Assembly (NCBI RefSeq): GCF_001677475.2 | Contig: NZ_CP015229.1 | Direction: 5' to 3' (one strand) | Origin: Escherichia coli | GTDB taxonomy: Bacteria; Pseudomonadota; Gammaproteobacteria; Enterobacterales; Enterobacteriaceae | Length of the DNA stretch: 64,000 nucleotides | Shown: in pieces, positions 1-64,000 of the stretch | Layout of the letters: each line of letters begins with the position of its first letter | Numbering within the stretch: position 1 is the stretch's first letter | Translations under genes and position numbers: made by a program | Notes under the pieces: model-generated | What the model was told of the DNA's origin: nothing | Databases searched by the model: none | The model's input: the letters and a program-made list of their open reading frames with translations, nothing else

Positions 1-1257
1 TGGCAGCCGTTGACCGATTCGGGCCAGCACCTGCTGTTTAAGCCCCTCATCACGCAGTGCTTCCGTCAGTTCGGCAGCAAAGGCGTAAATGATCATCTGC
101 TGGGCATCCTGCTGATTGATCCCGCGCGAGCGCAGATAGAACATCTGTTCATCATCAATACGCCCCACCGTCGCGCCGTGGCTGCATTTCACATCATCTG
201 CATAGATTTCCAGCTGCGGTTTCGTATCCACTTCCGCCAGTTTGCCCATCAGCAGATTATTGTTGGTCATCTGACCATCCGTTTTGATGGCGTGCTGCGC
301 GACGTTGATCAAACCGTTAAATACCGCGCGGCCTTTGTCGCTGACGATAGTTTTGTGCAACTGTCGGCTGTTACAAAAACCTTTATTGTGTTCCAGCCAG
401 GTACGGGTATCACACACCTCGTTTTTCACCGGCATCGCCAGGCTATTGATCCGCAACATGCTGTTTTCGCCATTGAGTTGCGTACTGGTGTTGTGTCGTA
501 ACACTGCGCCACCCAGCAGGAAACTGTGGCTAAATGCGGTGGCATCGTCAGCCAGCAACAAATCGTTATGGGCAAAGTGGTGACTGAGCGGGTTTTCAAA
601 CGCCAGCTTGATATGCTGCAAGTGGGCGTTCGCTGCGACGTTGATAGTGAACCGTGCCCCGGTAAAATGACGAGCATCATTAAGGCTGATAAAATGTTCA
701 ATCACCGTTGCTTCGGCACCTTCCGCCAGATCCAGATGATGTCGGTAATGGGCAGTGTTCACCTCTTCACCTGCCACGCCCTGGGTGATATGCATTAACA
801 GCAATGGCTTTGCCGGTCGTTGACCGCGCTTCACGGCGATATGCGTCACGCTTTGTGCCAGGCTTTCCGTCAAATGCAGAAACACTTCCGCCTGAATAGC
901 GTCGGGTAACCCCTGACGGTCATCATTAATGCTCACTTCATATCCGCTGCCTTCAGTTGCATCGCTCAGCGCAGGCATGTAACGTCCATCGACAAACACC
1001 AGCCGTACGGCGTCTAACGTTAACGCTAAGGCATCACGCTGCTGTGGGGATATCTCCCCCGCAATGCTGACAAACTGGCTATTGGCCAGCCCTTCCAGCG
1101 GCGTATATTTCCAGTTTTCATGTTTACGTGTCGGCAGTCCGGTACGCAGCAATTGTTGTAAATGCTGTTGTGCTTGCGGTGAGCGTTTTGTCCCTTCAGC
1201 TTCAAACAAGTGATGCCACTGTTGCAGCGCGTTACTGCTGTTCGGTAAGCCAGCCAT
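1..1257 (-). CDS. sufD: Fe-S cluster assembly protein SufD (gene 3' end lies left of the window)
   Basis: Minus-strand frame open from window start to ATG at 1255-1257; no in-window stop so absent from ORF track; N-terminus reads MAGLPNSSNALQQWHHLFE; overlaps sufC end as in the suf operon. Confidence 0.85.
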   Translation of the reverse strand, partial: MAGLPNSSNALQQWHHLFEAEGTKRSPQAQQHLQQLLRTGLPTRKHENWKYTPLEGLANSQFVSIAGEISPQQRDALALTLDAVRLVFVDGRYMPALSDATEGSGYEVSINDDRQGLPDAIQAEVFLHLTESLAQSVTHIAVKRGQRPAKPLLLMHITQGVAGEEVNTAHYRHHLDLAEGAEATVIEHFISLNDARHFTGARFTINVAANAHLQHIKLAFENPLSHHFAHNDLLLADDATAFSHSFLLGGAVLRHNTSTQLNGENSMLRINSLAMPVKNEVCDTRTWLEHNKGFCNSRQLHKTIVSDKGRAVFNGLINVAQHAIKTDGQMTNNNLLMGKLAEVDTKPQLEIYADDVKCSHGATVGRIDDEQMFYLRSRGINQQDAQQMIIYAFAAELTEALRDEGLKQQVLARIGQRLP

Positions 1258-1978
1258 AACCCTGCTCCTCCAGTTGTTTGACCAACGTGAAATCGCCGGA
1301 TTTCACAATTCGTCCCTGATACAGCACGTGGACGTAATCAGGCTTGATGTAGTCGAGAATGCGTTGGTAGTGCGTAACAATGATGAATGAACGCTTGCCG
1401 TCACGCAGCGAGTTCACGCCATCGGCAACCACTTTTAATGCGTCAATATCCAGCCCGGAGTCCGACTCATCAAGAATGCATAACTCCGGTTCCAGCACCG
1501 CCATTTGCAAAATATCGTTGCGCTTTTTCTCGCCGCCAGAAAAACCAACGTTTACCGAACGGGTTAATAAATCCTCCGGCATCTTCAGGAGAGCGATTTT
1601 CTCTTCCATCAAATCCTGAAAATCAAAGCGGTCGAGCGTTTCCTGCCCGCGATAGCTGCGCACCGCATTAAGTGCCGTTTGCAGGAAAAACTGGTTACTG
1701 ACGCCGGGAATTTCCACCGGATACTGGAAGGCCATAAAGATACCTTCACCTGCACGATCTTCCGGCGACAGCGCAAGCAAATCTTTGCCTTTGAACTCAA
1801 CCGTGCCGCCCGTCACTTCATAATCTTCTCGCCCGGCAAGCGTTGCCGATAAGGTACTTTTGCCCGAACCGTTTGGCCCCATAATGGCGTGAACTTCGCC
1901 GGGACGAACGTCGAGGCTTAATCCACGCAGGATAGCTTTATCTTCCACGCTGACGTGTAAATCTTTAATACTTAACAT
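1232..1978 (-). CDS. sufC: Fe-S cluster assembly ATPase SufC
   Basis: 248-aa ORF; Walker A GPNGSGKST and ABC signature FSGGEKKR; position between sufB and sufD. Confidence 0.95.
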   Translation of the reverse strand: MLSIKDLHVSVEDKAILRGLSLDVRPGEVHAIMGPNGSGKSTLSATLAGREDYEVTGGTVEFKGKDLLALSPEDRAGEGIFMAFQYPVEIPGVSNQFFLQTALNAVRSYRGQETLDRFDFQDLMEEKIALLKMPEDLLTRSVNVGFSGGEKKRNDILQMAVLEPELCILDESDSGLDIDALKVVADGVNSLRDGKRSFIIVTHYQRILDYIKPDYVHVLYQGRIVKSGDFTLVKQLEEQGYGWLTEQQ

Positions 1979-1987
1979 GTTTATTCC

Positions 1988-3475
1988 TTATCCGACGCTG
2001 TGTTCAAGACTGATGGCGAGGAGTTTTTGTGCTTCAACGGCAAATTCCAGCGGCAGTTCTGAGAACACGTCTTTGCAGAAACCGTTAACAATCATCGAGA
2101 TGGCATCTTCTTCGCTGATCCCGCGTTGCAGGCAGTAAAACAGTTGATCTTCACCAATACGTGATGTTGTTGCCTCGTGCTCCAGTTGTGCGCTGTTATT
2201 GCGACATTCGACATACGGGAAGGTATGCGCCCCACAATTAGCGCCAATCAGCATTGAGTCGCACTGAGTGAAATTGCGCGCATTGGTTGCCGTCGGCATG
2301 ATTTTCACTAAGCCGCGATAACTGTTCTGACTATGTCCGGCAGAGATCCCTTTCGAGATAATGGTCGATTTGGTGTTTTTACCAATGTGGATCATCTTGG
2401 TGCCGGTATCCGCCTGCTGATGACCGCTGGTCAGTGCCACCGAGTAGAACTCACCGATAGAGTTATCGCCGCGCAGAATGCAGCTTGGGTATTTCCAGGT
2501 AATCGCTGAACCGGTTTCTGATTGCGTCCATGACATCTTGCTGTTTTCGCCTTCGCACAACGCACGCTTGGTGACGAAGTTGAGAATACCACCGGTGTTG
2601 TTATCGCCAGGGAACCAGTTTTGTACCGTGGAATATTTCACCTCGGCGTTTTTATGGATGATGACTTCCACCACCGCCGCGTGTAACTGATAGCTGTCAC
2701 GCACCGGAGCGGAACAGCCTTCGATGTAGCTGACGTAGCTGTCTTCGTCGGCCACCAGAATGGTGCGCTCAAACTGCCCGGTTTTTTCTGCGTTAATGCG
2801 AAAATAGGTGGAAAGTTCCATCGGGCAGCGCACGCCTTTAGGCACATAAATAAACGTACCGTCAGAGGCTACCGCCGCATTAAGCGCGGCAAAGAAGTTG
2901 TCATTCCCCGGCACCACGGTGCCGAGATATTTACGCACCAGTTCCGGGTGATCGTGGATCGCCTCACCAAAGGAACAGAAAATAATTCCCTGCTCCGCCA
3001 GTTTTTCGCGATAAGTAGTGGCAACCGAAACAGAGTCGAAAATGGCATCCACCGCCACCTCTTTGCCTTCCCGCACGGGAACGCCCAACTGCTCAAACGC
3101 CGCCTCCACCTCTTTACTTAAAAAGGCGTTCGCGCCAGTTTGCTGCACCGCGCCAGGTTCAGACGCGCAAGTGTCGTCACAATTACCGCACGATGGTGCC
3201 GAATAGTAGCTGTAATCCTGATAATTCAGCTTGTCGTAGTGCGCTTTCAGCCAGTGCGGCTCTTCCATCTCCAGCCATGCGCGATAGGCATTGAGACGAA
3301 ACTCCAGCATCCACTCCGGCTCATTACGCTTCGCCGAAATTGCGCGCACCACCTCTTCGTTTATCCCCTTTGCCAGCTCATCGGTGGCTAACTGGGTGAA
3401 GAATCCTTCTTTATAATTCAGCGGGCCGCCGGTCCAGGTTTTGACATCGTCAGTTGCTTCAGTATTACGAGACAT
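1988..3475 (-). CDS. sufB: Fe-S cluster scaffold protein SufB
   Basis: ORF 1988..3514; start set at internal Met ([14 protein letters not shown]) which matches the SufB N-terminus as I recall it; synteny. Confidence 0.9.
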
Positions 3476-3483
3476 AGTACCGC

Positions 3484-3852
3484 CTATACCCCAAAGCTTT
3501 CGCCACAGCCACATTCATTCTGGGCTTTAGGGTTGTGAAATTTGAATATCTGATTAAGTCCTTCACGAACGAAATCGACTTCCGTGCCATCAATAAACGG
3601 CATCGCTTGCAGCGGGACAAACAGCTTCGCGCCGTCGTGTTCAAACAGCAGATCGTCTTTGTCCGGCTCGCTAACACTGTCGAGCACATAGCCAAAGCCC
3701 GCGCAGCCTGTTTGCTTCACGCCTAAGCGCACGCCGACCATACCTGGCTGCTTTGCCACCAGCTCGCGGATGTGTATCGCCGCTGCGGGTGTCAGCGTTA
3801 AGCCTTGCCAGGCGAAATCCTGTGGATTAAAGGTTCCTGAATGCATGTCCAT
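3484..3852 (-). CDS. sufA: Fe-S cluster A-type carrier SufA
   Basis: 122-aa ORF with C-terminal CGCGESF motif typical of A-type carriers; first gene of suf operon. Confidence 0.9.
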
Positions 3853-4060
3853 CGATTTACCTCACTTCATCGCTTTCAGCGTATAACAGCATGTTAGTGA
3901 TAATGATTATCAGTTCAACCCAGCAAACGCAGGGGCTTTACCGTAAAACATGCTTTTTTCCTGCTTTTAATAAGCATAGACCCTGATGTGTGGGTTAACA
4001 GGCACGCTAAGAATTAGGTATCTCATTGTTAGATAATGATTATTATCTAAGGAGCATTAA
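3853..4060. promoter_or_regulatory. suf operon promoter/regulatory region with Fur-box-like motifs
   Basis: GATAATGATTATC at 3899..3911 and GATAATGATTATTATC at 4032..4047 resemble the Fur box consensus; the suf promoter is known to be Fur/IscR/OxyR regulated. Confidence 0.6.
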
Positions 4061-4400
4061 GGCTGTGATGAAAAAGAAAAAGTTGTATTGAAAATGACTA
4101 TTTAAGAGATAGGTAAAAAAGTGCAGCGTTCAGAAATAAGAAAACCCTTAAGTCTGTGCGACACAGGCTTAAGGGTTTCTACCCCATCCGGCGCTTATCT
4201 CCGGCACTCTCAGTGGCTTAGCTCTTGAAGGGGCGATAAGAATAATCTCATAAAGCTAACCCGCCGTTTTAACACAAACTGCGATTAGTATTATTTTTGA
4301 ACAATATCAGGCGGGTAGATAAGCAGTATTAAGAAGGCCATCGAACCTGGACGGAGATTAATCCAGGTCGATATGGCGAACTTGCGGCATTAAGTCAGGA

Positions 4401-4589
4401 TCAATGCACGCCCAGACGCCAGGCAAAGTAGATTTCTTCTTTTAATTCAGCAGAAGAGAGAGTAAGCAGGTCAGCAAATTCAAGTTCTAGTTGTTTCAGA
4501 CGTTTGAGATATTGGGCAGGTGAAAGATTGCTCTGGTCACGGCGTAAAAATTCAATGGCCAGCTGGGTGGGATCAAGTTGAGTAGACAT
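4401..4589 (-). CDS. ydiH: small conserved protein YdiH
   Basis: ORF 4401..4670; start set at internal Met (MSTQLDPTQLAIEF) giving 62 aa; synteny between suf and menI. Confidence 0.75.
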   Translation of the reverse strand: MSTQLDPTQLAIEFLRRDQSNLSPAQYLKRLKQLELEFADLLTLSSAELKEEIYFAWRLGVH

Positions 4590-4688
4590 AGCATCCTCGC
4601 TTTTAGACAAGACCTGCACAGTATACCACCGTTTACTGTGCAGATAATGACCAAAAGCAATATGCGTCACACTTTTCTGGTGACAACG

Positions 4689-5099
4689 TCACAAAATGGC
4701 GGTCGTTAATCGTGACGAACAGCACAAACGCCCTTTCTCATCGAAGATTTCAATCTGCCAGACCTGGTGACGCGAACCGAGATGCAACGGTTTGCATACG
4801 CCGCGCACCCGCCCTTCTCGTGCCGAGCGGACGTGGTTAGCATTGATTTCCAGACCAACTACCTTTTGCTCACCTTCGGTACATAAATAACCGGCAACGG
4901 AACCGATACTTTCGGCCAGTACCACGGATGCCCCTCCATGCAGCAACCCGAAAGGCTGCTTTGTCCGCGAGTCTACTGGCATTGTCGCTTCAAGGGTGTC
5001 ATCACCAATATGTTCAAAGCGAATATCCAGTAACCCCACCATGTTTCCTTCACCCATGGCATTCAGTGCTTCCAGGGTGATTTTTCGTTTCCATATCAT
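4689..5099 (-). CDS. menI: 1,4-dihydroxy-2-naphthoyl-CoA hydrolase (hotdog-fold thioesterase)
   Basis: 136-aa ORF; hotdog thioesterase-like; synteny (ydiI position). Confidence 0.85.
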   Translation of the reverse strand: MIWKRKITLEALNAMGEGNMVGLLDIRFEHIGDDTLEATMPVDSRTKQPFGLLHGGASVVLAESIGSVAGYLCTEGEQKVVGLEINANHVRSAREGRVRGVCKPLHLGSRHQVWQIEIFDEKGRLCCSSRLTTAIL

Positions 5100-8000
5100 T
5101 TAATAATCTCAAGTAAAGCCTGCACAGGATGGCGTACCCCCGTGCCTTCAACCCGTTTGACCTGACTACGGCAGGAATATCCGGTCGCCAGACAGCGGTT
5201 ACGCGGCAGTCGCTGCATCGCCTGATGCCAGGATAACTCATAGATCCCGAGCGAATTTTTATGGTTTTTCGCTTCATGTCCGTAAGTCCCTGCCATGCCG
5301 CAGCAACCCACGCTGACATTTTCCAGTTTCGCGCCAAAACGGGCAAATATCGCGGCCCATTGTGCTGGCGCGCCCGGCAAAGCGGTAACTTCGGTACAGT
5401 GACCAAAGAAATACCATGATTCACCGCTGACTGTAGCCACTGGCTGTGAGTCAAGTGCGCTTGCCAGCCATTCATTCGCCAGTAAGACGTTAAACTCGCC
5501 ACGTTCCTCGCCCAGCGCCAGTTTATATTCATCGCGATAACAAAGTACCAGCGCCGGATCGACGCCCACCATTGGCATCCCCAGCTTCGCCACACGGTTG
5601 AGGAAATCCGCCGTCTTTTTCGCCGTCTTCGCAAAACGATTAAGAAAGCCTTTAATATGCTGGGCTTTGCCATTTGGCGAAAATGGCAGTAACACAGGCT
5701 GGAAACCTAATTTTTCGACCAGACGGACAAAATCCGCCACCACTTGCGCATCGTAATAGCTGGTAAAGGGGTCCTGCACCACCAACACCGTGCGCGCTTT
5801 CTGCTCTGCATTGAGAGCTTCAAGCTGTTCCAGCGTCATGTTTGCCGAGCGATGCCCCACCATTTGTTGTTGTAGCGAGGGGACCGACAGCAGCGGCAAA
5901 TCAACCATGCCGATATGTTTTTCCGAGAGTTTGCGCACCAGCGGCTGGTTAATGAAGAAGTTAAAGGTTTTCGGCGCGCGTGCCATCAGCGGTGCGTAGC
6001 TCTCGACCGTAGCGACGAGGTGGTCGCGCAGCGGGCGTAAATAACGGGTGTGATAGAGCTGCAGGAAACGAGAGCGAAACTCCGGCACATCAATTTTGAT
6101 GGGGCACTGGGTCGAACAAGCTTTACAGGCCAGACAGCCCGACATCGCCTCTTTGACTTCGTGTGAGAAATCATATTCGCCTTTATTCGCATGCCAGCTA
6201 TTGCGCGTGCGGGCAATTAACGTCCGCAAGCTGACGCCGGATTCAGGCAGTTCTTGTTCCAGTTTGAGTGGGTCAACGCCGCGATCCGCCAACAAACGCA
6301 GCCATTCACGCACCAGCGTTGCGCGCCCTTTAGGTGAATGAATCCGGTTCTGGGTGATCTTCATCGACGGACACATCGGACTACGGGCATCAAAGTTGAA
6401 GCATAAACCGTTGCCGTTACACTCCATCGCACCACGCCACTGCTGGCGTACCGCAATGGGGATCTGCCGGTCGAATGTACCGCGCTTCACCGCGTCCACT
6501 TTCATCATCGTTGCATCGAGACCTTCTGGCGGGCAAATCTTCCCTGGGTTGAGTCGGTTATGCGGGTCAAATGCCGCTTTCACTTTACGCAGTTCTGCAA
6601 AAAGTTCCTCACCGAAAAACGCCGGGCTGTATTCGGCGCGAAAACCTTTGCCGTGTTCGCCCCACAACAAACCACCGTATTTCGCAGTCAGCGCCACCAC
6701 GTCATCAGAGATTTGCTTCATCAAAATCTCTTGTTGCGGATCGCACATATCCAGCGCTGGACGTACGTGCAAGACACCTGCATCGACGTGACCGAACATA
6801 CCGTAGCTTAAGCCGTGGCTGTCGAGCAGCGCGCGAAATTCAGCAATATAATCCGCCAGGTGTTCCGGCGGTACGCAGGTATCCTCAGCAAACGGAATTG
6901 GCTTAGCGGCACCTTTGGCATTGCCAAGCAGACCAACGGCTTTTTTGCGCATCGCATAGATACGTTCAACACCCGCCAGCTCGCGGCACACCTGCCAGCC
7001 GATCACTCCTGCCTGTTGGCTGGCAATCAGCTCATCCAACCGCACACAGAGTGCATTAACTCGCTCGTCAATCAGTGCCTCATCATCACCAGCAAATTCC
7101 ACAATGTTCAGCCCGAGCATCTCTTTGTCAGGCACATCGGTAATCAACTCGCTGACGGAATGCCAGACAATATCTTCCCGCGCCAGATTCAGCACTTTTG
7201 AGTCCACCGTCTCTACCGAAAGCGCCCGCGCCTCAACCATAAACGGCGCGTTACGCAGCGCGGAGTCAAATGAGTCATATTTAACGTTCACCAGACGGCG
7301 CACTTTAGGCAAGCGCGTAATATCCAGCCGCGCTTCGGTAATAAAGGCCAGCGTTCCTTCTGAACCCGTCAGAATGCGCGTCAGGTCGAACTCGGTCATC
7401 TCATCGTTAAAGACATGACGCAGATCGTAACCGGTAAGAAAGCGGTTAAGTTTGGGAAATTTGTCGATGATTAACTGCCGTTGCTGACGGCAGCGTTGAT
7501 AAACCGTTTTATAGATACGCCCGATAGCTGTATTGGTTTTGCCCAGCGTTTCCGCCAGCTCGACGGGTAAAGGTTGCGTATCGAGAATATCCCCCCCCAA
7601 CAACACCGCCCGCACGCCGAGCACGTGATCTGACGTTTTACCATAGACCAGCGATCCCTGACCGGAAGCATCGGTATTGATCATCCCGCCGAGCGTTGCC
7701 CGGTTGCTGGTCGAAAGTTCTGGTGCAAAAAAGTAGCCGAACGGTTTCAGGTACTGGTTAAGCTGATCTTTAATAACCCCCGCTTCAACGCGCACCCAGC
7801 CCTCTTCAGGGTTAATTTCGATGATGCGGTTCATATGACGGGACATATCAACAATAATCCCCTGGTTGAGCGCCTGACCGTTAGTGCCGGTGCCGCCACC
7901 GCGCGGGGTGAAGATCAACGATGAATAGCGTTCCTGCGCAGCCAGACGGGCGATTAATGCCACATCTGCGGTCGAACGCGGAAATACCACTGCGTCGGGG

Positions 8001-8152
8001 AGAAGTTGGTAAATACTGTTGTCGGTCGACATTGTCAGACGATCGGCATAACTTGTCGCCGTATCGCCGGTAAAACCCTGTTGCTCCAGCTCTTGCAAAT
8101 AATTAAGCACCAGTTGAACGACGCCGGGTGCCTGGGAAATCTGTGGAATCAT
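5096..8152 (-). CDS. ydiJ: FAD-linked oxidoreductase with C-terminal Fe-S/CCG domains (YdiJ)
   Basis: 1018-aa ORF; N-terminal FAD-binding region, Cys clusters (CLACKACSTQCP); synteny. Confidence 0.9.
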   Translation of the reverse strand: MIPQISQAPGVVQLVLNYLQELEQQGFTGDTATSYADRLTMSTDNSIYQLLPDAVVFPRSTADVALIARLAAQERYSSLIFTPRGGGTGTNGQALNQGIIVDMSRHMNRIIEINPEEGWVRVEAGVIKDQLNQYLKPFGYFFAPELSTSNRATLGGMINTDASGQGSLVYGKTSDHVLGVRAVLLGGDILDTQPLPVELAETLGKTNTAIGRIYKTVYQRCRQQRQLIIDKFPKLNRFLTGYDLRHVFNDEMTEFDLTRILTGSEGTLAFITEARLDITRLPKVRRLVNVKYDSFDSALRNAPFMVEARALSVETVDSKVLNLAREDIVWHSVSELITDVPDKEMLGLNIVEFAGDDEALIDERVNALCVRLDELIASQQAGVIGWQVCRELAGVERIYAMRKKAVGLLGNAKGAAKPIPFAEDTCVPPEHLADYIAEFRALLDSHGLSYGMFGHVDAGVLHVRPALDMCDPQQEILMKQISDDVVALTAKYGGLLWGEHGKGFRAEYSPAFFGEELFAELRKVKAAFDPHNRLNPGKICPPEGLDATMMKVDAVKRGTFDRQIPIAVRQQWRGAMECNGNGLCFNFDARSPMCPSMKITQNRIHSPKGRATLVREWLRLLADRGVDPLKLEQELPESGVSLRTLIARTRNSWHANKGEYDFSHEVKEAMSGCLACKACSTQCPIKIDVPEFRSRFLQLYHTRYLRPLRDHLVATVESYAPLMARAPKTFNFFINQPLVRKLSEKHIGMVDLPLLSVPSLQQQMVGHRSANMTLEQLEALNAEQKARTVLVVQDPFTSYYDAQVVADFVRLVEKLGFQPVLLPFSPNGKAQHIKGFLNRFAKTAKKTADFLNRVAKLGMPMVGVDPALVLCYRDEYKLALGEERGEFNVLLANEWLASALDSQPVATVSGESWYFFGHCTEVTALPGAPAQWAAIFARFGAKLENVSVGCCGMAGTYGHEAKNHKNSLGIYELSWHQAMQRLPRNRCLATGYSCRSQVKRVEGTGVRHPVQALLEIIK

Positions 8153-8540
8153 TATATTGACCCTTTCCTGCGGTCTGTGATGTAGGTCGATACACTATTC
8201 TTTCAGGCTGCTGCAATAGCGCACTGAAAGGTGATGTTTGTTTACTCTATGGATTTCGTGTTGCAGGAAGGCGGCAAGCGAGTGAACTCCAGGAGCTTAC
8301 AATAGTAAGTGACTGGGGTGAACGAACGTAGCCGCAGCACATGCAACTTGAAATACGACGAGTAAATCGTTTGCGTGTTGCCTGAGTTGTTGTACCACAT
8401 TTTTTTCTAACACGCCCATCAGAATTAAGGGCAGAATCGGCCTGTTAAAAACCGCTGAAATTGCTCATCATTATGCAGGTGAGTTTCGCGTGTTCACGTC
8501 GCGTCGACGATTTGACGTACAAAAAAGGTGAAAAGTAGTT

Positions 8541-9653
8541 ATGGTAAATGTTCGTCAGCCCAGGGATGTCGCACAAATTCTGCTTTCGGTGCTGTTTTTA
8601 GCCATCATGATTGTGGCATGTCTGTGGATTGTTCAACCCTTTATTCTCGGCTTTGCATGGGCCGGTACGGTGGTTATCGCCACCTGGCCGGTATTGTTAC
8701 GTTTGCAAAAGATCATGTTTGGCCGCCGCTCTCTCGCCGTTCTGGTGATGACGCTGTTATTAGTGATGGTGTTTATCATCCCTATTGCTTTGCTGGTTAA
8801 CAGTATCGTCGACGGCAGCGGCCCGCTAATTAAAGCCATTTCCAGCGGCGACATGACGTTACCCGATCTGTCGTGGCTTAATACCATTCCGGTGATTGGC
8901 GCGAAGCTGTATGCAGGCTGGCACAACTTGCTGGATATGGGGGGTACGGCGATCATGGCGAAAGTCCGCCCTTATATTGGCACCACCACCACCTGGTTCG
9001 TTGGGCAGGCGGCGCATATCGGGCGCTTTATGGTGCATTGTGCGCTGATGCTTCTCTTCAGTGCCCTGCTGTACTGGCGCGGTGAACAGGTGGCACAAGG
9101 CATTCGCCATTTTGCAACCCGTCTGGCAGGCGTTCGCGGAGATGCCGCCGTGCTGCTGGCGGCACAGGCTATCCGCGCGGTGGCGCTGGGTGTGGTGGTG
9201 ACGGCGTTAGTACAGGCAGTGCTTGGCGGTATCGGCCTCGCCGTATCCGGCGTACCTTATGCAACTTTGCTAACGGTGTTAATGATCCTCTCCTGCCTTG
9301 TCCAGCTTGGCCCGTTGCCGGTACTGATTCCGGCGATTATCTGGCTCTACTGGACCGGCGATACCACCTGGGGAACGGTATTGTTAGTGTGGAGCGGTGT
9401 GGTTGGCACGCTGGATAACGTCATCCGCCCAATGTTAATTCGCATGGGTGCCGATTTACCGCTGATCCTGATCCTCTCTGGCGTTATTGGTGGTTTGATT
9501 GCTTTCGGGATGATCGGTCTGTTTATTGGTCCGGTTCTGTTAGCCGTTTCCTGGCGTCTGTTTGCCGCGTGGGTGGAAGAAGTCCCGCCGCCGACGGACC
9601 AACCGGAAGAAATTCTCGAAGAACTTGGCGAAATCGAGAAACCGAATAAGTAA
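8541..9653 (+). CDS. ydiK: AI-2E family inner-membrane transporter YdiK
   Basis: 370-aa highly hydrophobic multi-TM ORF; synteny. Confidence 0.9.
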   Translation: MVNVRQPRDVAQILLSVLFLAIMIVACLWIVQPFILGFAWAGTVVIATWPVLLRLQKIMFGRRSLAVLVMTLLLVMVFIIPIALLVNSIVDGSGPLIKAISSGDMTLPDLSWLNTIPVIGAKLYAGWHNLLDMGGTAIMAKVRPYIGTTTTWFVGQAAHIGRFMVHCALMLLFSALLYWRGEQVAQGIRHFATRLAGVRGDAAVLLAAQAIRAVALGVVVTALVQAVLGGIGLAVSGVPYATLLTVLMILSCLVQLGPLPVLIPAIIWLYWTGDTTWGTVLLVWSGVVGTLDNVIRPMLIRMGADLPLILILSGVIGGLIAFGMIGLFIGPVLLAVSWRLFAAWVEEVPPPTDQPEEILEELGEIEKPNK

Positions 9654-9660
9654 TTTCTCA

Positions 9661-9681
9661 TCAGGCGGCTCTGCCGCCTGA
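9661..9681 (+). terminator. putative intrinsic terminator downstream of ydiK
   Basis: 9-bp stem TCAGGCGGC/GCCGCCTGA with 3-nt loop immediately after the ydiK stop; weak T tract. Confidence 0.45.
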
Positions 9682-9838
9682 TTGTTAACCACCGCTAATT
9701 GATATTTGCTTGCTCTTCCCCATATTTTCCTGCTTACCGCCATTCAGCTGGTAGTACCTGTCGCAAATTCTTTACAGTTTTTAAACTAATGAGACGAATC
9801 TGATCGACGCAAAAAGTCCGTATGCCTACTATTAGCTC

Positions 9839-9944
9839 ACGGTTATAAATCAACATATTGATTTATAAGCATGGAAATCCCCTGAGTGAAACAACGAATT
9901 GCTGTGTGTAGTCTTTGCCCATCTCCCACGATGGGCTTTTTTTT
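9839..9944 (+). ncRNA. rprA: RprA small regulatory RNA (RpoS translational activator)
   Basis: Sequence ACGGTTATAAATCAACATATTGATTTATAAGCATGGAAATCCCCTGAGTGAAACAACGAATTGCTGTGTGTAGTCTTTGCCCATCTCCCACGATGGGCTTTTTTTT matches RprA as I recall it, including terminal hairpin plus U tract; located between ydiK and ydiL as in K-12. Confidence 0.85.
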
Positions 9945-10081
9945 AACATTTTTCCGCTTCGCTACCTCGCCCCTCACTCTTTCCAATAATGTTGCACAAG
10001 ATACTGTGACTCTCTTCAAGCCGTCAGCAGGCTGATAATGTTATTTATATTTTATTGTTTATTTCATGCAGCCATTACACG

Positions 10082-10438
10082 ATGAACGCTTATGAACTCC
10101 AGGCACTTCGCCATATTTTTGCCATGACTATTGATGAATGCGCGACCTGGATTGCCCAGACCGGTGACAGTGAAAGCTGGCGTCAATGGGAAAATGGCAA
10201 GTGCGCCATTCCTGATCGTGTAGCCGAGCAACTGTTGGCTATGCGTCAGCAAAGAAAAAAACATCTTCATGCCATCATAGAGAAAATAAATAACCGCATC
10301 GGCAACAACACCATGCGTTTTTTCCCCAACTTAACCGCGTTTCAACGTGTCTACCCGGATGGCAATTTTATTGACTGGAAAATCTATCAATCGGTAGCCG
10401 CTGAATTATATGCACACGATATGGAGCGGCTTTGTTAA
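10082..10438 (+). CDS. ydiL: uncharacterised protein YdiL
   Basis: ORF 10055..10438; start set at internal Met (MNAYELQALRH); synteny. Confidence 0.75.
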   Translation: MNAYELQALRHIFAMTIDECATWIAQTGDSESWRQWENGKCAIPDRVAEQLLAMRQQRKKHLHAIIEKINNRIGNNTMRFFPNLTAFQRVYPDGNFIDWKIYQSVAAELYAHDMERLC

Positions 10439-10537
10439 TTTTTCCACAGAAAGGAATTGTCGTTGTTACAACAATAATGAATGGATACTGACACAACATC
10501 GCTACACTTTTTAAAGCACCTTTGCTAAGTAGAACCT

Positions 10538-11752
10538 ATGGAAAATCCCTATTACCCTACCGCACTTGGGTTGTATTTTAATTACCTGGTGCATGGTATG
10601 GGCGTCATTTTGATGAGCCTGAATATGGCCTCGCTGGAGACACTTTGGCAGACTAATGCCGCGGGTGTCTCGATAGTTATCTCATCGCTGGGCATTGGTC
10701 GATTAAGTGTCTTGCTTTTTGCAGGATTATTATCCGATCGCTTTGGTCGCCGCCCTTTTATCATGCTCGGGATGTGCTGCTATATGGCCTTCTTTTTTGG
10801 CATCCTGCAGACCAACAACATCATTATCGCTTATGTTTTTGGCTTTCTGGCGGGAATGGCAAACAGTTTTCTCGATGCAGGCACTTATCCCAGTTTGATG
10901 GAAGCTTTTCCACGCTCACCTGGGACAGCCAATATTTTAATTAAAGCATTTGTTTCCAGCGGACAATTTTTATTACCGCTAATCATTAGCCTGTTAGTGT
11001 GGGCTGAACTGTGGTTCGGTTGGTCCTTTATGATTGCTGCAGGCATTATGTTTATTAACGCTCTGTTTTTATACCGTTGTACGTTCCCACCCCATCCGGG
11101 TCGTCGCTTACCTGTCATAAAGAAAACCATCAGCTCTACGGAACATCGCTGTTCAATTATCGATTTAGCCAGTTATACCTTATATGGCTATATCTCAATG
11201 GCAACGTTTTATCTGGTTAGCCAGTGGCTGGCACAGTACGGACAATTTGTTGCAGGCATGTCATACACTATGTCGATCAAACTACTCAGTATCTACACCG
11301 TGGGTTCGCTGCTTTGTGTATTTATTACCGCTCCACTCATTCGTAATACCGTTCGCCCAACAACATTACTGATGCTGTACACCTTTATCTCATTTATTGC
11401 TCTGTTTACCGTCTGCCTGCATCCCACATTTTATGTGGTGATAATATTTGCTTTTGTCATTGGTTTTACCTCTGCTGGAGGTGTTGTGCAAATTGGCCTG
11501 ACGTTAATGGCTGAACGTTTCCCTTACGCTAAAGGTAAAGCTACAGGGATCTATTACAGTGCGGGCAGTATTGCGACCTTTACTATTCCGTTGATTACGG
11601 CTCATCTGTCCCAAAGAAGTATTGCCGATATTATGTGGTTCGATACCGCCATCGCTGCCATCGGCTTTTTACTGGCACTGTTTATCGGCTTACGCAGCCG
11701 CAAAGAAACGCAGCGTAACTCGCTAAAGGAAAATGTCGCTCCGGGTGGGTAA
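10538..11752 (+). CDS. ydiM: MFS transporter YdiM
   Basis: 404-aa 12-TM-like ORF; paralogous to next gene; synteny. Confidence 0.85.
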   Translation: MENPYYPTALGLYFNYLVHGMGVILMSLNMASLETLWQTNAAGVSIVISSLGIGRLSVLLFAGLLSDRFGRRPFIMLGMCCYMAFFFGILQTNNIIIAYVFGFLAGMANSFLDAGTYPSLMEAFPRSPGTANILIKAFVSSGQFLLPLIISLLVWAELWFGWSFMIAAGIMFINALFLYRCTFPPHPGRRLPVIKKTISSTEHRCSIIDLASYTLYGYISMATFYLVSQWLAQYGQFVAGMSYTMSIKLLSIYTVGSLLCVFITAPLIRNTVRPTTLLMLYTFISFIALFTVCLHPTFYVVIIFAFVIGFTSAGGVVQIGLTLMAERFPYAKGKATGIYYSAGSIATFTIPLITAHLSQRSIADIMWFDTAIAAIGFLLALFIGLRSRKETQRNSLKENVAPGG

Positions 11753-11978
11753 TGCAATATTCTTTTCAGGTCATGCAAAATCTTACGGATAAATAACTCT
11801 TTCTGCGCTAACTAAGGAAAATCGCGATCAAAAACAAACTATGACATGCAATATTCCTGGAAACATAAACTTTATGCCATGTACCCAGGGAAAATCATCT
11901 TCAGTATAGTAATTATGTAAACCGTCGGAGAACAATACGTACGGTAACGAAATTATCTTTCAGCAAGGAGCTGTGAAA

Positions 11979-13244
11979 ATGTCTCAACATAAGGCTTTCA
12001 GCACGCCATTTATCCTGGCTGTTCTTTGTATTTACTTCAGCTACTTCCTGCACGGCATTAGTGTTATTACGCTTGCCCAAAATATGTCATCTCTGGCGGA
12101 AAAGTTTTCCACTGACAACGCGGGCATTGCCTACTTAATTTCCGGTATCGGTTTGGGGCGATTGATCAGTATTTTATTCTTCGGTGTGATCTCCGATAAG
12201 TTTGGTCGTCGGGCGGTGATATTAATGGCAGTAATAATGTATCTGCTATTCTTCTTTGGTATTCCCGCTTGCCCGAATTTAACTCTCGCCTACGGTCTGG
12301 CAGTGTGCGTAGGTATCGCTAACTCAGCGCTGGATACGGGTGGCTACCCCGCGCTCATGGAATGCTTTCCGAAAGCCTCTGGTTCGGCGGTCATACTGGT
12401 TAAAGCGATGGTGTCATTCGGGCAAATGTTCTACCCAATGCTGGTGAGCTATATGTTGCTCAATAACATCTGGTACGGCTATGGGCTGATTATTCCGGGT
12501 ATTCTGTTTGTACTGATCACGCTGATGCTGTTGAAAAGCAAATTCCCCAGCCAGTTGGTGGACGCCAGCGTAGCTAATGAATTACCGCAAATGAACAGCA
12601 AACCATTAGTCTGGCTGGAAGGTGTTTCATCGGTACTGTTCGGTGTAGCCGCATTCTCGACCTTTTATGTGATTGTGGTGTGGATGCCCAAATATGCGAT
12701 GGCTTTTGCTGGTATGTCAGAAGCTGAAGCATTAAAAACCATCTCTTATTACAGTATGGGCTCGTTGGTCTGTGTCTTTATTTTTGCCGCACTACTGAAA
12801 AAAATGGTCCGGCCCATCTGGGCTAATGTATTTAACTCTGCACTGGCAACAATAACAGCAGCCATTATCTACCTGTACCCTTCTCCACTGGTGTGTAATG
12901 CCGGAGCCTTTGTTATCGGTTTCTCAGCAGCTGGCGGCATTTTACAGCTCGGCGTTTCGGTCATGTCAGAGTTTTTCCCCAAAAGCAAAGCCAAAGTCAC
13001 CAGTATTTATATGATGATGGGTGGACTGGCTAACTTTGTTATTCCGCTGATTACCGGTTATCTGTCGAACATCGGTCTGCAATATATCATTGCTCTCGAT
13101 TTTACTTTCGCGCTGCTGGCCCTGATTACCGCAATTATTGTCTTTATCCGCTATTACCGCGTTTTCATTATTCCTGAAAATGATGTGCGGTTTGGCGAGC
13201 GTAAATTTAGCACCCGGTTAAACACAATTAAGCATAGAGGTTAA
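11979..13244 (+). CDS. ydiN: MFS transporter YdiN
   Basis: ORF 11973..13244; hydrophobic multi-TM; upstream of ydiB-aroD; start at MSQHKAF. Confidence 0.85.
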
Positions 13245-13255
13245 AGGAGTTAATT

Positions 13256-14122
13256 ATGGATGTTACCGCAAAATACGAATTGATTGGGCTGATGGCCTAT
13301 CCTATCCGCCACAGTTTATCGCCTGAAATGCAGAATAAAGCCTTAGAAAAAGCGGGATTGCCATTTACCTATATGGCCTTCGAAGTGGATAACGATAGCT
13401 TTCCCGGAGCAATTGAAGGATTAAAAGCCTTAAAAATGCGCGGAACTGGTGTATCAATGCCAAACAAACAACTGGCGTGTGAATATGTTGATGAATTAAC
13501 GCCAGCTGCCAAACTGGTGGGTGCCATCAACACCATCGTTAATGATGATGGCTACCTGCGTGGTTATAACACCGACGGCACAGGCCATATTCGCGCCATT
13601 AAAGAGAGCGGTTTTGATATCAGAGGCAAAACGATGGTGCTGCTAGGTGCCGGTGGCGCCTCAACGGCGATTGGCGCGCAGGGGGCAATTGAAGGTTTAA
13701 AAGAAATTAAACTCTTTAACCGTCGGGATGAGTTCTTCGATAAAGCCCTCGCCTTCGCGCAGCGGGTTAACGAAAACACCGATTGCGTCGTCACGGTTAC
13801 CGATCTCGCCGATCAGCAAGCCTTTGCTGAAGCCCTGGCTTCCGCCGACATTTTAACCAATGGCACAAAAGTGGGTATGAAACCCCTTGAGAATGAATCA
13901 TTGGTTTATGATATCAGTCTGTTACATCCGGGACTGCTGGTCACTGAATGCGTGTATAACCCGCATATGACGAAGTTATTGCAGCAGGCGCAACAAGCTG
14001 GTTGCAAAACGATTGATGGATACGGCATGTTGTTGTGGCAAGGGGCTGAACAGTTCACGTTATGGACTGGCAAAGATTTCCCTCTGGAATATGTTAAACA
14101 GGTCATGGGGTTCGGTGCCTGA
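13256..14122 (+). CDS. ydiB: quinate/shikimate dehydrogenase
   Basis: 288-aa ORF; Rossmann glycine-rich motif LLGAGGAS; adjacent to aroD. Confidence 0.9.
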
Positions 14123-14152
14123 CAGGCTGACCGCGTGCAGAAAGGGTAAAAA

Positions 14153-14911
14153 ATGAAAACCGTAACTGTAAAAGATCTCGTCATTGGTGCGGGCGCACCT
14201 AAAATCATCGTCTCGCTGATGGCGAAAGATATCGCCCGCGTGAAATCCGAAGCTCTCGCCTATCGTGAAGTGGACTTTGATATTCTGGAATGGCGTGTGG
14301 ACCACTTTGCCGACCTCTCCAATGTGGAGTCTGTCATGGCGGCGGCAAAAATTCTACGTGAAACCATGCCAGAAAAACCGCTGCTGTTTACCTTCCGCAG
14401 TGCCAAAGAAGGCGGCGAGCAGGCGATTTCCACCGAGGCTTATATTGCTCTCAATCGTGCAGCCATCGACAGCGGCCTGGTTGATATGATCGATCTGGAG
14501 TTATTTACCGGCGATGATCAGGTTAAAGAAACCGTCGCCTACGCCCACGCGCATGATGTGAAAGTTGTCATGTCCAACCATGACTTCCATAAAACGCCGG
14601 AAGCCGAAGAAATCATTGCCCGTCTGCGCAAAATGCAGTCCTTCGACGCCGATATTCCTAAGATTGCGCTGATGCCGCAAAGTACCAGCGATGTGCTGAC
14701 GTTGCTTGCCGCGACCCTGGAGATGCAGGAGCAGTATGCCGATCGTCCAATCATCACGATGTCAATGGCAAAAACTGGCGTAATTTCTCGTCTGGCTGGT
14801 GAAGTATTTGGCTCGGCGGCAACTTTTGGTGCGGTAAAAAAAGCCTCTGCGCCAGGGCAAATCTCGGTAAATGATTTGCGCACAGTATTAACTATTTTAC
14901 ATCAGGCATAA
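14153..14911 (+). CDS. aroD: 3-dehydroquinate dehydratase type I
   Basis: 252-aa ORF; synteny with ydiB; size and sequence consistent with AroD. Confidence 0.9.
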
Positions 14912-15056
14912 GCAATAATATTTCGGCGGGAATATCCTCCCCCGCCGAACTAAAAAAAATATATTCAACCGTATTTAATAAAAATATTTCGTGAGTCTCT
15001 GTGCGCTAATTATCCATCTGGCGTAGGGAAAATCACACCTGAATCAGGAATTAACA

Positions 15057-16652
15057 ATGAAACCTGTAAAACCACCTCGTATTAATGGACGAGTGCCGGT
15101 CCTGTCGGCACAGGAAGCGGTGAATTATATTCCCGACGAAGCAACACTTTGTGTGTTAGGCGCTGGCGGCGGTATTCTGGAAGCCACCACGTTAATTACT
15201 GCTCTTGCTGATAAATATAAACAGACTCAAACGCCACGTAATTTATCGATTATTAGTCCAACAGGGCTTGGCGATCGCGCCGACCGTGGTATTAGTCCTC
15301 TGGCGCAAGAAGGTCTGGTGAAATGGGCATTATGTGGTCACTGGGGACAATCGCCGCGTATTTCTGAACTCGCAGAACAAAATAAAATTATTGCTTATAA
15401 CTACCCACAAGGTGTACTTACACAAACCTTACGCGCCGCCGCAGCCCACCAGCCTGGTATTATTAGTGATATTGGCATCGGGACATTTGTCGATCCACGC
15501 CAGCAAGGCGGCAAACTGAATGAAGTCACTAAAGAAGAGCTGATTAAACTGGTCGAGTTTGATAACAAAGAATATCTCTATTACAAAGCGATTGCGCCAG
15601 ATATCGCCTTCATTCGCGCTACCACCTGCGACAGTGAAGGCTACGCCACTTTTGAAGATGAGGTGATGTATCTCGACGCATTGGTTATTGCCCAGGCGGT
15701 GCACAATAACGGCGGTATTGTGATGATGCAGGTGCAGAAAATGGTTAAGAAAGCCACGCTGCATCCTAAATCTGTCCGTATTCCGGGTTATCTGGTGGAT
15801 ATTGTGGTGGTCGATCCGGATCAAAGCCAACTGTATGGCGGTGCGCCGGTTAACCGCTTTATTTCTGGTGACTTCACCCTTGATGACAGCACCAAACTTA
15901 GCCTGCCCCTAAACCAACGTAAATTAGTTGCGCGGCGTGCATTATTCGAAATGCGTAAAGGCGCGGTGGGGAATGTCGGCGTCGGTATTGCTGACGGCAT
16001 TGGCCTGGTCGCCCGGGAAGAAGGTTGTGCTGATGACTTTATTCTGACGGTAGAAACAGGTCCGATTGGCGGAATTACTTCACAGGGTATCGCCTTTGGC
16101 GCGAACGTGAATACCCGCGCCATTCTGGATATGACGTCCCAGTTTGATTTTTATCACGGTGGTGGTCTGGATGTTTGTTATTTGAGTTTTGCTGAAGTCG
16201 ACCAACACGGTAACGTCGGCGTGCATAAATTCAATGGAAAAATCATGGGTACCGGTGGATTTATTGATATCAGTGCCACCTCGAAGAAAATTATTTTCTG
16301 CGGCACGTTAACTGCGGGCAGTTTAAAAACAGAAATTGCCGATGGCAAATTGCATATCGTCCAGGAAGGACGGGTAAATAAATTTATTCGGGAACTACCG
16401 GAAATTACTTTTAGCGGAAAAATCGCTCTCGAGCGAGGGCTAGATGTTCGTTATATCACTGAGCGCGCAGTATTCACGCTGAAAGAAGACGGACTGCATT
16501 TAATCGAAATCGCTCCAGGCGTCGATTTACAAAAAGATATTCTCGACAAAATGGATTTCACCCCAGTGATTTCGCCAGAACTCAAACTGATGGACGAAAG
16601 ATTATTTATCGATGCGGCGATGGGTTTTGTCCTGCCTGAAGCGGCTCATTAA
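15057..16652 (+). CDS. ydiF: acyl-CoA:acetate CoA-transferase (fused alpha/beta)
   Basis: 531-aa ORF; CoA-transferase family features; synteny. Confidence 0.85.
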   Translation: MKPVKPPRINGRVPVLSAQEAVNYIPDEATLCVLGAGGGILEATTLITALADKYKQTQTPRNLSIISPTGLGDRADRGISPLAQEGLVKWALCGHWGQSPRISELAEQNKIIAYNYPQGVLTQTLRAAAAHQPGIISDIGIGTFVDPRQQGGKLNEVTKEELIKLVEFDNKEYLYYKAIAPDIAFIRATTCDSEGYATFEDEVMYLDALVIAQAVHNNGGIVMMQVQKMVKKATLHPKSVRIPGYLVDIVVVDPDQSQLYGGAPVNRFISGDFTLDDSTKLSLPLNQRKLVARRALFEMRKGAVGNVGVGIADGIGLVAREEGCADDFILTVETGPIGGITSQGIAFGANVNTRAILDMTSQFDFYHGGGLDVCYLSFAEVDQHGNVGVHKFNGKIMGTGGFIDISATSKKIIFCGTLTAGSLKTEIADGKLHIVQEGRVNKFIRELPEITFSGKIALERGLDVRYITERAVFTLKEDGLHLIEIAPGVDLQKDILDKMDFTPVISPELKLMDERLFIDAAMGFVLPEAAH

Positions 16653-16665
16653 CAGGAGTATAATG

Positions 16666-17817
16666 ATGGATTTTTCTTTAACTGAAGAACAAGAACTGCT
16701 GCTGGCCAGTATTCGCGAACTGATTACGACTAACTTTCCGGAAGAGTATTTCCGCACCTGCGATCAAAACGGGACATATCCGCGTGAGTTTATGCGGGCA
16801 CTGGCGGATAACGGTATTTCCATGCTTGGCGTGCCGGAAGAGTTCGGCGGCATCCCTGCGGATTACGTCACCCAGATGCTGGCGCTGATGGAAGTGTCAA
16901 AATGCGGTGCTCCGGCATTTTTGATTACCAATGGTCAATGTATTCACAGTATGCGCCGTTTCGGTTCTGCAGAGCAGCTACGTAAAACGGCAGAAAGCAC
17001 CCTGGAAACCGGCGACCCCGCCTATGCCCTGGCGTTGACGGAACCAGGTGCTGGCTCAGATAACAACAGCGCCACCACCACTTACACGCGTAAAAACGGC
17101 AAGGTTTACATCAACGGACAGAAAACCTTTATTACCGGTGCGAAAGAGTACCCGTATATGCTGGTGCTGGCGCGCGATCCTGAACCGAAAGATCCGAAAA
17201 AGGCCTTCACCCTGTGGTGGGTCGACTCCAGTAAGCCCGGCATTAAGATTAACCCGCTGCATAAAATCGGCTGGCATATGCTCAGCACCTGCGAAGTCTA
17301 TCTCGACAACGTAGAGGTTGAAGAGAGCGACATGGTGGGCGAAGAAGGAATGGGTTTCCTCAATGTGATGTACAACTTTGAGATGGAGCGCCTGATCAAC
17401 GCCGCGCGCAGCACCGGCTTTGCCGAATGCGCATTCGAAGATGCCGCCCGCTATGCCAACCAGCGTATCGCTTTTGGTAAACCTATTGGGCATAACCAGA
17501 TGATCCAGGAAAAACTGGCGCTGATGGCGATTAAGATCGACAACATGCGCAACATGGTGCTGAAAGTGGCATGGCAAGCCGATCAGCATCAGTCACTGCG
17601 CACCAGCGCGGCGCTGGCAAAACTGTACTGCGCACGTACCGCAATGGAAGTTATTGATGATGCGATTCAAATCATGGGCGGTCTGGGCTATACCGATGAG
17701 GCGCGCGTCTCTCGCTTCTGGCGTGATGTCCGTTGTGAACGTATCGGCGGCGGTACAGACGAAATCATGATTTACGTAGCGGGTCGGCAGATCCTGAAAG
17801 ATTATCAGAACAAATAA
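16666..17817 (+). CDS. ydiO: acyl-CoA dehydrogenase family protein
   Basis: ORF 16612..17817; start set at MDFSLTEEQ; acyl-CoA dehydrogenase-like C-terminus; synteny. Confidence 0.85.
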   Translation: MDFSLTEEQELLLASIRELITTNFPEEYFRTCDQNGTYPREFMRALADNGISMLGVPEEFGGIPADYVTQMLALMEVSKCGAPAFLITNGQCIHSMRRFGSAEQLRKTAESTLETGDPAYALALTEPGAGSDNNSATTTYTRKNGKVYINGQKTFITGAKEYPYMLVLARDPEPKDPKKAFTLWWVDSSKPGIKINPLHKIGWHMLSTCEVYLDNVEVEESDMVGEEGMGFLNVMYNFEMERLINAARSTGFAECAFEDAARYANQRIAFGKPIGHNQMIQEKLALMAIKIDNMRNMVLKVAWQADQHQSLRTSAALAKLYCARTAMEVIDDAIQIMGGLGYTDEARVSRFWRDVRCERIGGGTDEIMIYVAGRQILKDYQNK

Positions 17818-17859
17818 TCTGCAGGCGGCGCAGCTTCTTAACAAACTGCGCCGCCAGAT

Positions 17860-18771
17860 TTATCCGGCAAGACTTACCGGTTGAGGAAATTCAGATAAGA
17901 TTTCTTGTTCCGCAAAACAGTTTTTAAATTGCCTGCGGTAATCGCTGGGCGAACAGCCGACATGGCGCAAAAACAGTTTGGCAAAGTGATCAACATTTTC
18001 ATAACCCACACGCCAGGAGATCTCTGCCTGTGATAATTCAGTATTAGTGAGTGACCATTTCGCTTCCGTCATACGCCGTTGAATAACATAGTTAATAGGG
18101 GAAATACGATACTCTTTGGTAAATTCATGGCAAATATAACTGACGCTGGCACGAAACTTTTTCGATAACTGCTCTAAAGTGATTTTTTCGCGATAGTTAT
18201 TATTCAGATAGAAAAGAATATCTTTTATCAGAACATCTTTTTTAATATATCCCTGCTCCGAACGATAAGCATTTTTAAAGTTTTCGTAGTAAAGAATTGC
18301 TAACGTATAGGCAAAGGCGTCCCATAACGAAGATGTTTGGCTATTTTTACTTTGCGGCAAAATCACACTTAGCTCATTAAATAAGGTTTTAATGACTTCT
18401 TTTCCCTGCCCTGCGGCAATTACCGGGCAAGAATGCGGTTGCAGTAGCTGATTTTCCTCAGCCCCCTGAAACTGAAAGCCGTACAGCGCACAGGTACACG
18501 TCGTTGCTGGATCGTTAACGTCAGAGGCCACCGCATGCAGCCTGCCACGTTCTATCACCACAATGTCATCGGCGTGCGCGACATATAACGAAGAATCGAT
18601 GGTAAACCTTGCTACCCCTTTCTTGACGTAAATCAACTCGGTTTCATTGTCATGAACGTGATGTCCGGACTCCCATTTTGGATCATCGCTAAATGCAAAA
18701 CGTGAAAGCCGTGGCGTTTTACCGGCGACAAACAGCGTTTCGCTGGCGTTATCAAAACAGCGTTGATACAT
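17860..18771 (-). CDS. ydiP: AraC-family transcriptional regulator
   Basis: 303-aa ORF; C-terminal AraC-type HTH; divergent from ydiQRST. Confidence 0.85.
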   Translation of the reverse strand: MYQRCFDNASETLFVAGKTPRLSRFAFSDDPKWESGHHVHDNETELIYVKKGVARFTIDSSLYVAHADDIVVIERGRLHAVASDVNDPATTCTCALYGFQFQGAEENQLLQPHSCPVIAAGQGKEVIKTLFNELSVILPQSKNSQTSSLWDAFAYTLAILYYENFKNAYRSEQGYIKKDVLIKDILFYLNNNYREKITLEQLSKKFRASVSYICHEFTKEYRISPINYVIQRRMTEAKWSLTNTELSQAEISWRVGYENVDHFAKLFLRHVGCSPSDYRRQFKNCFAEQEILSEFPQPVSLAG

Positions 18772-19086
18772 GACAACCTCCCTATTCCATGAGCAAGCAA
18801 AAACAATATATGCCGGATAAAATACGGCGTGTATTGCGGTTATACAACCGCGTTTAGCGAGAGCTAAACAAGATTATTTACACTGAATGCAAGATTGTAC
18901 GGTCATGGAATAACAACATTGCCGCAAATTGCACTTTTGTTTTAGCGATCGCATTTTTTTTGCAAGATTGTTGGCAAGGAAAACAGCTTGCTCCGTCGAA
19001 AACCCCGCACCGCTATCGCACACTATTTTCAGGCCATATTTACCTTCCATCGGAGATGGTTCCGTATGCGACTCACAGGAGAAATC

Positions 19087-19851
19087 ATGAAAATAATAAC
19101 CTGCTTTAAGCTGGTGCCTGAAGAACAGGACATTGTTGTCACTCCAGAATATACCCTGAATTTCGACAATGCCGACGCCAAAATCAGCCAGTTCGATCTC
19201 AATGCCATTGAAGCTGCAAGCCAGCTTGCATCAGATGACGATGAGATAGCCGCGCTGACCATTGGTGGCTCATTGTTGCAGAACTCGAAAGTGCGAAAAG
19301 ACGTGCTATCCCGCGGGCCGCACAGCCTGTATTTGGTGCAGGATGCGCAACTTGAACATGCACTGCCTCTCGATACCGCAAAGGCGCTGGCGGCAGCAGT
19401 TGAAAAGATCGGCTTCGATTTACTGATCTTTGGTGAAGGTTCCGGCGACCTTTATGCCCAGCAGGTTGGCTTGCTGGTCGGAGAAATTCTGCAACTTCCG
19501 GTGATTAATGCAGTGAGTGCTATTCAGCGTCAGGGCAATACACTGGTGATTGAACGCACGCTTGAAGATGATGTTGAAGTTATTGAACTCTCTGTTCCAG
19601 CCGTGCTCTGCGTCACCTCCGATATTAACGTGCCACGCATTCCTTCGATGAAAGCCATTCTTGGCGCGGGTAAAAAACCGGTAAATCAGTGGCAGGCAAG
19701 TGATATTGGCTGGAGCCAGAGCGCACCACTTGCTGAACTGACCGGCATTCGCGTACCGCCGCAAACAGAACGTAAGCACATCATTCTCGATAACAATTCG
19801 CCGGAGGCCATTGCCGAGCTGGCGGAACATCTGAAGAAAGCCCTGAACTGA
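19087..19851 (+). CDS. ydiQ: electron-transfer flavoprotein beta-subunit-like protein
   Basis: ORF 18988..19851; start set at MKIITCFKLVPEEQD with RBS AGGAG upstream; ETF-beta-like; synteny. Confidence 0.85.
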   Translation: MKIITCFKLVPEEQDIVVTPEYTLNFDNADAKISQFDLNAIEAASQLASDDDEIAALTIGGSLLQNSKVRKDVLSRGPHSLYLVQDAQLEHALPLDTAKALAAAVEKIGFDLLIFGEGSGDLYAQQVGLLVGEILQLPVINAVSAIQRQGNTLVIERTLEDDVEVIELSVPAVLCVTSDINVPRIPSMKAILGAGKKPVNQWQASDIGWSQSAPLAELTGIRVPPQTERKHIILDNNSPEAIAELAEHLKKALN

Positions 19852-19870
19852 AGCCTACGGAGAAGAAACG

Positions 19871-20809
19871 ATGAGTCAATTAAACAGCGTCTGGGTCTTT
19901 AGCGATAATCCTGAACGTTATGCTGAACTATTTGGCGGCGCGCAGCAATGGGGCCAACAGGTGTATGCCATTGTACAAAATACCGACCAGGCGCAGGCAG
20001 TTATGCCTTATGGGCCAAAATGTATTTATGTTCTTGCGCAAAACGACGCACTGCAACGTACTGAAAATTACGCCGAAAGCATTGCTGCCCTGCTGAAAGA
20101 TAAACCCCCCGCTATGTTGCTGCTGGCCGCGACGAAACGTGGTAAAGCGCTGGCAGCACGGTTAAGTGTGCAACTGAATGCGGCGCTGGTGAACGATGCC
20201 ACGGCAGTGGATATTGTCGATGGTCACATTTGCGCCGAACACCGGATGTATGGCGGGTTAGCGTTCGCTCAGGAAAAGATCAACAGCCCGCTGGCGATCA
20301 TTACCCTTGCACCCGGTGTTCAGGAACCGTGCACCAGTGATACCTCTCATCAGTGCCCGACAGAAACGGTACCTTATGTTGCTCCGCGTCATGAAATTCT
20401 CTGTCGCGAACGCCGTGCGAAAGCCGCAAGCAGCGTGGACCTGAGCAAAGCAAAACGTGTGGTTGGCGTCGGTCGTGGTCTGGCGGCGCAGGATGACCTG
20501 AAAATGGTCCACGAACTGGCGGCGGTGCTGAATGCTGAAGTCGGCTGTTCACGTCCAATTGCCGAAGGCGAGAACTGGATGGAGCGTGAACGTTATATCG
20601 GTGTCTCCGGCGTGTTGCTGAAATCCGATCTCTACCTGACGCTGGGGATCTCCGGGCAGATCCAGCATATGGTTGGCGGCAACGGCGCAAAAGTGATTGT
20701 CGCCATCAATAAAGATAAAAATGCGCCAATCTTCAATTATGCCGACTACGGTCTGGTGGGCGATATCTACAAAGTCGTCCCTGCCCTGATTAGCCAGTTG
20801 AGCCGCTAA
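19871..20809 (+). CDS. ydiR: electron-transfer flavoprotein alpha-subunit-like protein
   Basis: 312-aa ORF; ETF-alpha-like; synteny. Confidence 0.85.
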   Translation: MSQLNSVWVFSDNPERYAELFGGAQQWGQQVYAIVQNTDQAQAVMPYGPKCIYVLAQNDALQRTENYAESIAALLKDKPPAMLLLAATKRGKALAARLSVQLNAALVNDATAVDIVDGHICAEHRMYGGLAFAQEKINSPLAIITLAPGVQEPCTSDTSHQCPTETVPYVAPRHEILCRERRAKAASSVDLSKAKRVVGVGRGLAAQDDLKMVHELAAVLNAEVGCSRPIAEGENWMERERYIGVSGVLLKSDLYLTLGISGQIQHMVGGNGAKVIVAINKDKNAPIFNYADYGLVGDIYKVVPALISQLSR

Positions 20810-20864
20810 TTCCCCTTTCAACCACATCTCCCGCTGTAAACGCAGCGGGAAGGGAGCATAACGG

Positions 20865-22154
20865 ATGTCGGATGACAAATTTGATGCCATTGTGGTCGGT
20901 GCGGGCGTTGCTGGTAGCGTTGCCGCACTGGTCATGGCGCGAGCCGGGCTGGATGTCCTGGTGATAGAACGCGGCGACAGTGCCGGATGTAAAAACATGA
21001 CCGGCGGGCGTCTTTATGCCCACACACTTGAAGCAATCATTCCAGGCTTTGCAGTATCAGCGCCGGTAGAACGCAAGGTCACACGCGAGAAAATCTCCTT
21101 CTTAACCGAAGAAAGCGCCGTTACCCTCGATTTTCACCGCGAGCAACCAGATGTTCCGCAACACGCGTCTTATACCGTATTGCGTAATCGTCTGGACCCG
21201 TGGTTGATGGAACAAGCCGAGCAGGCGGGCGCGCAGTTTATCCCGGGCGTACGCGTCGATGCGCTGGTTCGTGAAGGAAACAAGGTCACTGGCGTCCAGG
21301 CTGGGGATGATATTCTCGAAGCGAATGTGGTGATTCTGGCTGATGGCGTTAACTCGATGCTTGGCCGCTCGCTGGGAATGGTTCCCGCTTCCGATCCGCA
21401 TCATTACGCTGTTGGTGTTAAAGAGGTTATTGGCCTGACACCAGAACAGATCAACGATCGCTTTAATATTACGGGCGAGGAAGGTGCCGCCTGGCTGTTT
21501 GCCGGTTCCCCTTCTGACGGCCTGATGGGTGGCGGATTCCTCTATACCAACAACGATTCCGTATCGTTGGGGCTGGTTTGTGGATTGGGTGATATCGCCC
21601 ATGCGCAAAAAAGCGTGCCGCAAATGCTGGAAGATTTTAAACAACACCCCGCCATTCGCCCGCTGATTAGCGGCGGCAAGTTGCTTGAATATTCCGCGCA
21701 TATGGTGCCAGAAGGCGGTCTGGCAATGGTGCCGCAGCTGGTTAACGATGGCGTGATGATCGTCGGTGACGCCGCAGGCTTCTGCCTGAATTTGGGTTTT
21801 ACGGTCCGCGGCATGGATTTAGCCATTGCATCGGCTCAGGCTGCCGCCACAACGGTGATCGCCGCCAAAGAACGCGCGGATTTCTCCGCCAGCAGTCTTG
21901 CGCAATACAAACGTGAGCTGAAACAAAGCTGCGTCATGCGTGATATGCAGCATTTTCGCAAGATCCCGGCGCTGATGGAAAACCCGCGCCTGTTTAGCCA
22001 ATACCCACGAATGGTAGCCGACATCATGAACGAGATGTTCACCATTGACGGCAAACCAAACCAGCCGGTACGCAAAATGATCATGGGACATGCGAAGAAA
22101 ATTGGGCTGATCAACTTGCTGAAAGATGGCATTAAGGGAGCAACCGCGCTATGA
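20865..22154 (+). CDS. ydiS: FAD-dependent oxidoreductase (ETF-QO-like)
   Basis: 429-aa ORF; N-terminal dinucleotide-binding motif VVGAGVAGSVAA; synteny. Confidence 0.85.
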   Translation: MSDDKFDAIVVGAGVAGSVAALVMARAGLDVLVIERGDSAGCKNMTGGRLYAHTLEAIIPGFAVSAPVERKVTREKISFLTEESAVTLDFHREQPDVPQHASYTVLRNRLDPWLMEQAEQAGAQFIPGVRVDALVREGNKVTGVQAGDDILEANVVILADGVNSMLGRSLGMVPASDPHHYAVGVKEVIGLTPEQINDRFNITGEEGAAWLFAGSPSDGLMGGGFLYTNNDSVSLGLVCGLGDIAHAQKSVPQMLEDFKQHPAIRPLISGGKLLEYSAHMVPEGGLAMVPQLVNDGVMIVGDAAGFCLNLGFTVRGMDLAIASAQAAATTVIAAKERADFSASSLAQYKRELKQSCVMRDMQHFRKIPALMENPRLFSQYPRMVADIMNEMFTIDGKPNQPVRKMIMGHAKKIGLINLLKDGIKGATAL

Positions 22155-22444
22155 GCCAGAACGCTACGGTTAACGTCGACATCAAATTAGGCGTCAATAA
22201 ATTCCATGTTGATGAGGGCCACCCGCATATCATTTTGGCGGCAAATCCCGATATCAATGAATTCCGTAAATTAATGAAAGCCTGCCCGGCCGGACTTTAT
22301 AAGCAGGATGATGCCGGCAACATTCATTTTGATTCTGCCGGTTGTCTGGAGTGCGGCACCTGTCGGGTGCTGTGCGGTAACACTATTCTCGAACAGTGGC
22401 AATATCCCGCAGGCACCTTCGGTATTGATTTTCGCTACGGCTAA
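22151..22444 (+). CDS. ydiT: ferredoxin-like protein
   Basis: 97-aa ORF with Cys cluster (CLECGTCRVLC); overlaps ydiS stop. Confidence 0.8.
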   Translation: MSQNATVNVDIKLGVNKFHVDEGHPHIILAANPDINEFRKLMKACPAGLYKQDDAGNIHFDSAGCLECGTCRVLCGNTILEQWQYPAGTFGIDFRYG

Positions 22445-22500
22445 TCATGCATCCCACAGGCCCGCATCTCGGGCCTGATGTTCTGTTTCAAGAGTCCAAA

Positions 22501-24123
22501 ATGAAAGTGACATTAACGTTTAACGAACAACGTCGTGCGGCGTATCGTCAGCAAGGGCTATGGGGCGATGCTTCGCTGGCCGATTACTGGCAGCAGACCG
22601 CTCGTGCGATGCCTGACAAAATTGCCGTGGTCGATAATCATGGAGCATCGTACACCTATAGCGCGCTCGATCACGCCGCGAGCTGTCTGGCAAACTGGAT
22701 GTTAGCGAAGGGGATTGAATCAGGCGATCGCATCGCATTTCAACTGCCAGGCTGGTGTGAATTTACCGTTATCTATCTTGCCTGCCTGAAAACCGGTGCG
22801 GTTTCCGTACCGCTGTTGCCTTCCTGGCGGGAAGCAGAACTGGTATGGGTACTCAATAAGTGTCAGGCAAAAATGTTCTTTGCACCGACGTTGTTTAAAC
22901 AAACGCGTCCGGTAGATTTAATCCTGCCGCTGCAAAATCAGCTTCCACAACTACAACAAATTGTCGGCGTGGACAAACTGGCTCCCGCCACCTCTGCTCT
23001 CTCATTAAGTCAGATTATCGCCGACAATACTCCTCTGACCACGGCGATAACGGTCCACGGCGATGAATTAGCCGCGGTGCTGTTTACCTCCGGAACCGAG
23101 GGTCTGCCAAAGGGCGTGATGCTAACGCATAACAATATTCTCGCCAGTGAGCGGGCTTATTGCGCGCGGCTGAATCTGACCTGGCAGGATGTCTTTATGA
23201 TGCCTGCGCCACTTGGTCACGCAACGGGCTTTCTGCATGGCGTAACAGCACCATTTTTAATTGGTGCTCGCAGCGTGTTGTTAGATATTTTCACTCCTGA
23301 TGCGTGTCTCGCGCTGCTTGAGCAGCAGCGTTGCACCTGTATGCTCGGCGCAACGCCGTTTGTCTATGATCTTTTGAATTTACTGGAGAAACAACCCGCA
23401 GACCTTTCAGCGCTGCGCTTCTTTCTTTGCGGCGGGACCACAATCCCCAAAAAAGTGGCGCGTGAATGCCAGCAGCGCGGCATTAAATTATTAAGTGTTT
23501 ATGGTTCCACAGAAAGTTCGCCGCATGCGGTGGTGAATCTCGATGATCCTTTGTCGCGCTTTATGCACACCGATGGTTACGCTGCCGCAGGTGTAGAGAT
23601 TAAAGTGGTCGATGACGCACGCAAGACCTTACCGCCAGGTTGCGAAGGTGAAGAAGCCTCGCGTGGCCCCAATGTGTTTATGGGGTATTTTGATGAACCT
23701 GAATTAACTGCCCGTGCGCTGGATGAAGAAGGCTGGTATTACAGCGGCGATCTCTGCCGTATGGATGAGGCTGGCTATATAAAAATTACCGGACGCAAAA
23801 AAGATATTATTGTCCGCGGCGGCGAAAATATTAGCAGCCGTGAAGTGGAAGATATTTTATTGCAGCATCCTAAAATTCACGATGCCTGTGTGGTTGCAAT
23901 GCCCGATGAACGTTTAGGTGAACGATCATGCGCTTATGTCGTGCTGAAAGCACCGCATCATTCATTATCGCTGGAAGAGGTGGTGGCTTTTTTTAGCCGT
24001 AAACGGGTCGCAAAATATAAATATCCTGAACTTATCGTGGTAATCGAAAAACTACCGCGCACTGCCTCAGGTAAAATACAAAAGTTTTTGTTAAGAAAAG
24101 ATATTATGCGGCGGTTAACTTAG
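22501..24123 (+). CDS. fadK: short-chain acyl-CoA synthetase (anaerobic)
   Basis: ORF 22447..24123; AMP-binding motif FTSGTEGLPKGV; start uncertain (22447 or 22501, MKVTLTFNEQ). Confidence 0.85.
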   Translation: MKVTLTFNEQRRAAYRQQGLWGDASLADYWQQTARAMPDKIAVVDNHGASYTYSALDHAASCLANWMLAKGIESGDRIAFQLPGWCEFTVIYLACLKTGAVSVPLLPSWREAELVWVLNKCQAKMFFAPTLFKQTRPVDLILPLQNQLPQLQQIVGVDKLAPATSALSLSQIIADNTPLTTAITVHGDELAAVLFTSGTEGLPKGVMLTHNNILASERAYCARLNLTWQDVFMMPAPLGHATGFLHGVTAPFLIGARSVLLDIFTPDACLALLEQQRCTCMLGATPFVYDLLNLLEKQPADLSALRFFLCGGTTIPKKVARECQQRGIKLLSVYGSTESSPHAVVNLDDPLSRFMHTDGYAAAGVEIKVVDDARKTLPPGCEGEEASRGPNVFMGYFDEPELTARALDEEGWYYSGDLCRMDEAGYIKITGRKKDIIVRGGENISSREVEDILLQHPKIHDACVVAMPDERLGERSCAYVVLKAPHHSLSLEEVVAFFSRKRVAKYKYPELIVVIEKLPRTASGKIQKFLLRKDIMRRLT

Positions 24124-24172
24124 GATGTCTGTGAAGAGATTGAATAAGTTTCATCTTCGGGGATCACATAAA

Positions 24173-24200
24173 CCCGGCGACAAAACGCCGCCGGGTATTT
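24173..24200. terminator. bidirectional intrinsic terminator between convergent fadK and ppsA
   Basis: GC hairpin CCCGGCG...CGCCGGG flanked by T-rich tract on both strands. Confidence 0.5.
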
Positions 24201-24203
24201 ATT

Positions 24204-26582
24204 TTATTTCTTCAGTTCAGCCAGGCTTAACCAGGTTTGCACCACGGTGTCCGGATTCAGAGACAGGCTATCGATCCCCTCTTCCATCAACCATGCGGCA
24301 AAGTCTTCGTGGTCGGACGGGCCCTGACCGCAAATCCCGACATATTTGCCCTGTTTCTTCGCGGCACGGATAGCCATCGACAGCAATGCTTTCACCGCAT
24401 CGTTGCGCTCATCGAACAGTTCAGACACCACGCCGGAGTCACGGTCCAGGCCGAGCGCCAGCTGCGTCATATCGTTTGAGCCAATTGAGAAGCCGTCGAA
24501 ATATTCGAGGAACTGCTCTGCCAGCAAGGCGTTGGACGGGATTTCACACATCATGATGATTTTCAGCCCGTTCTCACCACGTTTCAGCCCCTGACGCGCC
24601 AGTTCCTCAACCACCGCTTTCGCCTGATCTACGGTACGCACGAACGGGATCATGATCTCAACGTTGGTCAGCCCCATGTCGTTGCGCACACGTTTCACTG
24701 CTTCACACTCCAGCGCGAAACAGTCGCGGAAGCTGTCGGAAACATAGCGGCCCGCGCCACGGAAGCCGAGCATCGGGTTCTCTTCATCTGGCTCGTAACG
24801 CTCACCACCGACCAGGTTGGCATATTCGTTCGATTTAAAATCAGAGAGACGGACAATGACGCGCTTCGGATAAAACGCGGCACCCAGCGTCGCGATCCCT
24901 TCAGTCAGACGACCAACGTAAAATTCACGCGGAGAATCAAAACCTTTCATCATCTCGCGGATTTCGTTTTGCAACTGCGGTTCCTGATCGTCAAACTCAA
25001 GCAGTGCGCGTGGGTGGACGCCAATCATACGGTTGATGATAAATTCCAGACGCGCAAGGCCCACGCCTTCGTTCGGCAGGCAGGCGAAGTCGAAAGCACG
25101 GTCCGGGTTACCGACGTTCATCATCACTTTCAACGGCAGATCCGGCATCGTTTCTACGCTGGAGCTTTTCACGCTAAATTCCAGCAACTCCGCATAGACG
25201 TAACCAGTATCACCTTCGGCACAAGAAACAGTGACGTTCTCACCGTCTTTCATCCGTTCTGTTGCATCACCACAGCCCACTACCGCCGGAATGCCCAGTT
25301 CACGAGCGATGATCGCCGCGTGACAGGTACGACCGCCACGGTTGGTGACGATGGCAGATGCTTTCTTCATGATCGGTTCCCAGTCCGGGTCGGTCATGTC
25401 AGTGACCAGCACGTCACCAGGTTCGATGCGGTTCATTTCGCTGATGTCATGGATGACTTTCACCGGACCCGCACCGATGCGATGACCGATAGCACGGCCT
25501 TCGGCGATAATCTTACCCTGTGAATGCAGCGTATAACGCTCCATGACCTGACCGCGTGAGCGCACGGTTTCCGGACGCGCCTGCACAATGAACAGTTTAC
25601 CGGTGTGGCCATCTTTCGCCCACTCAATATCCATCGGGCGACCGTAGTGTTTCTCAATTTGTACGGCCTGTTTTGCCAGTTCCTGCACTTCTTCGTTGGT
25701 CAGCGAGAAGATGTCACGCTGTTCCTGCGGTACGTCTTCGATTTTAACCTGCTTGCCGTGCTCCTGGGTCGGCGCGTAGACCATGCGTATTTTTTTCGAC
25801 CCCATGGTGCGGCGCACGATAGCCGGGCGATTCGCCGCCAGTGTCGGTTTATGCACGTAAAACTCATCCGGGTTAACCGCACCCTGCACGACCATTTCCC
25901 CAAGGCCCCATGCGGAAGTGATAAATACCACCTGGTCAAAGCCGGATTCGGTATCAATGGAGAACATCACGCCAGAAGATGCGAGGTCGGAGCGCACCAT
26001 CCGCTGAACACCGGCAGAGAGAGCCACGCCACGGTGATCGTAACCCTGGTGCACACGATAAGAGATGGCGCGATCGTTAAACAGAGAAGCAAATACATGC
26101 TTCACTGCCACGAGAACGGCGTCAAAACCCTGAACGTTGAGGAAGGTTTCCTGCTGACCGGCAAAGGAAGCGTCCGGCATGTCTTCTGCGGTGGCGGAGG
26201 AGCGTACCGCAAAAGAGGCGTTTTCGTCATCGGCGGAAAGCTGTGCATAGGCTTCGCGGATGGCGTTTTCCAGCTCAGGCTGGAAGGGAGTGTCGATAAT
26301 CCACTGGCGGATTTGCGCGCCCGCTTTCGCAAGCTGAGTAACATCGTCAATATCCGTTTTATCCAGCAGTTCATAAATGCGCTGGTTTACGCCGCTTTGG
26401 TCCAGAAACTGGTTAAACGCGTCGGCGGTTGTGGCGAAACCATTCGGAACGGAAACACCCATCCCAGAAAGGTTAGTAATCATTTCACCCAGGGAGGCAT
26501 TTTTGCCCCCAACCCTGTCTACATCATTCATGCCGAGTTGGTTATACCAAAGCACCAGCGGTGACGAGCCATTGTTGGACAT
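24204..26582 (-). CDS. ppsA: phosphoenolpyruvate synthase
   Basis: 792-aa ORF; PEP-utilising enzyme motifs ([17 protein letters not shown]); synteny with ppsR. Confidence 0.95.
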
Positions 26583-26913
26583 CGAACAATCCTTTTGTGA
26601 TAAATGAACGGTTTGAGAAACACATTTCTGCGCATTTATCTTTGCATATTTAACCGGATGAAAAAAACGGTGAATCGTTCAAGCAAATATATTTTTTACT
26701 TTTTAAGACTGATCCCAGCGTTGCGCAAATCTGCTCTCTTCGACAATTTCCACATAAACCATCGGTATAAACGAAACCATAAAAATGAAATGCTGTTTTC
26801 ATAAAAAATAAAATTGAAGGTTCATTTTATAATCCAGACATAACGTCCTACGCTTCTGTGCGTTTTTAATTTATGCTTTCATAGAATTATGTCTGCATCA
26901 CGGGAAGAACAAA

Positions 26914-27747
26914 ATGGATAATGCTGTTGATCGCCACGTTTTTTATATTTCTGATGGTACGGCAATAACTGCGGAGGTATTAGGACACGCAGTAATGTCA
27001 CAATTTCCCGTCACTATCAGCAGCATTACGCTGCCGTTTGTCGAAAATGAGAGCCGTGCACGGGCAGTGAAGGAGCAGATTGACGCAATTTATCACCAGA
27101 CAGGTGTGCGCCCGCTGGTCTTCTACTCCATCGTGTTGCCTGAGATTCGCGCCATCATCTTGCAAAGTGAAGGCTTTTGCCAGGATATTGTTCAGGCGCT
27201 GGTTGCCCCGCTACAACAAGAGATGAAACTGGATCCAACGCCGATTGCTCATCGTACCCATGGCCTTAACCCTAATAATCTCAATAAATATGATGCGCGC
27301 ATTGCGGCGATTGATTACACCCTCGCCCACGATGACGGCATTTCGTTGCGCAATCTGGACCAGGCTCAGGTGATCCTGCTCGGTGTTTCTCGCTGTGGTA
27401 AAACCCCCACCAGTCTGTATCTGGCAATGCAGTTTGGTATCCGCGCGGCAAACTACCCCTTTATTGCCGACGATATGGACAACCTGGTGCTACCCACGTC
27501 GCTCAAACCGCTTCAGCATAAATTGTTCGGCCTGACTATCGACCCAGAGCGGCTGGCGGCAATTCGTGAAGAGCGTCGGGAGAACAGTCGCTACGCCTCG
27601 CTTCGTCAGTGCAGGATGGAAGTCGCGGAAGTGGAAGCGTTGTACCGTAAAAATCAGATCCCGTGGATTAACAGTACCAATTATTCGGTAGAAGAGATTG
27701 CCACCAAGATCCTCGATATCATGGGTCTTAGCCGCCGAATGTACTAG
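26914..27747 (+). CDS. ppsR: PEP synthase regulatory protein (kinase/pyrophosphorylase)
   Basis: 277-aa ORF; P-loop [11 protein letters not shown]; divergent from ppsA. Confidence 0.9.
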
Positions 27748-27760
27748 AGAACTAGTGCAT
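27741..27760. promoter_or_regulatory. TrpR operator-like palindrome upstream of aroH
   Basis: GTACTAGAGAACTAGTGCAT resembles trp operator half-sites (GTACTAG..CTAGT.C); aroH is known to be TrpR-repressed. Confidence 0.6.
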
Positions 27761-27903
27761 TAGCTTGTTTTTTTGTTATCATGCTAACCACCCGGCGAGG
27801 TGTGACACACCTCGCACTTGAAATCAGCAGCGATTGGTTTATCGTGATGCGCATCACTTCCCGGCAGTCCTGCCGTAGAAGCAACAAATTTCTGAGACTT
27901 GTA

Positions 27904-28950
27904 ATGAACAGAACTGACGAACTCCGTACTGCGCGTATTGAGAGCCTGGTAACGCCCGCCGAACTCGCGCTACGGTATCCCGTAACGCCTGGCGTCGCCA
28001 CCCATGTCACCGACTCCCGCCGCAGAATTGAAAAAATACTGAATGGTGAAGATAAGCGACTGTTGGTCATTATTGGCCCCTGCTCGATCCACGATCTCAC
28101 CGCTGCAATGGAGTACGCCACCCGTCTGCAGTCGCTGCGCAACCAGTACCAGTCACGGCTGGAAATCGTAATGCGCACCTATTTTGAAAAACCACGAACT
28201 GTTGTCGGCTGGAAAGGACTAATCTCCGATCCGGATTTAAACGGTAGCTATCGGGTAAATCACGGTCTGGAGCTGGCGCGCAAATTACTTTTACAGGTAA
28301 ATGAGCTGGGCGTCCCTACCGCGACTGAGTTCCTCGATATGGTGACCGGTCAGTTTATTGCTGATTTAATCAGTTGGGGCGCGATTGGCGCACGTACTAC
28401 CGAAAGTCAGATCCACCGTGAAATGGCTTCGGCACTCTCCTGTCCGGTAGGTTTTAAAAATGGTACCGATGGCAACACGCGGATTGCCGTAGATGCTATC
28501 CGCGCAGCCCGCGCCAGCCATATGTTCCTCTCGCCAGACAAAAACGGTCAGATGACCATCTATCAGACCAGTGGCAACCCGTATGGCCATATTATTATGC
28601 GTGGCGGCAAAAAACCGAATTACCATGCCGATGATATCGCCGCAGCCTGCAATACGCTGCACGAGTTTGATTTACCTGAACATCTGGTGGTGGATTTCAG
28701 CCACGGTAACTGCCAGAAGCAGCACCGTCGCCAGTTAGAAGTTTGTGAGGATATTTGTCAGCAAATCCGCAATGGCTCTACGGCGATTGCTGGAATTATG
28801 GCGGAAAGTTTCCTGCGCGAAGGAACGCAAAAAATCGTCGGCGGTCAGCCGCTCACTTACGGTCAATCGATTACCGACCCGTGTCTGGGCTGGGAAGATA
28901 CCGAACGCCTGGTCGAAAAACTCGCCTCTGCGGTAGATACCCGCTTCTGA
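27904..28950 (+). CDS. aroH: DAHP synthase, Trp-sensitive
   Basis: ORF 27781..28950; start set at MNRTDELRTARI giving 348 aa; class I DAHP synthase; synteny. Confidence 0.9.
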   Translation: MNRTDELRTARIESLVTPAELALRYPVTPGVATHVTDSRRRIEKILNGEDKRLLVIIGPCSIHDLTAAMEYATRLQSLRNQYQSRLEIVMRTYFEKPRTVVGWKGLISDPDLNGSYRVNHGLELARKLLLQVNELGVPTATEFLDMVTGQFIADLISWGAIGARTTESQIHREMASALSCPVGFKNGTDGNTRIAVDAIRAARASHMFLSPDKNGQMTIYQTSGNPYGHIIMRGGKKPNYHADDIAAACNTLHEFDLPEHLVVDFSHGNCQKQHRRQLEVCEDICQQIRNGSTAIAGIMAESFLREGTQKIVGGQPLTYGQSITDPCLGWEDTERLVEKLASAVDTRF

Positions 28951-28954
28951 ATGC

Positions 28955-28982
28955 GTGCCCATTCCTGACGGAATGGGCACTT
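28955..28982 (+). terminator. putative terminator after aroH
   Basis: 10-bp stem GTGCCCATTC/GAATGGGCAC with 6-nt loop right after the aroH stop. Confidence 0.45.
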
Positions 28983-29081
28983 CTGCGCAACTTGTTGTCT
29001 TCTCAACACATTACTGCTTGCTCTGGCCCGCTATAATATTGATAATAAGAATCATTGTTATATCAATTATTATTAATTTTT

Positions 29082-29273
29082 ATGCGTTATACGGATAGCA
29101 GAAAACTCACGCCTGAAACGGATGCCAATCACAAGACCGCTTCCCCGCAGCCCATCCGGCGAATAACCAGCCAGACACTGTTAGGGCCGGATGGCAAACT
29201 GATTATCGATCATGACGGGCAAGAATATCTGCTCCGTAAAACTCAGGCTGGCAAGCTGCTGTTGACCAAGTAG
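29082..29273 (+). CDS. ydiE: HemP-like small protein
   Basis: ORF 29055..29273; start at [12 protein letters not shown] giving 63 aa; synteny. Confidence 0.7.
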
Positions 29274-29276
29274 CCT

Positions 29277-30752
<1,476 letters not shown>

Positions 30753-30775
30753 TTAAACACCAGCAAACAGGAGGG

Positions 30776-31489
30776 TTATCGCTGAACCAACGTCGTTATC
30801 TGATTTACAGGAACGGCAGGCCACAGGCATCCCTGGAGAGCATGGAAATCGAAGGGGGTAATCTGTGCCATTATTTCTGGCGTATCAATGCCCCCCGCGA
30901 TGATGCAATTGCAACATGGGGAAATTTGCGCCTGGATCGCACGAATAAACGGTTCGAAGGAGCGATGCGTGATTTGTTGCTGAATAAAACTTTTATCCAG
31001 CATGACGCGGGTGAAAAGACCATCAAAAACCGCTTTCATTGTGCTATTGCCTGCGCCCAAATTACCTAACACAAGGGGATACATTTGCGATAAGGACAAA
31101 AGATCGCGATTATCTTTTCCTTCATCGAGATGCGGGTAATTCTCATTAATCAACAGTTCAATAAACGGATATTTTAATAGTTCGCCCGCGTAATTATCCC
31201 TGTCTAATAATAATGTAGCCACTTGTGGCGTTAAATTAAGCCAGGCAAAGAGTTTATGTTGAATAAAAAAGTGTTGGCATGATTTTAGTAATTCCAACTG
31301 CTCTGAAAATAATTGCCAATGTTGCTCCTCGGTAAGTTGCGCTATAACCCGACTCGTCGGGATACGAACCGTACCATCTTCACTGGAGAAATGGGTAATT
31401 AACTCAACGCCGACAAGGTCTTGCTGGTTATCTCTTATCGGCAGGAAATAGCAATCAGAATGATAAAGATTCTCCAAAAAAATCTTCAT
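30776..31489 (-). CDS. ydiV: EAL-like anti-FlhD4C2 factor
   Basis: 237-aa ORF; degenerate EAL domain; synteny. Confidence 0.85.
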   Translation of the reverse strand: MKIFLENLYHSDCYFLPIRDNQQDLVGVELITHFSSEDGTVRIPTSRVIAQLTEEQHWQLFSEQLELLKSCQHFFIQHKLFAWLNLTPQVATLLLDRDNYAGELLKYPFIELLINENYPHLDEGKDNRDLLSLSQMYPLVLGNLGAGNSTMKAVFDGLFTRVMLDKSFIQQQITHRSFEPFIRAIQAQISPCCNCIIAGGIDTPEIMAQITPFDFHALQGCLWPAVPVNQITTLVQR

Positions 31490-31735
31490 GGTAACCGTCC
31501 CTCTCGAAGGATGTTTTTCAGTATCCGGCTAAAAGGGATGAGGCCATAAGACATAACAATTACAGAAGGAGTAACTTTCATTTGTTCCATGTTAACCACT
31601 TTTTCAGGGGTCCTTTTTTTAGATTATCCTGATTATAAACGAATAATCCATTTACGGAATTTTTGTCTGCAAAATACTACTGTATTCTGGAGTAAATTGA
31701 CGGCGATGTATCATCGCCGTCAATTTTTCGACATA

Positions 31736-32200
31736 CTAGATTCGTCTCGCCTGCCAGAAATTTTTCTGCCAATAGACATTATCAAGTGAGGAACGCATCA
31801 CTCCCTTGCTGGTAGAGGCGTGGATAAATTGGTTGTTGGTATCATAAATACCTACATGCAAACCATTTTGTCCGGAGCCCGTTTTGAAAAAGACCAGGTC
31901 ACCTGGCAGCAACTCGTCTTTATCAATTTGCGTGCCGATAGAGGCTTGTTGTTTGGTTTCACGGGGCAGCTGCAAATCGAAACGATCGCGCATCGTCACA
32001 ACCACAAATCCCGAACAGTCCACACCGCGCCGCGTCATGCCACCATAACGATACGGCGTGCCATGCCAGCTCTGTAGCTGGTCGTTCAAACCGGCAATAA
32101 CGGTAATCGAATCAGAAAGTCTGGCATTTGGCGGCGGTGCTTTATGGTGGCTACACCCGGCCAGAAACAGTGCTGTGATCAAAATAAGGCAGAAACGCAT
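31736..32200 (-). CDS. nlpC: NlpC/P60 family lipoprotein
   Basis: 154-aa ORF; lipobox LAGC; NlpC/P60 Cys (DCSGF) and His; synteny. Confidence 0.9.
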   Translation of the reverse strand: MRFCLILITALFLAGCSHHKAPPPNARLSDSITVIAGLNDQLQSWHGTPYRYGGMTRRGVDCSGFVVVTMRDRFDLQLPRETKQQASIGTQIDKDELLPGDLVFFKTGSGQNGLHVGIYDTNNQFIHASTSKGVMRSSLDNVYWQKNFWQARRI

Positions 32201-32277
32201 TCCGTACGGTTCCTCTGTTTTTTATTCTTGCATTAATTTAGCGTCGTAATTACCCGATTTTCAAGATACTAATGAAA

Positions 32278-33027
32278 TCAGATGGTCGAAATCAGCATTC
32301 TGTGACCTTCGATATCCAGACGGCGAAAATTCATCCCATAGGCCTGCGCCAGATTTGGCGGCGTGAGCACCTCTTCTCTGCGTCCACTGGCCAGCATTTT
32401 TCCACCTTTTAGCAACCACGCCCGATGCGCATGACGCAATGTGTGGTTGAGATCGTGACTGCTCATCACAATCGCCAGTCCTTGCTGACACAGCGCGCTC
32501 AGAATTTTGTCTAACGCACTTTGTTGCGCAACATCAAGACTGTTCATCGGCTCATCAAGAAGCAGCAATTGGCCTGCGGGATTGGCTTGTGGTGTGATTT
32601 GCAGCACCACCGCAGCAAGACGTACGCGTTGCCATTCACCGCCGGAAAGTTGATTGGTGCTACGTCCGAGTTTGTCATCAAGAGCCAGCGCCCCTGCGAC
32701 ATCATTCAGTAGTTCGGTACGCGTTTTATCGTGCTGATGCAATGTCAGGTAGTGCCAGACCGGCATTGCAAACGGCGGCGTCTGCTGTTGTGAAAGATAG
32801 GCGCGATGCAGCGCGAGTTTTGTTGCGGACCATGCTTCCAGTGGTTGCCCCGCGAACTGAATGCTTCCCTTACCGCTGGTCATTCCGGCCATTCGCGCCA
32901 GTAAGGTACTCTTACCCGCGCCATTCGGCCCCACCAGGTGCAGGATCTCCCCAGCCCGAACCTCGCCAGAAAGCGGCCCCAGGCGGGTAGATTCCGCAAC
33001 ATCCTGTAACTGCATCACAATAGACAT
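32278..33027 (-). CDS. btuD: vitamin B12 ABC transporter ATPase
   Basis: 249-aa ORF; Walker [10 protein letters not shown], signature LSGGEWQR. Confidence 0.95.
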
Positions 33028-33578
33028 TATTTTGCCAACGCCAGTTTAATGCTTTCCATCACAATGGGATCTTCCGGCGTCATATCCGGGGAAAAACGCT
33101 GGATGACCAATCCGTCCCTGCCAACTAAAAATTTCTCAAAATTCCATAAAATATCATCAGGGTACAGCGGTGCACGACCTTTGCTGACCATACGGGCATA
33201 GAATCCGCTCTCTTCCGGCGCGACTGCGGTCGGCGCTGCGGCAATCAATTTTTGATACAGCGGATGGCGTCCTTCGCCATTAACTTCAATCTTACTGAAC
33301 ATCGGAAACGTCACCCCCCATGTGGTGGTACAGTAAGTTTTAATCTCTTCATCGCTGCCCGGTTCTTGTTCCAGAAACTGGTTGCACGGGAATCCCAGCA
33401 CCACAAAACCACGATCGGCCCAGGCTTTCTGAATATTCTCCAACTGCTCATATTGCGGCGTTAAGCCACACTTTGAGGCGACATTGACAATCAACAGCAC
33501 ATTACCAGCGTACTTCTCCAGCGTGGTCACTTCACCGTCGATATCTTTCACTACGGTCGTCAGAATGGAATCTTGCAT
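33027..33578 (-). CDS. btuE: glutathione-peroxidase-like protein
   Basis: 183-aa ORF; GPx-like active site region; between btuC and btuD. Confidence 0.9.
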
Positions 33579-33640
33579 CGTTTCTCCTGGGTGTGGTCAG
33601 TAAAAATCTTAGCTTTTAATCATAGACCGTCTTTTTGCGG

Positions 33641-34621
33641 CTAACGTCCTGCTTTTAACAATAACCAGATAAACACCGGCGCACCTAACGTTGCGGTGAC
33701 CACGCCAATAGGCAGCTCTGCGGCAGCTAATGCCAGGCGCGCTACAACATCGGCCAGCAGCAATGCGCTCGCCCCTGCCAGCGCGCAGCCTGGAAGTAAT
33801 ACGCGATGATCGGTTAAACCACACAGCCGGAGAATATGTGGGATCACCAGACCAATAAAGCCGATAGCACCCGCCAGCGCCACACTGACGCCAACCATCC
33901 AGCCGGTCACTGCGACCAACACATTGCGCCAGAACCACAGGGGTAAACCCAGTTGCCGCGCCGAGATCTCGCCAAGTGCTAACATATTCATCGGCCTGGA
34001 CTGACAACAGATCCACAACAACACGGGGATCAATGCCAGCATCAGCCAGCTTTGCCGCCAGTCTACGCCGCCAAAACCGCCCATCATCCAGTACATCAGC
34101 TGACGCAAATCAACAGAGGTGGAAAAGTAGATAGCCCACGTCATTAGTGCGCTACAGATAATCCCTAATGCAACGCCAGCCAGCAATAACCGACTGGTCG
34201 AAAGATGACGACGGGCGAAACGTAAGAGTATTAAAGTGATGATAAGCGCGCCAGCAATCGCACACAGCCCCAGCGCCCAGTTGGGGAGTTGCCCTTGCCC
34301 AAGCAATACCGCGGCGATAAGCCCCACGCCTGCGCCATTAGAGACGCCAAGTAGTCCAGGTTCTGCCAGAGGATTTTCAAACAACGCCTGCATTACTGCG
34401 CCGGATATAGCCAGCGCCGCACCAACCAGCAATACAGCCAGCGTACGTGGCAGGCGAATTTGCCAGACGAACAGTTCGCCACGAGGAGTAAACCAGTCAC
34501 CTGGCGAGATCCATTGTTCACCGGCGCAAAGGCTTAAGAGAAGCGCCAGCAGCATCAAAACTGACAGGCATAATAACCAGCGAATATTTTGTCGCTGTTG
34601 TTGGCGGGCAAGTGTCAGCAT
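33641..34621 (-). CDS. btuC: vitamin B12 ABC transporter permease
   Basis: 326-aa multi-TM ORF; FecCD-type permease; synteny. Confidence 0.95.
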
Positions 34622-34682
34622 GGTATCCGTTCTGCTGAAGTGTCATGGCGTTGATTTTACGGTGACTCTTCGACAGTGAAAA

Positions 34683-34704
34683 GAAAAAAGGCCGCAGAGC
34701 GGCC
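34683..34704 (-). terminator. intrinsic terminator (minus strand) near left prophage boundary
   Basis: Hairpin GGCCGCTCTGCGGCC followed by T6 on the minus strand, about 110 bp downstream of the stop of ORF 34814..35344. Confidence 0.55.
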
Positions 34705-34813
34705 ATAAACACAAACAAAAATCAATAAGTTAGATAATTATCAAAGACTTACAGACACACAAAAACACAGCAAACCACAACAAATAACATAGATGTGGTC
34801 AATTTGTGGATCA

Positions 34814-35344
34814 TCATCCAACAAATTTAGCAACAAATACAGCAACCGCCGCCGTGAAAATGGTTGTGCATACTGGCACAATAATGCCACTCCAACGCCA
34901 CTTCGTATTATCATCAACCTTGTCAAACCGCCGATTCATCTCATCCATAATCTTGTCAAAGCGTTTATCCATCGCTTCGGTAAGCTCACCCTTCAGGCTG
35001 TTAATGTCTGATTTGAGCTGCTCTTTCAGGTTAGCTGTATCAGATTTAAGCTCACCTTTCAGATTCGCAATATCGCATTTAAGATCACCTTTCAGATTCG
35101 CAATGTCTGCTTTGAGCTCACCTTTAACCTCACCAACATCGGCTTTGGTTGAGAGGTTTGTAGTGCGTTCAGCAAGCGTCGCAAGGTCGTTTCTTGTTAG
35201 CGATAAATCACCTTCGAGCCGCTCAATTCGCCTTTCAAGTTTATCTGACATTCCGCCTCCACTATCACCGCCTCCCCCACCGAAAGAGTTGCCAATGTCC
35301 TCACGAATAAGGGTTATGCCATGCTCACTTTTAGCATATGCCAC
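34814..35344 (-). CDS. tail-anchored coiled-coil membrane protein with tandem 11-residue repeats (unknown function)
   Basis: 176-aa ORF; Gly-rich N-terminus, repeats DIANLKGDLKC/DIANLKGELKS/DTANLKEQLKS/DINSLKGELTE, single C-terminal TM helix; abuts upstream ORF. Confidence 0.6.
   Translation of the reverse strand: MAYAKSEHGITLIREDIGNSFGGGGGDSGGGMSDKLERRIERLEGDLSLTRNDLATLAERTTNLSTKADVGEVKGELKADIANLKGDLKCDIANLKGELKSDTANLKEQLKSDINSLKGELTEAMDKRFDKIMDEMNRRFDKVDDNTKWRWSGIIVPVCTTIFTAAVAVFVAKFVG
34993..35128. repeat. tandem ~33-bp direct repeats inside ORF 34814..35344
   Basis: Repeated units of the form CACCTTTCAGATTCGCAATnTCnnnTTTnAGnT visible in sequence (4 copies, degenerate). Confidence 0.7.
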
Positions 35345-35758
35345 TCAGATTCCCTCCCAAACTATATATCCTTTGTCTCTTGCCCAACAAACAACTGTGT
35401 GGGCTGTATATGTGGATGTGAAGCCGCAATAAGAACATGACACTTCATACCGAGTATTGTAGATGTTAATGGGCTCGTTCTCCTTGTGTATGGGAGTGAC
35501 ATATTCCCAATCATTTGAATCATCATAATCATCAAGTTCAGGGTCTGTGCCGTGAACAACCGTATGTGGAATAAACAAATCTAGGCGCCCACACGAGAGA
35601 CAAGAGGTTCTGGCTCCTCTATCTTTAAGGAATTGAATAAATAATTTGGGCGAAATCTGTTGCAGAACCTGCAAATGCCCACGTTCATTATCATTAAGAG
35701 ACCTGTCTGCATATGGAAAATCATCAAATTTAAGAGGCTTCATATAAGGCATCTCCAA
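35345..35758 (-). CDS. zinc-ribbon-containing protein of unknown function
   Basis: 137-aa ORF with CLSCG...CSYCG Cys pairs; overlaps int 3' end and abuts the next ORF (operon-like); alternative start 35743. Confidence 0.5.
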   Translation of the reverse strand: MEMPYMKPLKFDDFPYADRSLNDNERGHLQVLQQISPKLFIQFLKDRGARTSCLSCGRLDLFIPHTVVHGTDPELDDYDDSNDWEYVTPIHKENEPINIYNTRYEVSCSYCGFTSTYTAHTVVCWARDKGYIVWEGI

Positions 35759-36722
35759 GGGGATTAAATCTCACCGCATCCTGCAGGTAATCCGGCGCAA
35801 GATGGGCATAAATCATCGTTGTCTGAATCTTTGCGTGCCCCAGAATTTTCTGGAGCGTCAGAATATTGCCGCCGTTCATCATGAAATGACTGGCGAAGGT
35901 GTGGCGCAGCGCATGAACAGCCTGGCCGTCAGGAACATCAGGTGCGACCGTTTTGATGACATCGCGAACCAATGGATAATCCAGCGTCGGAAACACCAGT
36001 TTCCCGCCCCGTTTTTTGATCTTTTCAAACAGGCTTTCAGAAATAGGAACGGTACGGTTTTTGCTGTTCTTCGTTTTTGAAAAAGTGATTCGACAATGAA
36101 GAACACGGCGCTGCTCCAGTGCCGCTACCTCGCCCCATCGCGCCCCGGTCGACAGAAGGATTTCGACAGCCAGCCGTTCATCGGGATTTTCAGCCAGTGC
36201 ATCCAGCAACTGAACACATTCAGACTTACTCAGATATCCCATTTCGCGCTCGTTAACCTTCATTCCTTTAAGGCCTTGAACGGGGTTATCGTTAAGAAAA
36301 TGGCCGGATGAGATGAGTGCGGTAAACATCGCGCTTAACGCCCCAATCTCTCGATTTATGGTGCTGGGCTGTATCCCCTGCTCTATCCTGGACACACGTA
36401 GCTCGGTGAGCATCGTTGTATTAAGTTTATGCACGCACGGGTCATCCATTGCCTCACTCAAGCGCAGCAATTTAAGGCGCGTGTTATGCCCTGACTTCAT
36501 TAGCTGGCCGTGGTATTTCCACCACAAGTCAATAAGCACCGACAGCGGACGGCGATCAATGGAGTTTCCTTTCCACTCATTGTTATGCTGTTGCGCCAGC
36601 ACCCACCGCTCATATAAAACTGCATCCGATTTCGTTTTAAATTTTTTGCGAATGCGTTTGCCTTTACGCCCCTCCGGGCGCATGTCAAGAAGATACCCTC
36701 CCGGAATTGATTTTATGCTCAT
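35730..36722 (-). CDS. tyrosine integrase, P2 Int-like
   Basis: ORF 35730..36872; start set at internal Met (MSIKSIPGGYLLDMRPEGRKGKRIRKKF) by resemblance to P2 Int N-terminus; C-terminal catalytic region TGARWGE...HALRHTFASHFMMNGG...LGH...IYAH. Confidence 0.9.
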   Translation of the reverse strand: MSIKSIPGGYLLDMRPEGRKGKRIRKKFKTKSDAVLYERWVLAQQHNNEWKGNSIDRRPLSVLIDLWWKYHGQLMKSGHNTRLKLLRLSEAMDDPCVHKLNTTMLTELRVSRIEQGIQPSTINREIGALSAMFTALISSGHFLNDNPVQGLKGMKVNEREMGYLSKSECVQLLDALAENPDERLAVEILLSTGARWGEVAALEQRRVLHCRITFSKTKNSKNRTVPISESLFEKIKKRGGKLVFPTLDYPLVRDVIKTVAPDVPDGQAVHALRHTFASHFMMNGGNILTLQKILGHAKIQTTMIYAHLAPDYLQDAVRFNPLGDALYEAS

Positions 36723-36771
36723 TCGTGAAACCCCAGCGTTACAAGACCACCATGCCCCCAGCGCTCCATGA

Positions 36772-37083
36772 TTAGCCGGGCTGTGTGCCAGTCTTGCGGG
36801 GTTTTTGAGAAGGCGATGTGCTTTTTGGCCCATCAGGGGAGAGAGACGGACTGATCTGCCCAGCAGCCTCATTTGTTTCGTTACTCATCAACCACGTGGT
36901 GTATTTTTTAAAGTTCGGATGCATTGTGATTTTCAGTAAAACCTCCGTCCCCACACCTCTAATACCAGTCTCATATTGCTTAACTGTACCAACCGCAATA
37001 CCTATTGAATCCGCGAACTTTGCCTGGCTAAGTCCCTCAGATTCTCGAATTGCTTTTAGCTTCTTTGATATCTCTATTGACAT
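36772..37083 (-). CDS. P2 C-type immunity repressor (HTH, no peptidase domain)
   Basis: ORF 36772..37155; start set at MSIEISKK (ATG 37081-37083, AGG RBS); HTH plus motif KYTTWLMSNE...GQISPSL resembling P2 C. Confidence 0.75.
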   Translation of the reverse strand: MSIEISKKLKAIRESEGLSQAKFADSIGIAVGTVKQYETGIRGVGTEVLLKITMHPNFKKYTTWLMSNETNEAAGQISPSLSPDGPKSTSPSQKPRKTGTQPG

Positions 37084-37178
37084 GGTGTGCACCTGAATAC
37101 TATATTGGTTATCAGTTGAGTACCACTTGACGCCACAAAAAGCCACAAATAGCACCAGATTGAATAGGTTATCACATC
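37084..37178. promoter_or_regulatory. divergent early promoter/operator region (repressor vs cox-like operon)
   Basis: Intergenic between divergent C-like and cox-like genes; GGTTATCA repeated at 37107..37114 and 37167..37174; TTGACG -35-like element. Confidence 0.5.
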
Positions 37179-37457
37179 ATGGCAAAAGTCCTGAACACAT
37201 ACGAACAAGCGGATTTTGAGCGTTTGGCGGCGTTCTACCCATACCGTGATGAGCATGGGTTACCTGTGCTTGAAGAAAGCCTGGAAGATTACGCGAAACG
37301 CACGAATCAAAGCATTCTTGCGGTAAGAAGGCAGGCCGACAGATCAGTAATCCCCGTCACCCAAGAAGGAAGAAACACAAAACGCAAAGTAAACCTTTTC
37401 GCAATATTCCTGAAAACCATCAGGAGCGCAGAGAAATACGTGCAGATGACAAAATAA
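37179..37457 (+). CDS. Cox/Apl-position early protein (putative excisionase/transcriptional switch)
   Basis: 92-aa ORF, first gene of rightward early operon opposite the repressor; function assigned by position only. Confidence 0.4.
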   Translation: MAKVLNTYEQADFERLAAFYPYRDEHGLPVLEESLEDYAKRTNQSILAVRRQADRSVIPVTQEGRNTKRKVNLFAIFLKTIRSAEKYVQMTK

Positions 37458-37471
37458 CGAGGTGTAATTTT

Positions 37472-37810
37472 ATGCTGAAGCAACGCCATAATTTTCGTAC
37501 CGGAACGGAACGCCACGCTAACCGTTTCGCTACCAGTGCATCACGTAGTAACTCCCGCTACAGCCTGAGCGAAACACACGCTACACCTGATGGCCATCCC
37601 GTAAAACAAATTGGTGAACACACCTGGCTGATTGAGAAAGCTGGAATCGTGGTTCACAGATGCCAACGCAACCCATTTACCGGAAACCGCATTTTTGCTC
37701 TGAGCAACGGCGACACTCAGTTTGGACAGGATTTCACATTGTACGAAGCACTTCGCACGGTTGATCGTCTGCTTCGCGGGCAAAGTTTTATTAAACAGAC
37801 TGATTTATAA
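37472..37810 (+). CDS. phage early protein, unknown function
   Basis: 112-aa ORF in early operon, same strand, short intergenic spacing. Confidence 0.5.
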   Translation: MLKQRHNFRTGTERHANRFATSASRSNSRYSLSETHATPDGHPVKQIGEHTWLIEKAGIVVHRCQRNPFTGNRIFALSNGDTQFGQDFTLYEALRTVDRLLRGQSFIKQTDL

Positions 37811-37819
37811 CAGGTGCGT

Positions 37820-38099
37820 TATGACCAAAGAGCATGCACAAGGTGTATTTATCCGTTTTATTGATTTTCGCGGTGAACTGTTATTGCGCGCATCAGCTAT
37901 TGATGGAGTTGTCCCATCAGAAAAAAATGCAGCTACTTACGTTTATCTGAACGGCACGCGCCTGACCGTAGAACTTCCGTACCAGACTGTACACGGAATC
38001 ATTAGCGAAGCTGAAAAGGCACGTCAGGTTAATGGCAATGAACCCTATATCGAAATTATTTGCATGGATTCAGAAGCTGAAATCCAGAAAGCAGATTAA
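37820..38099 (+). CDS. phage early protein, unknown function
   Basis: ORF 37722..38099 with start set at MTKEHAQGVF (ATG 37820) to avoid overlap. Confidence 0.45.
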
Positions 38100-38110
38100 A
38101 GGGTGTTGCA

Positions 38111-38353
38111 ATGGACAAAGAATATAAAACACTCATCAACAAAGCACTTGAGCGTTTTTATTTTCGCTTAAGCGCATCAGGCGTTCATGCTGAACGTGCA
38201 GCCCGTGACTCATTGACCAGGGCAATCCGGAGTCTGTATGACGTGGCTTTTTACGCTGATGATCTGGATGCACTTAACGAACTTTCCGAGCTGATCTGTG
38301 CCGCAGAATGCGGAGAACATATTGAACCGTATAAGCTGGGGAATATCGCATGA
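38111..38353 (+). CDS. phage early protein, unknown function
   Basis: 80-aa ORF; operon context. Confidence 0.45.
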   Translation: MDKEYKTLINKALERFYFRLSASGVHAERAARDSLTRAIRSLYDVAFYADDLDALNELSELICAAECGEHIEPYKLGNIA

Positions 38354-38463
38354 GTATATTTATCTCATGGCTTGTTCTGATTATTTCGGTGGCCTGCGCC
38401 ATTGGGATTATGCGAATTATTAATTCAGTGAAAAAGATCGAGCGTTTTTTCTCTGATGAATAA
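38350..38463 (+). CDS. small hydrophobic peptide (37 aa), unknown function
   Basis: ATG overlaps previous stop (ATGA); MSIFISWLVLIISVACAIGIMRIINSVKKIERFFSDE; single TM-like segment; below ORF-track length cut-off. Confidence 0.35.
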   Translation: MSIFISWLVLIISVACAIGIMRIINSVKKIERFFSDE

Positions 38464-38556
38464 CGATACAAATAAAACATCAAATTAAATAAGAAAACGT
38501 GAAAACCATCCGTATTAACGGAGGTATTCGCACACGCAAATAACGGAGATACAAAA

Positions 38557-38967
38557 ATGCACGCAAAAGAAGAAGGTATCATCAGAGCACTGAAAGAAAT
38601 TTCAAAGATGGAAAGCGAAGTAGCGAAAAAAGCCGTGGCCAATGCTCACATGGACGTCGCAACCCACACAATGATAGTCGCAAAAGTCACGGCAGAAGCT
38701 GCCAAAATCATCGAAGAACAGGGTGTGGAACTTGCGCTTCTCAAAACTAAACCAGTCACCGGACTGGATTTATCTGACACCGGACGCCTTATTTACACTA
38801 TTGGCTCGGAGTCACAGCGATACACCATTATCGCCGGATTACAGAACAAATACCTGATCACTCCTCATCCCATAAGGGAATCAGCGCTTCTGACAAATCT
38901 CCGCCTGATAGAGCGCTCTCAAGTTGCATTCATTGATGACGCCCGACACACCGTATTTAACGCATAG
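38557..38967 (+). CDS. phage early protein, unknown function
   Basis: 136-aa ORF; operon context. Confidence 0.5.
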   Translation: MHAKEEGIIRALKEISKMESEVAKKAVANAHMDVATHTMIVAKVTAEAAKIIEEQGVELALLKTKPVTGLDLSDTGRLIYTIGSESQRYTIIAGLQNKYLITPHPIRESALLTNLRLIERSQVAFIDDARHTVFNA

Positions 38968-38990
38968 GGTTACTGGACAAAGGGGGTGCA

Positions 38991-39194
38991 ATGGCAATTA
39001 AGCATTTTCCCGTCGTTCGCTTTACCTCCAGAGGGCGCGAATACGAGGTCGACGAACGCCTGATTACCACTATCGACAAACATCGTTCGGAAAAGGATGC
39101 ACACCACATCTACCTCACTGACGGTACTTACTTCTGCGCCACCAACGTGGCGCGGGTGAATCTTATCCGACAGGTACAGGAGCCACGCAGATGA
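38991..39194 (+). CDS. phage early protein, unknown function
   Basis: 67-aa ORF; stop overlaps next start. Confidence 0.45.
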   Translation: MAIKHFPVVRFTSRGREYEVDERLITTIDKHRSEKDAHHIYLTDGTYFCATNVARVNLIRQVQEPRR

Positions 39195-39457
39195 CCATTC
39201 TGGACTACATCGCTACTCATCCGGGTTGTAGCGGCGGAGAGATCGCCGCAGCACTGAATACTCCAACCACAGCCATTAATGCTGAGTTACGCCAACTTTG
39301 GCGCGGCGGCTTAGTCATCAGAACAAACCGCAGCACAGGTGGTCGCGCTCGCAAAACTGGAGGCCAGGCTTCTTACCACGTAAACCCGATGCCGTTCGGG
39401 TGCGGCAATCCACTTACCAACATGTTTAACCAGCTACTGAAGGAAGCCAGAACATGA
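39191..39457 (+). CDS. small putative DNA-binding (winged-helix-like) phage protein
   Basis: 88-aa ORF; overlapping start/stop with neighbours. Confidence 0.45.
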   Translation: MTILDYIATHPGCSGGEIAAALNTPTTAINAELRQLWRGGLVIRTNRSTGGRARKTGGQASYHVNPMPFGCGNPLTNMFNQLLKEART

Positions 39458-39753
39458 GCACCATCAACCACCAGAAGCTACGCGAACTGGCATTTTCCCT
39501 GCAACGAATGGCAACGCCTCAAAAATTACTGGCGTTTCGCGCAATGCTCTCGCCGTCTGCTGTGCTGGCACTGCTGGATGAGCAGGAGCACGCCAGAACC
39601 ACGGCTCCTGCCATTCGCCTGACACTCCATCATGAAATTGCTGATTTCTGCGCGACGCTGGAGGCACCAGGCGAACCGGAAACGCCGGAAGCAATACAGC
39701 AAGAGCTGCTGCAACGCATTGACAAGGTTTTTGATTTTTTTCTGAACCACTAA
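39454..39753 (+). CDS. phage early protein, unknown function
   Basis: 99-aa ORF; coupled to previous gene. Confidence 0.45.
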   Translation: MSTINHQKLRELAFSLQRMATPQKLLAFRAMLSPSAVLALLDEQEHARTTAPAIRLTLHHEIADFCATLEAPGEPETPEAIQQELLQRIDKVFDFFLNH

Positions 39754-40075
39754 GAAACCAGAACATGCACACACAAAAAAACCGCTTGCCATGCCGCAAT
39801 CAGTCAGGTTACATTTCCGCTGCACCTCATAAAACGGGTGCCGGGTTTCGCAGCCTGCTAACTACACAAGCGCACAACCGCGCCAGCGGTTTTTTTGTGC
39901 GTACTGTATTGCCACGTTTTTTTCGCGCCAGAATTATGGCGGGGCGTACGGGGCCGACTTCGGTCGGGCCGGGTTCTTGTGTAGCCGGTACTGCGAACCT
40001 CGTACGTCTCGCCACCCACAGTTTCGCAGCTCTGGATGGTAAGTTTTCACAACTTACTACACAAGAGGCCACACC

Positions 40076-40306
40076 ATGGCAAACCGCAAACAACAGCGCG
40101 CATACGCTGCGCGTCGTCACATCCAGACTGAAATCAACCGCAGACTTTCCCGCGCATTCCGCGTCACTAAAATCATGCACATCAATATGCTGCATGAGCG
40201 TAGCTGCGAACTTTCAAACCTCTATTCATCCGCTGTTTTCAGCTATCTGGCGGATGATCTGCGCGAGCTTCAGCAGCTCATCCAGCAGCAAAACAAACTC
40301 CATTAA
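40076..40306 (+). CDS. phage early protein, unknown function
   Basis: 76-aa ORF with AGAGG RBS; basic. Confidence 0.4.
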   Translation: MANRKQQRAYAARRHIQTEINRRLSRAFRVTKIMHINMLHERSCELSNLYSSAVFSYLADDLRELQQLIQQQNKLH

Positions 40307-40378
40307 TTCCTGTTCCGGGCCTTTCCTGCACCTTGCGGCGGGAGGCCTTCGCACATCTGTAGTAAAGAGAATTGCAGC

Positions 40379-40768
40379 ATGATTGACGCTCATGACTTCA
40401 CAAGATGGGTGCGCACACAGGACACCCGTCTGGCTCCCGTTCTTCAGGGATTATTTGATCTTTACATCCGTGGTCGTGACAACAGAGCACGCACTACAAA
40501 ACCGGAGAATGCGGACACCCTTTATTTCACAGTAGACGACTGCTACCGCGTGGACTTCACACCACACGGGCTGGCGTTGCACTGCCTGACACCACACGGC
40601 GAATCACTGCTGGCGTATTACGACTCCCCGGCCTCCGTATTTGCGGCAATGCTGGCGCATCGCACTGCTGGCGGGTGTGCCTCGCTGAGTGAATACACCG
40701 CTGAATTTAACCGCCTTTCCGCCATCTTCTCGCAGGAGTGGCAGCGCGTGACGGGATACCAGCCATGA
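40379..40768 (+). CDS. phage early protein, unknown function
   Basis: 129-aa ORF; stop overlaps gpA start (ATGA). Confidence 0.5.
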   Translation: MIDAHDFTRWVRTQDTRLAPVLQGLFDLYIRGRDNRARTTKPENADTLYFTVDDCYRVDFTPHGLALHCLTPHGESLLAYYDSPASVFAAMLAHRTAGGCASLSEYTAEFNRLSAIFSQEWQRVTGYQP

Positions 40769-43605
40769 GTGAGTTTGCATGGAGCTGGAATGAACCACGG
40801 CCAGCCATTGATCCGGCCAGATTTACGGAGCGCAGGCAGGAAACTGAAACCGACCTGCAACGCGCCATCCGTTACTACCTTGAGGCAGACAAAAGGGCAC
40901 AGGAAGAACAGGAAGCGAAGGAAGAAGCCTTTTTCGCACAATCCACCGTGGGTAAAAAACTCATGGCATCCCTTGAGGAAGCCGGACAGCGTGAAAAGCT
41001 GGCACAGAGCATCATCAGTAAGCGCCGGGCAACAGAACAAGACACGGTAGCCCGTGCCTTTGCCACACTAAAGGCACTACCTGTTTATCTGCGTGAACCA
41101 CTGAGCCGCCACCTCTCTTTCCTGCGCAAAAAACAGGAAGCCGATCGCCGGAAAGGCAAAAAGAGCTGGCAGGCGGAACGCTATGCACGCGGAACCCTGC
41201 GCAAAATATTCGAACGTCTGGACCGCACCGACAGCCGCTGGCTGACACCGGGTTATCGCGCCCTTGCCGGACGCGAACGCCTGGACGATTTGCTTTACCT
41301 GCCGCAGCTCAACAAACACCAGATACAGACGCTGGCCACCATGACAGCGGCGATGTTCAGCAGCACCTTCGAAAAACTCTGCGATGGCTTTGGCGCGACT
41401 GATGGCGAGCTGACCATGGATGTAACGCTGAAGGCGTATCAGATGCTGGCCCGCATGGCGTTACACCTGCACGCCATGCCTCCGCATTATGACGTACTGA
41501 CAACAGACAAAGACCGGAGGAACGAACCAGACACAGAACTGCTGCCGGGCGCAATCCTTCGCCTGACCTGTGCGGAATGGTGGAAACGCAAACTGTGGCT
41601 GTTACGTTGCGAGTGGCGGGAAGAACAACTCCGAGCCGCCTGTCTGGTTTCCAGAAAAACATCGCCCTATCTGAGCCAGGACGCGTTAAGCGAGTTTCGC
41701 GCACAGCGCGAGAAAACACGCGATTTCCTGAAAAGTTTCATGCTGGAAAATGAAGACGGGTTCACGATTGATCTCGAGACGGTGTATTACGCGGGAGTAA
41801 GTAACCCGGTTCACCGTAAGGCAGAAATGATGGCCACCATGAAGGGACTGGAACTTCTGGCCGAAGCCCGTGGCGACAGAGCGGTGTTTCTGACCGTCAC
41901 CTGCCCGTCAAAATACCACGCAACAACGGAGAACGGTCATCCGAACCCCAAATGGAACGGGGCCACCATGCGCGACTCCAGCGATTACCTGGTTAACACG
42001 TTTTTTGCGGCGGTCCGCAAAAAACTGAACCGCGACGGCCTGCGCTGGTATGGCATCCGCACGGTGGAGCCTCACCATGACGGCACTGTGCACTGGCATA
42101 TGATGGTCTTTGCACATCCGGACGAGATTGAAACCATCGTGTCCCACGTCTGCGATATTGCCATTCAGGAGGACCGCCACGAGCTGGGCGATGACATAAC
42201 TCCGCGTTTTAAGGCGGAGTATGTCGACGGCTCAAAAGGCACACCAACCAGCTACATCGCCACCTACATCGGAAAGAACTTGGACAGCCGCGCCGTGGAT
42301 GGCATCGACCCGAAAACGGGCAAGCCACGCGTTGACCACGAAACCGGAAAATCAATGGCCGAGAGCGTGGAGCGCGCCATCGGCTGGGCGCGCCTTCACC
42401 GGGTCCGTCAGTTCCAGTTCTTTGGCATCCCCTCCCGTCAGGTGTGGCGTGAACTGCGCCGCCTTGCCAGCCAGATGGCACGCAATCCGGAAGGCCCGCA
42501 ACGGCTGAAAGATGATGCAATGGATGCGGTACTCGCTGCCGCCGATGCCGGGTGTTTTGCCACCTACATTGAAAAACAGGGTGGCGTGCTTGTTCCACGC
42601 AAGGACTACCTGATTCGCACCGCCTACGACCTCGCAGATGAGCTGAACGATTACGGCGAACAGAGCGTACAGATTTACGGGATCTGGTCACCACTCATCG
42701 GGGAATCCTCCCGTGTGTGCACGCATCCGGATAACTGGAAGTTGGTAAGACGTAAACCAGAACCGGAAGACAACGCCCACGAAAATGGTTTTGACCTTCA
42801 GGGCGGCCCTGCCGCCCCTTGGACTCGTGGCAATAACTGTCCCCGTGTACAGGAAACGGACAATAACGGGACAGAACTGCCGGAAGAACGGCCAGCACCG
42901 TGGCCGCAGCTCCCTGACGGCGTTGAAGTGAACGAATGGATGCGCTCACTGAAACAGCACGAACGCCGGGCGCTGATGCGTTCGCTTCGTGACAAACAGG
43001 CAAAAAACAGCAGTGATGAAATGCAGAGCTGGACACAGAGCCGCAAACAGCAGCGGCCTTTGCCTGATAACCACGAATTACTCGCTAAAGAATGGCGGGA
43101 GTCTGCTGAATCTCTCGGCCTGCATATCGGTGAACAACAGATGCAGCACCTGTTACGGGGCGGCAGCCTGTACGTTGACGGCAGCATCATTGCACCGCAG
43201 GGATTTGAAATTGTACGCAAACCGGATACCCGCCCGGACAGCCGAATCACGCAGCTCTGGCAGCGCCTGAGCCGTAATCATGGCGTAAGCAGCACGGAGA
43301 TCCGCCATAACCCGGTCGCCAGCTATCTGGCACAGCTGGGGGCATCAGACCCTGAAGTCGCCGCACGCCTGGCATCCACACTTCAGCAGGACCAGAACAC
43401 CATGAAAACACCCGTTACCGTGCTTTCTGACATGCTGCGCGCCATCCGCGACGCAGAGCACGCACAGAGAATCAGTGAAACCACTGAACGCGCCCGCCGC
43501 AAAGCAGACCTGCTGCGGGGTGGCCTGACCAGTGGAAACAAAAAACAGACAGAAACGGGACTCATGAATCCCGTAAATGAGCAAAAAACGCGCAGCGATA
43601 TATGA
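40765..43605 (+). CDS. rolling-circle replication initiator, P2 gpA-like, with long C-terminal extension
   Basis: ORF 40738..43605; start set at ATG 40765 (MSEFAWSW); HWHMMVF and ATYIGKN motifs typical of gpA-family nicking proteins; 946 aa. Confidence 0.8.
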   Translation: MSEFAWSWNEPRPAIDPARFTERRQETETDLQRAIRYYLEADKRAQEEQEAKEEAFFAQSTVGKKLMASLEEAGQREKLAQSIISKRRATEQDTVARAFATLKALPVYLREPLSRHLSFLRKKQEADRRKGKKSWQAERYARGTLRKIFERLDRTDSRWLTPGYRALAGRERLDDLLYLPQLNKHQIQTLATMTAAMFSSTFEKLCDGFGATDGELTMDVTLKAYQMLARMALHLHAMPPHYDVLTTDKDRRNEPDTELLPGAILRLTCAEWWKRKLWLLRCEWREEQLRAACLVSRKTSPYLSQDALSEFRAQREKTRDFLKSFMLENEDGFTIDLETVYYAGVSNPVHRKAEMMATMKGLELLAEARGDRAVFLTVTCPSKYHATTENGHPNPKWNGATMRDSSDYLVNTFFAAVRKKLNRDGLRWYGIRTVEPHHDGTVHWHMMVFAHPDEIETIVSHVCDIAIQEDRHELGDDITPRFKAEYVDGSKGTPTSYIATYIGKNLDSRAVDGIDPKTGKPRVDHETGKSMAESVERAIGWARLHRVRQFQFFGIPSRQVWRELRRLASQMARNPEGPQRLKDDAMDAVLAAADAGCFATYIEKQGGVLVPRKDYLIRTAYDLADELNDYGEQSVQIYGIWSPLIGESSRVCTHPDNWKLVRRKPEPEDNAHENGFDLQGGPAAPWTRGNNCPRVQETDNNGTELPEERPAPWPQLPDGVEVNEWMRSLKQHERRALMRSLRDKQAKNSSDEMQSWTQSRKQQRPLPDNHELLAKEWRESAESLGLHIGEQQMQHLLRGGSLYVDGSIIAPQGFEIVRKPDTRPDSRITQLWQRLSRNHGVSSTEIRHNPVASYLAQLGASDPEVAARLASTLQQDQNTMKTPVTVLSDMLRAIRDAEHAQRISETTERARRKADLLRGGLTSGNKKQTETGLMNPVNEQKTRSDI

Positions 43606-43650
43606 AGCGCGCACAAAACAGGCAAAAACGGGATTTTAGAATCCCGTAAA
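43554..43650. promoter_or_regulatory. twin palindromic operator-like sites flanking the putative parM promoter
   Basis: AACGGGACTCATGAATCCCGTAAA at 43554..43577 and AACGGGATTTTAGAATCCCGTAAA at 43627..43650, each an inverted repeat ACGGGA-N8-TCCCGT; TATAT between them. Confidence 0.5.
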
Positions 43651-43681
43651 CGATTAATTAATCAACATAAGGAAAAGCGAC

Positions 43682-44641
43682 ATGAAAATTTGTATCGACG
43701 ACGGCTCCACCAACATCAAGCTGGCATGGACTGAGAACGGCGAACGCCGCAACGCCATCAGCCCGAACAGCTTCAAGTCGGAATGGTCTGCGCCGTTCGG
43801 TGGCACGCAGCCCGCGAACTACATGCTTGATGGCGTGCGCTATGGTTTTGATCCGGTCAGCGATCGCTTTGTCCAGACGACCGACACGCAATACCAGTAC
43901 AGCGATGTGAATGTCATTGCCATTCATCACGCGCTGGTCAAATCAGGCATCACGCCACAGGAGGTGGATGTGGTTGTCACCCTGCCACTGAGCGAGTATT
44001 TCGACACAAACGCACAGCCGGACATGGCCAACATCAACCGCAAAAAAGCGAACGTTATGCGCCCGGTGGAGTACCAGAACGGCGAAGCATTCACTATCCG
44101 TAACGTGCGGGTTATGCCTGAATCCATTCCGGCTGGCTTTAAGGCACTGGCTGACATGAGTCCGTTTGAATCCCTGCTGATTGTAGATTTGGGCGGAACC
44201 ACGCTGGATGTGGCAAAGGTTCAGGGGCAACTGGCAGGTATCAGCCAGGTGTTTTGCGATCCACACGTAGGCGTTTCTCTGATGGCCGATGCCGTACTGT
44301 CGGTGATGGCCACTAACGGTATGCGCACCAGTCACCACATCGCCAATACCATTATCGAACATCGCCATAATGAAGCCTGGCTGCGCCAGCACATCCACAA
44401 TGACGCGCATTACGCCAGCCTGATGGAGGTTATTCGTGAAAAGGAAGAAACACTGAAACAACGCGTGATCCGCGCGCTGGCGGGTTTTTCGGGTTACGGG
44501 CGGGTGATGGTTGTCGGTGGAGGGGCGGAGATTGTGGCACCCGCTATCCGCGAAGCCTGCGGAGTTCATGCGACTTTCATCGCGGACGGGGTGCCACAGT
44601 TTGCTCTGGTTAATGGGCTGTACGCAATGGACAAGGAGTAA
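43682..44641 (+). CDS. actin-like ATPase, ParM/StbA family
   Basis: 319-aa ORF; motifs DDGSTNIKL, SPNSFK, YSDVNVIAIHHAL, MPESIPAG, DLGGTTLD, VVGGGAEI align with plasmid R1 ParM as I recall it. Confidence 0.85.
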   Translation: MKICIDDGSTNIKLAWTENGERRNAISPNSFKSEWSAPFGGTQPANYMLDGVRYGFDPVSDRFVQTTDTQYQYSDVNVIAIHHALVKSGITPQEVDVVVTLPLSEYFDTNAQPDMANINRKKANVMRPVEYQNGEAFTIRNVRVMPESIPAGFKALADMSPFESLLIVDLGGTTLDVAKVQGQLAGISQVFCDPHVGVSLMADAVLSVMATNGMRTSHHIANTIIEHRHNEAWLRQHIHNDAHYASLMEVIREKEETLKQRVIRALAGFSGYGRVMVVGGGAEIVAPAIREACGVHATFIADGVPQFALVNGLYAMDKE

Positions 44642-44645
44642 ACCA

Positions 44646-44957
44646 ATGACGACACCAACCAGACGGATAAGTTTCTATCTGAAGCCTGCGGCCGTCAAGA
44701 ACGAAAGCGAAGCATGCGCCTGGCTGGACAGCCTTACACCAGAAGCCCGCAAAAGCGGCCAACGCGTGGCTTTTCTGGCCGGGCTGGCACTTCTGAAAAT
44801 GAATCCGGCAGAGGCTTACCGACTGGCTGCATGGGCTGACGATGAGGCGTTATCAGTGACACAAACCAGGACAGAATGCCCCGCGTCACAGCCAGTATCA
44901 ACCGCACAGATAACCAGTCAGATGGCCGGAAATATCCGGGCGTTATTTCCCGAATAA
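44646..44957 (+). CDS. ParR-like centromere-binding/repressor protein
   Basis: ATG 44646 with GGAG RBS, 103 aa; RRISFYLKP...AWLDSLTPEARKSGQRVAFLAGLAL resembles R1 ParR N-terminal RHH region; immediately downstream of parM-like gene. Confidence 0.7.
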   Translation: MTTPTRRISFYLKPAAVKNESEACAWLDSLTPEARKSGQRVAFLAGLALLKMNPAEAYRLAAWADDEALSVTQTRTECPASQPVSTAQITSQMAGNIRALFPE

Positions 44958-44962
44958 CACAA

Positions 44963-44990
44963 CATCAGGGCGCATCCGCCCTGATGACTT
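44963..44990 (+). terminator. putative terminator after parR-like gene
   Basis: 10-bp stem CATCAGGGCG/CGCCCTGATG with 4-nt loop, followed by short T-rich stretch. Confidence 0.4.
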
Positions 44991-45020
44991 TAATCCGGGA
45001 ACATAAACAAGGGGGACACA

Positions 45021-45356
45021 ATGCAACACATTGACAGAGAAAAAGCGCAGCGACTGATTGAGCGAATGGAAGCGCTGGCGAAAGAAGAAAATGTCAACAT
45101 CCAAAAAATAGCTGAATGTGGCCAGATAGTTCTTCGTCGTGAAAAAGACATCAAGCAACTGATGTCTGGCGAAATCAGCAAAACATGGACTTCAGGCAAG
45201 AAGACGATTTATTGCAGCTTCTGCAATAAATCCCAGCACGAAGTCATAAAGGTGATTGCCGGACCGTCTGTTTACATCTGCAATGAGTGCGTGGATTTGT
45301 GCAATGAAATTATCAGAAGAGAAGTGACAGACCATGAAGAAAAAACGCATGAATGA
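45021..45356 (+). CDS. ClpX-type C4 zinc-binding-domain protein (novel N-terminal helical region fused to ClpX-like ZBD)
   Basis: 111-aa ORF, GGGGGA RBS; residues [38 protein letters not shown] closely match E. coli ClpX N-domain (about 32 of 39 residues by my recollection); no AAA+ module. Confidence 0.8.
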
Positions 45357-45943
45357 CGAATTTGACGGCTTTTAATTTTATCGGGGCACACTGTCTCCCC
45401 CCGCACGAGGAAAACACGATGAAAAAATACGAATACATGCTAATGAAAGAAGCACTGCGGGCTGGTCTGGCTCCCTGTCCTGTATCCGTAGAAGCTGTTG
45501 TTGGGAACACGATTTTCCGAACGCTGCGAAATCGCGTATCCGTGAAGATGATTCACCAACCACCCAAATCTACCAGCATGATCTATCTGCCGCTGCCCGA
45601 GGCTATCAAACTTATGCGTTCGCTGAAATTTGCGATTTGGATGCAGACACAACTCAACAAAGCGGTGCAAAACACCTTCGTTAAGAAACTGATGCCGGAG
45701 CTTGCTGCCAGATGTGCAAAATGTACCAGACCCGCACTTCAATTTGATCTGTCATTGATTCAACAAGCTACGGAGGCAGAACTGTACCGCCTGTCACCTC
45801 TCCATGATGTTCACACGGAAGCCTCAGAAATGTTCCGGCTCATGTTTCAATTTAATTTTGCCGTTCGACGCACACGCGTTCAGGTCAATCGCATGATGCA
45901 GGCGCAGGAAGAGCTGACGCAACACAAAGGAGGCAACCAGTGA
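45353..45943 (+). CDS. hypothetical protein, translationally coupled to ZBD gene
   Basis: ATG 45353 overlaps upstream stop (ATGA); alternative start ATG 45416 with GAGGAA RBS; no recognisable motif. Confidence 0.55.
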
Positions 45944-46464
45944 GCAAGATTGACTATCAGGCATTACGCGAACGCTATTCACCTGCGCCAGTACCGAAAT
46001 GCCCTATTTGCGGCGAGGAAATGTCAATTCAGCGAATATCTGGAGCACAGGTTGTTTATGCCTGCTCCGGTTATGGTGATGATGGAGATTTCAAAATTGG
46101 TCGAACTCTTGCCGACGAACATTATGAAAAATCGCGCGTAACAGTGTTGGATGTCGGGGATCCTGAAGTATTGGCGCTACTTGATTGGCTGGAAACTAAA
46201 GACAACCGAATCGCTGAACTGGAAAAAATCGCCACTGACTATGCACTTAAATTCCAGAAAGCACAGGACGCATTAAAGCATGCCGCTTTGCTGCATAGCC
46301 GGACGGCGCAACAAACAAATAATTTTGCAGTATCGCTTCCGGACATAAGCGAATATTTCATTAATGACGTATTTCAGCCCTTGCGATACGAGCGGGATGT
46401 TGAAAGAGCCATCATAAAGGCTGGCGGAAAAGCATTGTGGCAGGAGAAACACGACGACAGATAA
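45940..46464 (+). CDS. hypothetical protein with N-terminal Cys-rich (zinc-ribbon-like) segment
   Basis: GTG start overlapping upstream stop (GTGA) with AGGAGG RBS; CPICGEE...YACSG; 174 aa. Confidence 0.55.
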   Translation: MSKIDYQALRERYSPAPVPKCPICGEEMSIQRISGAQVVYACSGYGDDGDFKIGRTLADEHYEKSRVTVLDVGDPEVLALLDWLETKDNRIAELEKIATDYALKFQKAQDALKHAALLHSRTAQQTNNFAVSLPDISEYFINDVFQPLRYERDVERAIIKAGGKALWQEKHDDR

Positions 46465-46516
46465 AAATAACACCTGATCTCCCTCAAACCAGGGCGATAA
46501 TCGCGCATCGCCCTGC

Positions 46517-46543
46517 TGCACAATAGTGCACAAATTTGCACAA
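46517..46543. repeat. three TGCACAA direct repeats at exact 10-bp phasing
   Basis: TGCACAA at 46517, 46527 and 46537; helical-turn periodicity suggests protein binding on one DNA face. Confidence 0.6.
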
Positions 46544-46614
46544 TTTTTTTGAACGACTTTTTGCCCTTCCGGCCCGCGTGGCGGCTGGATCCGTCAAGGA
46601 TCCGTGCGTGCACA

Positions 46615-46630
46615 AAAAAACGCGTTTTTT
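46615..46630. other. perfect palindrome AAAAAACGCGTTTTTT inside phage non-coding block
   Basis: Seen directly; preceded by GGATCCGT direct repeats at 46587 and 46598 and followed by G-rich segment. Confidence 0.6.
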
Positions 46631-46914
46631 CTGCGCGCAGGTGACGGGGGAACAGCCCGCGTTTCAGGGGGTAAATAGCGTTCCCTTAACGATGTCGCAG
46701 CGACACGACAGAATGGCCGTATCGCTCACGCTGAGCGTGAAAAATACGTGAGGGATTCTGATTTGATGGGGTGAAAGGTAAGGCCGTCAAAATCGCACTG
46801 AGGCGGCGAGAACATGCAGTCAGCGCGGTGGGATTGTGTAGAGTCTGGCCGTCGATGATAGCGATAAGTCGGAAGATGTCGTGAAATTATCTGATTGATA
46901 CGGGAGCTGGAGAG

Positions 46915-46941
46915 CCGGGGCATAAATTTTTTATGCCCCGG
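46915..46941. other. perfect 12-bp-stem hairpin CCGGGGCATAAA-ttt-TTTATGCCCCGG
   Basis: Seen directly; no flanking U tract on either strand so not a classical intrinsic terminator. Confidence 0.6.
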
Positions 46942-47041
46942 CGAAGCAGCAGACAAGCGAAGCGCGTCAGTGATGCGGCACCTTGCCGACCACACTTCAT
47001 AAGTGCAAAATACGAGCAAAGAAATCAATGGAGGCTGTTTT

Positions 47042-47566
47042 ATGGTCATTAATTACAAGCAGTTACGAGAAAAACGAGAGCAGGTAAAGGAAAGTTTTCG
47101 CCGCAATGAAGATCTGACCCCGCTTGTACACCTTGCCCAGGGAATTGTTGATGCTTATGAAATCTCTCTGGAGCTGCCATCACAGACATGGACGGATAGC
47201 GACGGTAATCGCCAGCATTACGTTTCATGCGGACTGGAAACAACTGAAGGGTTTCGCAGAATGCCTTTATCTCAGATTCCTGCCGCTACCCCCAAAGCAA
47301 GGGGCGGCAATGATGAGCGAAAACTGATTTTCAGCATTGAGACAGTGGTTGACGACACACCTGGCGAAGTCGCGTTCGTGCATACTCCTCTTTCGATCGC
47401 AATGTATAACGATGAAATACAGGTTCGCGTTAATAATAATATCGTGCCACTTAAAGAAGGTAATTCACCATACACCACCGTTTGTGAAGCCATTCAATAT
47501 TACGTTCTCTCTGAAATTGATAATCTCAAGCCTGACGGCACCCAGAAAATGGTTCAACTCTGGTAA
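47042..47566 (+). CDS. hypothetical protein (orphan gene between non-coding block and portal gene)
   Basis: ATG 47042 with GGAGG RBS (ORF track 47003..47566); followed by strong terminator. Confidence 0.55.
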   Translation: MVINYKQLREKREQVKESFRRNEDLTPLVHLAQGIVDAYEISLELPSQTWTDSDGNRQHYVSCGLETTEGFRRMPLSQIPAATPKARGGNDERKLIFSIETVVDDTPGEVAFVHTPLSIAMYNDEIQVRVNNNIVPLKEGNSPYTTVCEAIQYYVLSEIDNLKPDGTQKMVQLW

Positions 47567-47572
47567 AAAGGA

Positions 47573-47597
47573 CAGCCCCATCACGGGGCTGTTTTTT
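47573..47597. terminator. bidirectional intrinsic terminator between convergent orfZ and portal gene
   Basis: Stem CAGCCCC/GGGGCTG followed by T6 on plus strand and T-rich tract on minus strand; portal stop codon lies in the loop. Confidence 0.7.
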
Positions 47598-48627
47598 CAT
47601 CAAGAAGAGCATAAGAATTAAAACGGATCACCTCTTCGCCAAGCCAGTCATTGATATGCTTCATAGCCTCCATGACGGGCATCAGCTCGTTAATTGCGTA
47701 AACCCGCGCGGCCTTCTCCACATCACCAAACGCACTTTTTTCACCCGGCATCGCCCCCATCAGTTGCGGCGGAACGCGGTGCGCAGCCAGCACATCATCA
47801 CGGGATGCCGCCTTAACATTCATGAACTCATCCTTTGCGGTGATCTGCTGGAACGGCAAAATTTGCACCCCCTCTTTGCCCCCGTTGGGCGCATGAATGA
47901 GCACGTTTTTAAACGCACCACCACCACGCGCACCCTGTAGCGTTTCTTTCAGGGAGTCCATGCTTTCGCGGTTTACCTGCGCTGCACCGATGTAGATGAT
48001 GCACCCGGCGTGGGATCCGTTGTCGTAATACAGTTTTCTGAACATGTCCGCCGAATGAGACAGGCTGGCCGAGAGTAATGCGCCGAGATATTCCGGCATG
48101 CCGTAGATTTCCTGGTTAATGTCAGGATTCATCAGGTGGCACACTTTGCTTGGGCGAAACTGAAACGCGTCCTTGCCATCCTGCACATACCACCATGATT
48201 CAAGATCGCTTCCGCGTCGCATGTATTTCGCCAGGGCGTGCCGTAATTTAAGCGGTTCGCCGAGCATATTGCTTCGAAGCTCAAGGAATGCGTTACCGAA
48301 CACAAACCAGTCCAGCGCCAGCGCCGAGAAATCCTGCCGGGAAAGCAGCGGGTGCGGGATGTAGCAACCGAGTAATACATTGCGCTTAAAGTAAAGCGCA
48401 GACTGATGCCAGGACGTTTGCCGGGCAGCTCTTGCCAGACCGTACCAGTCCACCGGGGTTTCATACCACCGCCCGTTATCAGCACAGTACATATTGTCCA
48501 GCAGGTCATGCCCGGTCAGGCGATAAGGACCATCAAATGTGAATGCACTGAGCGATGATTCTTTCCTGAGCGCATCAGCGAGATCAATGCGTGAACTCAT
48601 GCGCACTTTTTTATTTTTTCTGCTCAT
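47581..48627 (-). CDS. portal protein, P2 gpQ-like
   Basis: 348-aa ORF, leftward, immediately downstream of terminase ATPase gene with ATGA overlap; size and position as P2 Q. Confidence 0.75.
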   Translation of the reverse strand: MSRKNKKVRMSSRIDLADALRKESSLSAFTFDGPYRLTGHDLLDNMYCADNGRWYETPVDWYGLARAARQTSWHQSALYFKRNVLLGCYIPHPLLSRQDFSALALDWFVFGNAFLELRSNMLGEPLKLRHALAKYMRRGSDLESWWYVQDGKDAFQFRPSKVCHLMNPDINQEIYGMPEYLGALLSASLSHSADMFRKLYYDNGSHAGCIIYIGAAQVNRESMDSLKETLQGARGGGAFKNVLIHAPNGGKEGVQILPFQQITAKDEFMNVKAASRDDVLAAHRVPPQLMGAMPGEKSAFGDVEKAARVYAINELMPVMEAMKHINDWLGEEVIRFNSYALLDEKTAP

Positions 48628-50378
48628 CAGAACTCCATAACCGTGAAACGCTCGTTTTCTCCTTCGCCGCCAATCGGTTCGTTAATGACAGCAAGCATGG
48701 TTGCCCACGCAAGGTCGCCGTGGCTGATCCCCCTCGCGCGGTCCGTTTCGTAAGTGATAAAGCCGCCCGGTGTTTTCACCTTACGCACGGCGTTAAAGGC
48801 CGCGACCAGCTCGCGTTCGGCGCGATCGTATTCCCAGCGCCCGGCACGCATTATTTGCAGCATTTTCAGTACCAGCGACCGTTTTGATGACAGCGTGAAG
48901 GTGTACGGAATAGCAGCAGGGAAAAACCGTTTCACTATCTGATAAACAGCCTCCCCGTTCCCGCCCGTCACATCAATGCCGATGTGTTCCACGTTGTAGC
49001 GATACGTGAACTCTTCAATGACTCTGGCCTGTTCTTCAAACTCCAGCCCCTGAACGCGTCGCGTCTCCACCGTTCGAAAACGGCCACCAGGAACAGCCGG
49101 AGGAACCACCACGGACACAGCGCCGCTGTCGCCGTTGCCACTGCTGCCGTTTGCGTCATACCCAATCCATACCAGACGATTCCCCATCGGGCGGGGAGCA
49201 AAAGGTTTCCAGTCTTTCCAGTCGTCGTATCCGTCAACACCGCAGCCAATCAGGATATTCAGGTTAAATGCCGATTCCCCTTCGCGAACAAACTCACACA
49301 TATAGAGATTGAGGAACTCGTCTTCGGTGTTTTCATCACGGATTTCGTCAATATCGGTGTGTTTCCAGCCGTGATTAACCACATCTTCCAGCGTGACAAT
49401 TTGCCGCCACGTCCGGTCAGGGCAGATAAGCCCGTTATGCAGCGTTTTCCAGTCCACAGAAAAACGCTGGCGTTTATGCGAGGCCTTTTTCTCGTTCCAG
49501 CGGTCGCCGTTCCAGTAGGCGTATGCCTCGTGCGTTTCGGTGGATGGCGTGGAGAAGTAGGTGCGCCGCAGTCCGCTGAGGGTTGCCATAGCGCCAGCCA
49601 CCTTGCGCAGTTCAGCAAAGCGACTGACCCAGAAAAATTCATCAAAATAAAAATTGCCCGTATAGGACTGTGCCGACGCAGCAGAAGTGCCGAGAAAATG
49701 CAGCTCTGCGCCGTTGGAGAGGATGATTTTATCGCCCCCTTTCAGCTCCACATCAACTTCAGCCGCGGCCTTCTGAATAATGCTTTTAAACTGGAACGCC
49801 TGACGACGCGACGCAGACAAAAAAATCTGGTTACGCTGGTAAGGTTGCGCCACATCGTCACGCAGCGCCATCAGCAGCGCTTCCTGTGCAAAATACCAGG
49901 TTGCCCCAATCTGTCGGGATTTCAGGATCATCCTGTTACGTATCCCGGCTTCCCTGCAAAGGGTCAGGGAGTCAAACCAGCCCCGCTGATGCCACTCCAG
50001 CCTGCTGATGATTTTTTCCCGCAGTGCGGCAATCTGTTCCGGCGTGAAATGATTTTTGAGTTTTTTCGCCCGGCCTTTCTTTCCTGCGGCCATCACATCC
50101 GGCTGGCCATCATGCAGCTTTTTAAGCTGCCGGGTCAGCAGGTCTATTTCCTTAAAGTCACCGCCTGTTTTATTCTGTTTTTCAGTAAGCTGGATGAGGC
50201 GCGCATCGATGGACTGCGTGACACGCTGCACGGGTGGCGCTTCATCCCACTGGTCGCGTTTTTTCCACGCATAAATCGTGTTCGGGTTTATTCCCATCAG
50301 ACGTGATATTTCTGCGGGCGGATAACCCTGCCAGTAAAGTTGCCGCGCACGCTGGCGCACAAAAGCGTCCTGAATCAT
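48627..50378 (-). CDS. terminase large (ATPase) subunit, P2 gpP-like
   Basis: 583-aa ORF; leftward, divergent from capsid genes as in P2; KSRQIGATWYFA ATPase region. Confidence 0.85.
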   Translation of the reverse strand: MIQDAFVRQRARQLYWQGYPPAEISRLMGINPNTIYAWKKRDQWDEAPPVQRVTQSIDARLIQLTEKQNKTGGDFKEIDLLTRQLKKLHDGQPDVMAAGKKGRAKKLKNHFTPEQIAALREKIISRLEWHQRGWFDSLTLCREAGIRNRMILKSRQIGATWYFAQEALLMALRDDVAQPYQRNQIFLSASRRQAFQFKSIIQKAAAEVDVELKGGDKIILSNGAELHFLGTSAASAQSYTGNFYFDEFFWVSRFAELRKVAGAMATLSGLRRTYFSTPSTETHEAYAYWNGDRWNEKKASHKRQRFSVDWKTLHNGLICPDRTWRQIVTLEDVVNHGWKHTDIDEIRDENTEDEFLNLYMCEFVREGESAFNLNILIGCGVDGYDDWKDWKPFAPRPMGNRLVWIGYDANGSSGNGDSGAVSVVVPPAVPGGRFRTVETRRVQGLEFEEQARVIEEFTYRYNVEHIGIDVTGGNGEAVYQIVKRFFPAAIPYTFTLSSKRSLVLKMLQIMRAGRWEYDRAERELVAAFNAVRKVKTPGGFITYETDRARGISHGDLAWATMLAVINEPIGGEGENERFTVMEF

Positions 50379-50532
50379 TGCTCCCCCTGAGTAATTACAG
50401 GAAGATTACCCGCGCGCGAAACCGTTCTCCTTAACCCCCTGTTCTGGCCGTTTTCTTACAACAAAAGCCCTTTGTATCAGCCTGTTACGCTTTGCCATCA
50501 TGACTGAAGAACCAGTCAGAGGGGCAAAAACT

Positions 50533-51369
50533 ATGGCTAATGAAAAAAAGACATCCCGCAAAAAGTTTCGCGTGGCTGTCTCCGGATCAACTGTTGATGG
50601 CCGTGAAATCAGCCCGGTACATCTGCGTGAAGCCGCCGAGAACTTCAACCCGGATGTTTACGCTGCCCGCGTGAACGTTGAGCACTATCTCTCGCCATGC
50701 CCGTCAAGCGAATTTTCCGCAATGGGCGATGTCACCGCGCTGAGTACGGAAGATATTACGGAAGGCCCGCTGGCCGGACGTACTGCGCTGTATGCAGAAA
50801 TCGAACCGACCGAGCGCATGAAGCAGCTTGTCGCTGACGGCAAGAAAATCTATTCCAGTATCGAACTGCACCCGCAGTTCTCCGTTAACGGGCGCGCCTA
50901 TCTGGTCGGGCTGGCGATGACCGACACCCCGGCAAGCCTGGGCACTGAGCGCCTGAAATTCACGGCACAGCAGCGTCAGGCGGTGATGACGTTCAACAGT
51001 ATCCAGGGTGAAGCACCGCTTATCTCCGAAGCCATCGAGTCTGAAATCATCGAAATGGCAGAACAACGCCAGGAAGAAGGCAGCCAGTGGTTTAACCGCG
51101 TAATGGGGATTATTGGTCGTGGGCGCAAAGCGGATGACGCCAGTTTCTCCCGTATTCAGGAAGCGGTGGAAGGCGTCGCAACGTCACAGGCCGACATTAT
51201 CGACCGTTTTAATGTGCTGGAAACCCGCCATCAGCAGGACCGCCAGAAAATCACGTCACTGACCACAGAGCTGGCAGCACTGAAGGAAAAACTGCGCACG
51301 CAGGACGGCGATCCGCAGAACCGGTTCACCGCAACGGGCGCAGCCTCCGACCAGCTGGCTGACTTCTGA
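50533..51369 (+). CDS. capsid scaffolding protein, P2 gpO-like
   Basis: ORF 50500..51369; start set at MANEKKTSRKKFRVAVSG (GAGGGG RBS); position upstream of major capsid gene. Confidence 0.65.
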   Translation: MANEKKTSRKKFRVAVSGSTVDGREISPVHLREAAENFNPDVYAARVNVEHYLSPCPSSEFSAMGDVTALSTEDITEGPLAGRTALYAEIEPTERMKQLVADGKKIYSSIELHPQFSVNGRAYLVGLAMTDTPASLGTERLKFTAQQRQAVMTFNSIQGEAPLISEAIESEIIEMAEQRQEEGSQWFNRVMGIIGRGRKADDASFSRIQEAVEGVATSQADIIDRFNVLETRHQQDRQKITSLTTELAALKEKLRTQDGDPQNRFTATGAASDQLADF

Positions 51370-51391
51370 TAAGACAAAGGAGCAAATTTTT

Positions 51392-52444
51392 ATGAATCTG
51401 GTGATGTCAGATATTACCCGCAACAAGCTGGGTTGCTATATGGCGCAGCAGGCGTCGCTTAACAATATCCCGGTATCTGCACTGGTATCGCGATTTACCG
51501 TAGAACCCTCGGTGCAGCAGCGTTTTGAAAACGCAGTAAAGGAGAGCACTGAATTTACAAAAAAAATTAACGTGTTCGGTGTGACCGACCAGAAAGGCGA
51601 AAAAATCCTCCTGGACACCACCGGGCCGATTGCGCGCACGAATACCAGTTATGACGGCACAAAACGCCGTAACCCGAATAACGTGGTTGATCTGAAAAAC
51701 CGCAAATATCAGTGCGAACAGGTGAACTACGACACGTTTATTTCGTATCCGAAGCTTGATGCCTGGGCGGCACACCCTGATTTTCAGTCACGCGTCAGCA
51801 CACGGATTGCCCGGCAGGTGGCGCTTGACCGCATCATGATCGGTTTCAACGGCACGTCTCACGCAGATGAGTCCAACTTCAGCACCAACAATCTGCTTCA
51901 GGACGTTAACGTGGGATGGCTGGAGCACATCAGAACCGACGCCAGCGAGCGCGTAATGAATGACGTGACGCTGACCTCCCGCAACATGGACAACACTGTG
52001 GCGCACGCGGGTAAGTATGCGAACGCTGATGCACTGGTACAGGACGCGCGCTCATCCCTGCTGGATGAATGGCACAAGGAAGCTGACGACCTCGTGGTGA
52101 TTATGGGGCGCAACCTGTTTAACTCGCTGCGTCTGCCCGTACTGAACAGCATCAGCGGCCAGAATCCCAATGCGGAATTACTTGCCGGACAGCTCATCCT
52201 GTCATCGCGCGCCATTGGCGGGCTGGATGTATTCCTTGCGCCGTTCTTCCCGGATGCAACGATGCTGATCACCTCGTTCAACAACCTGTCGATTTACTGG
52301 CAGAAAGGAACAATGCGTCGCCTGATGAAAGACGAGCCGGAATACAACCGCATCGCCACCTACCAGTCCATCAATGACGCTTATGTCGTTGAAGACTATG
52401 GCAAGTGCGCGATGGTCACTGGCCTGAAGTTCGCCGACAGCTAA
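51392..52444 (+). CDS. major capsid protein, P2 gpN-like
   Basis: 350-aa ORF with GGAG RBS; motifs FTVEPSV, YQCEQVNYD, IMIGFNG, DATMLIT, VVEDYG resemble P2 N. Confidence 0.85.
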   Translation: MNLVMSDITRNKLGCYMAQQASLNNIPVSALVSRFTVEPSVQQRFENAVKESTEFTKKINVFGVTDQKGEKILLDTTGPIARTNTSYDGTKRRNPNNVVDLKNRKYQCEQVNYDTFISYPKLDAWAAHPDFQSRVSTRIARQVALDRIMIGFNGTSHADESNFSTNNLLQDVNVGWLEHIRTDASERVMNDVTLTSRNMDNTVAHAGKYANADALVQDARSSLLDEWHKEADDLVVIMGRNLFNSLRLPVLNSISGQNPNAELLAGQLILSSRAIGGLDVFLAPFFPDATMLITSFNNLSIYWQKGTMRRLMKDEPEYNRIATYQSINDAYVVEDYGKCAMVTGLKFADS

Positions 52445-52489
52445 TCAACTCACGGCGGGCATCATACCCGCCTGTAACGGAGAGAAAAA

Positions 52490-53290
52490 ATGATTACTCC
52501 TGCACAGCAACACTGGCAGAACGTGATGGCACAGCGCGCAGGCCGGGCGAATGAAGGCGTGGACCACGCCGCGCGTACCGCGCATGAAGAGGTGCTGTAT
52601 CGTCTGCGTCTGGCACAGGCCCGGCTTAAGGGCGTACAGGCCAGAAGCGCGAAAGCCGCCATCAAAAAAGAGTTGTTGCCGGATTTTTCCGGCTGGATTG
52701 AGGGAACGCTGGAGGCTGACGGCGGGCAGCAGGATGAAGTGATTGCCACGCTGATGGTGTGGGCGATTGACTGCGGCGATCTTCCGCTGGCGTTGCGTAT
52801 TGGTGCGTATGTGGTCCGTCATAACCTCATTATGCCGGATAACTTTGGCCGTACTGCTGCCACGGTACTGACCGAAGAAATCTGCAACCCGGTACTGACG
52901 CAGGCCGGGACGGATGCCGACGCGGATTTATCCGCCTTTATCGAACCACTGGATACCCTCCGGGAGATTGTCACCGACCAGGACATGCCGGACGAAGTGC
53001 GCGCCAAATTATGCAAGGCGTGCGCCTTTGCCCGTCGTGGTCTGAGTGATGCGGACAGCATGGCCCTGTCACTGAAGCTGCTGCGCGAAGCAATGCACCT
53101 GAACCCGAACGCAGGTGTGAAACGCGAGATTGCAACCCTTTCCCGCGCCCTGAAAAAAGCCGATTCCGCAGCCGCACCAGAAGACGCCAGCGCACAGCAA
53201 ACGCAGGACGAAAGCAGCAAAAGTAAAAAGACAACGCGGAAGCCTGCAACACGAAAAACCACCGCGACGCAGAAGGCGAAGCGCGGTTAA
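52490..53290 (+). CDS. terminase small subunit, P2 gpM-like
   Basis: 266-aa ORF after capsid gene; acidic/basic C-terminus; position. Confidence 0.6.
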   Translation: MITPAQQHWQNVMAQRAGRANEGVDHAARTAHEEVLYRLRLAQARLKGVQARSAKAAIKKELLPDFSGWIEGTLEADGGQQDEVIATLMVWAIDCGDLPLALRIGAYVVRHNLIMPDNFGRTAATVLTEEICNPVLTQAGTDADADLSAFIEPLDTLREIVTDQDMPDEVRAKLCKACAFARRGLSDADSMALSLKLLREAMHLNPNAGVKREIATLSRALKKADSAAAPEDASAQQTQDESSKSKKTTRKPATRKTTATQKAKRG

Positions 53291-53383
53291 CGACTGACCC
53301 CGTCAGCGGGCGGCGTGCGCGGTGTTCCGGTTTGACTCCGTGACCGTTTACACCGCGCACCCACCGCCCGATTTTTTTCAGGA

Positions 53384-53887
53384 GTGAACCCCATGAGTAT
53401 GGTTGCCAGAAATGAACCCAGACCCGCAGAGGACGACATCACCGATACCGATGATGGCGATACCCGCATTTCAGCGGGTGCATTCTGGCCGGATATTGTG
53501 CTGCGCGAGCTGCGTCTGGCGGTACGACTGCCGGGCCGCGTGACTACCTCCCGCCTGCTGCATACTGCCACCGGGGCTGTGGCACACGTTACCCGCGAGC
53601 TGGAAGCATGGCAGCAGGAACAGCAGGCAGCTGGCCATCAGACGCTGGCCGATGTTCCGGCACCCGTAATTAACGGAGAAAGCGTCAATCTCTGGCACTG
53701 GCGCAATGCTGTTTATACCGCCACGCGCGCCCTGATTCTGGAGCGTTATCGTGATGCAGACACAACGGACAAGGGCGACCGCCGGGCGGACGCACTGGAT
53801 ATACAGACATCGGATTTGTGGCGTGATGTGAGCTGGGCCATCTCTGACATTCTGTGCCGCCCACGAATCTTTGCGGAGTTGTGCTGA
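53384..53887 (+). CDS. head completion/stabilisation protein, P2 gpL-like
   Basis: 167-aa ORF; position after M. Confidence 0.55.
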   Translation: MNPMSMVARNEPRPAEDDITDTDDGDTRISAGAFWPDIVLRELRLAVRLPGRVTTSRLLHTATGAVAHVTRELEAWQQEQQAAGHQTLADVPAPVINGESVNLWHWRNAVYTATRALILERYRDADTTDKGDRRADALDIQTSDLWRDVSWAISDILCRPRIFAELC

Positions 53888-54087
53888 TGAAAGTAAAGGC
53901 ACTGGAAGGCGACACCGTGGATTCGCTCTGTTTCCGGTACTACGGCACGACGCAGGGCGTCACCGAAAAGGTGCTGGATGCCAACCCCGGACTCTGTCAG
54001 CAGGTATTTCTGGACGCCGGGCAGGAAGTGGAGATGCCGGAGCCGGAGAAGAAGAAACGAGAAATGATTCAGTTGTGGGGGGAGTAG
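53884..54087 (+). CDS. tail protein X-like (LysM-like small protein)
   Basis: 67-aa ORF; position between L and holin as P2 X. Confidence 0.55.
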   Translation: MMKVKALEGDTVDSLCFRYYGTTQGVTEKVLDANPGLCQQVFLDAGQEVEMPEPEKKKREMIQLWGE

Positions 54088-54089
54088 CA

Positions 54090-54413
54090 GTGAGCACCAT
54101 TCAAACAGGGATCACAGAGCAGGTTATTGCGTGGCTCTTTGACCACCTGCCAACGGTGTATGCAGTAGGCGCGGCGGTCAGCATTTCCGCGCTGATGAGT
54201 CTTTATGACGGACGAACACTGGTTCAGACCGTAACGGGATCGCTGGCGTGCGGCGTTCTTGCCATGGCCGTGGCCGGGTCGTTGCGCTTCTTCGGGTTTC
54301 CTGAAGATGCCGTGACGTTTATCGGCGCATCAATCGGTTTTATGGGGGCAGAGAAAGCACGCGACAAGGTTATTGCGGCCTTTAATCGCAGGGTGAAGGA
54401 GAAGGACGAATGA
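54090..54413 (+). CDS. holin
   Basis: GTG start at 54090; about 107 aa with two hydrophobic helices and charged C-terminus; precedes endolysin. Confidence 0.55.
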   Translation: MSTIQTGITEQVIAWLFDHLPTVYAVGAAVSISALMSLYDGRTLVQTVTGSLACGVLAMAVAGSLRFFGFPEDAVTFIGASIGFMGAEKARDKVIAAFNRRVKEKDE

Positions 54414-54802
54414 GCAACACATTTAAATTCAGCAGCCGGAGCGAAATGAATTTGCAGGGCGTAAATCCTGATCTGGTGAAAGTGACCCGACGGGCACTGG
54501 AAATCTCGGAAGTGGATTTTGGTATCACCGAAGGGTTGCGCAGCCGTTACCGCCAGAAGCAACTTGTGGCCACAGGTAAGAGCCAGACCATGAACAGCCG
54601 CCACCTTACGGGGCATGCCGTGGATGTTGTGGCTTATATCGGCAGCCAGGTGTCATGGGAATGGCCGCTGTACGAAAAAATCGCAGCAGCATTCAGACAG
54701 GCCAGCCGGGAACTGAATATTCCGGTGGAATGGGGCGGCGACTGGAAGACCCTGAAAGACGGACCGCATTTTCAGTTACCACACGGAGCCTATCCGGCAT
54801 GA
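54410..54802 (+). CDS. endolysin, peptidase M15 (L-alanyl-D-glutamate endopeptidase type)
   Basis: 130-aa ORF; SRHLTGHAVDV-like zinc-binding region typical of VanY/M15 peptidases; lysis-cassette position. Confidence 0.65.
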   Translation: MSNTFKFSSRSEMNLQGVNPDLVKVTRRALEISEVDFGITEGLRSRYRQKQLVATGKSQTMNSRHLTGHAVDVVAYIGSQVSWEWPLYEKIAAAFRQASRELNIPVEWGGDWKTLKDGPHFQLPHGAYPA

Positions 54803-55206
54803 AGCTCTGGCCCACGCTGGGTGTCGCTTTCCTTCTGATTGCCGCATGGGGAACATCCATGCGTCTGTCGTGGTCGCTGGGCCGGGAGAACGCCAGAAAC
54901 GAAGCGCAGGCCAGCACCCTGAAAAGTACCGCCGACACCCTGAATATCATCAGCGCCGGGGTACAGGATATGCAGCAGGTGCTGGCGCAACTCCGCGTGG
55001 AAAATCAGCAACGCAATCAGGACGGAGAGGTAAGACGTGAACAGCTACGCAACGATATTGCAAAAGATGAATGCGCCCACGCTTTGCCTGACGCTCGTTT
55101 TACTGACAGGCTGCGCAGGCACGCAGAACGCGCCACTGCCAGCGCCGTCAGTCCGGCTTATACCGCAGACGCTGACCATACCGGTAACGCCTCCCCCCTT
55201 CCCTGA
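54799..55206 (+). CDS. spanin inner-membrane subunit (LysB/Rz-like)
   Basis: ORF 54655..55206 with start at MKLWPTLGVAFLLIAAWG (N-terminal TM) overlapping endolysin stop; coiled-coil body. Confidence 0.5.
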   Translation: MKLWPTLGVAFLLIAAWGTSMRLSWSLGRENARNEAQASTLKSTADTLNIISAGVQDMQQVLAQLRVENQQRNQDGEVRREQLRNDIAKDECAHALPDARFTDRLRRHAERATASAVSPAYTADADHTGNASPLP

Positions 55207-55357
55207 TACTCCCACATGGGGAAATCTCGGTATATGGGGCGACCGCCTTCTGGATGCACTGGAAACCTGTAACGCGGATAAACGGGCCATTGAATTACTG
55301 GAACAGCGCAGGCTGCAACGACTGAACAACGAGGACAACAACCATGCTGAAAACTGA
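55067..55357 (+). CDS. spanin outer-membrane lipoprotein subunit (LysC/Rz1-like)
   Basis: ORF 55037..55357; MNAPTLCLTLVLLTGC signal with lipobox Cys; Pro-rich; overlaps LysB 3' end in another frame. Confidence 0.55.
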   Translation: MNAPTLCLTLVLLTGCAGTQNAPLPAPSVRLIPQTLTIPVTPPPFPDTPTWGNLGIWGDRLLDALETCNADKRAIELLEQRRLQRLNNEDNNHAEN

Positions 55358-55811
55358 TTCCCTGCGTGAAGCCATGACCCGTTCATGCCGATGGTGTCAG
55401 GCCAACCCGGAAAAATTCACCATTTTCGTGGAGAGCGGCAACATTGAAACGACAGGAGAAACCCCATCGTTTGTTTACCGCTATCAGATGGTGATGTTTG
55501 TCATGGATTACGCCGGGGAGCTGGACGACCTCACGCTGCCGCTGCTGGCGTGGTTATCCGAAAATCAGCCACAGTTGTTGCTCAACCCGGAGCGTAATCA
55601 GGACATCAAATTCTCCGCCGTTATCAATGACGATGACAGCGCCGATCTCCTGTTTACGCTCCCCCTGCGGGAACGCGTTCGCATCACGCGCAGCAGTCAG
55701 GGCACACCGCAGGCAGAACACCTGCCGGAGCCAAAACCACGCCTGCCATCTTCCGAAGGCGACTGGTCGCATGTATTCCGGGATGTGACGTGGGGTGAAA
55801 GCGATGGATAA
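55344..55811 (+). CDS. tail completion protein, P2 gpR-like
   Basis: 155-aa ORF; position and size as P2 R. Confidence 0.55.
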   Translation: MLKTDSLREAMTRSCRWCQANPEKFTIFVESGNIETTGETPSFVYRYQMVMFVMDYAGELDDLTLPLLAWLSENQPQLLLNPERNQDIKFSAVINDDDSADLLFTLPLRERVRITRSSQGTPQAEHLPEPKPRLPSSEGDWSHVFRDVTWGESDG

Positions 55812-56439
55812 GGCATTCACCCGCGTGGATGAAACCTTTGAGGCCATCCGCGACAGCCTGAATCAGCAGGCCATCAATAACATCGCCAGAAAGCTGGCAC
55901 AGGATTTACGCCGCGCCCAGCAGGCGCGTATCCGGTCACAGAAAGCGCCGGACGGGACCGCGTGGACACCACGCAGACGCCGCGTAACCCGGATACAGGA
56001 ACGCATTCGCTTTATCTGGAATAACGAAGCACGCACGCTGAAAAACTGGCATCACGACACGGGGAAATACGGGCGAACCATTACCGGGTGGGATGAGGAT
56101 AAAAACAATATCCGCACGTTTTACCGGGATGACATCGACCGTTTTCTGGAAATACGCACCCGGCGCATCAACCAGGACAGCACAAAGCGCGTCCCCATGT
56201 TCGTAAAACTGCGCACCGCCCGCTACCTGAAAGCCCGTGCAGATGCTTCCGGTGTGACGGTGGGTTACAGCGGCGTGGCTGCACGTATTGCACGCGTTCA
56301 TCAGTTTGGTGAGCGCGATCAGGTTGCGCCGGGCATTTTCACCGATTACCCGGTACGTGAGCTGTTGGGCATCAGTCAGGCAGATGAACGCCTGATTTAT
56401 AACACGGTGCTGGGCCGGATTGCGGAGGCTGTACGGTGA
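55795..56439 (+). CDS. virion morphogenesis/tail completion protein, gpS-like
   Basis: 214-aa ORF; position after R. Confidence 0.5.
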   Translation: MKAMDKAFTRVDETFEAIRDSLNQQAINNIARKLAQDLRRAQQARIRSQKAPDGTAWTPRRRRVTRIQERIRFIWNNEARTLKNWHHDTGKYGRTITGWDEDKNNIRTFYRDDIDRFLEIRTRRINQDSTKRVPMFVKLRTARYLKARADASGVTVGYSGVAARIARVHQFGERDQVAPGIFTDYPVRELLGISQADERLIYNTVLGRIAEAVR

Positions 56440-57017
56440 GCGCAGAACTCATGCGGCTGCTGAGCAACATCATCCGCACCGGGATCATCTCTGAAGTTGA
56501 TGAGGAATCCTGGTGCGTGCGCGTTCGCAGCGGCGAACTGGAAACAGGCTGGCTGCGCTGGAACACCACTCGCGCGGGAGCCTTCAATGTGTGGCTGCCG
56601 CCATCACCAGGCGAACAGGTGGTAATTGCCTGCATCGGCGGCAACCCGGAAACCGCCATGATAATTGGCAGCCTGTGGAGTGATGCCAGTCCGGCCCCCG
56701 GCAAAAGCCTGAAAGAAATCGTGATCAGCGCGCCGGACGGCGCGGTGTTCCGCTACGACGCGGACGCTGGCGCACTGAGCGCCAGCGGCATGAAAACGGC
56801 CACTTTACAGGCATCCGTCAGCGTGACACTGGATACGCCCGTCGTGGAATGCACAAACCTTCTGAGAACGGCGACGCTTGACGTCACAAAAGGAGGAAAG
56901 ATGAGCGGCAATATCACGCACAGCGGCGGCAACTTCACCTCAAACGGCATTACCGTGCATACGCATAAACACGGTGGCGTGAAAGGCGGCAGCGATTCGA
57001 CAGGAGGCCCGCAGTGA
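56436..57017 (+). CDS. baseplate spike/assembly protein, P2 gpV-like
   Basis: 193-aa ORF; Gly-rich C-terminus; position. Confidence 0.7.
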   Translation: MSAELMRLLSNIIRTGIISEVDEESWCVRVRSGELETGWLRWNTTRAGAFNVWLPPSPGEQVVIACIGGNPETAMIIGSLWSDASPAPGKSLKEIVISAPDGAVFRYDADAGALSASGMKTATLQASVSVTLDTPVVECTNLLRTATLDVTKGGKMSGNITHSGGNFTSNGITVHTHKHGGVKGGSDSTGGPQ

Positions 57018-57364
57018 CAACCCGCTACACAGGAATGAACCCGGACGGAACGGGAAACCTGAACGATATGGAGCACCTGAAACAGTCAGTCAGGGACATC
57101 CTGACCACCCCGCTGGCAAGCCGGGTTATGCGACGGGAATATGGCAGCCTTGTGCCTGATTTGATTGACGAACCCATGAATAACACCACGCGTCTGCAAT
57201 GCATGAGTGCTGCCGTGATTGCACTGACACGATGGGAACCCCGCATTGCCCTGGACGCCATCGACGTTGTCTGGAAGGCAGGAGGCCGCGCCGGGGTGAC
57301 GCTGTCGGGCACTGTCATGCAGACCATGCAGAATGTTGAATTAACCATCACGCTGAGGGAGTAA
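57014..57364 (+). CDS. baseplate wedge protein, P2 gpW-like (GPW/gp25 family)
   Basis: 116-aa ORF; position and size. Confidence 0.65.
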   Translation: MTTRYTGMNPDGTGNLNDMEHLKQSVRDILTTPLASRVMRREYGSLVPDLIDEPMNNTTRLQCMSAAVIALTRWEPRIALDAIDVVWKAGGRAGVTLSGTVMQTMQNVELTITLRE

Positions 57365-57367
57365 ATC

Positions 57368-58264
57368 ATGCCTGCCGTTGACCTTTCACAGTTACCGGAA
57401 CCCGCCATCATCGCGGAGCCTGACTTTGAGGCAATTCTGGCTGACACAAAGGCCATGATGATTGCGTCCTATCCCGCCGAACAGCGTGAAGCCGTCTCCG
57501 CCGCGCTGGAGCTGGAATCGGAACCCCTGAACGTTATCGCCCAGACAACAGCGTTTCGTGAAATGCTGTTACGCCAGCGGGTCAATGAGGGGGCACGCGC
57601 CTGCATGTTAAGCCACAGCGCCGGGACAGACCTGGACAACCTCGCGGGCAATATGAACACAAAGCGCCTGACCATCACTCCGGCAACGGATACCACCGAC
57701 GCGGTGATGGAGAGCGACACCTCGCTGAGACTGCGGGCGCAGCGGGCGTATGACGGCCTGAGTGTTGCAGGCCCGTCAGGCGCATACGAGTATTTTGCAC
57801 GCAGCGCCAGCGGTCTGGTGCGTGATGCGCGGGCCATCAGCCCGTCTCCGGCCTGTGTGACGGTTTCCATTCTGTCCACTGAAGGCGACGGCACAGCAAC
57901 GGAGGCGTTGCTTAATACCGTTCGCGCCGTTCTGAATGCAGAGGATACCCGCCCGGTGGCCGACCGCCTTACTGTACAGAGCGCCAGAATCGTGACATGG
58001 CGGCTGAATGCAAAACTGTACTTTTACCCCGGCCCGGAATCCGAACCTATTCTGGCCGCGGCGGAATCGTCATTCAGGAAGTGGCTGGCTGAACAGGGGC
58101 TTATCGGTCAGGACGTGGCGTTGTCCGCCATTGCTGCCGCACTGCATGTGCACGGTGTGCAACGCGTGGAGATAATCGAACCCACACAGAATATGGCCAT
58201 CAGCGACATACAGGCGGCGCGCTGTGAGTCATTCACCATCAGCGAAGGTGGACGCAATGAGTAA
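57368..58264 (+). CDS. baseplate protein, P2 gpJ-like
   Basis: 298-aa ORF; position and size. Confidence 0.7.
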   Translation: MPAVDLSQLPEPAIIAEPDFEAILADTKAMMIASYPAEQREAVSAALELESEPLNVIAQTTAFREMLLRQRVNEGARACMLSHSAGTDLDNLAGNMNTKRLTITPATDTTDAVMESDTSLRLRAQRAYDGLSVAGPSGAYEYFARSASGLVRDARAISPSPACVTVSILSTEGDGTATEALLNTVRAVLNAEDTRPVADRLTVQSARIVTWRLNAKLYFYPGPESEPILAAAESSFRKWLAEQGLIGQDVALSAIAAALHVHGVQRVEIIEPTQNMAISDIQAARCESFTISEGGRNE

Positions 58265-58865
58265 TTCGTTGTTACCACCATCAGCCAGCAATTTCATGCG
58301 TTGTGCCGAAGCCGTCGGAACACGCATTACAGACATTCCGGTAGACCTCAACACGCTGTGGTCGCCGGACACCTGCCCGGTGCATCTGCTGCCTTATCTC
58401 GCCTGGGCGTTTTCCGTTGACCGCTGGGATCGCAACTGGCCGGAAGAGACAAAGCGACAGGTGATTCGTGATGCATGGCTGATACACCGACACAAAGGGA
58501 CCATCAGCGCACTGCGAAGAGCCGTGGAGCCTCTCGGCTACCTGATTGAAGTAAAGGAGTGGTGGCAACTCAACGAGGAGCCGGGAACATTTCGCATTGT
58601 TGTCGGAGTACTTGATCAGGGCATCACCGATGAAATGTATCAGGAACTTGAGCGCCTTATTGCGGATGCAAAACCAGTAAGTCGCCATCTGACGGGGCTG
58701 GCGATCAGCCTGAGTGTGAACGGAAAGATTTTCGTTGGTACGGGATGCTATCACGGCGATGCCCTGACGGTTTATCCCTACACCCCGGAGTCCATTATTG
58801 TCGAAGGGGATTATTTCCCTGCCCCGGCCATTCATTTAATTGATAATCTGAGAGTAAACGCATGA
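58257..58865 (+). CDS. baseplate protein, P2 gpI-like
   Basis: ORF 58224..58865 with start at [11 protein letters not shown]; position. Confidence 0.6.
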
Positions 58866-60346
58866 CAGTGAAATACTACGCCATTCTGACTAATCAGGGC
58901 GCGGCACGACTGGCTAACGCGACGATGCTCGGCAGTAAGCTGAATCTGACGCAAATGGCCGTTGGTGATGCAAATGGTGTGTTACCAACACCAGACCCTG
59001 CACAAACAAAACTGATTAACCAGAAACGCATTGCACCGCTGAATCTTCTGAGTATTGACCCGAACAACCAGAACCAGATTATCGCGGAGCAAATCATCCC
59101 TGAGAACGAGGGCGGATTCTGGATCCGTGAGATTGGTCTTTATGATGATGAAGGCGTACTCATTGCGGTGGCAAACTGCCCGGAAACGTACAAACCGCAG
59201 TTGCAGGAAGGCAGTGGACGCACCCAGACTATCCGCATGATTCTGGTTGTCACGAACACCGAAGCCATCACGCTGAAAATCGACCCGTCTGTGGTTCTGG
59301 CAACCCGCAAATATGTGGATGACAAAATCTCAGAGCACGAGCAGTCACGACGTCACCCGGACGCCTCGCTGACTGTAAAAGGTTTTACTCAGTTAAGCAG
59401 CGCAATTAACAGTGAATCAGAAACACTGGCCGCAACACCGAAAGCGGTTAAGGCTGCATATGACCTGGCTAACGGGAAATATACCGCCCAGAACGCCACC
59501 ACAACACAAAAAGGGATTGTTCAGCTCAGTAGCGCCACAAACAGCACGTCTGAAACGCTGGCAGCGACACCAAAAGCTGTTAAGGCGGTAATGGATGAAA
59601 CGAGCAAGAAAGCACCATTAAACAGCCCGGCACTGACCGGAACGCCAACAACACCAACAGCGCCACAGGGGACTAATAGTACCCAGATCGCAAGCACGGC
59701 TTTCGTTATGGCCGCGATTGCCGCACTTGTAGATTCGTCACCTGATGCACTGAACACGCTGAACGAACTGGCTGCGGCGCTGGGCAATGACCCGAATTTT
59801 GCGACCACCATGACTAACGCGCTTGCGGGTAAGCAACCGAAGGATGCCACCCTGACGGCGCTGGCGGAGCTTGCTACATCAGCAGATAAACTCCCATATT
59901 TTACAGGGGCAGATCGTGCCGCGTTAACCGCGTTGACAAGTGTTGGACGTGCCATTCTTGGTAAAACCAGCACTCAGGGAGTTCTTGATTACCTTGGTTT
60001 GGGAGAAGCGGCTAAAAGGAATGTAGGGACAGGGGCGAATCAGATACCTGATATGGGTAGCTTCACGCTTTCTGTTTCAGGTACTGGATATCAAAAATTA
60101 CCATCAGGTTTTATTCTTCAGTGGGGATCAATCGGCGCACCAGGCATTGCACAGGATGTAGTAACCCATTTCCCGATTGCATTTCCAAACAGATGTCTGC
60201 GTGTTTTGGTCTCACAAGACTACACACCAGATAGCGGGGCTGTTGGTTATATTGCCTGTGCAGGTTTTAGTCCCGACCCGGTTAAATTTATATCCAGAGC
60301 CAGTACTCCTGGCCTCGGCGCTTCATTTTTAGCGTTAGGCTGTTAA
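58862..60346 (+). CDS. tail fibre protein, P2 gpH-like (constant N-part plus invertible C-terminal part)
   Basis: 494-aa ORF; internal [13 protein letters not shown] repeats typical of tail fibres; C-terminal ~115 aa lie inside invertible segment. Confidence 0.8.
59981..60006. promoter_or_regulatory. invertase crossover site (left), inside tail-fibre gene
   Basis: Reverse complement TTCTCCCAAACCAAGGTAATCAAGAA matches right site in first 14 positions; gix/hix-like architecture. Confidence 0.65.
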
Positions 60347-60367
60347 TTTAGCTATATGGAGTGAAAA

Positions 60368-60808
60368 ATGAATTACATATATTCCGCGACTACAAACTCT
60401 TTCTATCCGCTGGAGATGAAAGAGGATTACACTCAAGCTGACTCATGGCCAGATGATGCTGTTGAAGTTGATGAGCAAGTGTATATTGAGTTTTCCGGAT
60501 TACCGCCGAAAGGAAAAATCCGTATCGCTGGAGAAAATGGTTTTCCTGCATGGTCTGAAATTCCACCACCAACACATGAGGAACAAATTGCTGCAGCCGA
60601 ATTGGAGAAGCAGCAATTGATTAATCAGGCCAACGATTATATGAACAGTAAACAATGGCCTGGTAAAGCGGCTATTGGTCGTCTGAAAGGTGAGGAACTG
60701 GCGCAATATAATTTGTGGCTGGATTATCTGGACGCACTGGAACTGGTTGATACCTCCAGTGCTCCAGATATTGAATGGCCTACGCCTCCGGCAGTTCAGG
60801 CCAGATGA
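60368..60808 (+). CDS. tail fibre assembly protein (Tfa, gpG-like), currently expressed orientation
   Basis: 146-aa ORF; C-terminal motif LWLDYLDALELVDTSSAPDIEWP shared with inverted paralog. Confidence 0.7.
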   Translation: MNYIYSATTNSFYPLEMKEDYTQADSWPDDAVEVDEQVYIEFSGLPPKGKIRIAGENGFPAWSEIPPPTHEEQIAAAELEKQQLINQANDYMNSKQWPGKAAIGRLKGEELAQYNLWLDYLDALELVDTSSAPDIEWPTPPAVQAR

Positions 60809-61376
60809 CATCCGGCGCGGTGCTGGTATCTGTTGCCGTCACCGCGTCAATGTAATCCAGCACAGCGTTAAGTCTGGTTGTTTCTGCCTGCGTCAGTTTA
60901 CGTCCGGCCTGTAATTTCAGCTGAATCAGACTAATGGAAGCCATTGCTGCATCAATCAGTGACTGGCGCTGTGCTTCTGCCGTTTCTACTGCGGCACCGT
61001 GTTGTGCCTCAGTATCTGTCACCCATTTCTCACCATCCCATTTATCATATGGCGTTAACGGTGAAAGCGTGACATAACCGTTTTTGATGGCACCGATATA
61101 ATCCACTGTAACAGCAGCACCATTTTCGATTGAGTAAACAGTCTCATTGCGATGGTCTTCTTCATGGCTCCATCCCTTACCTGTAAATACTGCCACTCTT
61201 CCCGGAATGTTTTTGCCAGGGTCAATTCCAGTGGAACAGGCGGGCATACTTACGCCAGTATTAATATATTCATCAGACCAGCCCGTATACTCAGATGTTT
61301 CAGCATCATAATAAAAACAACGCATATCGCCCGGCACTGTAGCCAGTCCATTTTCATCAAAAATTGGGGTCATCAT
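60780..61376 (-). CDS. alternative tail fibre assembly protein (Tfa'), inverted orientation
   Basis: 198-aa ORF convergent with tfa; C-terminal motif LNAVLDYIDAVTATDTSTAPDVIWP. Confidence 0.65.
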   Translation of the reverse strand: MMTPIFDENGLATVPGDMRCFYYDAETSEYTGWSDEYINTGVSMPACSTGIDPGKNIPGRVAVFTGKGWSHEEDHRNETVYSIENGAAVTVDYIGAIKNGYVTLSPLTPYDKWDGEKWVTDTEAQHGAAVETAEAQRQSLIDAAMASISLIQLKLQAGRKLTQAETTRLNAVLDYIDAVTATDTSTAPDVIWPELPEA

Positions 61377-61816
61377 TTAGCCCTCACCAGAAAGTTAAAT
61401 GCAATATTTCGCGGTCTGACGGCAACAAAATTCACACCATCACCCACAGAGTTACTGGTGAAATTAAATCGTGAAAATCCTGGCTGATTTCCGGCGATAC
61501 CATCATGAAAATTAATTGCGTGGCCCGCACCATCGCCTATATTCCCGGCAAACTGAGAAAAGTTTGTAGCTGCCTGCCAGCTTAATAATTCGCGACCACC
61601 GTCTACACCTCGCCCGTCATCCCAGATACGAATGAAATCACCGCGGGCTTCAGGTAATACCAGCGAAGGAAACACTTTCGCCAGCACAGGGTAATCAGTG
61701 GCAGAAAATTTCGCCCCGTTGAACTTCAAAAACACCATACCGGACCAGCTGTCGATTACAGTATTTGGCATTGCCGCGGAGGGCCAGAAGAACGGAACGC
61801 CAATAGCTGGAGTACC
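61373..61816 (-). CDS. alternative tail-fibre C-terminal segment (promoterless; fused to H constant part after inversion)
   Basis: Open frame 61373..61870 on minus strand runs through right crossover site; encodes LGEG at the junction, matching LGLGE at the left site in H. Confidence 0.6.
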   Translation of the reverse strand, partial: GTPAIGVPFFWPSAAMPNTVIDSWSGMVFLKFNGAKFSATDYPVLAKVFPSLVLPEARGDFIRIWDDGRGVDGGRELLSWQAATNFSQFAGNIGDGAGHAINFHDGIAGNQPGFSRFNFTSNSVGDGVNFVAVRPRNIAFNFLVRAK

Positions 61817-61842
61817 TTCTCCCAAACCAACGTTTAAGAAAA
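61817..61842. promoter_or_regulatory. invertase crossover site (right)
   Basis: TTCTCCCAAACCAACGTTTAAGAAAA, imperfect palindrome resembling gix/hix; inverted repeat of site at 59981..60006. Confidence 0.65.
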
Positions 61843-61897
61843 TGCAGAGATTACGGCTAACTGGCATCATCCCCGGTTTTTATTCAGGGGATCCATC

Positions 61898-62497
61898 ATG
61901 CTTATTGGCTATGTCCGCGTATCAACAAATGACCAGAATACAGAATTGCAGCGTAACGCGCTGGAGTGCGCAGGATGTGAACTGATTTTTGAAGATAAAA
62001 TCAGCGGAACGAAATCAGCCAGACCGGGATTGAAAAAACTACTCAGAACGCTATCAGAAGGAGATACGCTGGTTGTCTGGAAGCTGGACAGACTGGGCAG
62101 AAGTATGAAACACCTGATCACGCTTATTGAGGAATTGCGGGAAAAAGGGGTTAATTTCCGTAGTCTGACGGACAGCATCGACACATCAACACCCATGGGG
62201 CGTTTCTTTTTTCACGTCATGGGGGCTTTAGCCGAAATGGAACGTGAATTAATTGTAGAGCGTACACTGGCCGGACTGGCAGCAGCACGCGCACAAGGAC
62301 GCATTGGCGGACGTCGCCCGAAGTTGACAAAAGAACAACACGAGCAAATAGCGAGGCTGATTAAAAACGGTCATGACAGGAAACAACTGGCGATCATTTA
62401 CGACATCGGCATATCGACGATTTATCGCTATCACCCTGCAGGCGATATACAGGCTGAAGAAACAACCAGGCAGACTCAGGAAAATGAAAACCGCTAA
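61898..62497 (+). CDS. serine DNA invertase, Pin/Gin/Hin/Cin family
   Basis: 199-aa ORF; N-terminal catalytic motif MLIGYVRVSTNDQ, resolvase domain, C-terminal HTH; adjacent to invertible segment. Confidence 0.9.
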   Translation: MLIGYVRVSTNDQNTELQRNALECAGCELIFEDKISGTKSARPGLKKLLRTLSEGDTLVVWKLDRLGRSMKHLITLIEELREKGVNFRSLTDSIDTSTPMGRFFFHVMGALAEMERELIVERTLAGLAAARAQGRIGGRRPKLTKEQHEQIARLIKNGHDRKQLAIIYDIGISTIYRYHPAGDIQAEETTRQTQENENR

Positions 62498-62523
62498 TCT
62501 GACCATTAGCGGTTTTGCGTTAA

Positions 62524-63018
62524 TCAAAACAGCCCTTTAACGGAGCTGGCCGCGCTGTTAAGGGATGATGTGACCTTATCTTTGAAGCCGGACAGCATAT
62601 CACTGAATGATGAGGATTGCAGGCGCTCCCGCAAATCCTCATCACAGCGTTCAAGAGTCAGTGAAAATTCTATCTTTTTCGCCTTACCGTAGCGATCAAA
62701 CTCGGAACGGGTCGTATTCGTTTCAGTCAGTACATACATGCCGTAAATTTGCCCGACACCATCAATCAGAGGCCAGGGGCGTCCTGTATATGCCTGCGTG
62801 GTCAGCAACGAAAGCGACACTTCGCCACCTGTAATTTCAGGATAAAGCACGCCGGAAAGCACAATGCGATCATCACCTGCACCGATATACTGCCAGCTTG
62901 CTGAACGGTTAACGCGTTCATTTTTCACATGCCGCCAGCTTTTGTTTTGCTGTAACTGCTGATGCGGCAGTGTGCGCAGCTCAAAAACAAACATGCCGTA
63001 GATCATCATCATGACCAT
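62524..63018 (-). CDS. tail protein, P2 gpU-like
   Basis: 164-aa ORF; motifs GMFVFELRTLPHQQ, GVLYPEITGG, WPLIDGVGQIYGMYV resemble gpU as I recall it. Confidence 0.55.
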   Translation of the reverse strand: MVMMMIYGMFVFELRTLPHQQLQQNKSWRHVKNERVNRSASWQYIGAGDDRIVLSGVLYPEITGGEVSLSLLTTQAYTGRPWPLIDGVGQIYGMYVLTETNTTRSEFDRYGKAKKIEFSLTLERCDEDLRERLQSSSFSDMLSGFKDKVTSSLNSAASSVKGLF

Positions 63019-63024
63019 GACTCC

Positions 63025-64000
63025 TCAATCTTTATCGTAAAAACTGCCACGTCCGGCACGGGCGCGCCGTTCCATCTCTGCCCTGACCATTTCACCGACC
63101 AGTTTCGCCAGTTCGCGGGGATTCTGCGTAACAACGTTATGCAGATGAACATGAATTTCACCGCCAAATCCGGAGACAGCAGGCTCCCGATTACGGGAAG
63201 CTGCAGGAACTGATGCCACTGGCGATCGTATGGCCTCCGCCACCGGGCGGGAGCTGGCCGCAACAACAGGGACCAGCGCCGGAGGCAGCGGAGCCGGGAC
63301 TACGGGTGTGATATTAATTGCGGGGGCAGGCTTACTGACCTGCGCAATCTTCCGCTCCTGCCACTCCCCACGAACAGCCAGTGCGCGGGGCAGGTTCTTA
63401 AAGACAATATCGCCGGGGCCAATGCGTTTTTTCGTCTCATCAACCAGCTTACCTGTGTTATCAGCAATTTTGCTGAGTCTGCGTAGCGTCCCGGTATTGC
63501 TGTCTGTGAGCGGTTTGTTGTCTTTGGGTTTATCACCTCCGGTGCCATTGCCATTTTCCACAGGCTTCGGCGGATTGATTTTCGCAAGGTCCCCCTGAAG
63601 CAAGGCAACCTTGTCCTGAAGAATGGCCGCACGCTGTGCGTCTTCGATTTTCTTGCGCGCCTTTTCCGCTTCATCCGGAAGGACGCCAAGTTTTTCAAGT
63701 ATCCACGCCAGCGTATCCAGTAGCATTTTTGCAGGTGTCAGAACAAGCTGTAACGCACCGCCAAGAACGTTACCGAATATCTCGCCAGCACTGGTACATT
63801 TATCCAGCGTTTCCTTGCTGGACTCCATCGGTGACAGCAGCGATTTAAACCAGTTAAACACCTGGCTGATCCCGCTTCCGATTGCGTCAAAAACAGGACC
63901 AAACCGTTCAAAGGTTTCGCGCAACGGGGTCAGCCTTTCCATAATCCCGCTGAACACCCCGGCATAAAACGCCTTGATGGGTTCCCAGTATTTCCAGATG
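63025..64000 (-). CDS. tail tape-measure protein, C-terminal part (gene start beyond window)
   Basis: Minus-strand frame open to window end; low-complexity Ala/Pro-rich and coiled-coil regions; immediately upstream of gpU-like gene. Confidence 0.55.
   Translation of the reverse strand, partial: IWKYWEPIKAFYAGVFSGIMERLTPLRETFERFGPVFDAIGSGISQVFNWFKSLLSPMESSKETLDKCTSAGEIFGNVLGGALQLVLTPAKMLLDTLAWILEKLGVLPDEAEKARKKIEDAQRAAILQDKVALLQGDLAKINPPKPVENGNGTGGDKPKDNKPLTDSNTGTLRRLSKIADNTGKLVDETKKRIGPGDIVFKNLPRALAVRGEWQERKIAQVSKPAPAINITPVVPAPLPPALVPVVAASSRPVAEAIRSPVASVPAASRNREPAVSGFGGEIHVHLHNVVTQNPRELAKLVGEMVRAEMERRARAGRGSFYDKD

Follow-up and report, generated by a model that had tools for sequence, protein, structure and literature searches.

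The insertion of a P2-like prophage between btuC and ihfA is already on record for Escherichia coli SE11, in which Oshima et al. (2008, DNA Res 15:375; PMC2608844, Table 2) placed PP_SE11-4 at 1,928,706-1,964,507 with a 25-nt duplication; the attachment site and its repeat have thus been in print since 2008 and hold nothing surprising for a specialist. The interval itself is described as containing the ihfA-btuC terminator at this locus in Salmonella and E. coli (PMC8942017), and the consensus tgTGGaCa has been published for the arm sites of P2-type integrases (PMC3448106). The window analysed here, the whole 64,000-nucleotide stretch of E. coli DNA, contains a prophage that belongs with PP_SE11-4 by its btuC-ihfA insertion, the 25-nt core that is duplicated in SE11 and its integrase lineage. 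The two also share a P2-like organisation, an int gene with 98.8% DNA identity and an attL arm with 96.7% identity; in contrast, they are mosaic or differ in the cassette between attL and int, the immunity part at 36879-37139, the early genes, the tail-fibre segments and the cargo that lies between gpA and portal.

With P2 and Wphi, the prophage shares a heterobivalent tyrosine integrase with an Int_N domain, an intergenic target that is not a tRNA gene, the attL-int-C-early operon layout, and P2-type paired arm repeats about 190 bp apart across the core, with IHF-consensus sites between core and arm repeats. It departs from them in core and attB, in an Int that is only 48.6-48.9% identical to those of P2 and Wphi, in cargo of about 0.9 kb that separates int from the arm repeats, just past which int ends in the P2 record, and in a protein at the cox position that matches no curated Cox family. 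A P2-like prophage of Salmonella enterica (GCA_011285225.1, our locus L052) has a similar arrangement, with repressor, Int, a zinc-ribbon gene and a small partner gene followed by btuC-btuE-btuD; its Int is 82% identical, and the core hairpin, an IHF-consensus site and the arm repeats lie at the same positions. The hairpin differs in the loop only (GGCCGCAATGCGGCC versus GGCCGCAGAGCGGCC), and the cassette allele is a different one.

The attachment core and the host side of the insertion

Altogether, our results support a model whereby a P2-like prophage was inserted by its own P2-family integrase into a 25-bp attB that coincides with the terminator of ihfA, leaving attR in front of an intact ihfA; we put the probability of this reading at about 0.93. 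In this model, the attP core would recombine with the identical 25-bp attB core and the core would thereby be duplicated, with one copy beside btuC as attL and the other, roughly 7 kb past the window and directly before ihfA, as attR, where the expected order is ...GGTTATTG followed by AAAGAAAAAAGGCCGCAGAGCGGCC and TTTTTAGTTAGATCAGATTACTCG (the end and stop codon of ihfA). For the intasome, an assembly like that of P2 would draw on the arm repeats at 34794-34812, the IHF sites within 34720-34751 and their counterparts across the core. Since hairpin and T-tail lie entirely inside the core, ihfA would keep an identical terminator at attR, and the attL copy may stop the C-int-cargo transcript ahead of btuC. 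For annotation, this would mean that ihfA has been displaced by a prophage of roughly 36-38 kb and not lost, that the att core can be assigned to the base, and that the ihfA terminator and the region upstream of btuC should both stay intact.

The host side of the insertion is defined by comparison with K-12, in which the site is unoccupied. Here btuC (33641-34621, minus strand; taken from the ORF list and collinear with K-12 b1711) is followed on the minus strand by btuE and then btuD, and the equivalent minus-strand order in K-12 is pheS-pheT-ihfA-btuC-btuE-btuD with a gap of 100 bp between ihfA and btuC. Window positions 1-29469 are collinear with K-12 from sufD to selO at 98.1% identity, and blastn with the K-12 DNA from selO to btuC gives 98.5% over 29469-34704 and breaks off exactly at 34704, the end of the 25-bp core; the identity runs to ...AAAAAAGGCCGCAGAGCGGCC and is followed by unrelated DNA. 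The host part (1-34704) is fully collinear with K-12, with no further insertion in it. The core and the 59 bp between it and the btuC ATG are still host sequence, and phage DNA begins at 34705 at the latest, 83 bp beyond that ATG. A sigma-70-like promoter match upstream of btuC (TTTTCA-17-TAAAAT, 34654-34682, minus strand; a weak match, with 9 of 12 positions in a consensus scan) is a putative promoter, and since it lies on host-derived DNA it would have been kept after integration.

The first-pass annotation had pointed to the K-12 order in which pheS-pheT-ihfA adjoin btuC, had seen no ihfA in the window and had described btuC as followed by phage-type genes and an integrase. These statements agree with what we found: queries with ihfA and pheT gave zero matches in the 64 kb, the integrase gene occupies 35730-36722 on the minus strand and the prophage extends from 34705. 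The distance of about 100 bp that it gave between btuC and the phage genes needs adjustment: phage DNA starts no more than 83 bp past the ATG, and 34814 is the end of the first phage ORF.

The att core is the 25-bp sequence AAAGAAAAAAGGCCGCAGAGCGGCC at 34680-34704, which is the attL copy, is identical to K-12 attB and occurs once in the window, with 0 copies expected by chance. It is the stretch common to attL, to attR of the relatives and to K-12 attB when the three are aligned in register. In two complete genomes with the same integrase, CP180607, which shares the junction region at 99% identity, and SE11, a copy of these 25 bp stands at either end of the prophage as a direct repeat. In both genomes, the second copy lies at the far prophage end and leads directly into the ihfA stop codon, with ihfA-pheT-pheS intact. 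The copies in SE11 start at record positions 1,928,706 and 1,964,508 and so reproduce the published boundaries of PP_SE11-4 and its 25-nt duplication.

Read on the minus strand (34704-34680), the core consists of GGCCGCTCTGCGGCC, a hairpin with a 6-bp stem made up entirely of GC pairs (34704-34690), and TTTTTTCTTT, a T-tail (34689-34680), and it is recognised as an intrinsic terminator both by a terminator scan and by folding, with z = -3.3 against shuffles for the fold that contains the hairpin. On this basis, the 25-bp core is the predicted intrinsic terminator of ihfA in unoccupied genomes; the copy in the window lies downstream of the int and cargo genes. The earlier reading of the left junction (34622-34810) as containing a minus-strand terminator and attL holds for both elements. 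Of the A-rich tract that it thought might include attL, the A-run within the core is the T-tail of the terminator and the longer A-rich stretch at 34705-34790 is phage arm.

Site occupancy puts the junction in a wider context. Among about 5425 complete E. coli genomes with a match, the K-12 ihfA-btuC junction is uninterrupted in 5120 and non-contiguous in about 305; the attL junction of the window (at least 80% of 186 bp) is found in 303 genomes, or about 6%, and its integrase gene in 298, in all of them on the chromosome. Carriers include O157:H7, O55:H7, O103, O111, O145, O26 and O104:H4 strains, and in all three occupied genomes sampled the piece on the ihfA side opens with the first base of the core. 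Because 303 attL junctions face 298 int genes, site and integrase go together, as fits site-specific integration, and the first-pass placing of the attachment site in or near the ihfA-btuC interval is supported. We weighed against these data the alternative, raised in that annotation, that ihfA is missing through a strain-specific rearrangement or deletion in which the integrase had no part, with phage DNA beside btuC by coincidence. Its sole point is that attR and ihfA lie outside the 64-kb window, whereas a breakpoint that matches to the base the end of a core duplicated in relatives, the recurrence of one junction that tracks the integrase gene almost 1:1 and the full collinearity of the left 34.7 kb with K-12 make it exceedingly improbable.

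Another alternative accepts entry at the btuC-ihfA site and holds that the element is now a decayed or truncated remnant that has lost its right end or attR and, with it, excision. Int is indeed incomplete in part of the lineage, as in 60 of the 298 int-bearing genomes less than 80% of the gene is left, among them O111 strains in which int is truncated against a DUF4761 gene, and some genomes have IS insertions in the junction or integrase region. Neither a free-phage nor an excised attP form was found in IMG/VR or among INPHARED phage records, and excision of the prophage is putative. Decay of the copy in the window is countered by its genes for integrase, repressor, gpA, portal, terminase, head, lysis, baseplate and fibres: each is a full-length ORF, and they come in the order of P2. 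We consider a remnant unlikely. Insertion of a P2-like prophage by its own integrase at the ihfA terminator is the reading that we follow below.

Integrase, attP arms and lysogeny genes

The integrase (35730-36722, minus strand) is a P2-family tyrosine recombinase of 330 aa with an arm-binding domain (PF24624 Int_N, E = 1.6e-28) and a Phage_integrase catalytic domain (PF00589), and the tyrosine recombinase residues R195, H270, R273, H296 and Y305 can be read in an alignment. No close int or attP was found among INPHARED phage records, where the best match was a Klebsiella record with 56.5% protein identity.

Between core and integrase, the phage arm carries candidate elements of a P2-type attP. 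Two predicted IHF-consensus sites, WATCAANNNNTTR, lie at 34720-34732 and 34739-34751 on the plus strand; the 64-kb window has four such matches in all, two of them these sites beside the core. A putative pair of P2-type integrase arm repeats, TGTGGTCA and TGTGGATC, is found by pattern match at 34794-34812 (plus strand), with 11 bp from start to start; the pattern is unique in the window, with 0.06 occurrences expected. On the other arm, seen in relatives only, one IHF-consensus match accompanies the repeats TGTGGACA and CGTGGAAC. Direct repeats of the tgTGGaCa type are therefore present on both attP arms, on the int-side arm in the window and on the other arm in relatives, and the reconstructed attP spans about 190 bp; in the P2 record, either arm has a pair of ATGTGGAC, with about 200 bp from one pair to the other. 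Binding of Int and IHF to these elements, the position of the crossover within the core and the function of the terminator are all predictions.

Upstream of int lies the gene for a C-type immunity repressor of 103 aa with an HTH_3 domain (phrog_147; 36772-37083, minus strand, ATG at 37083). The segment 36879-37139, with the operator/promoter region and the coding part for the repressor N-terminus, differs from both CP180607 and SE11, although int and the early genes on either side keep 88-99% identity; this divergence points to another type of immunity carried by the same integration module. Directed toward the early operon, a strong promoter match (TTGACA-18-TATATT, 37077-37106, plus strand; 11 of 12 consensus positions) occupies the position of P2 Pe and, by analogy with the organisation of P2, may act as its equivalent. 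The first early gene (37179-37457, plus strand) encodes a 92-aa protein (phrog_11533) that lies at the cox position and has no match in Pfam or NCBIfam; from its position only, the product would be the excisionase. Further downstream, a replication endonuclease of the P2 gpA type is encoded at 40738-43605 on the plus strand (PF05840, E = 1.5e-129).

A variable gene pair between attL and int

The space between the arm repeats and int holds two minus-strand genes. Gene A (34814-35344) starts with GTG and encodes 176 aa (phrog_9415, function unknown) with a Gly-rich N-terminus, coiled-coil repeats of 11 residues and a C-terminal hydrophobic stretch that we read as a membrane helix; a CCDC90/DUF1640-like match is weak and falls under the Pfam cutoff. 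Gene B (35345-35752) encodes 135 aa (phrog_4293) with two CxxCG motifs resembling a zinc ribbon; the GTG of gene A comes immediately after its stop codon. Neither protein has a match above cutoff in Pfam or NCBIfam, and PADLOC applied to ten ORFs returned coiled-coil noise only for gene A and nothing for the nine others, and thus no known defence family.

We compared this cassette across 44 other loci with the same attL, in 43 of which int was found. The distance from core to int falls into five classes of about 519, 798, 931, 1029 and 1160 bp, the window belonging to the class of 1029 bp, and four of the five classes encode diverged alleles of one and the same gene pair. In these alleles, the CxxCG protein has about 120-166 aa and is 25-28% identical between alleles, with the four Cys residues invariant, and its Gly-rich coiled-coil partner is translationally coupled and ends in a hydrophobic tail. 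A profile search yielded 52 protein clusters, of which those with names are all "hypothetical", come from Enterobacterales and Aeromonas and have no Pfam domain; in each of the three relatives whose context was examined (Salmonella, Providencia and Aeromonas), the genes are att- or int-proximal in P2-like prophages.

Both genes of the module point the same way as the C-int operon, so that expression in the lysogen is conceivable. It is tempting to speculate that the slot at 34814-35752 might be an undescribed cargo hotspot of P2-like phages and that the module might be a new phage-exclusion system or another system of lysogenic conversion, a proposal that we regard as tentative and rather doubtful. 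This variable two-gene cassette downstream of int is the only lead of wider interest at the locus.

Prophage body and extent

The window includes the left approximately 29.3 kb of the prophage (34705-64000), which matches the annotated P2-like prophages of CP180607 and SE11 at 95-97% DNA identity. Its lysogeny and early genes are followed by portal and terminase, head, lysis, baseplate and tail-fibre genes, and the window ends inside the tape-measure gene, so that of the two prophage boundaries attL lies within it. The order is that of P2, with int, C, the early operon and gpA, then portal and terminase genes divergent from scaffold, capsid, small terminase, head completion, lysis, baseplate and fibres, and the P2-like prophages of the relatives are annotated with P2-family capsid, GPO scaffold and gpM. 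Gene order and similarity make 34705-64000 the left portion of a P2-like (Peduoviridae) prophage, which belongs to a known lineage as one of its mosaic members.

Because the point matching the window end lies about 7.7 kb from attR in CP180607 and IMG/VR prophage contigs with an Int 100% identical to that of the window are about 36.3 kb long, attR is expected near window-equivalent position 71,000, some 7 kb past the window end. In IMG/VR, core plus left arm is matched 42 times, always as attL next to btuC sequence, and right arm plus core four times, always as attR next to ihfA sequence; an exact search with the reconstructed attP gave 0 matches. An exact scan of a species-representative genome collection for the attR junction and the last 60 window bases gave no match, and none of the complete E. 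coli genomes is identical to the window, the best reaching 99.0% over the junction and integrase region and none covering more than 94% of 39001-64000.

Several further segments vary or stand out within this backbone. Directly after gpA, at 43682-44957, a ParM-type actin-like segregation ATPase (StbA_N and ParM domains) is encoded together with a Plasmid_stab_B partner; the pair sits in the cargo region between gpA and portal, is also present in the CP180607 prophage and is a partition system of plasmid type, here in a P2-like phage that integrates. In the same cargo region, a further variable stretch at 44958-46516 has three ORFs found in neither CP180607 nor SE11, of 111 aa (with a ClpX-type C4 zinc finger), 196 aa (without a family) and 174 aa (Ead/Ea22-like), none with a PADLOC match. 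The relatives carry extra genes of their own: a Hok/Gef-family toxin gene lies between ogr and attR (18512-18652 in our locus L003, 36605-36745 in L005), the interval between gpD and ogr has an additional gene (DUF3800 in CP180607, hypothetical in SE11), and in the CP180607 prophage a 1.9-kb DUF6645 gene (L002, 40864-42741) separates the lysis genes from the tail-completion genes. The DUF6645 gene is absent from the window (compare 55292-55386), and its position is a further point of cargo insertion in this phage lineage.

Finally, at 60368-62497, the gene for a serine invertase (61898-62497; Resolvase and HTH_7 domains) adjoins two oppositely oriented ORFs, of which 60780-61376 has a tail-fibre assembly domain and 61373-61870 is without a family match. 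The segment is probably a tail-fibre inversion module, which would point to a switching of host range of the kind seen in Mu and P1.

What the first reader, a model, noticed from the sequence alone, without database searches (positions are those of the whole stretch)
34814..35758. Integrase-adjacent two-gene cassette: zinc-ribbon protein plus tail-anchored coiled-coil membrane protein
In P2 the integrase directly abuts attP, so nothing is expected between int and the prophage end. Here two co-oriented genes overlap or abut the int 3' end: a 137-aa protein with two CxxC pairs and a 176-aa protein with a Gly-rich head, four 11-residue coiled-coil repeats and a single C-terminal TM anchor (reminiscent of XhlA-type membrane proteins). 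This looks like a lysogenic-conversion or exclusion moron, for example a membrane-acting abortive-infection effector with its partner.
Basis: partly seen in the sequence, partly recalled or inferred. Interest (0 to 1): 0.6.

Follow-up and report, generated by a model that had tools for sequence, protein, structure and literature searches.

The report
Conserved two-gene prophage accessory cassette
Between the integrase and the attachment site of a P2-like E. coli prophage sits a real, widely conserved but uncharacterised gene pair (a small zinc-ribbon protein plus a membrane-anchored coiled-coil protein) that behaves like a mobile accessory cassette of temperate phages; it is a plausible but untested candidate for protecting the host against other phages.

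Summary
Both ORFs lie inside the prophage, between the integrase stop (35730) and the 25-bp att core (34680-34704, the ihfA terminator). Empty-site genomes lose homology at 34704.

Both are real genes: dN/dS is 0.14-0.33, and the zinc-ribbon (ZnR) family has about 160 clusters at 50% identity. ZnR starts at 35743 (132 aa), not 35758.

The second gene is DUF1640/CCDC90-like, not XhlA-like. It has a variable short head, a poly-Gly linker, a beta-layer motif (LSTKAD), 11-residue repeats whose number varies between homologues, and a C-terminal TM.

The pair is syntenic in all 16 loci with a complete partner gene. These include int-att in P2-likes, positions after cI or between cI and int, terminator-ended inserts in tail clusters, and a remnant with a decayed integrase.

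ZnR and head co-vary as a unit. The coiled-coil/TM part assorts independently, with the joint inside the poly-Gly codons. A start codon with a Shine-Dalgarno-like sequence follows the poly-Gly in 16 of 16 loci, suggesting two isoforms.

No homology to any known defence, lysis or morphogenesis protein was found, and the ZnR fold has no known relative. The best guess is a lysogen-expressed exclusion or abortive-infection module, which is inferred, not shown.

The parts
34680..34704 (.). 25-bp att core (AAAGAAAAAAGGCCGCAGAGCGGCC on the + strand). It is the ihfA intrinsic terminator and is reused as the terminator of the cassette on the minus strand.
   Evidence: Homology with about 5400 empty-site E. 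coli genomes stops at 34704. The same 25 bp recurs after ihfA at the other prophage end in TUM1880. The terminator scan finds it.
34705..34813 (.). Phage attachment-site arm region between the core and the cargo. It probably holds the P' arm and Cox sites, by analogy with P2.
   Evidence: It is conserved in the FDAARGOS_772 prophage, which carries different cargo; homology ends exactly at 34814. In P2 the interval from core to P' arm is about 113 bp. The function of the sites is inferred.
34814..35344 (-). Gene 2, long form (176 aa, GTG start). It encodes a tail-anchored DUF1640/CCDC90-like coiled-coil membrane protein.
   Evidence: Evidence for the ORF comes and for homologues. In distant homologues the head is conserved at the amino-acid level. 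It keeps its own frame in L024. Its start always abuts or overlaps the ZnR stop.
35282..35344 (-). Variable N-terminal head (residues 1-21), which co-varies with the ZnR type.
   Evidence: Head types are listed. dN/dS is 0.54-0.73. AF2 predicts it disordered, with pLDDT below 50.
35252..35281 (-). Poly-Gly linker (GGGGGDSGGG). It is also a Shine-Dalgarno-like sequence for the internal start, and it is the mosaic recombination joint.
   Evidence: Homology with the O103-type cassettes stops at 35272-35281. GGAGG lies 5-12 nt before the internal start in all loci.
35249..35251 (-). Internal start codon (M32). It would give the 145-aa short form that PGAP annotates.
   Evidence: The codon at this position is ATG in 14 of 16 loci and GTG in 2 of 16. 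One metagenomic relative has a stop codon between the poly-Gly and this Met.
35138..35155 (-). Beta-layer motif LSTKAD (residues 64-69) at the start of the stalk.
   Evidence: It matches the DUF1640 motif [aliphatic]-A-T-K-[polar]-[DE] (PMC4786415). T, K and D are conserved at 90% or more in the family alignment. AF2 breaks the helix here.
34981..35125 (-). 33-bp tandem repeats encoding 11-residue (hendecad) stalk repeats. Copy number varies between homologues.
   Evidence: TRF reports 4.4 copies. Homologue lengths of 112, 123, 134, 145 and 156 aa differ in steps of 11.
34829..34888 (-). C-terminal transmembrane anchor (residues 153-172), with 4 residues after it.
   Evidence: This is read directly from the sequence. 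AF2 predicts a helix. It is conserved in all partners.
35345..35743 (-). Gene 1: an acidic 132-aa zinc-ribbon protein (ZnR) of an uncharacterised family (phrog_4293).
   Evidence: The AF2 model has pLDDT 89.9. It has no significant structural neighbours of known function. PGAP leaves it unannotated in the closest genomes.
35730..36722 (-). P2-type tyrosine integrase. Its 3' end overlaps the ZnR start by 14 nt.
   Evidence: Hits are. The PGAP coordinates in TUM1880 map to these window positions.
36772..37083 (-). C-type immunity repressor (HTH). It is the presumed first gene of the C-int-ZnR-CC transcription unit.
   Evidence: The ORF is and the annotation of relatives. The simple scan found no sigma-70 match on the minus strand between C and the cassette. 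Co-transcription is inferred by analogy with the P2 Pc operon.

Best explanation
This is a mobile, two-gene accessory cassette (a moron) of temperate phages. In this prophage it is inserted between int and the attP arm and is most probably transcribed with the lysogenic C-int operon.

**The proteins.**
- Gene 2 makes a tail-anchored inner-membrane protein whose bulk lies in the cytoplasm. From the membrane inward it has a DUF1640-like coiled-coil stalk, probably trimeric, that begins with a beta-layer and contains a variable number of 11-residue repeats. A flexible poly-Gly tether then leads to a short variable head.
- A conserved internal start codes for a second, headless isoform.
- Gene 1 makes a small acidic zinc-ribbon protein.

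**Proposed roles.** ZnR plus head form the variable, specificity-determining unit. The stalk plus TM is the constant membrane anchor or effector.

**Proposed function (inferred, not shown).** In the lysogen the pair acts at the inner membrane against superinfecting phages, by exclusion or abortive infection. ZnR and head would recognise a phage or phage-induced cue, and the membrane stalk would execute the response.
For: **Shown.**
- The cassette lies inside the att-bounded prophage.
- It is present in a circularised phage genome.
- Both genes are under purifying selection.
- Synteny is strict: ZnR is followed by a head/poly-Gly/LExRVxxLE/beta-layer/TM protein in all 16 loci with a complete partner gene (tabulated; contexts). 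Three further loci carry a partner cut by an IS element or by the contig end, and 19 IMG/VR loci show the same pair.
- It occupies accessory positions in unrelated phage backbones:
  - int-att in P2-likes;
  - directly after an S24 cI repressor in Enterobacter phage ENT1, the position rexAB holds in lambda;
  - between repressor and int;
  - within tail clusters, where it ends in its own intrinsic terminator.
- Cargo at this position varies among prophages at the same att site. A preprint independently reports a P2 hotspot between a tail protein and CI (10.1101/2024.10.15.618418).
- The module stays intact where the integrase has decayed to a frameshifted remnant.
- The mosaic joint lies in the poly-Gly codons. 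All four combinations of ZnR/head type and stalk/TM type exist.
- A start codon follows the poly-Gly in 16 of 16 loci.
- The beta-layer motif is conserved.

**Inferred.** Co-transcription with C-int, trimeric state, cytoplasmic topology, an interaction between ZnR and head, and an anti-phage role.
Against: - There is no experimental phenotype and no homology to any known defence protein. PADLOC hits are coiled-coil noise against the ZorA tail and LmuB.
- AF2 on a ZnR-linker-partner fusion did not dock the head onto ZnR; the head has pLDDT below 50.
- Linkage of ZnR and head could simply reflect physical adjacency, with the conserved poly-Gly/LERRIERLE DNA acting as the nearest recombination site.
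- Promoters were not demonstrated.
- The head is only weakly constrained.
- The cassette is rare: 38 of 5426 complete E. coli genomes.
- Gly codon bias towards GGA in the linker is modest, 28% against 16% elsewhere. The internal start is therefore suggestive rather than proven.
Confidence: 0.42

Rival explanations
1. Lysogenic-conversion factor unrelated to phage defence. A membrane scaffold, working as MCUR1/CCDC90B scaffolds complexes in mitochondria, would modulate a host inner-membrane complex or stress response, with ZnR as its adaptor.
For: The architecture is DUF1640/CCDC90-like. The module sits in the lysogeny operon. It persists in a decayed prophage.
Against: The variable ZnR/head unit, the repeat-number variation and the hotspot location are more typical of arms-race genes. 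No host partner is suggested by any data.
Confidence: 0.2
2. Toxin-antitoxin or addiction-type pair. The single-pass membrane protein would be toxic and ZnR would neutralise it, stabilising the prophage. This could also operate as an abortive-infection module.
For: It is a tightly coupled two-gene unit with stop-start overlap. It is a small membrane protein. A hok/gef gene lies at the other side of att in the closest relative. The module is retained after integrase decay.
Against: There is no homology to known TA families. In L025 and L018, IS elements have truncated the membrane protein rather than ZnR. ZnR is acidic, so it is unlikely to be a DNA-binding autoregulator.
Confidence: 0.15
3. 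Lysis-timing accessory of the XhlA or holin/antiholin type. The two isoforms from the dual start would regulate membrane permeabilisation at the end of the lytic cycle.
For: The protein is tail-anchored with a conserved second start. There are weak PHROG hits to a holin (E 0.003) and a spanin (E 0.006).
Against: None of 21 members gives an XhlA Pfam hit. The cassette lies in the lysogeny operon on the opposite strand from the late genes, while a complete P2 lysis cassette sits elsewhere in the collinear relative. It is absent from P2 and from most P2-likes.
Confidence: 0.08
4. Regulator of the prophage's own integration, excision or induction. One possibility is membrane sequestration of a regulator.
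For: It is adjacent to int, cI and att in most contexts.
Against: The same module occurs inside tail gene clusters and survives without a functional integrase. ZnR is acidic and has no DNA-binding fold match.
Confidence: 0.08

Closest known systems
DUF1640 / CCDC90-like family (Pfam PF07798; MCUR1, CCDC90B and prokaryotic relatives)
   Same: Single C-terminal TM with the bulk on the N-terminal side; a coiled-coil stalk that begins with the beta-layer motif [aliphatic]-A/S-T-K-x-D; PGAP gives gene 2 this name.
   Different: The Pfam match is weak (23.8 bits; 4 of 21 members at E<=1e-3). Instead of a folded head domain there is a roughly 20-40-aa disordered head on a poly-Gly tether. Other differences are the hendecad repeats of variable number, the obligate ZnR partner and the phage accessory context. 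Other phage DUF1640 proteins (APSE-1 P47, Liberibacter SC1 gp26) have no ZnR neighbour.
Lambda RexA/RexB, and mycobacteriophage Sbash gp30/31 and Butters gp30/31 (from my own knowledge)
   Same: A two-gene pair of a soluble protein plus a membrane protein, carried in the lysogeny region next to the repressor or integrase and presumably expressed in the lysogen. In phage ENT1 the module sits exactly where rexAB sits relative to cI.
   Different: There is no sequence or fold similarity. The membrane partner is single-pass and tail-anchored, not a multi-pass channel. No exclusion phenotype has been shown.
Superinfection-exclusion genes between int and repressor in lactococcal P335 prophages (Sie2009), and S. 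thermophilus TP-J34 Ltp (from my own knowledge)
   Same: Small membrane-associated proteins encoded next to int in the lysogeny module.
   Different: Those are single genes with an N-terminal anchor or lipobox that act on the outer face of the membrane. Here the protein is tail-anchored, lies in the cytoplasm, and has a partner.
P2 accessory hotspots (old/tin, Z/fun) and the 'third hotspot' between a tail protein and CI
   Same: The same phage family and the same logic of variable cargo between conserved genes (PMC9122126; 10.1101/2024.10.15.618418).
   Different: This cargo family is not among the systems described in those papers or in PADLOC v2.
Zorya ZorA cytoplasmic coiled-coil tail
   Same: A membrane-anchored coiled coil projecting into the cytoplasm. 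It is the best PADLOC hit (E 2e-5), but only over the coiled-coil region.
   Different: There is no MotA-like domain and no ZorB, ZorC or ZorD. The similarity is compositional.

Membership tests
DUF1640 / CCDC90-like (PF07798) | Significant match to the family HMM | tested here: inconclusive
   The i-Evalue is 4.4e-5 at 23.8 bits, covering model positions 68-171 of 175. Four of 21 relatives match at E<=1e-3. Precomputed Pfam lists PF07798 for several homologues. PGAP names it DUF1640/CCDC90.
DUF1640 / CCDC90-like (PF07798) | Beta-layer motif [aliphatic]-A-T-K-[polar]-[DE] at the start of the stalk | tested here: met
   The window has LSTKAD and relatives have FATKAD or FVTKSD. T, K and D are conserved at 90% or more. 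The motif definition comes from PMC4786415.
DUF1640 / CCDC90-like (PF07798) | Single C-terminal transmembrane segment | tested here: met
   Residues 153-172 are followed by KFVG. The segment is present in all partners.
DUF1640 / CCDC90-like (PF07798) | Trimeric coiled coil | not testable with these tools
   Only marginal profile hits were found, and they are to trimeric coiled coils: reovirus sigma-1 (E 0.003), GCN4-Tcar0761 (E 0.005) and 6h9l (E 0.14).
DUF1640 / CCDC90-like (PF07798) | Folded N-terminal head domain | tested here: not met
   AF2 gives pLDDT below 50 for residues 1-30, then a single helix before the beta-layer.
   No XhlA hit appears for the protein or for 21 relatives. The lysis cassette is elsewhere in the collinear relative.
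Known anti-phage defence systems (PADLOC v2) | Match to a defence-protein HMM | tested here: not met
   ZnR gives no hit. The coiled-coil protein gives only coiled-coil-region hits, to the ZorA tail and LmuB.
Moron / hotspot cargo of temperate phages | Present or absent, or replaced, between conserved flanking genes in related phages | tested here: met
   Three cargo states occur at the same int-att position. The cassette is absent from P2. The arm region is conserved up to the cargo boundary.
Moron / hotspot cargo of temperate phages | Own promoter and terminator | tested here: inconclusive
   Intrinsic terminators follow the cassette in the window, L027 and L031. About 130 nt of non-coding DNA lies upstream in the tail-cluster copies, but no consensus sigma-70 promoter was found.
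RexAB-like two-component exclusion systems | Exclusion or abortive-infection phenotype | not testable with these tools
   This needs phage-challenge assays.
PHROG 4293 (ZnR) | Match to the family HMM | tested here: met
   E = 8.1e-30 over residues 24-131. The family has no assigned function.

The most novel reading that the evidence does not exclude
The pair is a previously undescribed two-component anti-phage or superinfection-exclusion system. In this reading, a membrane-tethered coiled-coil stalk is made as head-bearing and headless isoforms from a conserved internal start, and these co-assemble. A swappable ZnR-plus-head unit acts as the sensor, and stalk length is tuned by gain and loss of 11-residue repeats.
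Probability: 0.3. Interest if true: 0.75.

Novelty: new variant of a known kind. Interest (0 to 1): 0.55.

Why it matters
- **A candidate from a little-explored hotspot.** If it is a defence or exclusion module, it adds a system from the int-att hotspot of P2-like phages. Its architecture is a tail-anchored coiled coil with a Gly-tethered head and a zinc-ribbon partner, and neither protein has a characterised relative.
- **A handle on prokaryotic DUF1640.** Independently of function, it offers a tractable bacterial model for the prokaryotic branch of the DUF1640/CCDC90 family, which no paper I found characterises functionally. It provides an obligate partner, natural domain swaps at the poly-Gly joint and natural stalk-length variants.
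- **An annotation gap.** ZnR is unannotated in the closest RefSeq genomes, and gene 2 is annotated only in its short form.

Tried and rejected
- **Family searches.** Pfam, NCBIfam and PADLOC gave no informative hit for ZnR and only coiled-coil noise for gene 2.
- **PDB by sequence.** The searches gave nothing or only marginal hits.
- **AF2 on a ZnR-linker-partner fusion with a partly paired alignment.** No head-ZnR docking was predicted. With only 9 paired rows and a monomer model this is inconclusive, not negative.
- **Fused ZnR-coiled-coil proteins (Rosetta stone).** None was found; all of the best 150 of the 160 hits are 180 aa or shorter.
- **Isolated phages.** Searches of the phage collection found the pair only in a Klebsiella circular P2-like element and in three Enterobacter phages. 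It is not in P2, 186, Fels-2 or PSP3-type reference phages.
- **IMG/VR scans.** The scan with the broad alignment failed. The narrower one returned only close relatives.
- **Literature.** Searches for DUF1640, tail-anchored exclusion proteins and P2 int-att cargo found no paper on this pair.
- **Rejected: the 208-aa plus-strand ORF at 34806-35432.** It is an antisense shadow of the repeat-rich gene.
- **Rejected: read-through fusion of the two ORFs.** They share a frame in the window only because the GTG start directly follows the TGA stop. In L024 the frames differ.
Full report
**1. What is in the window**

The window is E. coli DNA. On the minus strand it runs nlpC, btuD, btuE and btuC (33641-34621), followed by a P2-like prophage.

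Comparison with about 5400 complete E. coli genomes that lack the prophage shows host homology ending at 34704. The last 25 bp (34680-34704) are the ihfA intrinsic terminator. The same 25 bp recur directly after ihfA at the far end of the collinear prophage in strain TUM1880, so they form the att core.

Reading leftwards on the minus strand, the prophage end consists of:
- the C repressor (36772-37083);
- int (35730-36722);
- a 132-aa zinc-ribbon gene, ZnR (35345-35743);
- a 176-aa coiled-coil/TM gene (34814-35344);
- 109 bp of arm region;
- the att core.

In P2 itself the attP core is 79 bp from the int stop and the P' arm overlaps int.

**2. Are the genes real?**

Yes, on several lines of evidence.
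- ZnR homologues are all 132-134 aa and begin at MKPLKF. Four Cys and one Trp are invariant.
- A profile search of 1.84 billion representative proteins finds about 160 clusters at 50% identity. All of the best 150 listed are stand-alone proteins of 49-180 aa.
- Foldseek against AFDB50 shows the family across Enterobacterales, Aeromonas, Pseudomonas and a few others. Every hit is uncharacterised.
- Pairwise dN/dS is 0.16-0.30 for ZnR and 0.14-0.33 for the coiled-coil/TM part.
- PGAP does not call ZnR in the ten closest genomes but does in more distant ones. This is an annotation gap.

**3. Anatomy of gene 2**

PGAP calls a 145-aa protein starting at M32. Several observations favour the longer ORF.
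- The upstream 31 codons are open in all relatives.
- They are conserved at the amino-acid level even at about 48% overall identity.
- They keep their own frame when that frame differs from ZnR's, as in L024.
- They always start at or overlapping the ZnR stop (TGAGTG, TAAGTG, TAAAATG, ATGGGTAA), behind a GGGAGGG Shine-Dalgarno sequence.

The head is weakly constrained, with dN/dS of 0.54-0.73.

After the head comes a poly-Gly run, and then a start codon. The codon is ATG in 14 loci and GTG in 2, out of 16 loci spanning the family, with a GGAGG-like sequence 5-12 nt upstream. GGA codons are modestly enriched in the linker, 28% against 16% elsewhere. One metagenomic relative has a stop codon between the poly-Gly and this Met. 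I infer that both a head-bearing and a headless isoform are made. This is not shown.

Downstream of the internal start the protein has:
- a conserved LExRVxxLExD helix;
- the motif L-S-T-K-A-D, which fits the beta-layer signature that defines the start of the stalk in DUF1640 proteins (PMC4786415; conservation);
- 4.4 tandem 33-bp repeats encoding hendecads;
- a juxtamembrane Trp;
- a 20-residue TM with four residues after it.

Homologue lengths of 112, 123, 134, 145 and 156 aa show that whole 11-residue repeats are gained and lost.

AF2 models a helix, a break at STK, an 80-residue helix and a TM helix. The head is disordered.

Pfam CCDC90-like matches only weakly, and XhlA does not match at all. 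Profile hits in the PDB are marginal and are all to trimeric coiled coils.

**4. The pair is a module**

In all 16 loci with a complete partner gene, ZnR is followed, abutting or overlapping, by a protein with the same plan: head, poly-Gly, start codon, LExRV helix, beta-layer and C-terminal TM (tabulated). Three further loci carry a partner truncated by an IS element or by the contig end (L018, L025, L022), and 19 IMG/VR loci show the same pair.

| Context | Loci |
|---|---|
| int, ZnR, CC, att in P2-likes | window, L005, L002, L024, L054, L013 |
| Circularised Klebsiella P2-like genome | L007 |
| Directly after an S24 cI repressor in Enterobacter phage ENT1 | L008 |
| Repressor(-X)-ZnR-CC-int | L009, L029 |
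| Inside tail or baseplate clusters after the tape-measure gene, with about 130 nt of spacer upstream and an intrinsic terminator downstream | L027, L031 |
| Next to ihfA, where int has decayed to a frameshifted C-terminal remnant and the pair is intact | L015 |

Other phage DUF1640 proteins (APSE-1 P47, Liberibacter SC1 gp26) have no ZnR neighbour. The ZnR-linked poly-Gly proteins are therefore a sub-branch of the family.

**5. Variation at this position**

Among complete E. coli genomes, 38 of 5426 carry gene 2. Fourteen have the window-type ZnR. About 23 have a 161-166-aa ZnR that is only about 25% identical, together with a different head, while the stalk/TM part is 96-98% identical. Homology stops at 35272-35281, inside the poly-Gly codons.

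All four combinations of ZnR/head type and stalk/TM type occur:

| Locus | ZnR type | Head type | Stalk/TM type |
|---|---|---|---|
| window | I | B | alpha |
| L024 | I | B | beta |
| L002 | II | A | alpha |
| L054 | II | A | beta |

ZnR and head therefore travel together, and the stalk/TM part is exchanged. This fits a variable recognition unit on a constant anchor. It could also simply reflect where homologous recombination is possible.

A third state at the same site is an unrelated single 131-aa gene. There, homology to the window ends exactly at the stop codon of gene 2.

A preprint independently reports a third P2-like hotspot between a tail protein and CI, which is this region on the circular map. 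The P2 hotspots explored by Rousset et al. are elsewhere.

**6. What it is not**

- PADLOC gives no hit beyond coiled-coil noise.
- NCBIfam gives none.
- PHROGs place both proteins in families of unknown function. The holin and spanin hits at E of about 0.003-0.006 are compositional.
- ZnR is acidic, with pI about 5 in most members. It is unlikely to be a nucleic-acid binder.

**7. Most likely mechanism**

*Shown:* a mobile, selectively maintained two-gene accessory cassette. It sits in lysogeny operons or as a terminator-ended insert in late operons. It is variable between otherwise collinear prophages, and it is retained in a decayed prophage.

*Inferred:*
- It is expressed in the lysogen. 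Here that would be from Pc with C and int. No minus-strand promoter was found between C and the cassette, and the att-core terminator ends the unit.
- The stalk is a cytoplasm-facing, probably trimeric, tail-anchored rod.
- ZnR works with the Gly-tethered head.

*Proposed function:* defence of the lysogen against other phages at the inner membrane, by exclusion or abortive infection. This is by analogy with RexAB, mycobacteriophage gp30/31 pairs and int-adjacent Sie genes. I put this at roughly 0.4.

The rivals are lysogenic conversion of host physiology, an addiction or toxin-antitoxin pair, a lysis-timing factor and a regulator of the prophage's own switch. They are listed separately with their evidence.

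**8. Novelty and score**

The kind of element is known: hotspot cargo, or a moron, in a temperate phage. The hotspot itself has been noticed by others. The cargo appears to be new:
- the ZnR family has no characterised or structural relative;
- it is obligately paired with a DUF1640-like tail-anchored protein;
- the poly-Gly linker also serves as an internal ribosome-binding site and a recombination joint;
- stalk length varies in steps of 11 residues.

I found no paper describing this pair. Function remains untested, so interest is moderate at 0.55.

Noticed in passing
window 45021-47566: The old/tin-type hotspot of this prophage, between the replication gene A and the portal gene, carries cargo different from the closest relative TUM1880, which has ParM, a partition protein, and HTH plus PIN. 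Here there are four ORFs: a 111-aa protein with a ClpX-type zinc-finger motif (CSFCNK...CNEC), a 196-aa ORF, a 174-aa ORF with a CPICG zinc ribbon, and a 187-aa ORF.
   Followed up: partly
window 36878-37166: The immunity region (C repressor N-terminus and operators) is not homologous to that of the otherwise collinear TUM1880 prophage, suggesting a different immunity type. A strong plus-strand promoter match (TTGACA-18-TATATT, 37077-37106) fits the early promoter Pe.
   Followed up: partly
L015 2716-3728: In an unidentified enterobacterial genome the integrase is reduced to a frameshifted C-terminal remnant. The ZnR and coiled-coil genes are intact beside an ihfA-terminator-like hairpin. The ZnR protein of this locus is on at least 24 contigs; the three places shown share this arrangement.
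   Followed up: partly
L022 3382-3479: In a distant metagenomic relative a stop codon separates the head/poly-Gly ORF from the Met that begins the coiled-coil part (…NRGGGG*MLGQF). The contig ends shortly after, so a sequencing error cannot be excluded.
   Followed up: no
L025 1449-1883 and L018 3371-3598: IS elements have inserted into gene 2 in two genomes, removing its TM or its stalk, while ZnR is left intact.
   Followed up: no
L001 20653-21130 (TUM1880) and nine other near-identical RefSeq genomes: PGAP leaves the ZnR gene unannotated in the closest genomes and annotates gene 2 only from the internal Met. More divergent genomes do have ZnR called as a hypothetical protein.
   Followed up: yes
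L023 1248-2840 (TUM1880, other prophage end, outside the window): On the ogr side of att the same prophage carries a Hok/Gef-family toxin gene and a 274-aa hypothetical gene. Both sides of attP therefore hold accessory cargo.
   Followed up: no
L009 2350-2979 and L013 2111-2947: In two other phages a further membrane protein sits immediately upstream of ZnR in the same operon. In L009 it is a 209-aa Flk_N-like tail-anchored protein, and in L013 a 278-aa protein with TM segments.
   Followed up: no
window 34806-35432 (+): A 208-aa ORF lies antisense to gene 2. It is a shadow ORF produced by the repeat-rich, purine-skewed coding strand and is not a gene.
   Followed up: yes

Follow-up and report, generated by a model that had tools for sequence, protein, structure and literature searches.

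A 33-bp tandem repeat of variable copy number in a predicted DUF1640/CCDC90-like stalk gene of an Escherichia coli P2-like prophage

Tandem repeats within a coding sequence can expand or contract, and a gene in Escherichia coli raises the question of whether the stalk of a membrane protein varies in length in this way, by what route and how fast. The gene lies in a stretch of 64,000 nucleotides (contig NZ_CP015229.1), hereafter the window. A sequence-only reading of the window had pointed to near-identical tandem repeats of about 33 bp at 34993-35128 that encode the coiled-coil repeats of a membrane protein. It had also suggested that slipped-strand mispairing or recombination varies the length of the stalk, and had proposed a comparison of copy number across related prophages, with an invariant number as the outcome that would speak against the claim.

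The repeat array and the gene that carries it

Tandem Repeats Finder detected a single array at 34981-35125 (period 33, 4.4 copies, 73% matches, 0 indels, score 129). Set in codon phase, these repeats form array 1, which encloses the span of the sequence-only reading. Array 1 is directly abutted by array 2, whose unit sequence is unrelated to that of array 1. The arrays are as follows:

34979..35143, minus strand: array 1, five codon-phased 33-bp units, each an 11-residue hendecad
35143-35111, minus strand: array 1 unit 1, ADVGEVKGELK
35110-35078, minus strand: array 1 unit 2, ADIANLKGDLK
35077-35045, minus strand: array 1 unit 3, CDIANLKGELK
35044-35012, minus strand: array 1 unit 4, SDTANLKEQLK
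35011-34979, minus strand: array 1 unit 5, SDINSLKGELT
34913..34978, minus strand: array 2, two 33-bp units, EAMDKRFDKIM and DEMNRRFDKVD, which share 22/33 nt

The lag-33 identity of array 1 was 91/132, compared with 38.7 ± 5.4 in codon shuffles (maximum 62, n = 20,000; z = 9.6). Array 1 is a run of in-frame, head-to-tail DNA units beyond chance, and the repeats of the sequence-only reading were confirmed with a period of 33. Residues that were identical between units used the same codon in 40 of 62 cases, as against 27 expected from local codon usage, which indicates that the repeat is a DNA-level duplication and goes beyond a pattern in the protein. The description "near-identical" was correct for units 2 and 3, with 28/33 nt identical, including the longest exact in-register run (20 nt). 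It did not hold for the remaining pairs, in which 17-23/33 nt were identical; the range over all pairs was 52-85%.

The features of the gene and its predicted product are listed below; residue numbers refer to the short form.

34814..35344, minus strand: whole DUF1640/CCDC90-like open reading frame (ORF), long form, 176 aa with a GTG start, stop codon included, taken from the ORF list
34814..35251, minus strand: short form, 145 aa (MSDKLERR...), from an inner ATG after GGAGGCGGA; these are the RefSeq CDS limits in the related loci L001-L004
35156..35251, minus strand: N-terminal helix (aa 1-32), with heptad-like hydrophobic spacing, in the 'head' position
35138..35155, minus strand: neck motif L-S-T-K-A-D (aa 33-38), which fits the DUF1640 beta-layer consensus
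34820..34894, minus strand: C-terminal transmembrane anchor SGIIVPVCTTIFTAAVAVFVAKFV, a hydrophobic stretch read from the sequence; AF2 predicts a helix at 114-144

The ORF at 34814..35344 was the only sizeable one with array 1 in phase. Its long-form GTG start (35344) immediately follows the stop codon that ends the upstream ORF. In close homologs, the RefSeq start is the inner ATG (35251 in the window), with an SD-like GGAGG 4 nt ahead of it. The frame 5' of the inner ATG was open in 11/11 loci examined, and in each of them its start codon abutted or overlapped the stop of the upstream ORF. The Gly-rich linker of the long form was also retained in homologs whose identity is as low as 36-48%, and some of these carry the long form in their annotation. 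Given this open frame throughout and a linker kept in distant homologs, the 176-aa form that starts from the GTG at 35344 may be real, alongside the form that RefSeq starts at 35251. On the same grounds, we rejected the reading of the Gly-rich 'GGGGGDSGGG' as a mere Shine-Dalgarno artefact.

The predicted stalk and its family

In the units of array 1, positions 3, 6 and 10 are hydrophobic (I/V, L and L), and on the 11/3 wheel they make up a narrow stripe of 131-196 degrees with Asp and Lys on its flanks. The hydrophobic spectral power of array 1 was 3.88 at a period of 3.667 and 0.28 at 3.5. Since the periodicity peaks at 3.67 and not at 3.5, and the residues follow the a-d/e-h hydrophobic pattern, the array 1 stalk is predicted to be a hendecad (11/3) coiled coil rather than a heptad one. 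In the first 36 residues, the hydrophobic periodicity peaked at 3.5. The AF2 model showed a helix at 2-111, a break at 112-113 and a second helix at 114-144 (pLDDT 80, pTM 0.31); it is a model of a monomer, with no power to test a trimer or beta-layers. The hydrophobic stretch at the C-terminus comprises 21-25 residues and was kept in all relatives aligned (alignment A1), and Trp W118, just before the anchor, was invariant in this alignment. The C-terminal anchor, the 3.67 periodicity, the family profile and the AF2 helices bore out the earlier description of a membrane protein with a coiled-coil stalk.

DUF1640 proteins are integral membrane proteins of prokaryotes and mitochondria, whose stalk starts with the beta-layer consensus [aliphatic]-A-T-K-[polar]-[DE] (Hartmann et al. 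2016, PMC4786415). The neck motif L-S-T-K-A-D of the window protein follows this consensus with Ser in place of Ala, and T35, K36 and D38 were invariant or nearly so in alignment A1. As in DUF1640 proteins, the stalk is followed by a C-terminal anchor. Ahead of the neck lies the 32-residue heptad-like helix, and the 31-residue extension with the Gly-rich linker is possibly translated too. The window protein matched the Pfam CCDC90-like family (PF07798) at 25.8-26.0 bits (E ~1e-5), which misses the gathering threshold of 33.5 bits. Of the 20 aligned relatives, 12 matched PF07798 at E ≤ 1e-3, with 6.4e-12 as the best value. A PDB search with a profile of alignment A1 gave 6h9l_A (E = 1.2e-9, 41 bits), covering the neck, repeats and distal stalk, with the array units in phase with four ATKEDIEALRK 11-mers of 6h9l. 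Human CCDC90B gave no match in this PDB search with profile A1. The profile was needed, as the single-sequence PDB search was weak (ApoA-IV at E = 0.018 and 6h9l at E = 0.38). Close homologs are named 'DUF1640 domain-containing' or 'CCDC90 family protein' in RefSeq. Together, motif and profile indicate that the window protein is a divergent, apparently headless DUF1640/CCDC90-like member that scores below the Pfam threshold and would be a trimer by family analogy.

A 2019 paper in Structure on MCUR1/CCDC90B and the 6H9L protein reportedly described a head-neck-stalk-anchor architecture and trimers. Like human MCUR1 and CCDC90B and the archaeal 6H9L protein, the window protein appears to be a small membrane-anchored coiled coil, with a TKxD neck that opens the stalk and a Trp before the C-terminal transmembrane helix at the stalk end. 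It differs from them in having a 32-residue helix instead of a recognisable globular head and in being encoded by a temperate phage, beside the integrase; no link to the calcium uniporter is implied. A further relative is Tcar0761, from the motif family of whose nonad repeats DUF1640 was recognised (PMC4786415). Tcar0761 also has tandem short repeats with an A-T-K-x-D motif in a trimeric coiled coil, the trimer being that of Tcar0761, but its period is 9 with a beta-layer in every repeat, whereas the window array has period 11 and Thr in the first motif only (PMC4786415). This period and the restriction of Thr to the first motif lead us to predict an alpha-helical hendecad for the window stalk.

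Two other readings of the 11-mers were weighed against the continuous hendecad. An 11-residue periodicity is typical of apolipoprotein-, LEA- and synuclein-type helices, and the array could be an amphipathic helix of this type on a membrane or lipid surface, with copy number setting the area covered. Apolipoprotein was the best Pfam match by E-value (26 bits), and PDB profile matches to ApoA-IV reached 1e-5, but 26 bits is far under the 90-bit threshold of this family (PF01442). The units, moreover, are hydrophobic at 3/11 positions only and have Asp/Lys flanks, as in a coiled-coil core stripe and not a broad lipid face, and both the conserved TKxD neck and the match to 6h9l place the protein with the DUF1640 family, which is trimeric. 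Apolipoprotein membership was rejected, the matches reflecting the shared 11-residue periodicity alone, and we regard a lipid-surface helix as quite unlikely. It is rather unlikely that each unit instead carries a degenerate beta-layer (L-K-x-D-[IV]), so that the array would be a stack of alpha/beta modules. Such modules would agree with the phase shared with the ATKEDIEALRK 11-mers of 6h9l, with the K-x-D-[I/T/V] that every unit has where the neck has T-K-A-D-V, and with the repeated beta-layers of Tcar0761 (PMC4786415). They are less easily reconciled with the Leu that units 2-5 carry for the consensus Thr, or with the origin of beta-layers from 2- or 6-residue insertions (nonads, hexads), given that 11 = 7 + 4 yields a hendecad (PMC4786415). 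The AF2 monomer also ran as an unbroken helix over the array, with pLDDT 85-93.

Copy number among alleles at the integrase-btuC site

Within a P2-like prophage, the stalk gene lies beside the integrase, at the end that faces btuC. Its surroundings are as follows:

33027-34621, minus strand: btuE and btuC
34690..34704, minus strand: terminator-like hairpin GGCCGC-TCT-GCGGCC with a T-run, a consensus match; the number of such hairpins found equals the shuffle expectation
35345..35758, minus strand: Zn-ribbon-like partner ORF (CxxC...CxxC) of 132-137 aa, start probably at 35743 (132 aa), matching phrog_4293 at 8e-30
35730..36872, minus strand: P2-type tyrosine integrase (Pfam Int_N 2e-28, Phage_integrase 4e-20), given as the longest possible ORF; annotated homologs have 312-330 aa

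Beyond the integrase, the related loci L001-L004 carry a C-type repressor and cox-side genes. The prophage backbone matched the Escherichia phages PhiR44_2 and P88 at ~96% identity, and the first ~2.7 kb (34800-37494), including the stalk/partner module, had no counterpart in either phage. Homology to genomes that lack the stalk gene stopped at ~34819, the last codon of this gene. The hairpin lies downstream of the stalk gene, in host-derived sequence before btuC. The partner ORF was always located between the integrase and the DUF1640-like gene; its homologs are proteins of 132 aa with two invariant CxxC pairs, or 160-166-aa variants with the same motifs. The pair was conserved in L014, L015 and L017, and strain AR_0128 carries a divergent version at the same site. 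In Salmonella the pair adjoins btuC and in Klebsiella an alanine racemase gene, which suggests that it travels with the integrase end of the phage and not with a host site. The AF2 model of the partner (pLDDT 80) gave no PDB fold match, the best Foldseek E being 0.83.

A protein search of a large collection returned 51 clusters at 90% identity, in which the array was delimited by the TKAD neck on one side and the AMDKRFD motif on the other. Cluster lengths formed ladders of 11 residues (112/123/134/145/156 for the short form, with corresponding long forms). Array 1 had two units in 3 clusters, three units in 7, four units in 14, five units in 7, six units in 3 and seven units in 2. In a few more clusters the array length was 11n+4 or 11n+7 residues, a stutter or heptad having been added. 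Since all array lengths were 11n, 11n+4 or 11n+7 residues, the phase of the coiled coil is kept. Array 2 also varied, between one and two units, with one unit in L004, L011, L013 and many clusters.

We further examined the DNA of alleles with two (L012), three (L005), four (L009), five (window, L001, L002 and L004), six (L007) and seven (L011 and L013) units. Wherever flanks exist, the alleles occupy the same site, from the P2-type integrase to btuC; L012 is a 951-bp contig in which only the neighbouring ORF is visible as context. Array 1 alleles differed by exact multiples of 33 bp, so that orthologs at the int/btuC locus differ by whole units, over a range of 2-7. Invariance, the outcome named beforehand as refuting, was contradicted by these orthologs, and the length variation expected across related prophages was found.

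The alleles also retain traces of the events. In L007, unit 3 of the window is present as two identical copies, a perfect 33-bp duplication, and L011 carries its own unit 2 as two identical copies. In L009, unit 2 begins as reference unit 2 at its 5' end and continues as unit 3 to its 3' end, a perfect chimera whose crossover may fall anywhere in a shared run of 13 nt; unit 1 of L005 is also a perfect chimera. Units were thus gained and lost in exact 33-bp steps, with crossovers in in-register homologies of ~8-20 nt. Outside the array, the window (five units), L005 (three) and L012 (two) were identical at 108/108 and 164/165 nt (272-273/273), and 1.6 kb upstream of L005 showed 99.25% identity to the window. 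These nearly identical flanks of the two-, three- and five-unit alleles suggest that the length changes are recent. At least four distinct four-unit alleles were found, with ADIAHLKGELK, CDIANLKGELK, ADIANLKGELK or ADIAHLKGDLK as the second unit, which points to independent events, namely deletions.

The gene was present in 38 of 5,426 complete E. coli genomes, and the 36 genomes with a match to at least 80% of the gene had no 33-bp gap and carried five units (36/36). One complete genome, L004, has five array 1 units and one unit fewer in array 2. Every array 1 allele with a number other than five came from draft assemblies or metagenome contigs.

These distributions bear on two further explanations. 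The copy-number differences could be artefacts of short-read or metagenome assembly across the repeat, as might be suspected from the draft or metagenome origin of all alleles without five units and from the constant five of the complete genomes. This is extremely unlikely in our judgement: the three-unit array recurs on 10 contigs, the four-unit array on 8 and the six-unit array on 2 (different samples), even the full array, at 231 bp or less, lies within read-pair reach, and the complete genome L004 itself has an array 2 that differs by a single 33-bp unit. Moreover, the chimeric units and junction k-mers (k ≥ 21) are absent from a five-unit template, an argument that presumes how de Bruijn assemblers would behave. 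If genuine, the differences might belong to a contingency locus, a hypermutable array whose copy number changes at high frequency within a clone so as to programme variation in phenotype, as phase-variable surface genes do. Simple-sequence contingency loci have 1-9-nt perfect tracts and switch on and off by frameshift at high rates. The window array resembles them in that repeat-mediated slippage would alter the coding sequence, and copy number indeed differs between alleles that are otherwise ~99-100% identical, some of them with perfect duplicated units. Its units, however, are 33 nt long and diverged (52-85% identical in the window, with exact in-register runs of at most 20 nt), and all observed changes were in frame, hence without on/off switching; array 1 showed no long perfect tract and no switch of frame or expression. 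Five units in 36/36 complete genomes (match ≥ 80%) of several serotypes likewise speak for an array that is stable within lineages. This stability, together with units that have diverged and are sized to stay in frame, disfavours a contingency-type switch, and we consider one very unlikely.

Mechanism, tempo and possible role

Array 1 most probably is an in-frame VNTR in an accessory gene of a P2-like prophage, in which slippage or unequal recombination at an evolutionary tempo alters a tail-anchored, DUF1640/CCDC90-like hendecad stalk. The exact 33-bp steps and the duplicated and chimeric units support slipped-strand mispairing or recombination, as had been suggested from the sequence; units would come and go as neighbouring units slip during replication or recombine unequally. 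Each such event would keep the reading frame and the 11/3 phase, and the stalk would become longer or shorter without disruption of the fold. The copy-number events are probably rare, on an evolutionary time scale and without a programmed switch. The helical rise is 0.15 nm per residue, and stalk length would change by ~1.6 nm per unit (11 x 0.15 nm), 2-7 units spanning ~8 nm. The stalk, presumably trimeric and tail-anchored with a cytoplasmic N-terminus, as family analogy and the lack of a signal peptide suggest, may serve as a length-tolerant spacer in the cytoplasm, keeping its N-terminal end a fixed distance away from the inner membrane. Coiled coils as spacers have been reviewed (PMC5082667). 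By analogy with P2, the lysogenic promoter may drive the stalk gene together with its Zn-ribbon partner and the integrase; upstream of the stalk gene, a promoter scan of the minus strand gave no sigma-70-like site.

Function searches were carried out for both proteins. With PADLOC-DB 2.0, the Zn-ribbon partner had no match and the stalk protein matched ZorA, LmuB and LeoBC only weakly, over coiled-coil segments (20 bits, E ~4e-5); these low-scoring coiled-coil matches were not accepted as evidence for a defence role. The PHROGs matches were phrog_9415 and phrog_4293, families without assigned function; weak PHROGs matches to spanin, holin and hemolysin were set aside as reflecting 'coiled coil plus TM' only. 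Literature searches on DUF1640 in phages gave domain annotations (T5-like tail fibre, Liberibacter prophages) and no functional data. P2 carries a defence hotspot between gpA and gpQ, for example old/tin (Rousset et al. 2022, PMC9122126). Like such P2-like accessory ('moron') loci (PMC9122126), the window module is variable cargo of E. coli P2-like prophages, and its int-proximal site would allow expression in the lysogen. It differs in position, lying between the integrase and the prophage end instead of between gpA and gpQ (PMC9122126).

That a fibrous protein varies in length by in-frame repeats is an ordinary phenomenon. It is known from streptococcal M and alpha-C proteins and from the stalks of trimeric autotransporter adhesins, where it is ascribed to slippage or unequal recombination. 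As in these proteins, codon-phased repeats in the window gene encode structural units, and alleles differ by whole units with frame and fold periodicity kept. Those proteins, however, are surface antigens or adhesins under immune or receptor selection, whereas the window protein is predicted to be an inner-membrane prophage protein with a cytoplasmic stalk. The window instance and its two-gene module appear to be new to the literature.

One might further suppose that the Zn-ribbon and stalk pair is an integrase-linked, lysogen-expressed module in which the stalk is an adjustable ruler whose recurrent 1.6-nm steps are selected instead of neutral, for example for how far a membrane-tethered sensor or exclusion factor extends against competing phages. 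We consider this unlikely; if true, the MCUR1/CCDC90 family would for the first time have a role assigned to one of its prokaryotic or viral members. The spacer with occasional whole-unit changes, as set out above, is the reading we prefer. The two-gene module is conserved beside the P2-like prophage integrase in E. coli, Salmonella, Citrobacter and Klebsiella. Its natural series of 2-7 hendecad units on nearly identical backgrounds would allow tests of stalk length in DUF1640/CCDC90-type proteins, a family that includes human MCUR1 and CCDC90B.

The Zn-ribbon partner and the start of the stalk gene

To the integrase side of the DUF1640/CCDC90-like stalk gene, the following ORFs were located, together with counterparts of the partner in related loci (each in its own locus coordinates).

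Window 35345-35758, minus strand: Zn-ribbon-like partner ORF (phrog_4293, two invariant CxxC pairs)
Other loci: partner at L007 3526-4008; L009 3400-3900; L014 1765-2127; L015 and L017 3011-3508
Window 35730-36872, minus strand: integrase ORF at its longest possible extent, 380 aa (mechanical ORF listing)

In the loci examined, the phrog_4293 gene was always flanked by the P2-type integrase on one side and by the DUF1640-like gene on the other. The stop codon of the partner abutted or overlapped the start of the stalk gene, which suggests that the two genes form a translationally coupled module. No PDB fold match was found for the AF2 model of the partner (pLDDT 80).

The start codon of the stalk gene was ambiguous, with a 31-codon in-frame extension 5' of the ATG (window 35252-35344, minus strand). 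The extension ends in GGGGGDSGGG, just before the ATG chosen by RefSeq in homologs. Because its frame was open in 11 of 11 loci and the Gly-rich linker was also kept in distant homologs, the annotated short form of the protein may be a truncated version. The 3' end of the integrase ORF overlapped the partner by 14 nt. Since this ORF exceeds the annotated homologs (312-330 aa) by approximately 50 codons, the true integrase start is probably internal.

Prophage end and accessory region

Similarity to E. coli genomes without the stalk gene stopped at ~34819 (region ~34812-34820), so that the last two codons of the prophage gene, Gly and stop, lie within sequence common to the unoccupied or differently occupied site. 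This shared sequence is a probable att core, and the second prophage end seems to be outside the window. Two short, low-scoring tandem repeats (34762-34784 and 34819-34846; periods 10 and 12, ~2.3 copies) were observed, one in the btuC-proximal intergenic region and the other at the 3' end of the stalk gene; they are probably due to chance or composition.

The gpA replication gene and the gpA-gpQ accessory region that follows it occupied window 40738-47566.

40738-43605: gpA replication gene, an unusually long ORF (955 aa)
43682-44641: ParM-like actin ATPase, accessory region
45940-46464: Ead/Ea22-like protein, accessory region

The accessory ORFs at 45353-45943 and 47003-47566 had no match in Pfam or PADLOC.

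Variant and disrupted copies of the stalk gene

A strongly diverged version of the partner/stalk pair was observed in E. coli AR_0128 (L014, 1331-2127); the prophage that carries it is also P2-like and also occupies the btuC site, and differs from that of the window. The stalk protein of this pair carries FATKSDV and a TM anchor, together with four 11-mers that belong to another sequence type (LRLEMAESRQS-like). In E. coli 300709 (L003, 1730-2943), an IS3-family element was present in the 3' end of the stalk gene, and the transmembrane anchor was replaced through this insertion. Protein clusters P0024, P0029, P0040, and P0047 were truncated or frameshifted forms. Some lineages can dispense with the stalk gene.

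What the first reader, a model, noticed from the sequence alone, without database searches (positions are those of the whole stretch)
38350..38463. Unannotated 37-codon hydrophobic peptide overlapping the preceding stop codon
A short ORF (MSIFISWLVLIISVACAIGIMRIINSVKKIERFFSDE), missed by the length cut-off, is translationally coupled (ATGA) to the upstream early gene and has a single TM-like helix. Small membrane peptides in phage early operons often modulate host membrane proteins or act in exclusion.
Basis: seen in the sequence. Interest (0 to 1): 0.3.

Follow-up and report, generated by a model that had tools for sequence, protein, structure and literature searches.

The report
Small prophage early membrane protein gene
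The 37-codon reading frame is a real, conserved gene for a tiny single-helix membrane protein in the early operon of a P88-type (P2-like) E. coli prophage, but public databases already annotate it and nothing is known about its function.

Summary
The ORF at 38350-38463 (+) exists exactly as described, including the ATGA overlap with the upstream 80-aa gene (DUF4754). It is a genuine coding gene. All 94 related loci, fetched mainly through the neighbouring gene, carry it starting at the same ATGA. dN/dS is about 0.25-0.35 in its frame and 0.7-3.2 in the off-frames. Its hydrophobic core is far above chance, and the 122-aa antisense ORF is broken in most relatives. It encodes a 19-residue transmembrane helix followed by an amphipathic, positively charged tail.

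"Unannotated" is wrong in the public sense. The exact sequence is RefSeq WP_000021659.1, and the orthologue is phage P88 gp07 "membrane protein". The region occurs in about a quarter of complete E. coli genomes. The family is narrow: P88-like prophages of Escherichia, Shigella, Salmonella and Citrobacter. No Pfam, PHROGs, NCBIfam or PADLOC model covers it, and I found no literature.

It sits in the repressor-controlled early lytic operon, so I infer an early-lytic membrane function acting through its helix. Exclusion in lysogens is less likely. The function is untested.

Side finding: a covarying RNA hairpin at 38509-38522 travels with the gene.

The parts
38350..38463 (+). Gene for a 37-aa small membrane protein (P88 gp07 family; exact match to RefSeq WP_000021659.1), stop codon included
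   Evidence: Conservation and dN/dS.
38350..38353 (+). ATGA start/stop overlap with the upstream DUF4754 gene; a recombination junction in relative L085
   Evidence: Present in 94 of 94 loci. Identity between L084 and L085 jumps from about 0.5 to 1.0 exactly here.
38334..38342 (+). SD-like G-rich element (AGCTGGGGA) inside the 3' end of the DUF4754 gene
   Evidence: Duplex energy with the anti-SD is -5.5 kcal/mol here and -4.2 to -8.5 in four divergent lineages, although the overlapping DUF4754 C-termini differ.
38356..38412 (+). Codons 3-21: the transmembrane core (IFISWLVLIISVACAIGIM). S6, W7, L10, A17 and G19 are invariant, and position 13 is always S or A
   Evidence: Best 19-mer KD mean is 2.68 at residues 3-21. 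Invariant columns. Pooled pN/pS 0.286. AF2 predicts a helix over residues 2-35 with pLDDT 88.
38413..38460 (+). Codons 22-37: amphipathic, net-positive cytoplasmic tail (RIINSVKKIERFFSDE)
   Evidence: Hydrophobic moment 1.3-2.0 against 0.2-0.5 for the TM core; 4-5 K/R, net charge +1 to +3. Pooled pN/pS 0.362.
38445..38450 (+). T6 run: the site where common 45-aa alleles (...ERFSLVNNDTNKTSN) leave the frame. An A5 run at 38431-38435 coincides with the point where a second set of 45-aa alleles diverges
   Evidence: The 45-aa allele P0031 is on at least 1000 contigs.
38111..38353 (+). Upstream partner gene: DUF4754 (PF15946), 80 aa, predicted three-helix bundle
   Evidence: Pfam E = 4.9e-54. AF2 pLDDT 92, pTM 0.80. 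Always directly upstream of the peptide gene.
38509..38522 (+). Conserved hairpin TCCGT-ATTA-ACGGA in the 93-nt spacer after the gene; the 3' arm runs into GGAGG
   Evidence: The hairpin pattern matched 93 places in the 94 sequences scanned, as 22 distinct variants; spacers of all lineages are printed. 99.1% of cells are paired, 2 of 5 pairs have compensatory changes, and 0 of 500 shuffles reach the covariation score. The one-sided changes are U-G and G-U, which pair only on the + strand. No Rfam family.
37077..37106 (+). Early promoter (Pe)-like site TTGACA-18-TATATT that would drive the operon containing the gene
   Evidence: 11 of 12 consensus match. It is the only + strand promoter match between 36700 and 39786.

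Best explanation
A bona fide, already annotated gene encodes a 37-aa single-pass inner-membrane protein of a P88-like (Xuanwuvirus, P2-type) prophage.

Shown:
- The frame is under purifying selection.
- It always follows the DUF4754 gene with an ATGA overlap and an SD-like element.
- It encodes a 19-residue hydrophobic helix followed by an amphipathic, positively charged tail.
- It lies inside the early lytic operon.

Inferred:
- It is transcribed from Pe, so it is repressed by C in the lysogen and made early after infection or induction.
- It is translated by coupling to DUF4754.
- It inserts N-out/C-in, by the positive-inside rule.
- It acts inside the membrane through its conserved helix face (S6, W7, S/A13, A17, G19). 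It would do so by packing against a host or phage inner-membrane protein or against itself, as other small membrane proteins do, while the short tail stays at the cytoplasmic face.

My sub-confidences: real translated membrane-protein gene about 0.9; early-lytic, coupled expression about 0.7; action by helix-helix interaction with a membrane target about 0.3.
For: - ORF and overlap.
- Public annotation and exact-sequence records.
- The ORF starts at the ATGA in 94 of 94 loci, and 86 of them are full length at 37 or 41 aa.
- Divergent 41-aa members at 49-62% identity keep the same architecture and the same position after DUF4754, while the flanking genes vary.
- dN/dS is 0.25-0.35 in frame against 0.7-3.2 off frame. 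Codon-position bias is 8/6/18.
- The peptide is more conserved than its partner (pN 0.19-0.29 against 0.24-0.53) in all pairs but one.
- TM core, tail amphipathicity and charge asymmetry, and SD-like elements.
- Single helix, pLDDT 88.
- Hydropathy far above chance.
- Only one strong + strand promoter match, upstream of the first early gene.
- Frameshift alleles that replace only the last residues are common, so the helix is the constrained part.
Against: - I found no expression, localisation or phenotype data.
- No target is known.
- The tail is also under constraint (pN/pS 0.362), so the function may not lie in the helix alone.
- The promoter scan is a consensus match only and cannot exclude weak internal or non-sigma-70 promoters.
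- The window's own SD-like element is weak (-5.5 kcal/mol).
- L085 pairs a window-type DUF4754 with an L084-type peptide, so the two proteins need not be a co-adapted complex.
Confidence: 0.6

Rival explanations
1. Membrane-damaging small toxin. The peptide oligomerises and depolarises the inner membrane, as a type I toxin or holin-like protein does. This could shut down the host early or abort infection.
For: Size, the single TM helix and the short charged tail match the general description of type I toxins (under 60 aa, one TM helix, short extensions; PMC12648545). A conserved S/A13-x3-A17-x-G19 small-residue face could support self-association.
Against: - No match to any Pfam, NCBIfam or PADLOC toxin family.
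- It is an internal, overlap-coupled cistron of a polycistronic early operon and has no promoter of its own.
- No antisense RNA family overlaps it. The one antisense promoter-like hit (38434-38407, 9 of 12) lies within chance expectation for the region (5 found, 4.6 expected).
- It is not in the lysis cassette.
- Alleles with frameshifted tails are widespread.
Confidence: 0.15
2. Membrane anchor for DUF4754. The peptide's cytoplasmic tail binds the three-helix-bundle protein made just before it, tethering an early function such as replication or regulation to the membrane. Phage phi29 p16.7 does this for replication (my own knowledge, not tested here).
For: - The DUF4754-peptide adjacency with a 4-nt overlap is invariant across all lineages, while genes on both sides are swapped.
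- Coupled translation favours equimolar synthesis at the same site.
- The tail is amphipathic and conserved (K28, I30 and F34 invariant).
Against: - L085 combines a window-type DUF4754 (85% identity) with an L084-type peptide, through a crossover exactly at the ATGA, so specific co-adaptation is not required.
- No true in-frame fusion of the two proteins exists; the longer database entries are frameshift artefacts.
- The DUF4754 fold is a generic helical bundle that gives no functional lead.
- Common 45-aa alleles lose the last tail residues or the whole KIERFF motif.
Confidence: 0.15
3. Superinfection exclusion or lysogenic-conversion factor made by the prophage in lysogens, which is the first reader's 'exclusion' option.
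For: Small membrane proteins of other temperate phages do this (general knowledge). The module is very common in E. coli, in 1392 of 5426 complete genomes.
Against: - The gene is in the rightward early operon behind the Pe-like promoter and opposite the C repressor gene.
- No internal + strand promoter match lies upstream of it.
- No PADLOC hit.
- Its prevalence follows that of the whole prophage.
Confidence: 0.07
4. Not a functional protein. The ORF would be a by-product of a conserved RNA or DNA element, a leader ORF for the hairpin and downstream gene, or the antisense 122-aa ORF (38274-38642, -) would be the real gene.
For: A conserved hairpin lies 45 nt downstream of the stop. A long antisense ORF exists in the window.
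Against: - Selection is frame-specific: in-frame dN/dS 0.25-0.35 against off-frame 0.7-3.2.
- The hydropathy pattern is kept at 49-62% identity.
- The antisense ORF has stops within the overlap, in every antisense frame, in 38 of 62 distinct relatives, including phage P88.
- The hairpin lies outside the ORF.
Confidence: 0.03

Closest known systems
Escherichia phage P88 gp07, 'membrane protein' (YP_009113050.1); RefSeq WP_000021659.1; UniRef 'Prophage membrane protein'
   Same: Same gene family. The window's sequence is identical to WP_000021659.1. Same length (114 nt), same position after DUF4754 and same 4-nt overlap.
   Different: Nothing material. Alleles differ at a few residues (A/V15, N/H25, SDE/TGE tail). 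None has been studied experimentally, as far as the searchable literature shows.
Type I toxins (Hok/Gef, Ldr, Fst, TisB, DinQ, ZorO), including prophage-borne ones
   Same: Under 60 aa, one TM helix and a short charged extension (PMC12648545).
   Different: No sequence-family match. Not a separate transcription unit. No antisense RNA detected. It is a coupled internal cistron of an early lytic operon.
Bacterial small membrane-protein regulators (for example MgtS and MgtR, which bind magnesium transporters)
   Same: About 30-50 aa, single-pass, acting through helix packing with a larger membrane protein (PMC12648545). This is the mode of action proposed here.
   Different: No homology, phage-encoded, and no partner known. 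The resemblance is architectural only.
Phage early small membrane proteins that target host machinery, or anchor phage processes (B. subtilis phage SPO1 gp56 division inhibitor; phi29 p16.7 replication anchor). Cited from my own knowledge, not tested here
   Same: Early-expressed, bitopic and small.
   Different: No sequence relationship, different hosts, and p16.7 and gp56 are larger (about 80-130 aa). No evidence here for division or replication phenotypes.
TatA/TatE (TM helix plus amphipathic helix)
   Same: The same two-part architecture. One family member (P0050) gives a weak hit to PRK04561 (E = 0.0043, 16.9 bits).
   Different: The score is far below the 104-bit cut-off, and the window's own peptide gives no hit. 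This is most likely compositional similarity.

Membership tests
P88 gp07 / 'prophage membrane protein' family (WP_000021659.1) | Sequence identity to annotated members | tested here: met
   The exact 37-aa sequence is in the public collection on at least 1000 contigs. It is annotated as a CDS in NZ_CP172152.1 at the matching position. The P88 gp07 orthologue has the same length and position.
P88 gp07 / 'prophage membrane protein' family (WP_000021659.1) | Position directly after DUF4754 with a 4-nt overlap, in a P2-type early operon between the cox-like gene and the replication endonuclease gene | tested here: met
   (94 of 94 loci).
Type I toxin-antitoxin toxins (Hok/Gef, Ldr, Fst, TisB, Ibs, ShoB, DinQ, ZorO) | Small hydrophobic protein with one TM helix | tested here: met
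Type I toxin-antitoxin toxins (Hok/Gef, Ldr, Fst, TisB, Ibs, ShoB, DinQ, ZorO) | Match to a curated toxin family model | tested here: not met
   No Pfam family at E <= 0.1. NCBIfam gives only compositional hits at E >= 0.16 for the window peptide. PADLOC gives none.
Type I toxin-antitoxin toxins (Hok/Gef, Ldr, Fst, TisB, Ibs, ShoB, DinQ, ZorO) | Own transcription unit with a cis- or trans-encoded antisense RNA antitoxin | tested here: not met
   It is an internal, overlap-coupled cistron. No Rfam antisense RNA overlaps it. The only antisense promoter-like site is a 9-of-12 match within chance expectation. Transcript mapping would be needed for certainty.
Type I toxin-antitoxin toxins (Hok/Gef, Ldr, Fst, TisB, Ibs, ShoB, DinQ, ZorO) | Toxicity or membrane depolarisation on expression | not testable with these tools
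   Needs an experiment.
Holins, antiholins and spanins | Location in the late lysis cassette and a match to a holin or spanin family | tested here: not met
   The gene lies in the early operon, 2.3 kb upstream of the replication endonuclease gene. No Pfam or PHROGs hit.
Bacterial lipoprotein or cleavable signal peptide | Conserved lipobox cysteine and a positively charged N-region | tested here: not met
   C16 is replaced by M or F in divergent members. No K or R occurs before residue 22.
TatA/TatE | Score above the family cut-off | tested here: not met
   Best score is 16.9 bits against a cut-off of 104, and only for P0050.
Prophage superinfection-exclusion or lysogenic-conversion membrane proteins | Expression from the repressed prophage, through its own promoter or the lysogenic operon | tested here: inconclusive
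   The gene is in the Pe-type early operon, with no + strand promoter match between 37106 and 39786. A consensus scan cannot prove the absence of a promoter.
Small membrane-protein regulators of larger membrane proteins (functional class, not a sequence family) | Physical binding to a membrane protein partner | not testable with these tools
   Needs pull-down, two-hybrid or cross-linking experiments.

The most novel reading that the evidence does not exclude
The peptide, alone or together with DUF4754, is a host-takeover effector specific to P88-like phages. Its conserved TM helix face would bind and inhibit, or redirect, an essential E. coli inner-membrane machine early in lytic growth, for example a divisome, insertase or transport component. 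The covarying hairpin just downstream would be part of the same mobile cassette and would control its mRNA stability or the expression of the next gene.
Probability: 0.2. Interest if true: 0.45.

Novelty: already known. Interest (0 to 1): 0.15.

Why it matters
The module occurs in about a quarter of complete E. coli genomes (1392 of 5426), yet neither the peptide nor DUF4754 has any assigned function. If the peptide targets a host membrane protein, it would be a compact natural inhibitor and a handle on early events in P2-type phage development. As it stands, the practical value is modest. The work confirms that current annotation pipelines already capture this small gene correctly, and it defines the gene's conserved features (TM face, coupling signal, downstream hairpin) for anyone who wants to test it.

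Tried and rejected
I replaced it with the exhaustive profile search.
2. Pfam, PHROGs, NCBIfam and PADLOC scans of the peptide found no family. I rejected the TatA hit as sub-threshold.
3. The genome-contig scan with a DUF4754 profile returned one locus, a Collinsella-labelled MAG contig that is probably mis-binned. It gave no information on taxonomic range.
4. I checked DUF4754 entries of 103-116 aa as possible natural DUF4754-peptide fusions. They read into the third frame and are frameshift artefacts, mostly from raw-read assemblies.
6. Literature searches for DUF4754, P88, the accessions and the peptide sequence found nothing on this gene.
7. The lipoprotein reading (SVAC as a lipobox) fails because C16 is not conserved.
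8. The antisense 122-aa ORF is not conserved, so I rejected it.
9. A minus-strand terminator reading of the hairpin is disfavoured. The two one-sided stem variants are G-U and U-G pairs on the + strand and would be mismatches on the - strand.
10. I did not attempt a paired AF2 model of DUF4754 with the peptide, because the tool returns no inter-chain confidence.

Full report
**1. Observation**

The window at 38350-38463 (+) holds an ATG-to-TAA frame of 37 codons. It translates to MSIFISWLVLIISVACAIGIMRIINSVKKIERFFSDE. Its ATG overlaps the TGA of the preceding 80-aa ORF (38111-38353) as ATGA. The description is accurate.

**2. Context**

The region is the regulatory and early part of a P88-like (Xuanwuvirus, Peduoviridae, P2-type) prophage of E. 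coli.

- On the minus strand lie an integrase gene (35730-36872) and a C-type repressor gene.
- A strong sigma-70-like promoter match sits at 37077-37106 on the + strand (11 of 12).
- A tightly packed + strand operon then runs to the replication endonuclease gene at 40738-43605.
- That operon holds a 92-aa weakly Cox-like protein, DUF4761, a 92-aa protein, DUF4754, the 37-aa ORF, and further small genes.

A 2.4-kb stretch around the ORF matches 1392 of 5426 complete E. coli genomes and 14 deposited phage records.

**3. The ORF is already annotated**

- In the 99.8%-identical chromosome NZ_CP172152.1 it is a CDS, WP_000021659.1, 'hypothetical protein'.
- In phage P88 (NC_026014) it is gp07, 'membrane protein'.
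- In vB_EcoM-569R5 it is 'putative membrane protein'.
- The exact sequence is recorded on at least 1000 contigs. UniRef names it 'Prophage membrane protein', from Escherichia, Shigella and Salmonella.

**4. Is it a real coding gene?**

I fetched 80 viral contigs through the neighbouring DUF4754 protein, not through the peptide, so the sample was not selected for the ORF. With the other loci added, all 94 carry an ORF that starts at the ATGA. Lengths are 37 aa in 77, 41 aa in 9, 45 aa in 6, and 30 aa and 9 aa in one each.

- *Codon positions.* Variable sites fall 8/6/18 by codon position. The ORF varies at 32 of 111 sites, against 64 of 93 in the spacer that follows.
- *Family size.* An exhaustive profile search of 1.84 billion cluster representatives found only 17 hits, all from the same family. 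They include 41-aa members at 49-62% identity.
- *dN/dS.* Between these lineages, dN/dS is 0.25-0.35 in the annotated frame, with synonymous sites near saturation. In the two shifted frames it is 0.7-3.2.
- *Pooled ratios.* Pooled pN/pS over 37 alleles is 0.325, split as 0.286 for the TM part and 0.362 for the tail.
- *Conservation relative to the partner.* In all but one of the divergent pairs, the peptide is more conserved than DUF4754.
- *Antisense ORF.* The 122-aa ORF at 38274-38642 (-) is interrupted in 38 of 62 distinct relatives, including P88.
- *Hydropathy.* Only 2 of 225 short ATG-ORFs in the window are this hydrophobic, against 0.05 expected in shuffles. The other one overlaps the end of aroH out of frame and is probably spurious.

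**5. Anatomy**

- Residues 3-21 form a 19-residue hydrophobic core with a mean Kyte-Doolittle value of 2.68.
- No charged residue precedes R22.
- The tail (residues 22-37) has 4-5 K/R, net charge +1 to +3, and a high helical hydrophobic moment: 1.3-2.0 against 0.2-0.5 for the core.
- AF2 predicts one continuous helix over residues 2-35, with pLDDT 88.
- The invariant residues are S6, W7, L10, A17, G19, I23, I24, K28, I30 and F34. Position 13 is always S or A, which gives a small-residue face, S/A13-x3-A17-x-G19.
- By the positive-inside rule, the topology should be N-out/C-in. This is an inference.
- C16 is not conserved, which excludes a lipobox.
- An SD-like G-rich element lies 1-5 nt before the start in every lineage, although the overlapping DUF4754 C-termini differ.

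Alleles of 45 aa arise at a T6 run (38445-38450), and others diverge where an A5 run lies (38431-38435). They are common. They replace the last four residues, or the whole KIERFF motif, but keep the helix.

**6. Linkage with DUF4754**

In every lineage the DUF4754 gene comes directly before the peptide gene with the 4-nt overlap, while the genes on either side differ.

The two genes can nevertheless recombine apart. L085 has a window-type DUF4754 (85% identity), but its peptide gene and spacer are identical to those of L084. The crossover lies exactly at the ATGA.

Database entries of 103-116 aa are frameshift artefacts, not true fusions. DUF4754 is confidently modelled as a three-helix bundle (pLDDT 92, pTM 0.80). 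Fold searches return only generic helical matches.

**7. What it most likely does**

No Pfam, PHROGs, NCBIfam or PADLOC model covers the peptide, and no paper mentions it.

The anatomy and location support a small inner-membrane protein made early in lytic growth and translationally coupled to DUF4754. I infer that it acts through its conserved helix, by packing against a membrane partner or against itself. This matches the general mode of small membrane proteins reviewed in PMC12648545.

- *Type I toxin-like reading.* This is possible on architecture alone. It lacks the defining separate transcription unit, the antisense RNA and any family match.
- *Membrane anchor for DUF4754.* The invariant adjacency fits this reading. 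The mix-and-match recombinant weakens it.
- *Exclusion in lysogens.* The operon position disfavours this.
- *Non-coding reading.* The frame-specific selection rejects this.

**8. Side findings**

*Hairpin.* The 93-nt spacer after the gene is highly variable, except for a hairpin at 38509-38522 (TCCGT-ATTA-ACGGA, running into GGAGG).

- The hairpin pattern matched 93 places in the 94 sequences scanned, and the spacers of all lineages show it.
- 99.1% of cells are paired, and two of the five pairs show compensatory CG-to-UA changes.
- The covariation score is 0.253 against 0.146 in shuffles, and 0 of 500 shuffles reach it.
- Slid controls are 36-64% paired.
- The two one-sided changes are U-G and G-U, which pair only on the + strand RNA.
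- No Rfam family matches it.
- It travels with the peptide gene even where the downstream gene differs.

*Other RNAs.* Rfam also detects an isrK-like RNA (39822-39896) and a C4 antisense RNA (39932-40019). They lie upstream of a 76-aa ORF whose relatives carry the Pfam 'Derepression' domain.

**9. Verdict**

It is ordinary in kind and already present in public annotation. Its function remains unknown, and the family is narrow. Interest is low.

Noticed in passing
window 38509-38522 (+), within the spacer 38464-38556: A conserved 5-bp hairpin (TCCGT-ATTA-ACGGA, running into GGAGG) sits in an otherwise hypervariable spacer. Two stem pairs show compensatory CG-to-UA changes, and the one-sided changes are G-U/U-G, compatible only with the + strand. 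No Rfam family matches. It is inherited together with the peptide gene even where the downstream gene differs. Its function is unknown; it could be an mRNA stability or processing element, or a translational element.
   Followed up: partly
window 39809-40019 (+): Rfam detects an isrK-like RNA (39822-39896, 66.5 bits) and a C4 antisense RNA (39932-40019, 83.2 bits), with a weak a1/b1 target match. They lie just upstream of a 76-aa ORF (40076-40306) whose relatives carry the Pfam 'Derepression' domain. This looks like a P1/P7/P4-type c4-controlled antirepressor-like module inside the P88-like prophage.
   Followed up: no
L085:2762-3126 compared with L084 and window 38111-38463: A recombination junction lies exactly at the ATGA overlap. 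The DUF4754 of L085 is window-type (85% aa identity), while its peptide gene and spacer are 100% identical to those of L084. L085 also has a Mu-type transposase gene at its left end in place of int/C/cox.
   Followed up: partly
window 38445-38450 (T6 run) and 38431-38435 (A5 run): Frameshift alleles of the peptide gene (45 aa, with altered C-termini) leave the frame at or next to these homopolymer runs. They are widespread; one such allele is on at least 1000 contigs.
   Followed up: partly
window 28973-29098 (+): This is the only other short ORF in the window with a comparably hydrophobic 19-mer (41 aa, KD 2.87). By coordinate mapping to NZ_CP172152.1, it overlaps the 3' end of aroH in another frame, so it is probably spurious.
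   Followed up: partly
L093 (JAIJJM010000267.1, 'MAG: Collinsella sp.'): This 4-kb contig in an actinobacterial MAG encodes a DUF4754 that is 96% identical to the E. coli prophage protein. It is most likely a mis-binned enterobacterial prophage fragment.
   Followed up: no
window about 34800-35760 (-), left of the integrase gene: Two hypothetical genes lie between the integrase gene and btuC in the near-identical genome. The prophage therefore sits next to the btuCED locus. These two cargo genes were not examined.
   Followed up: no
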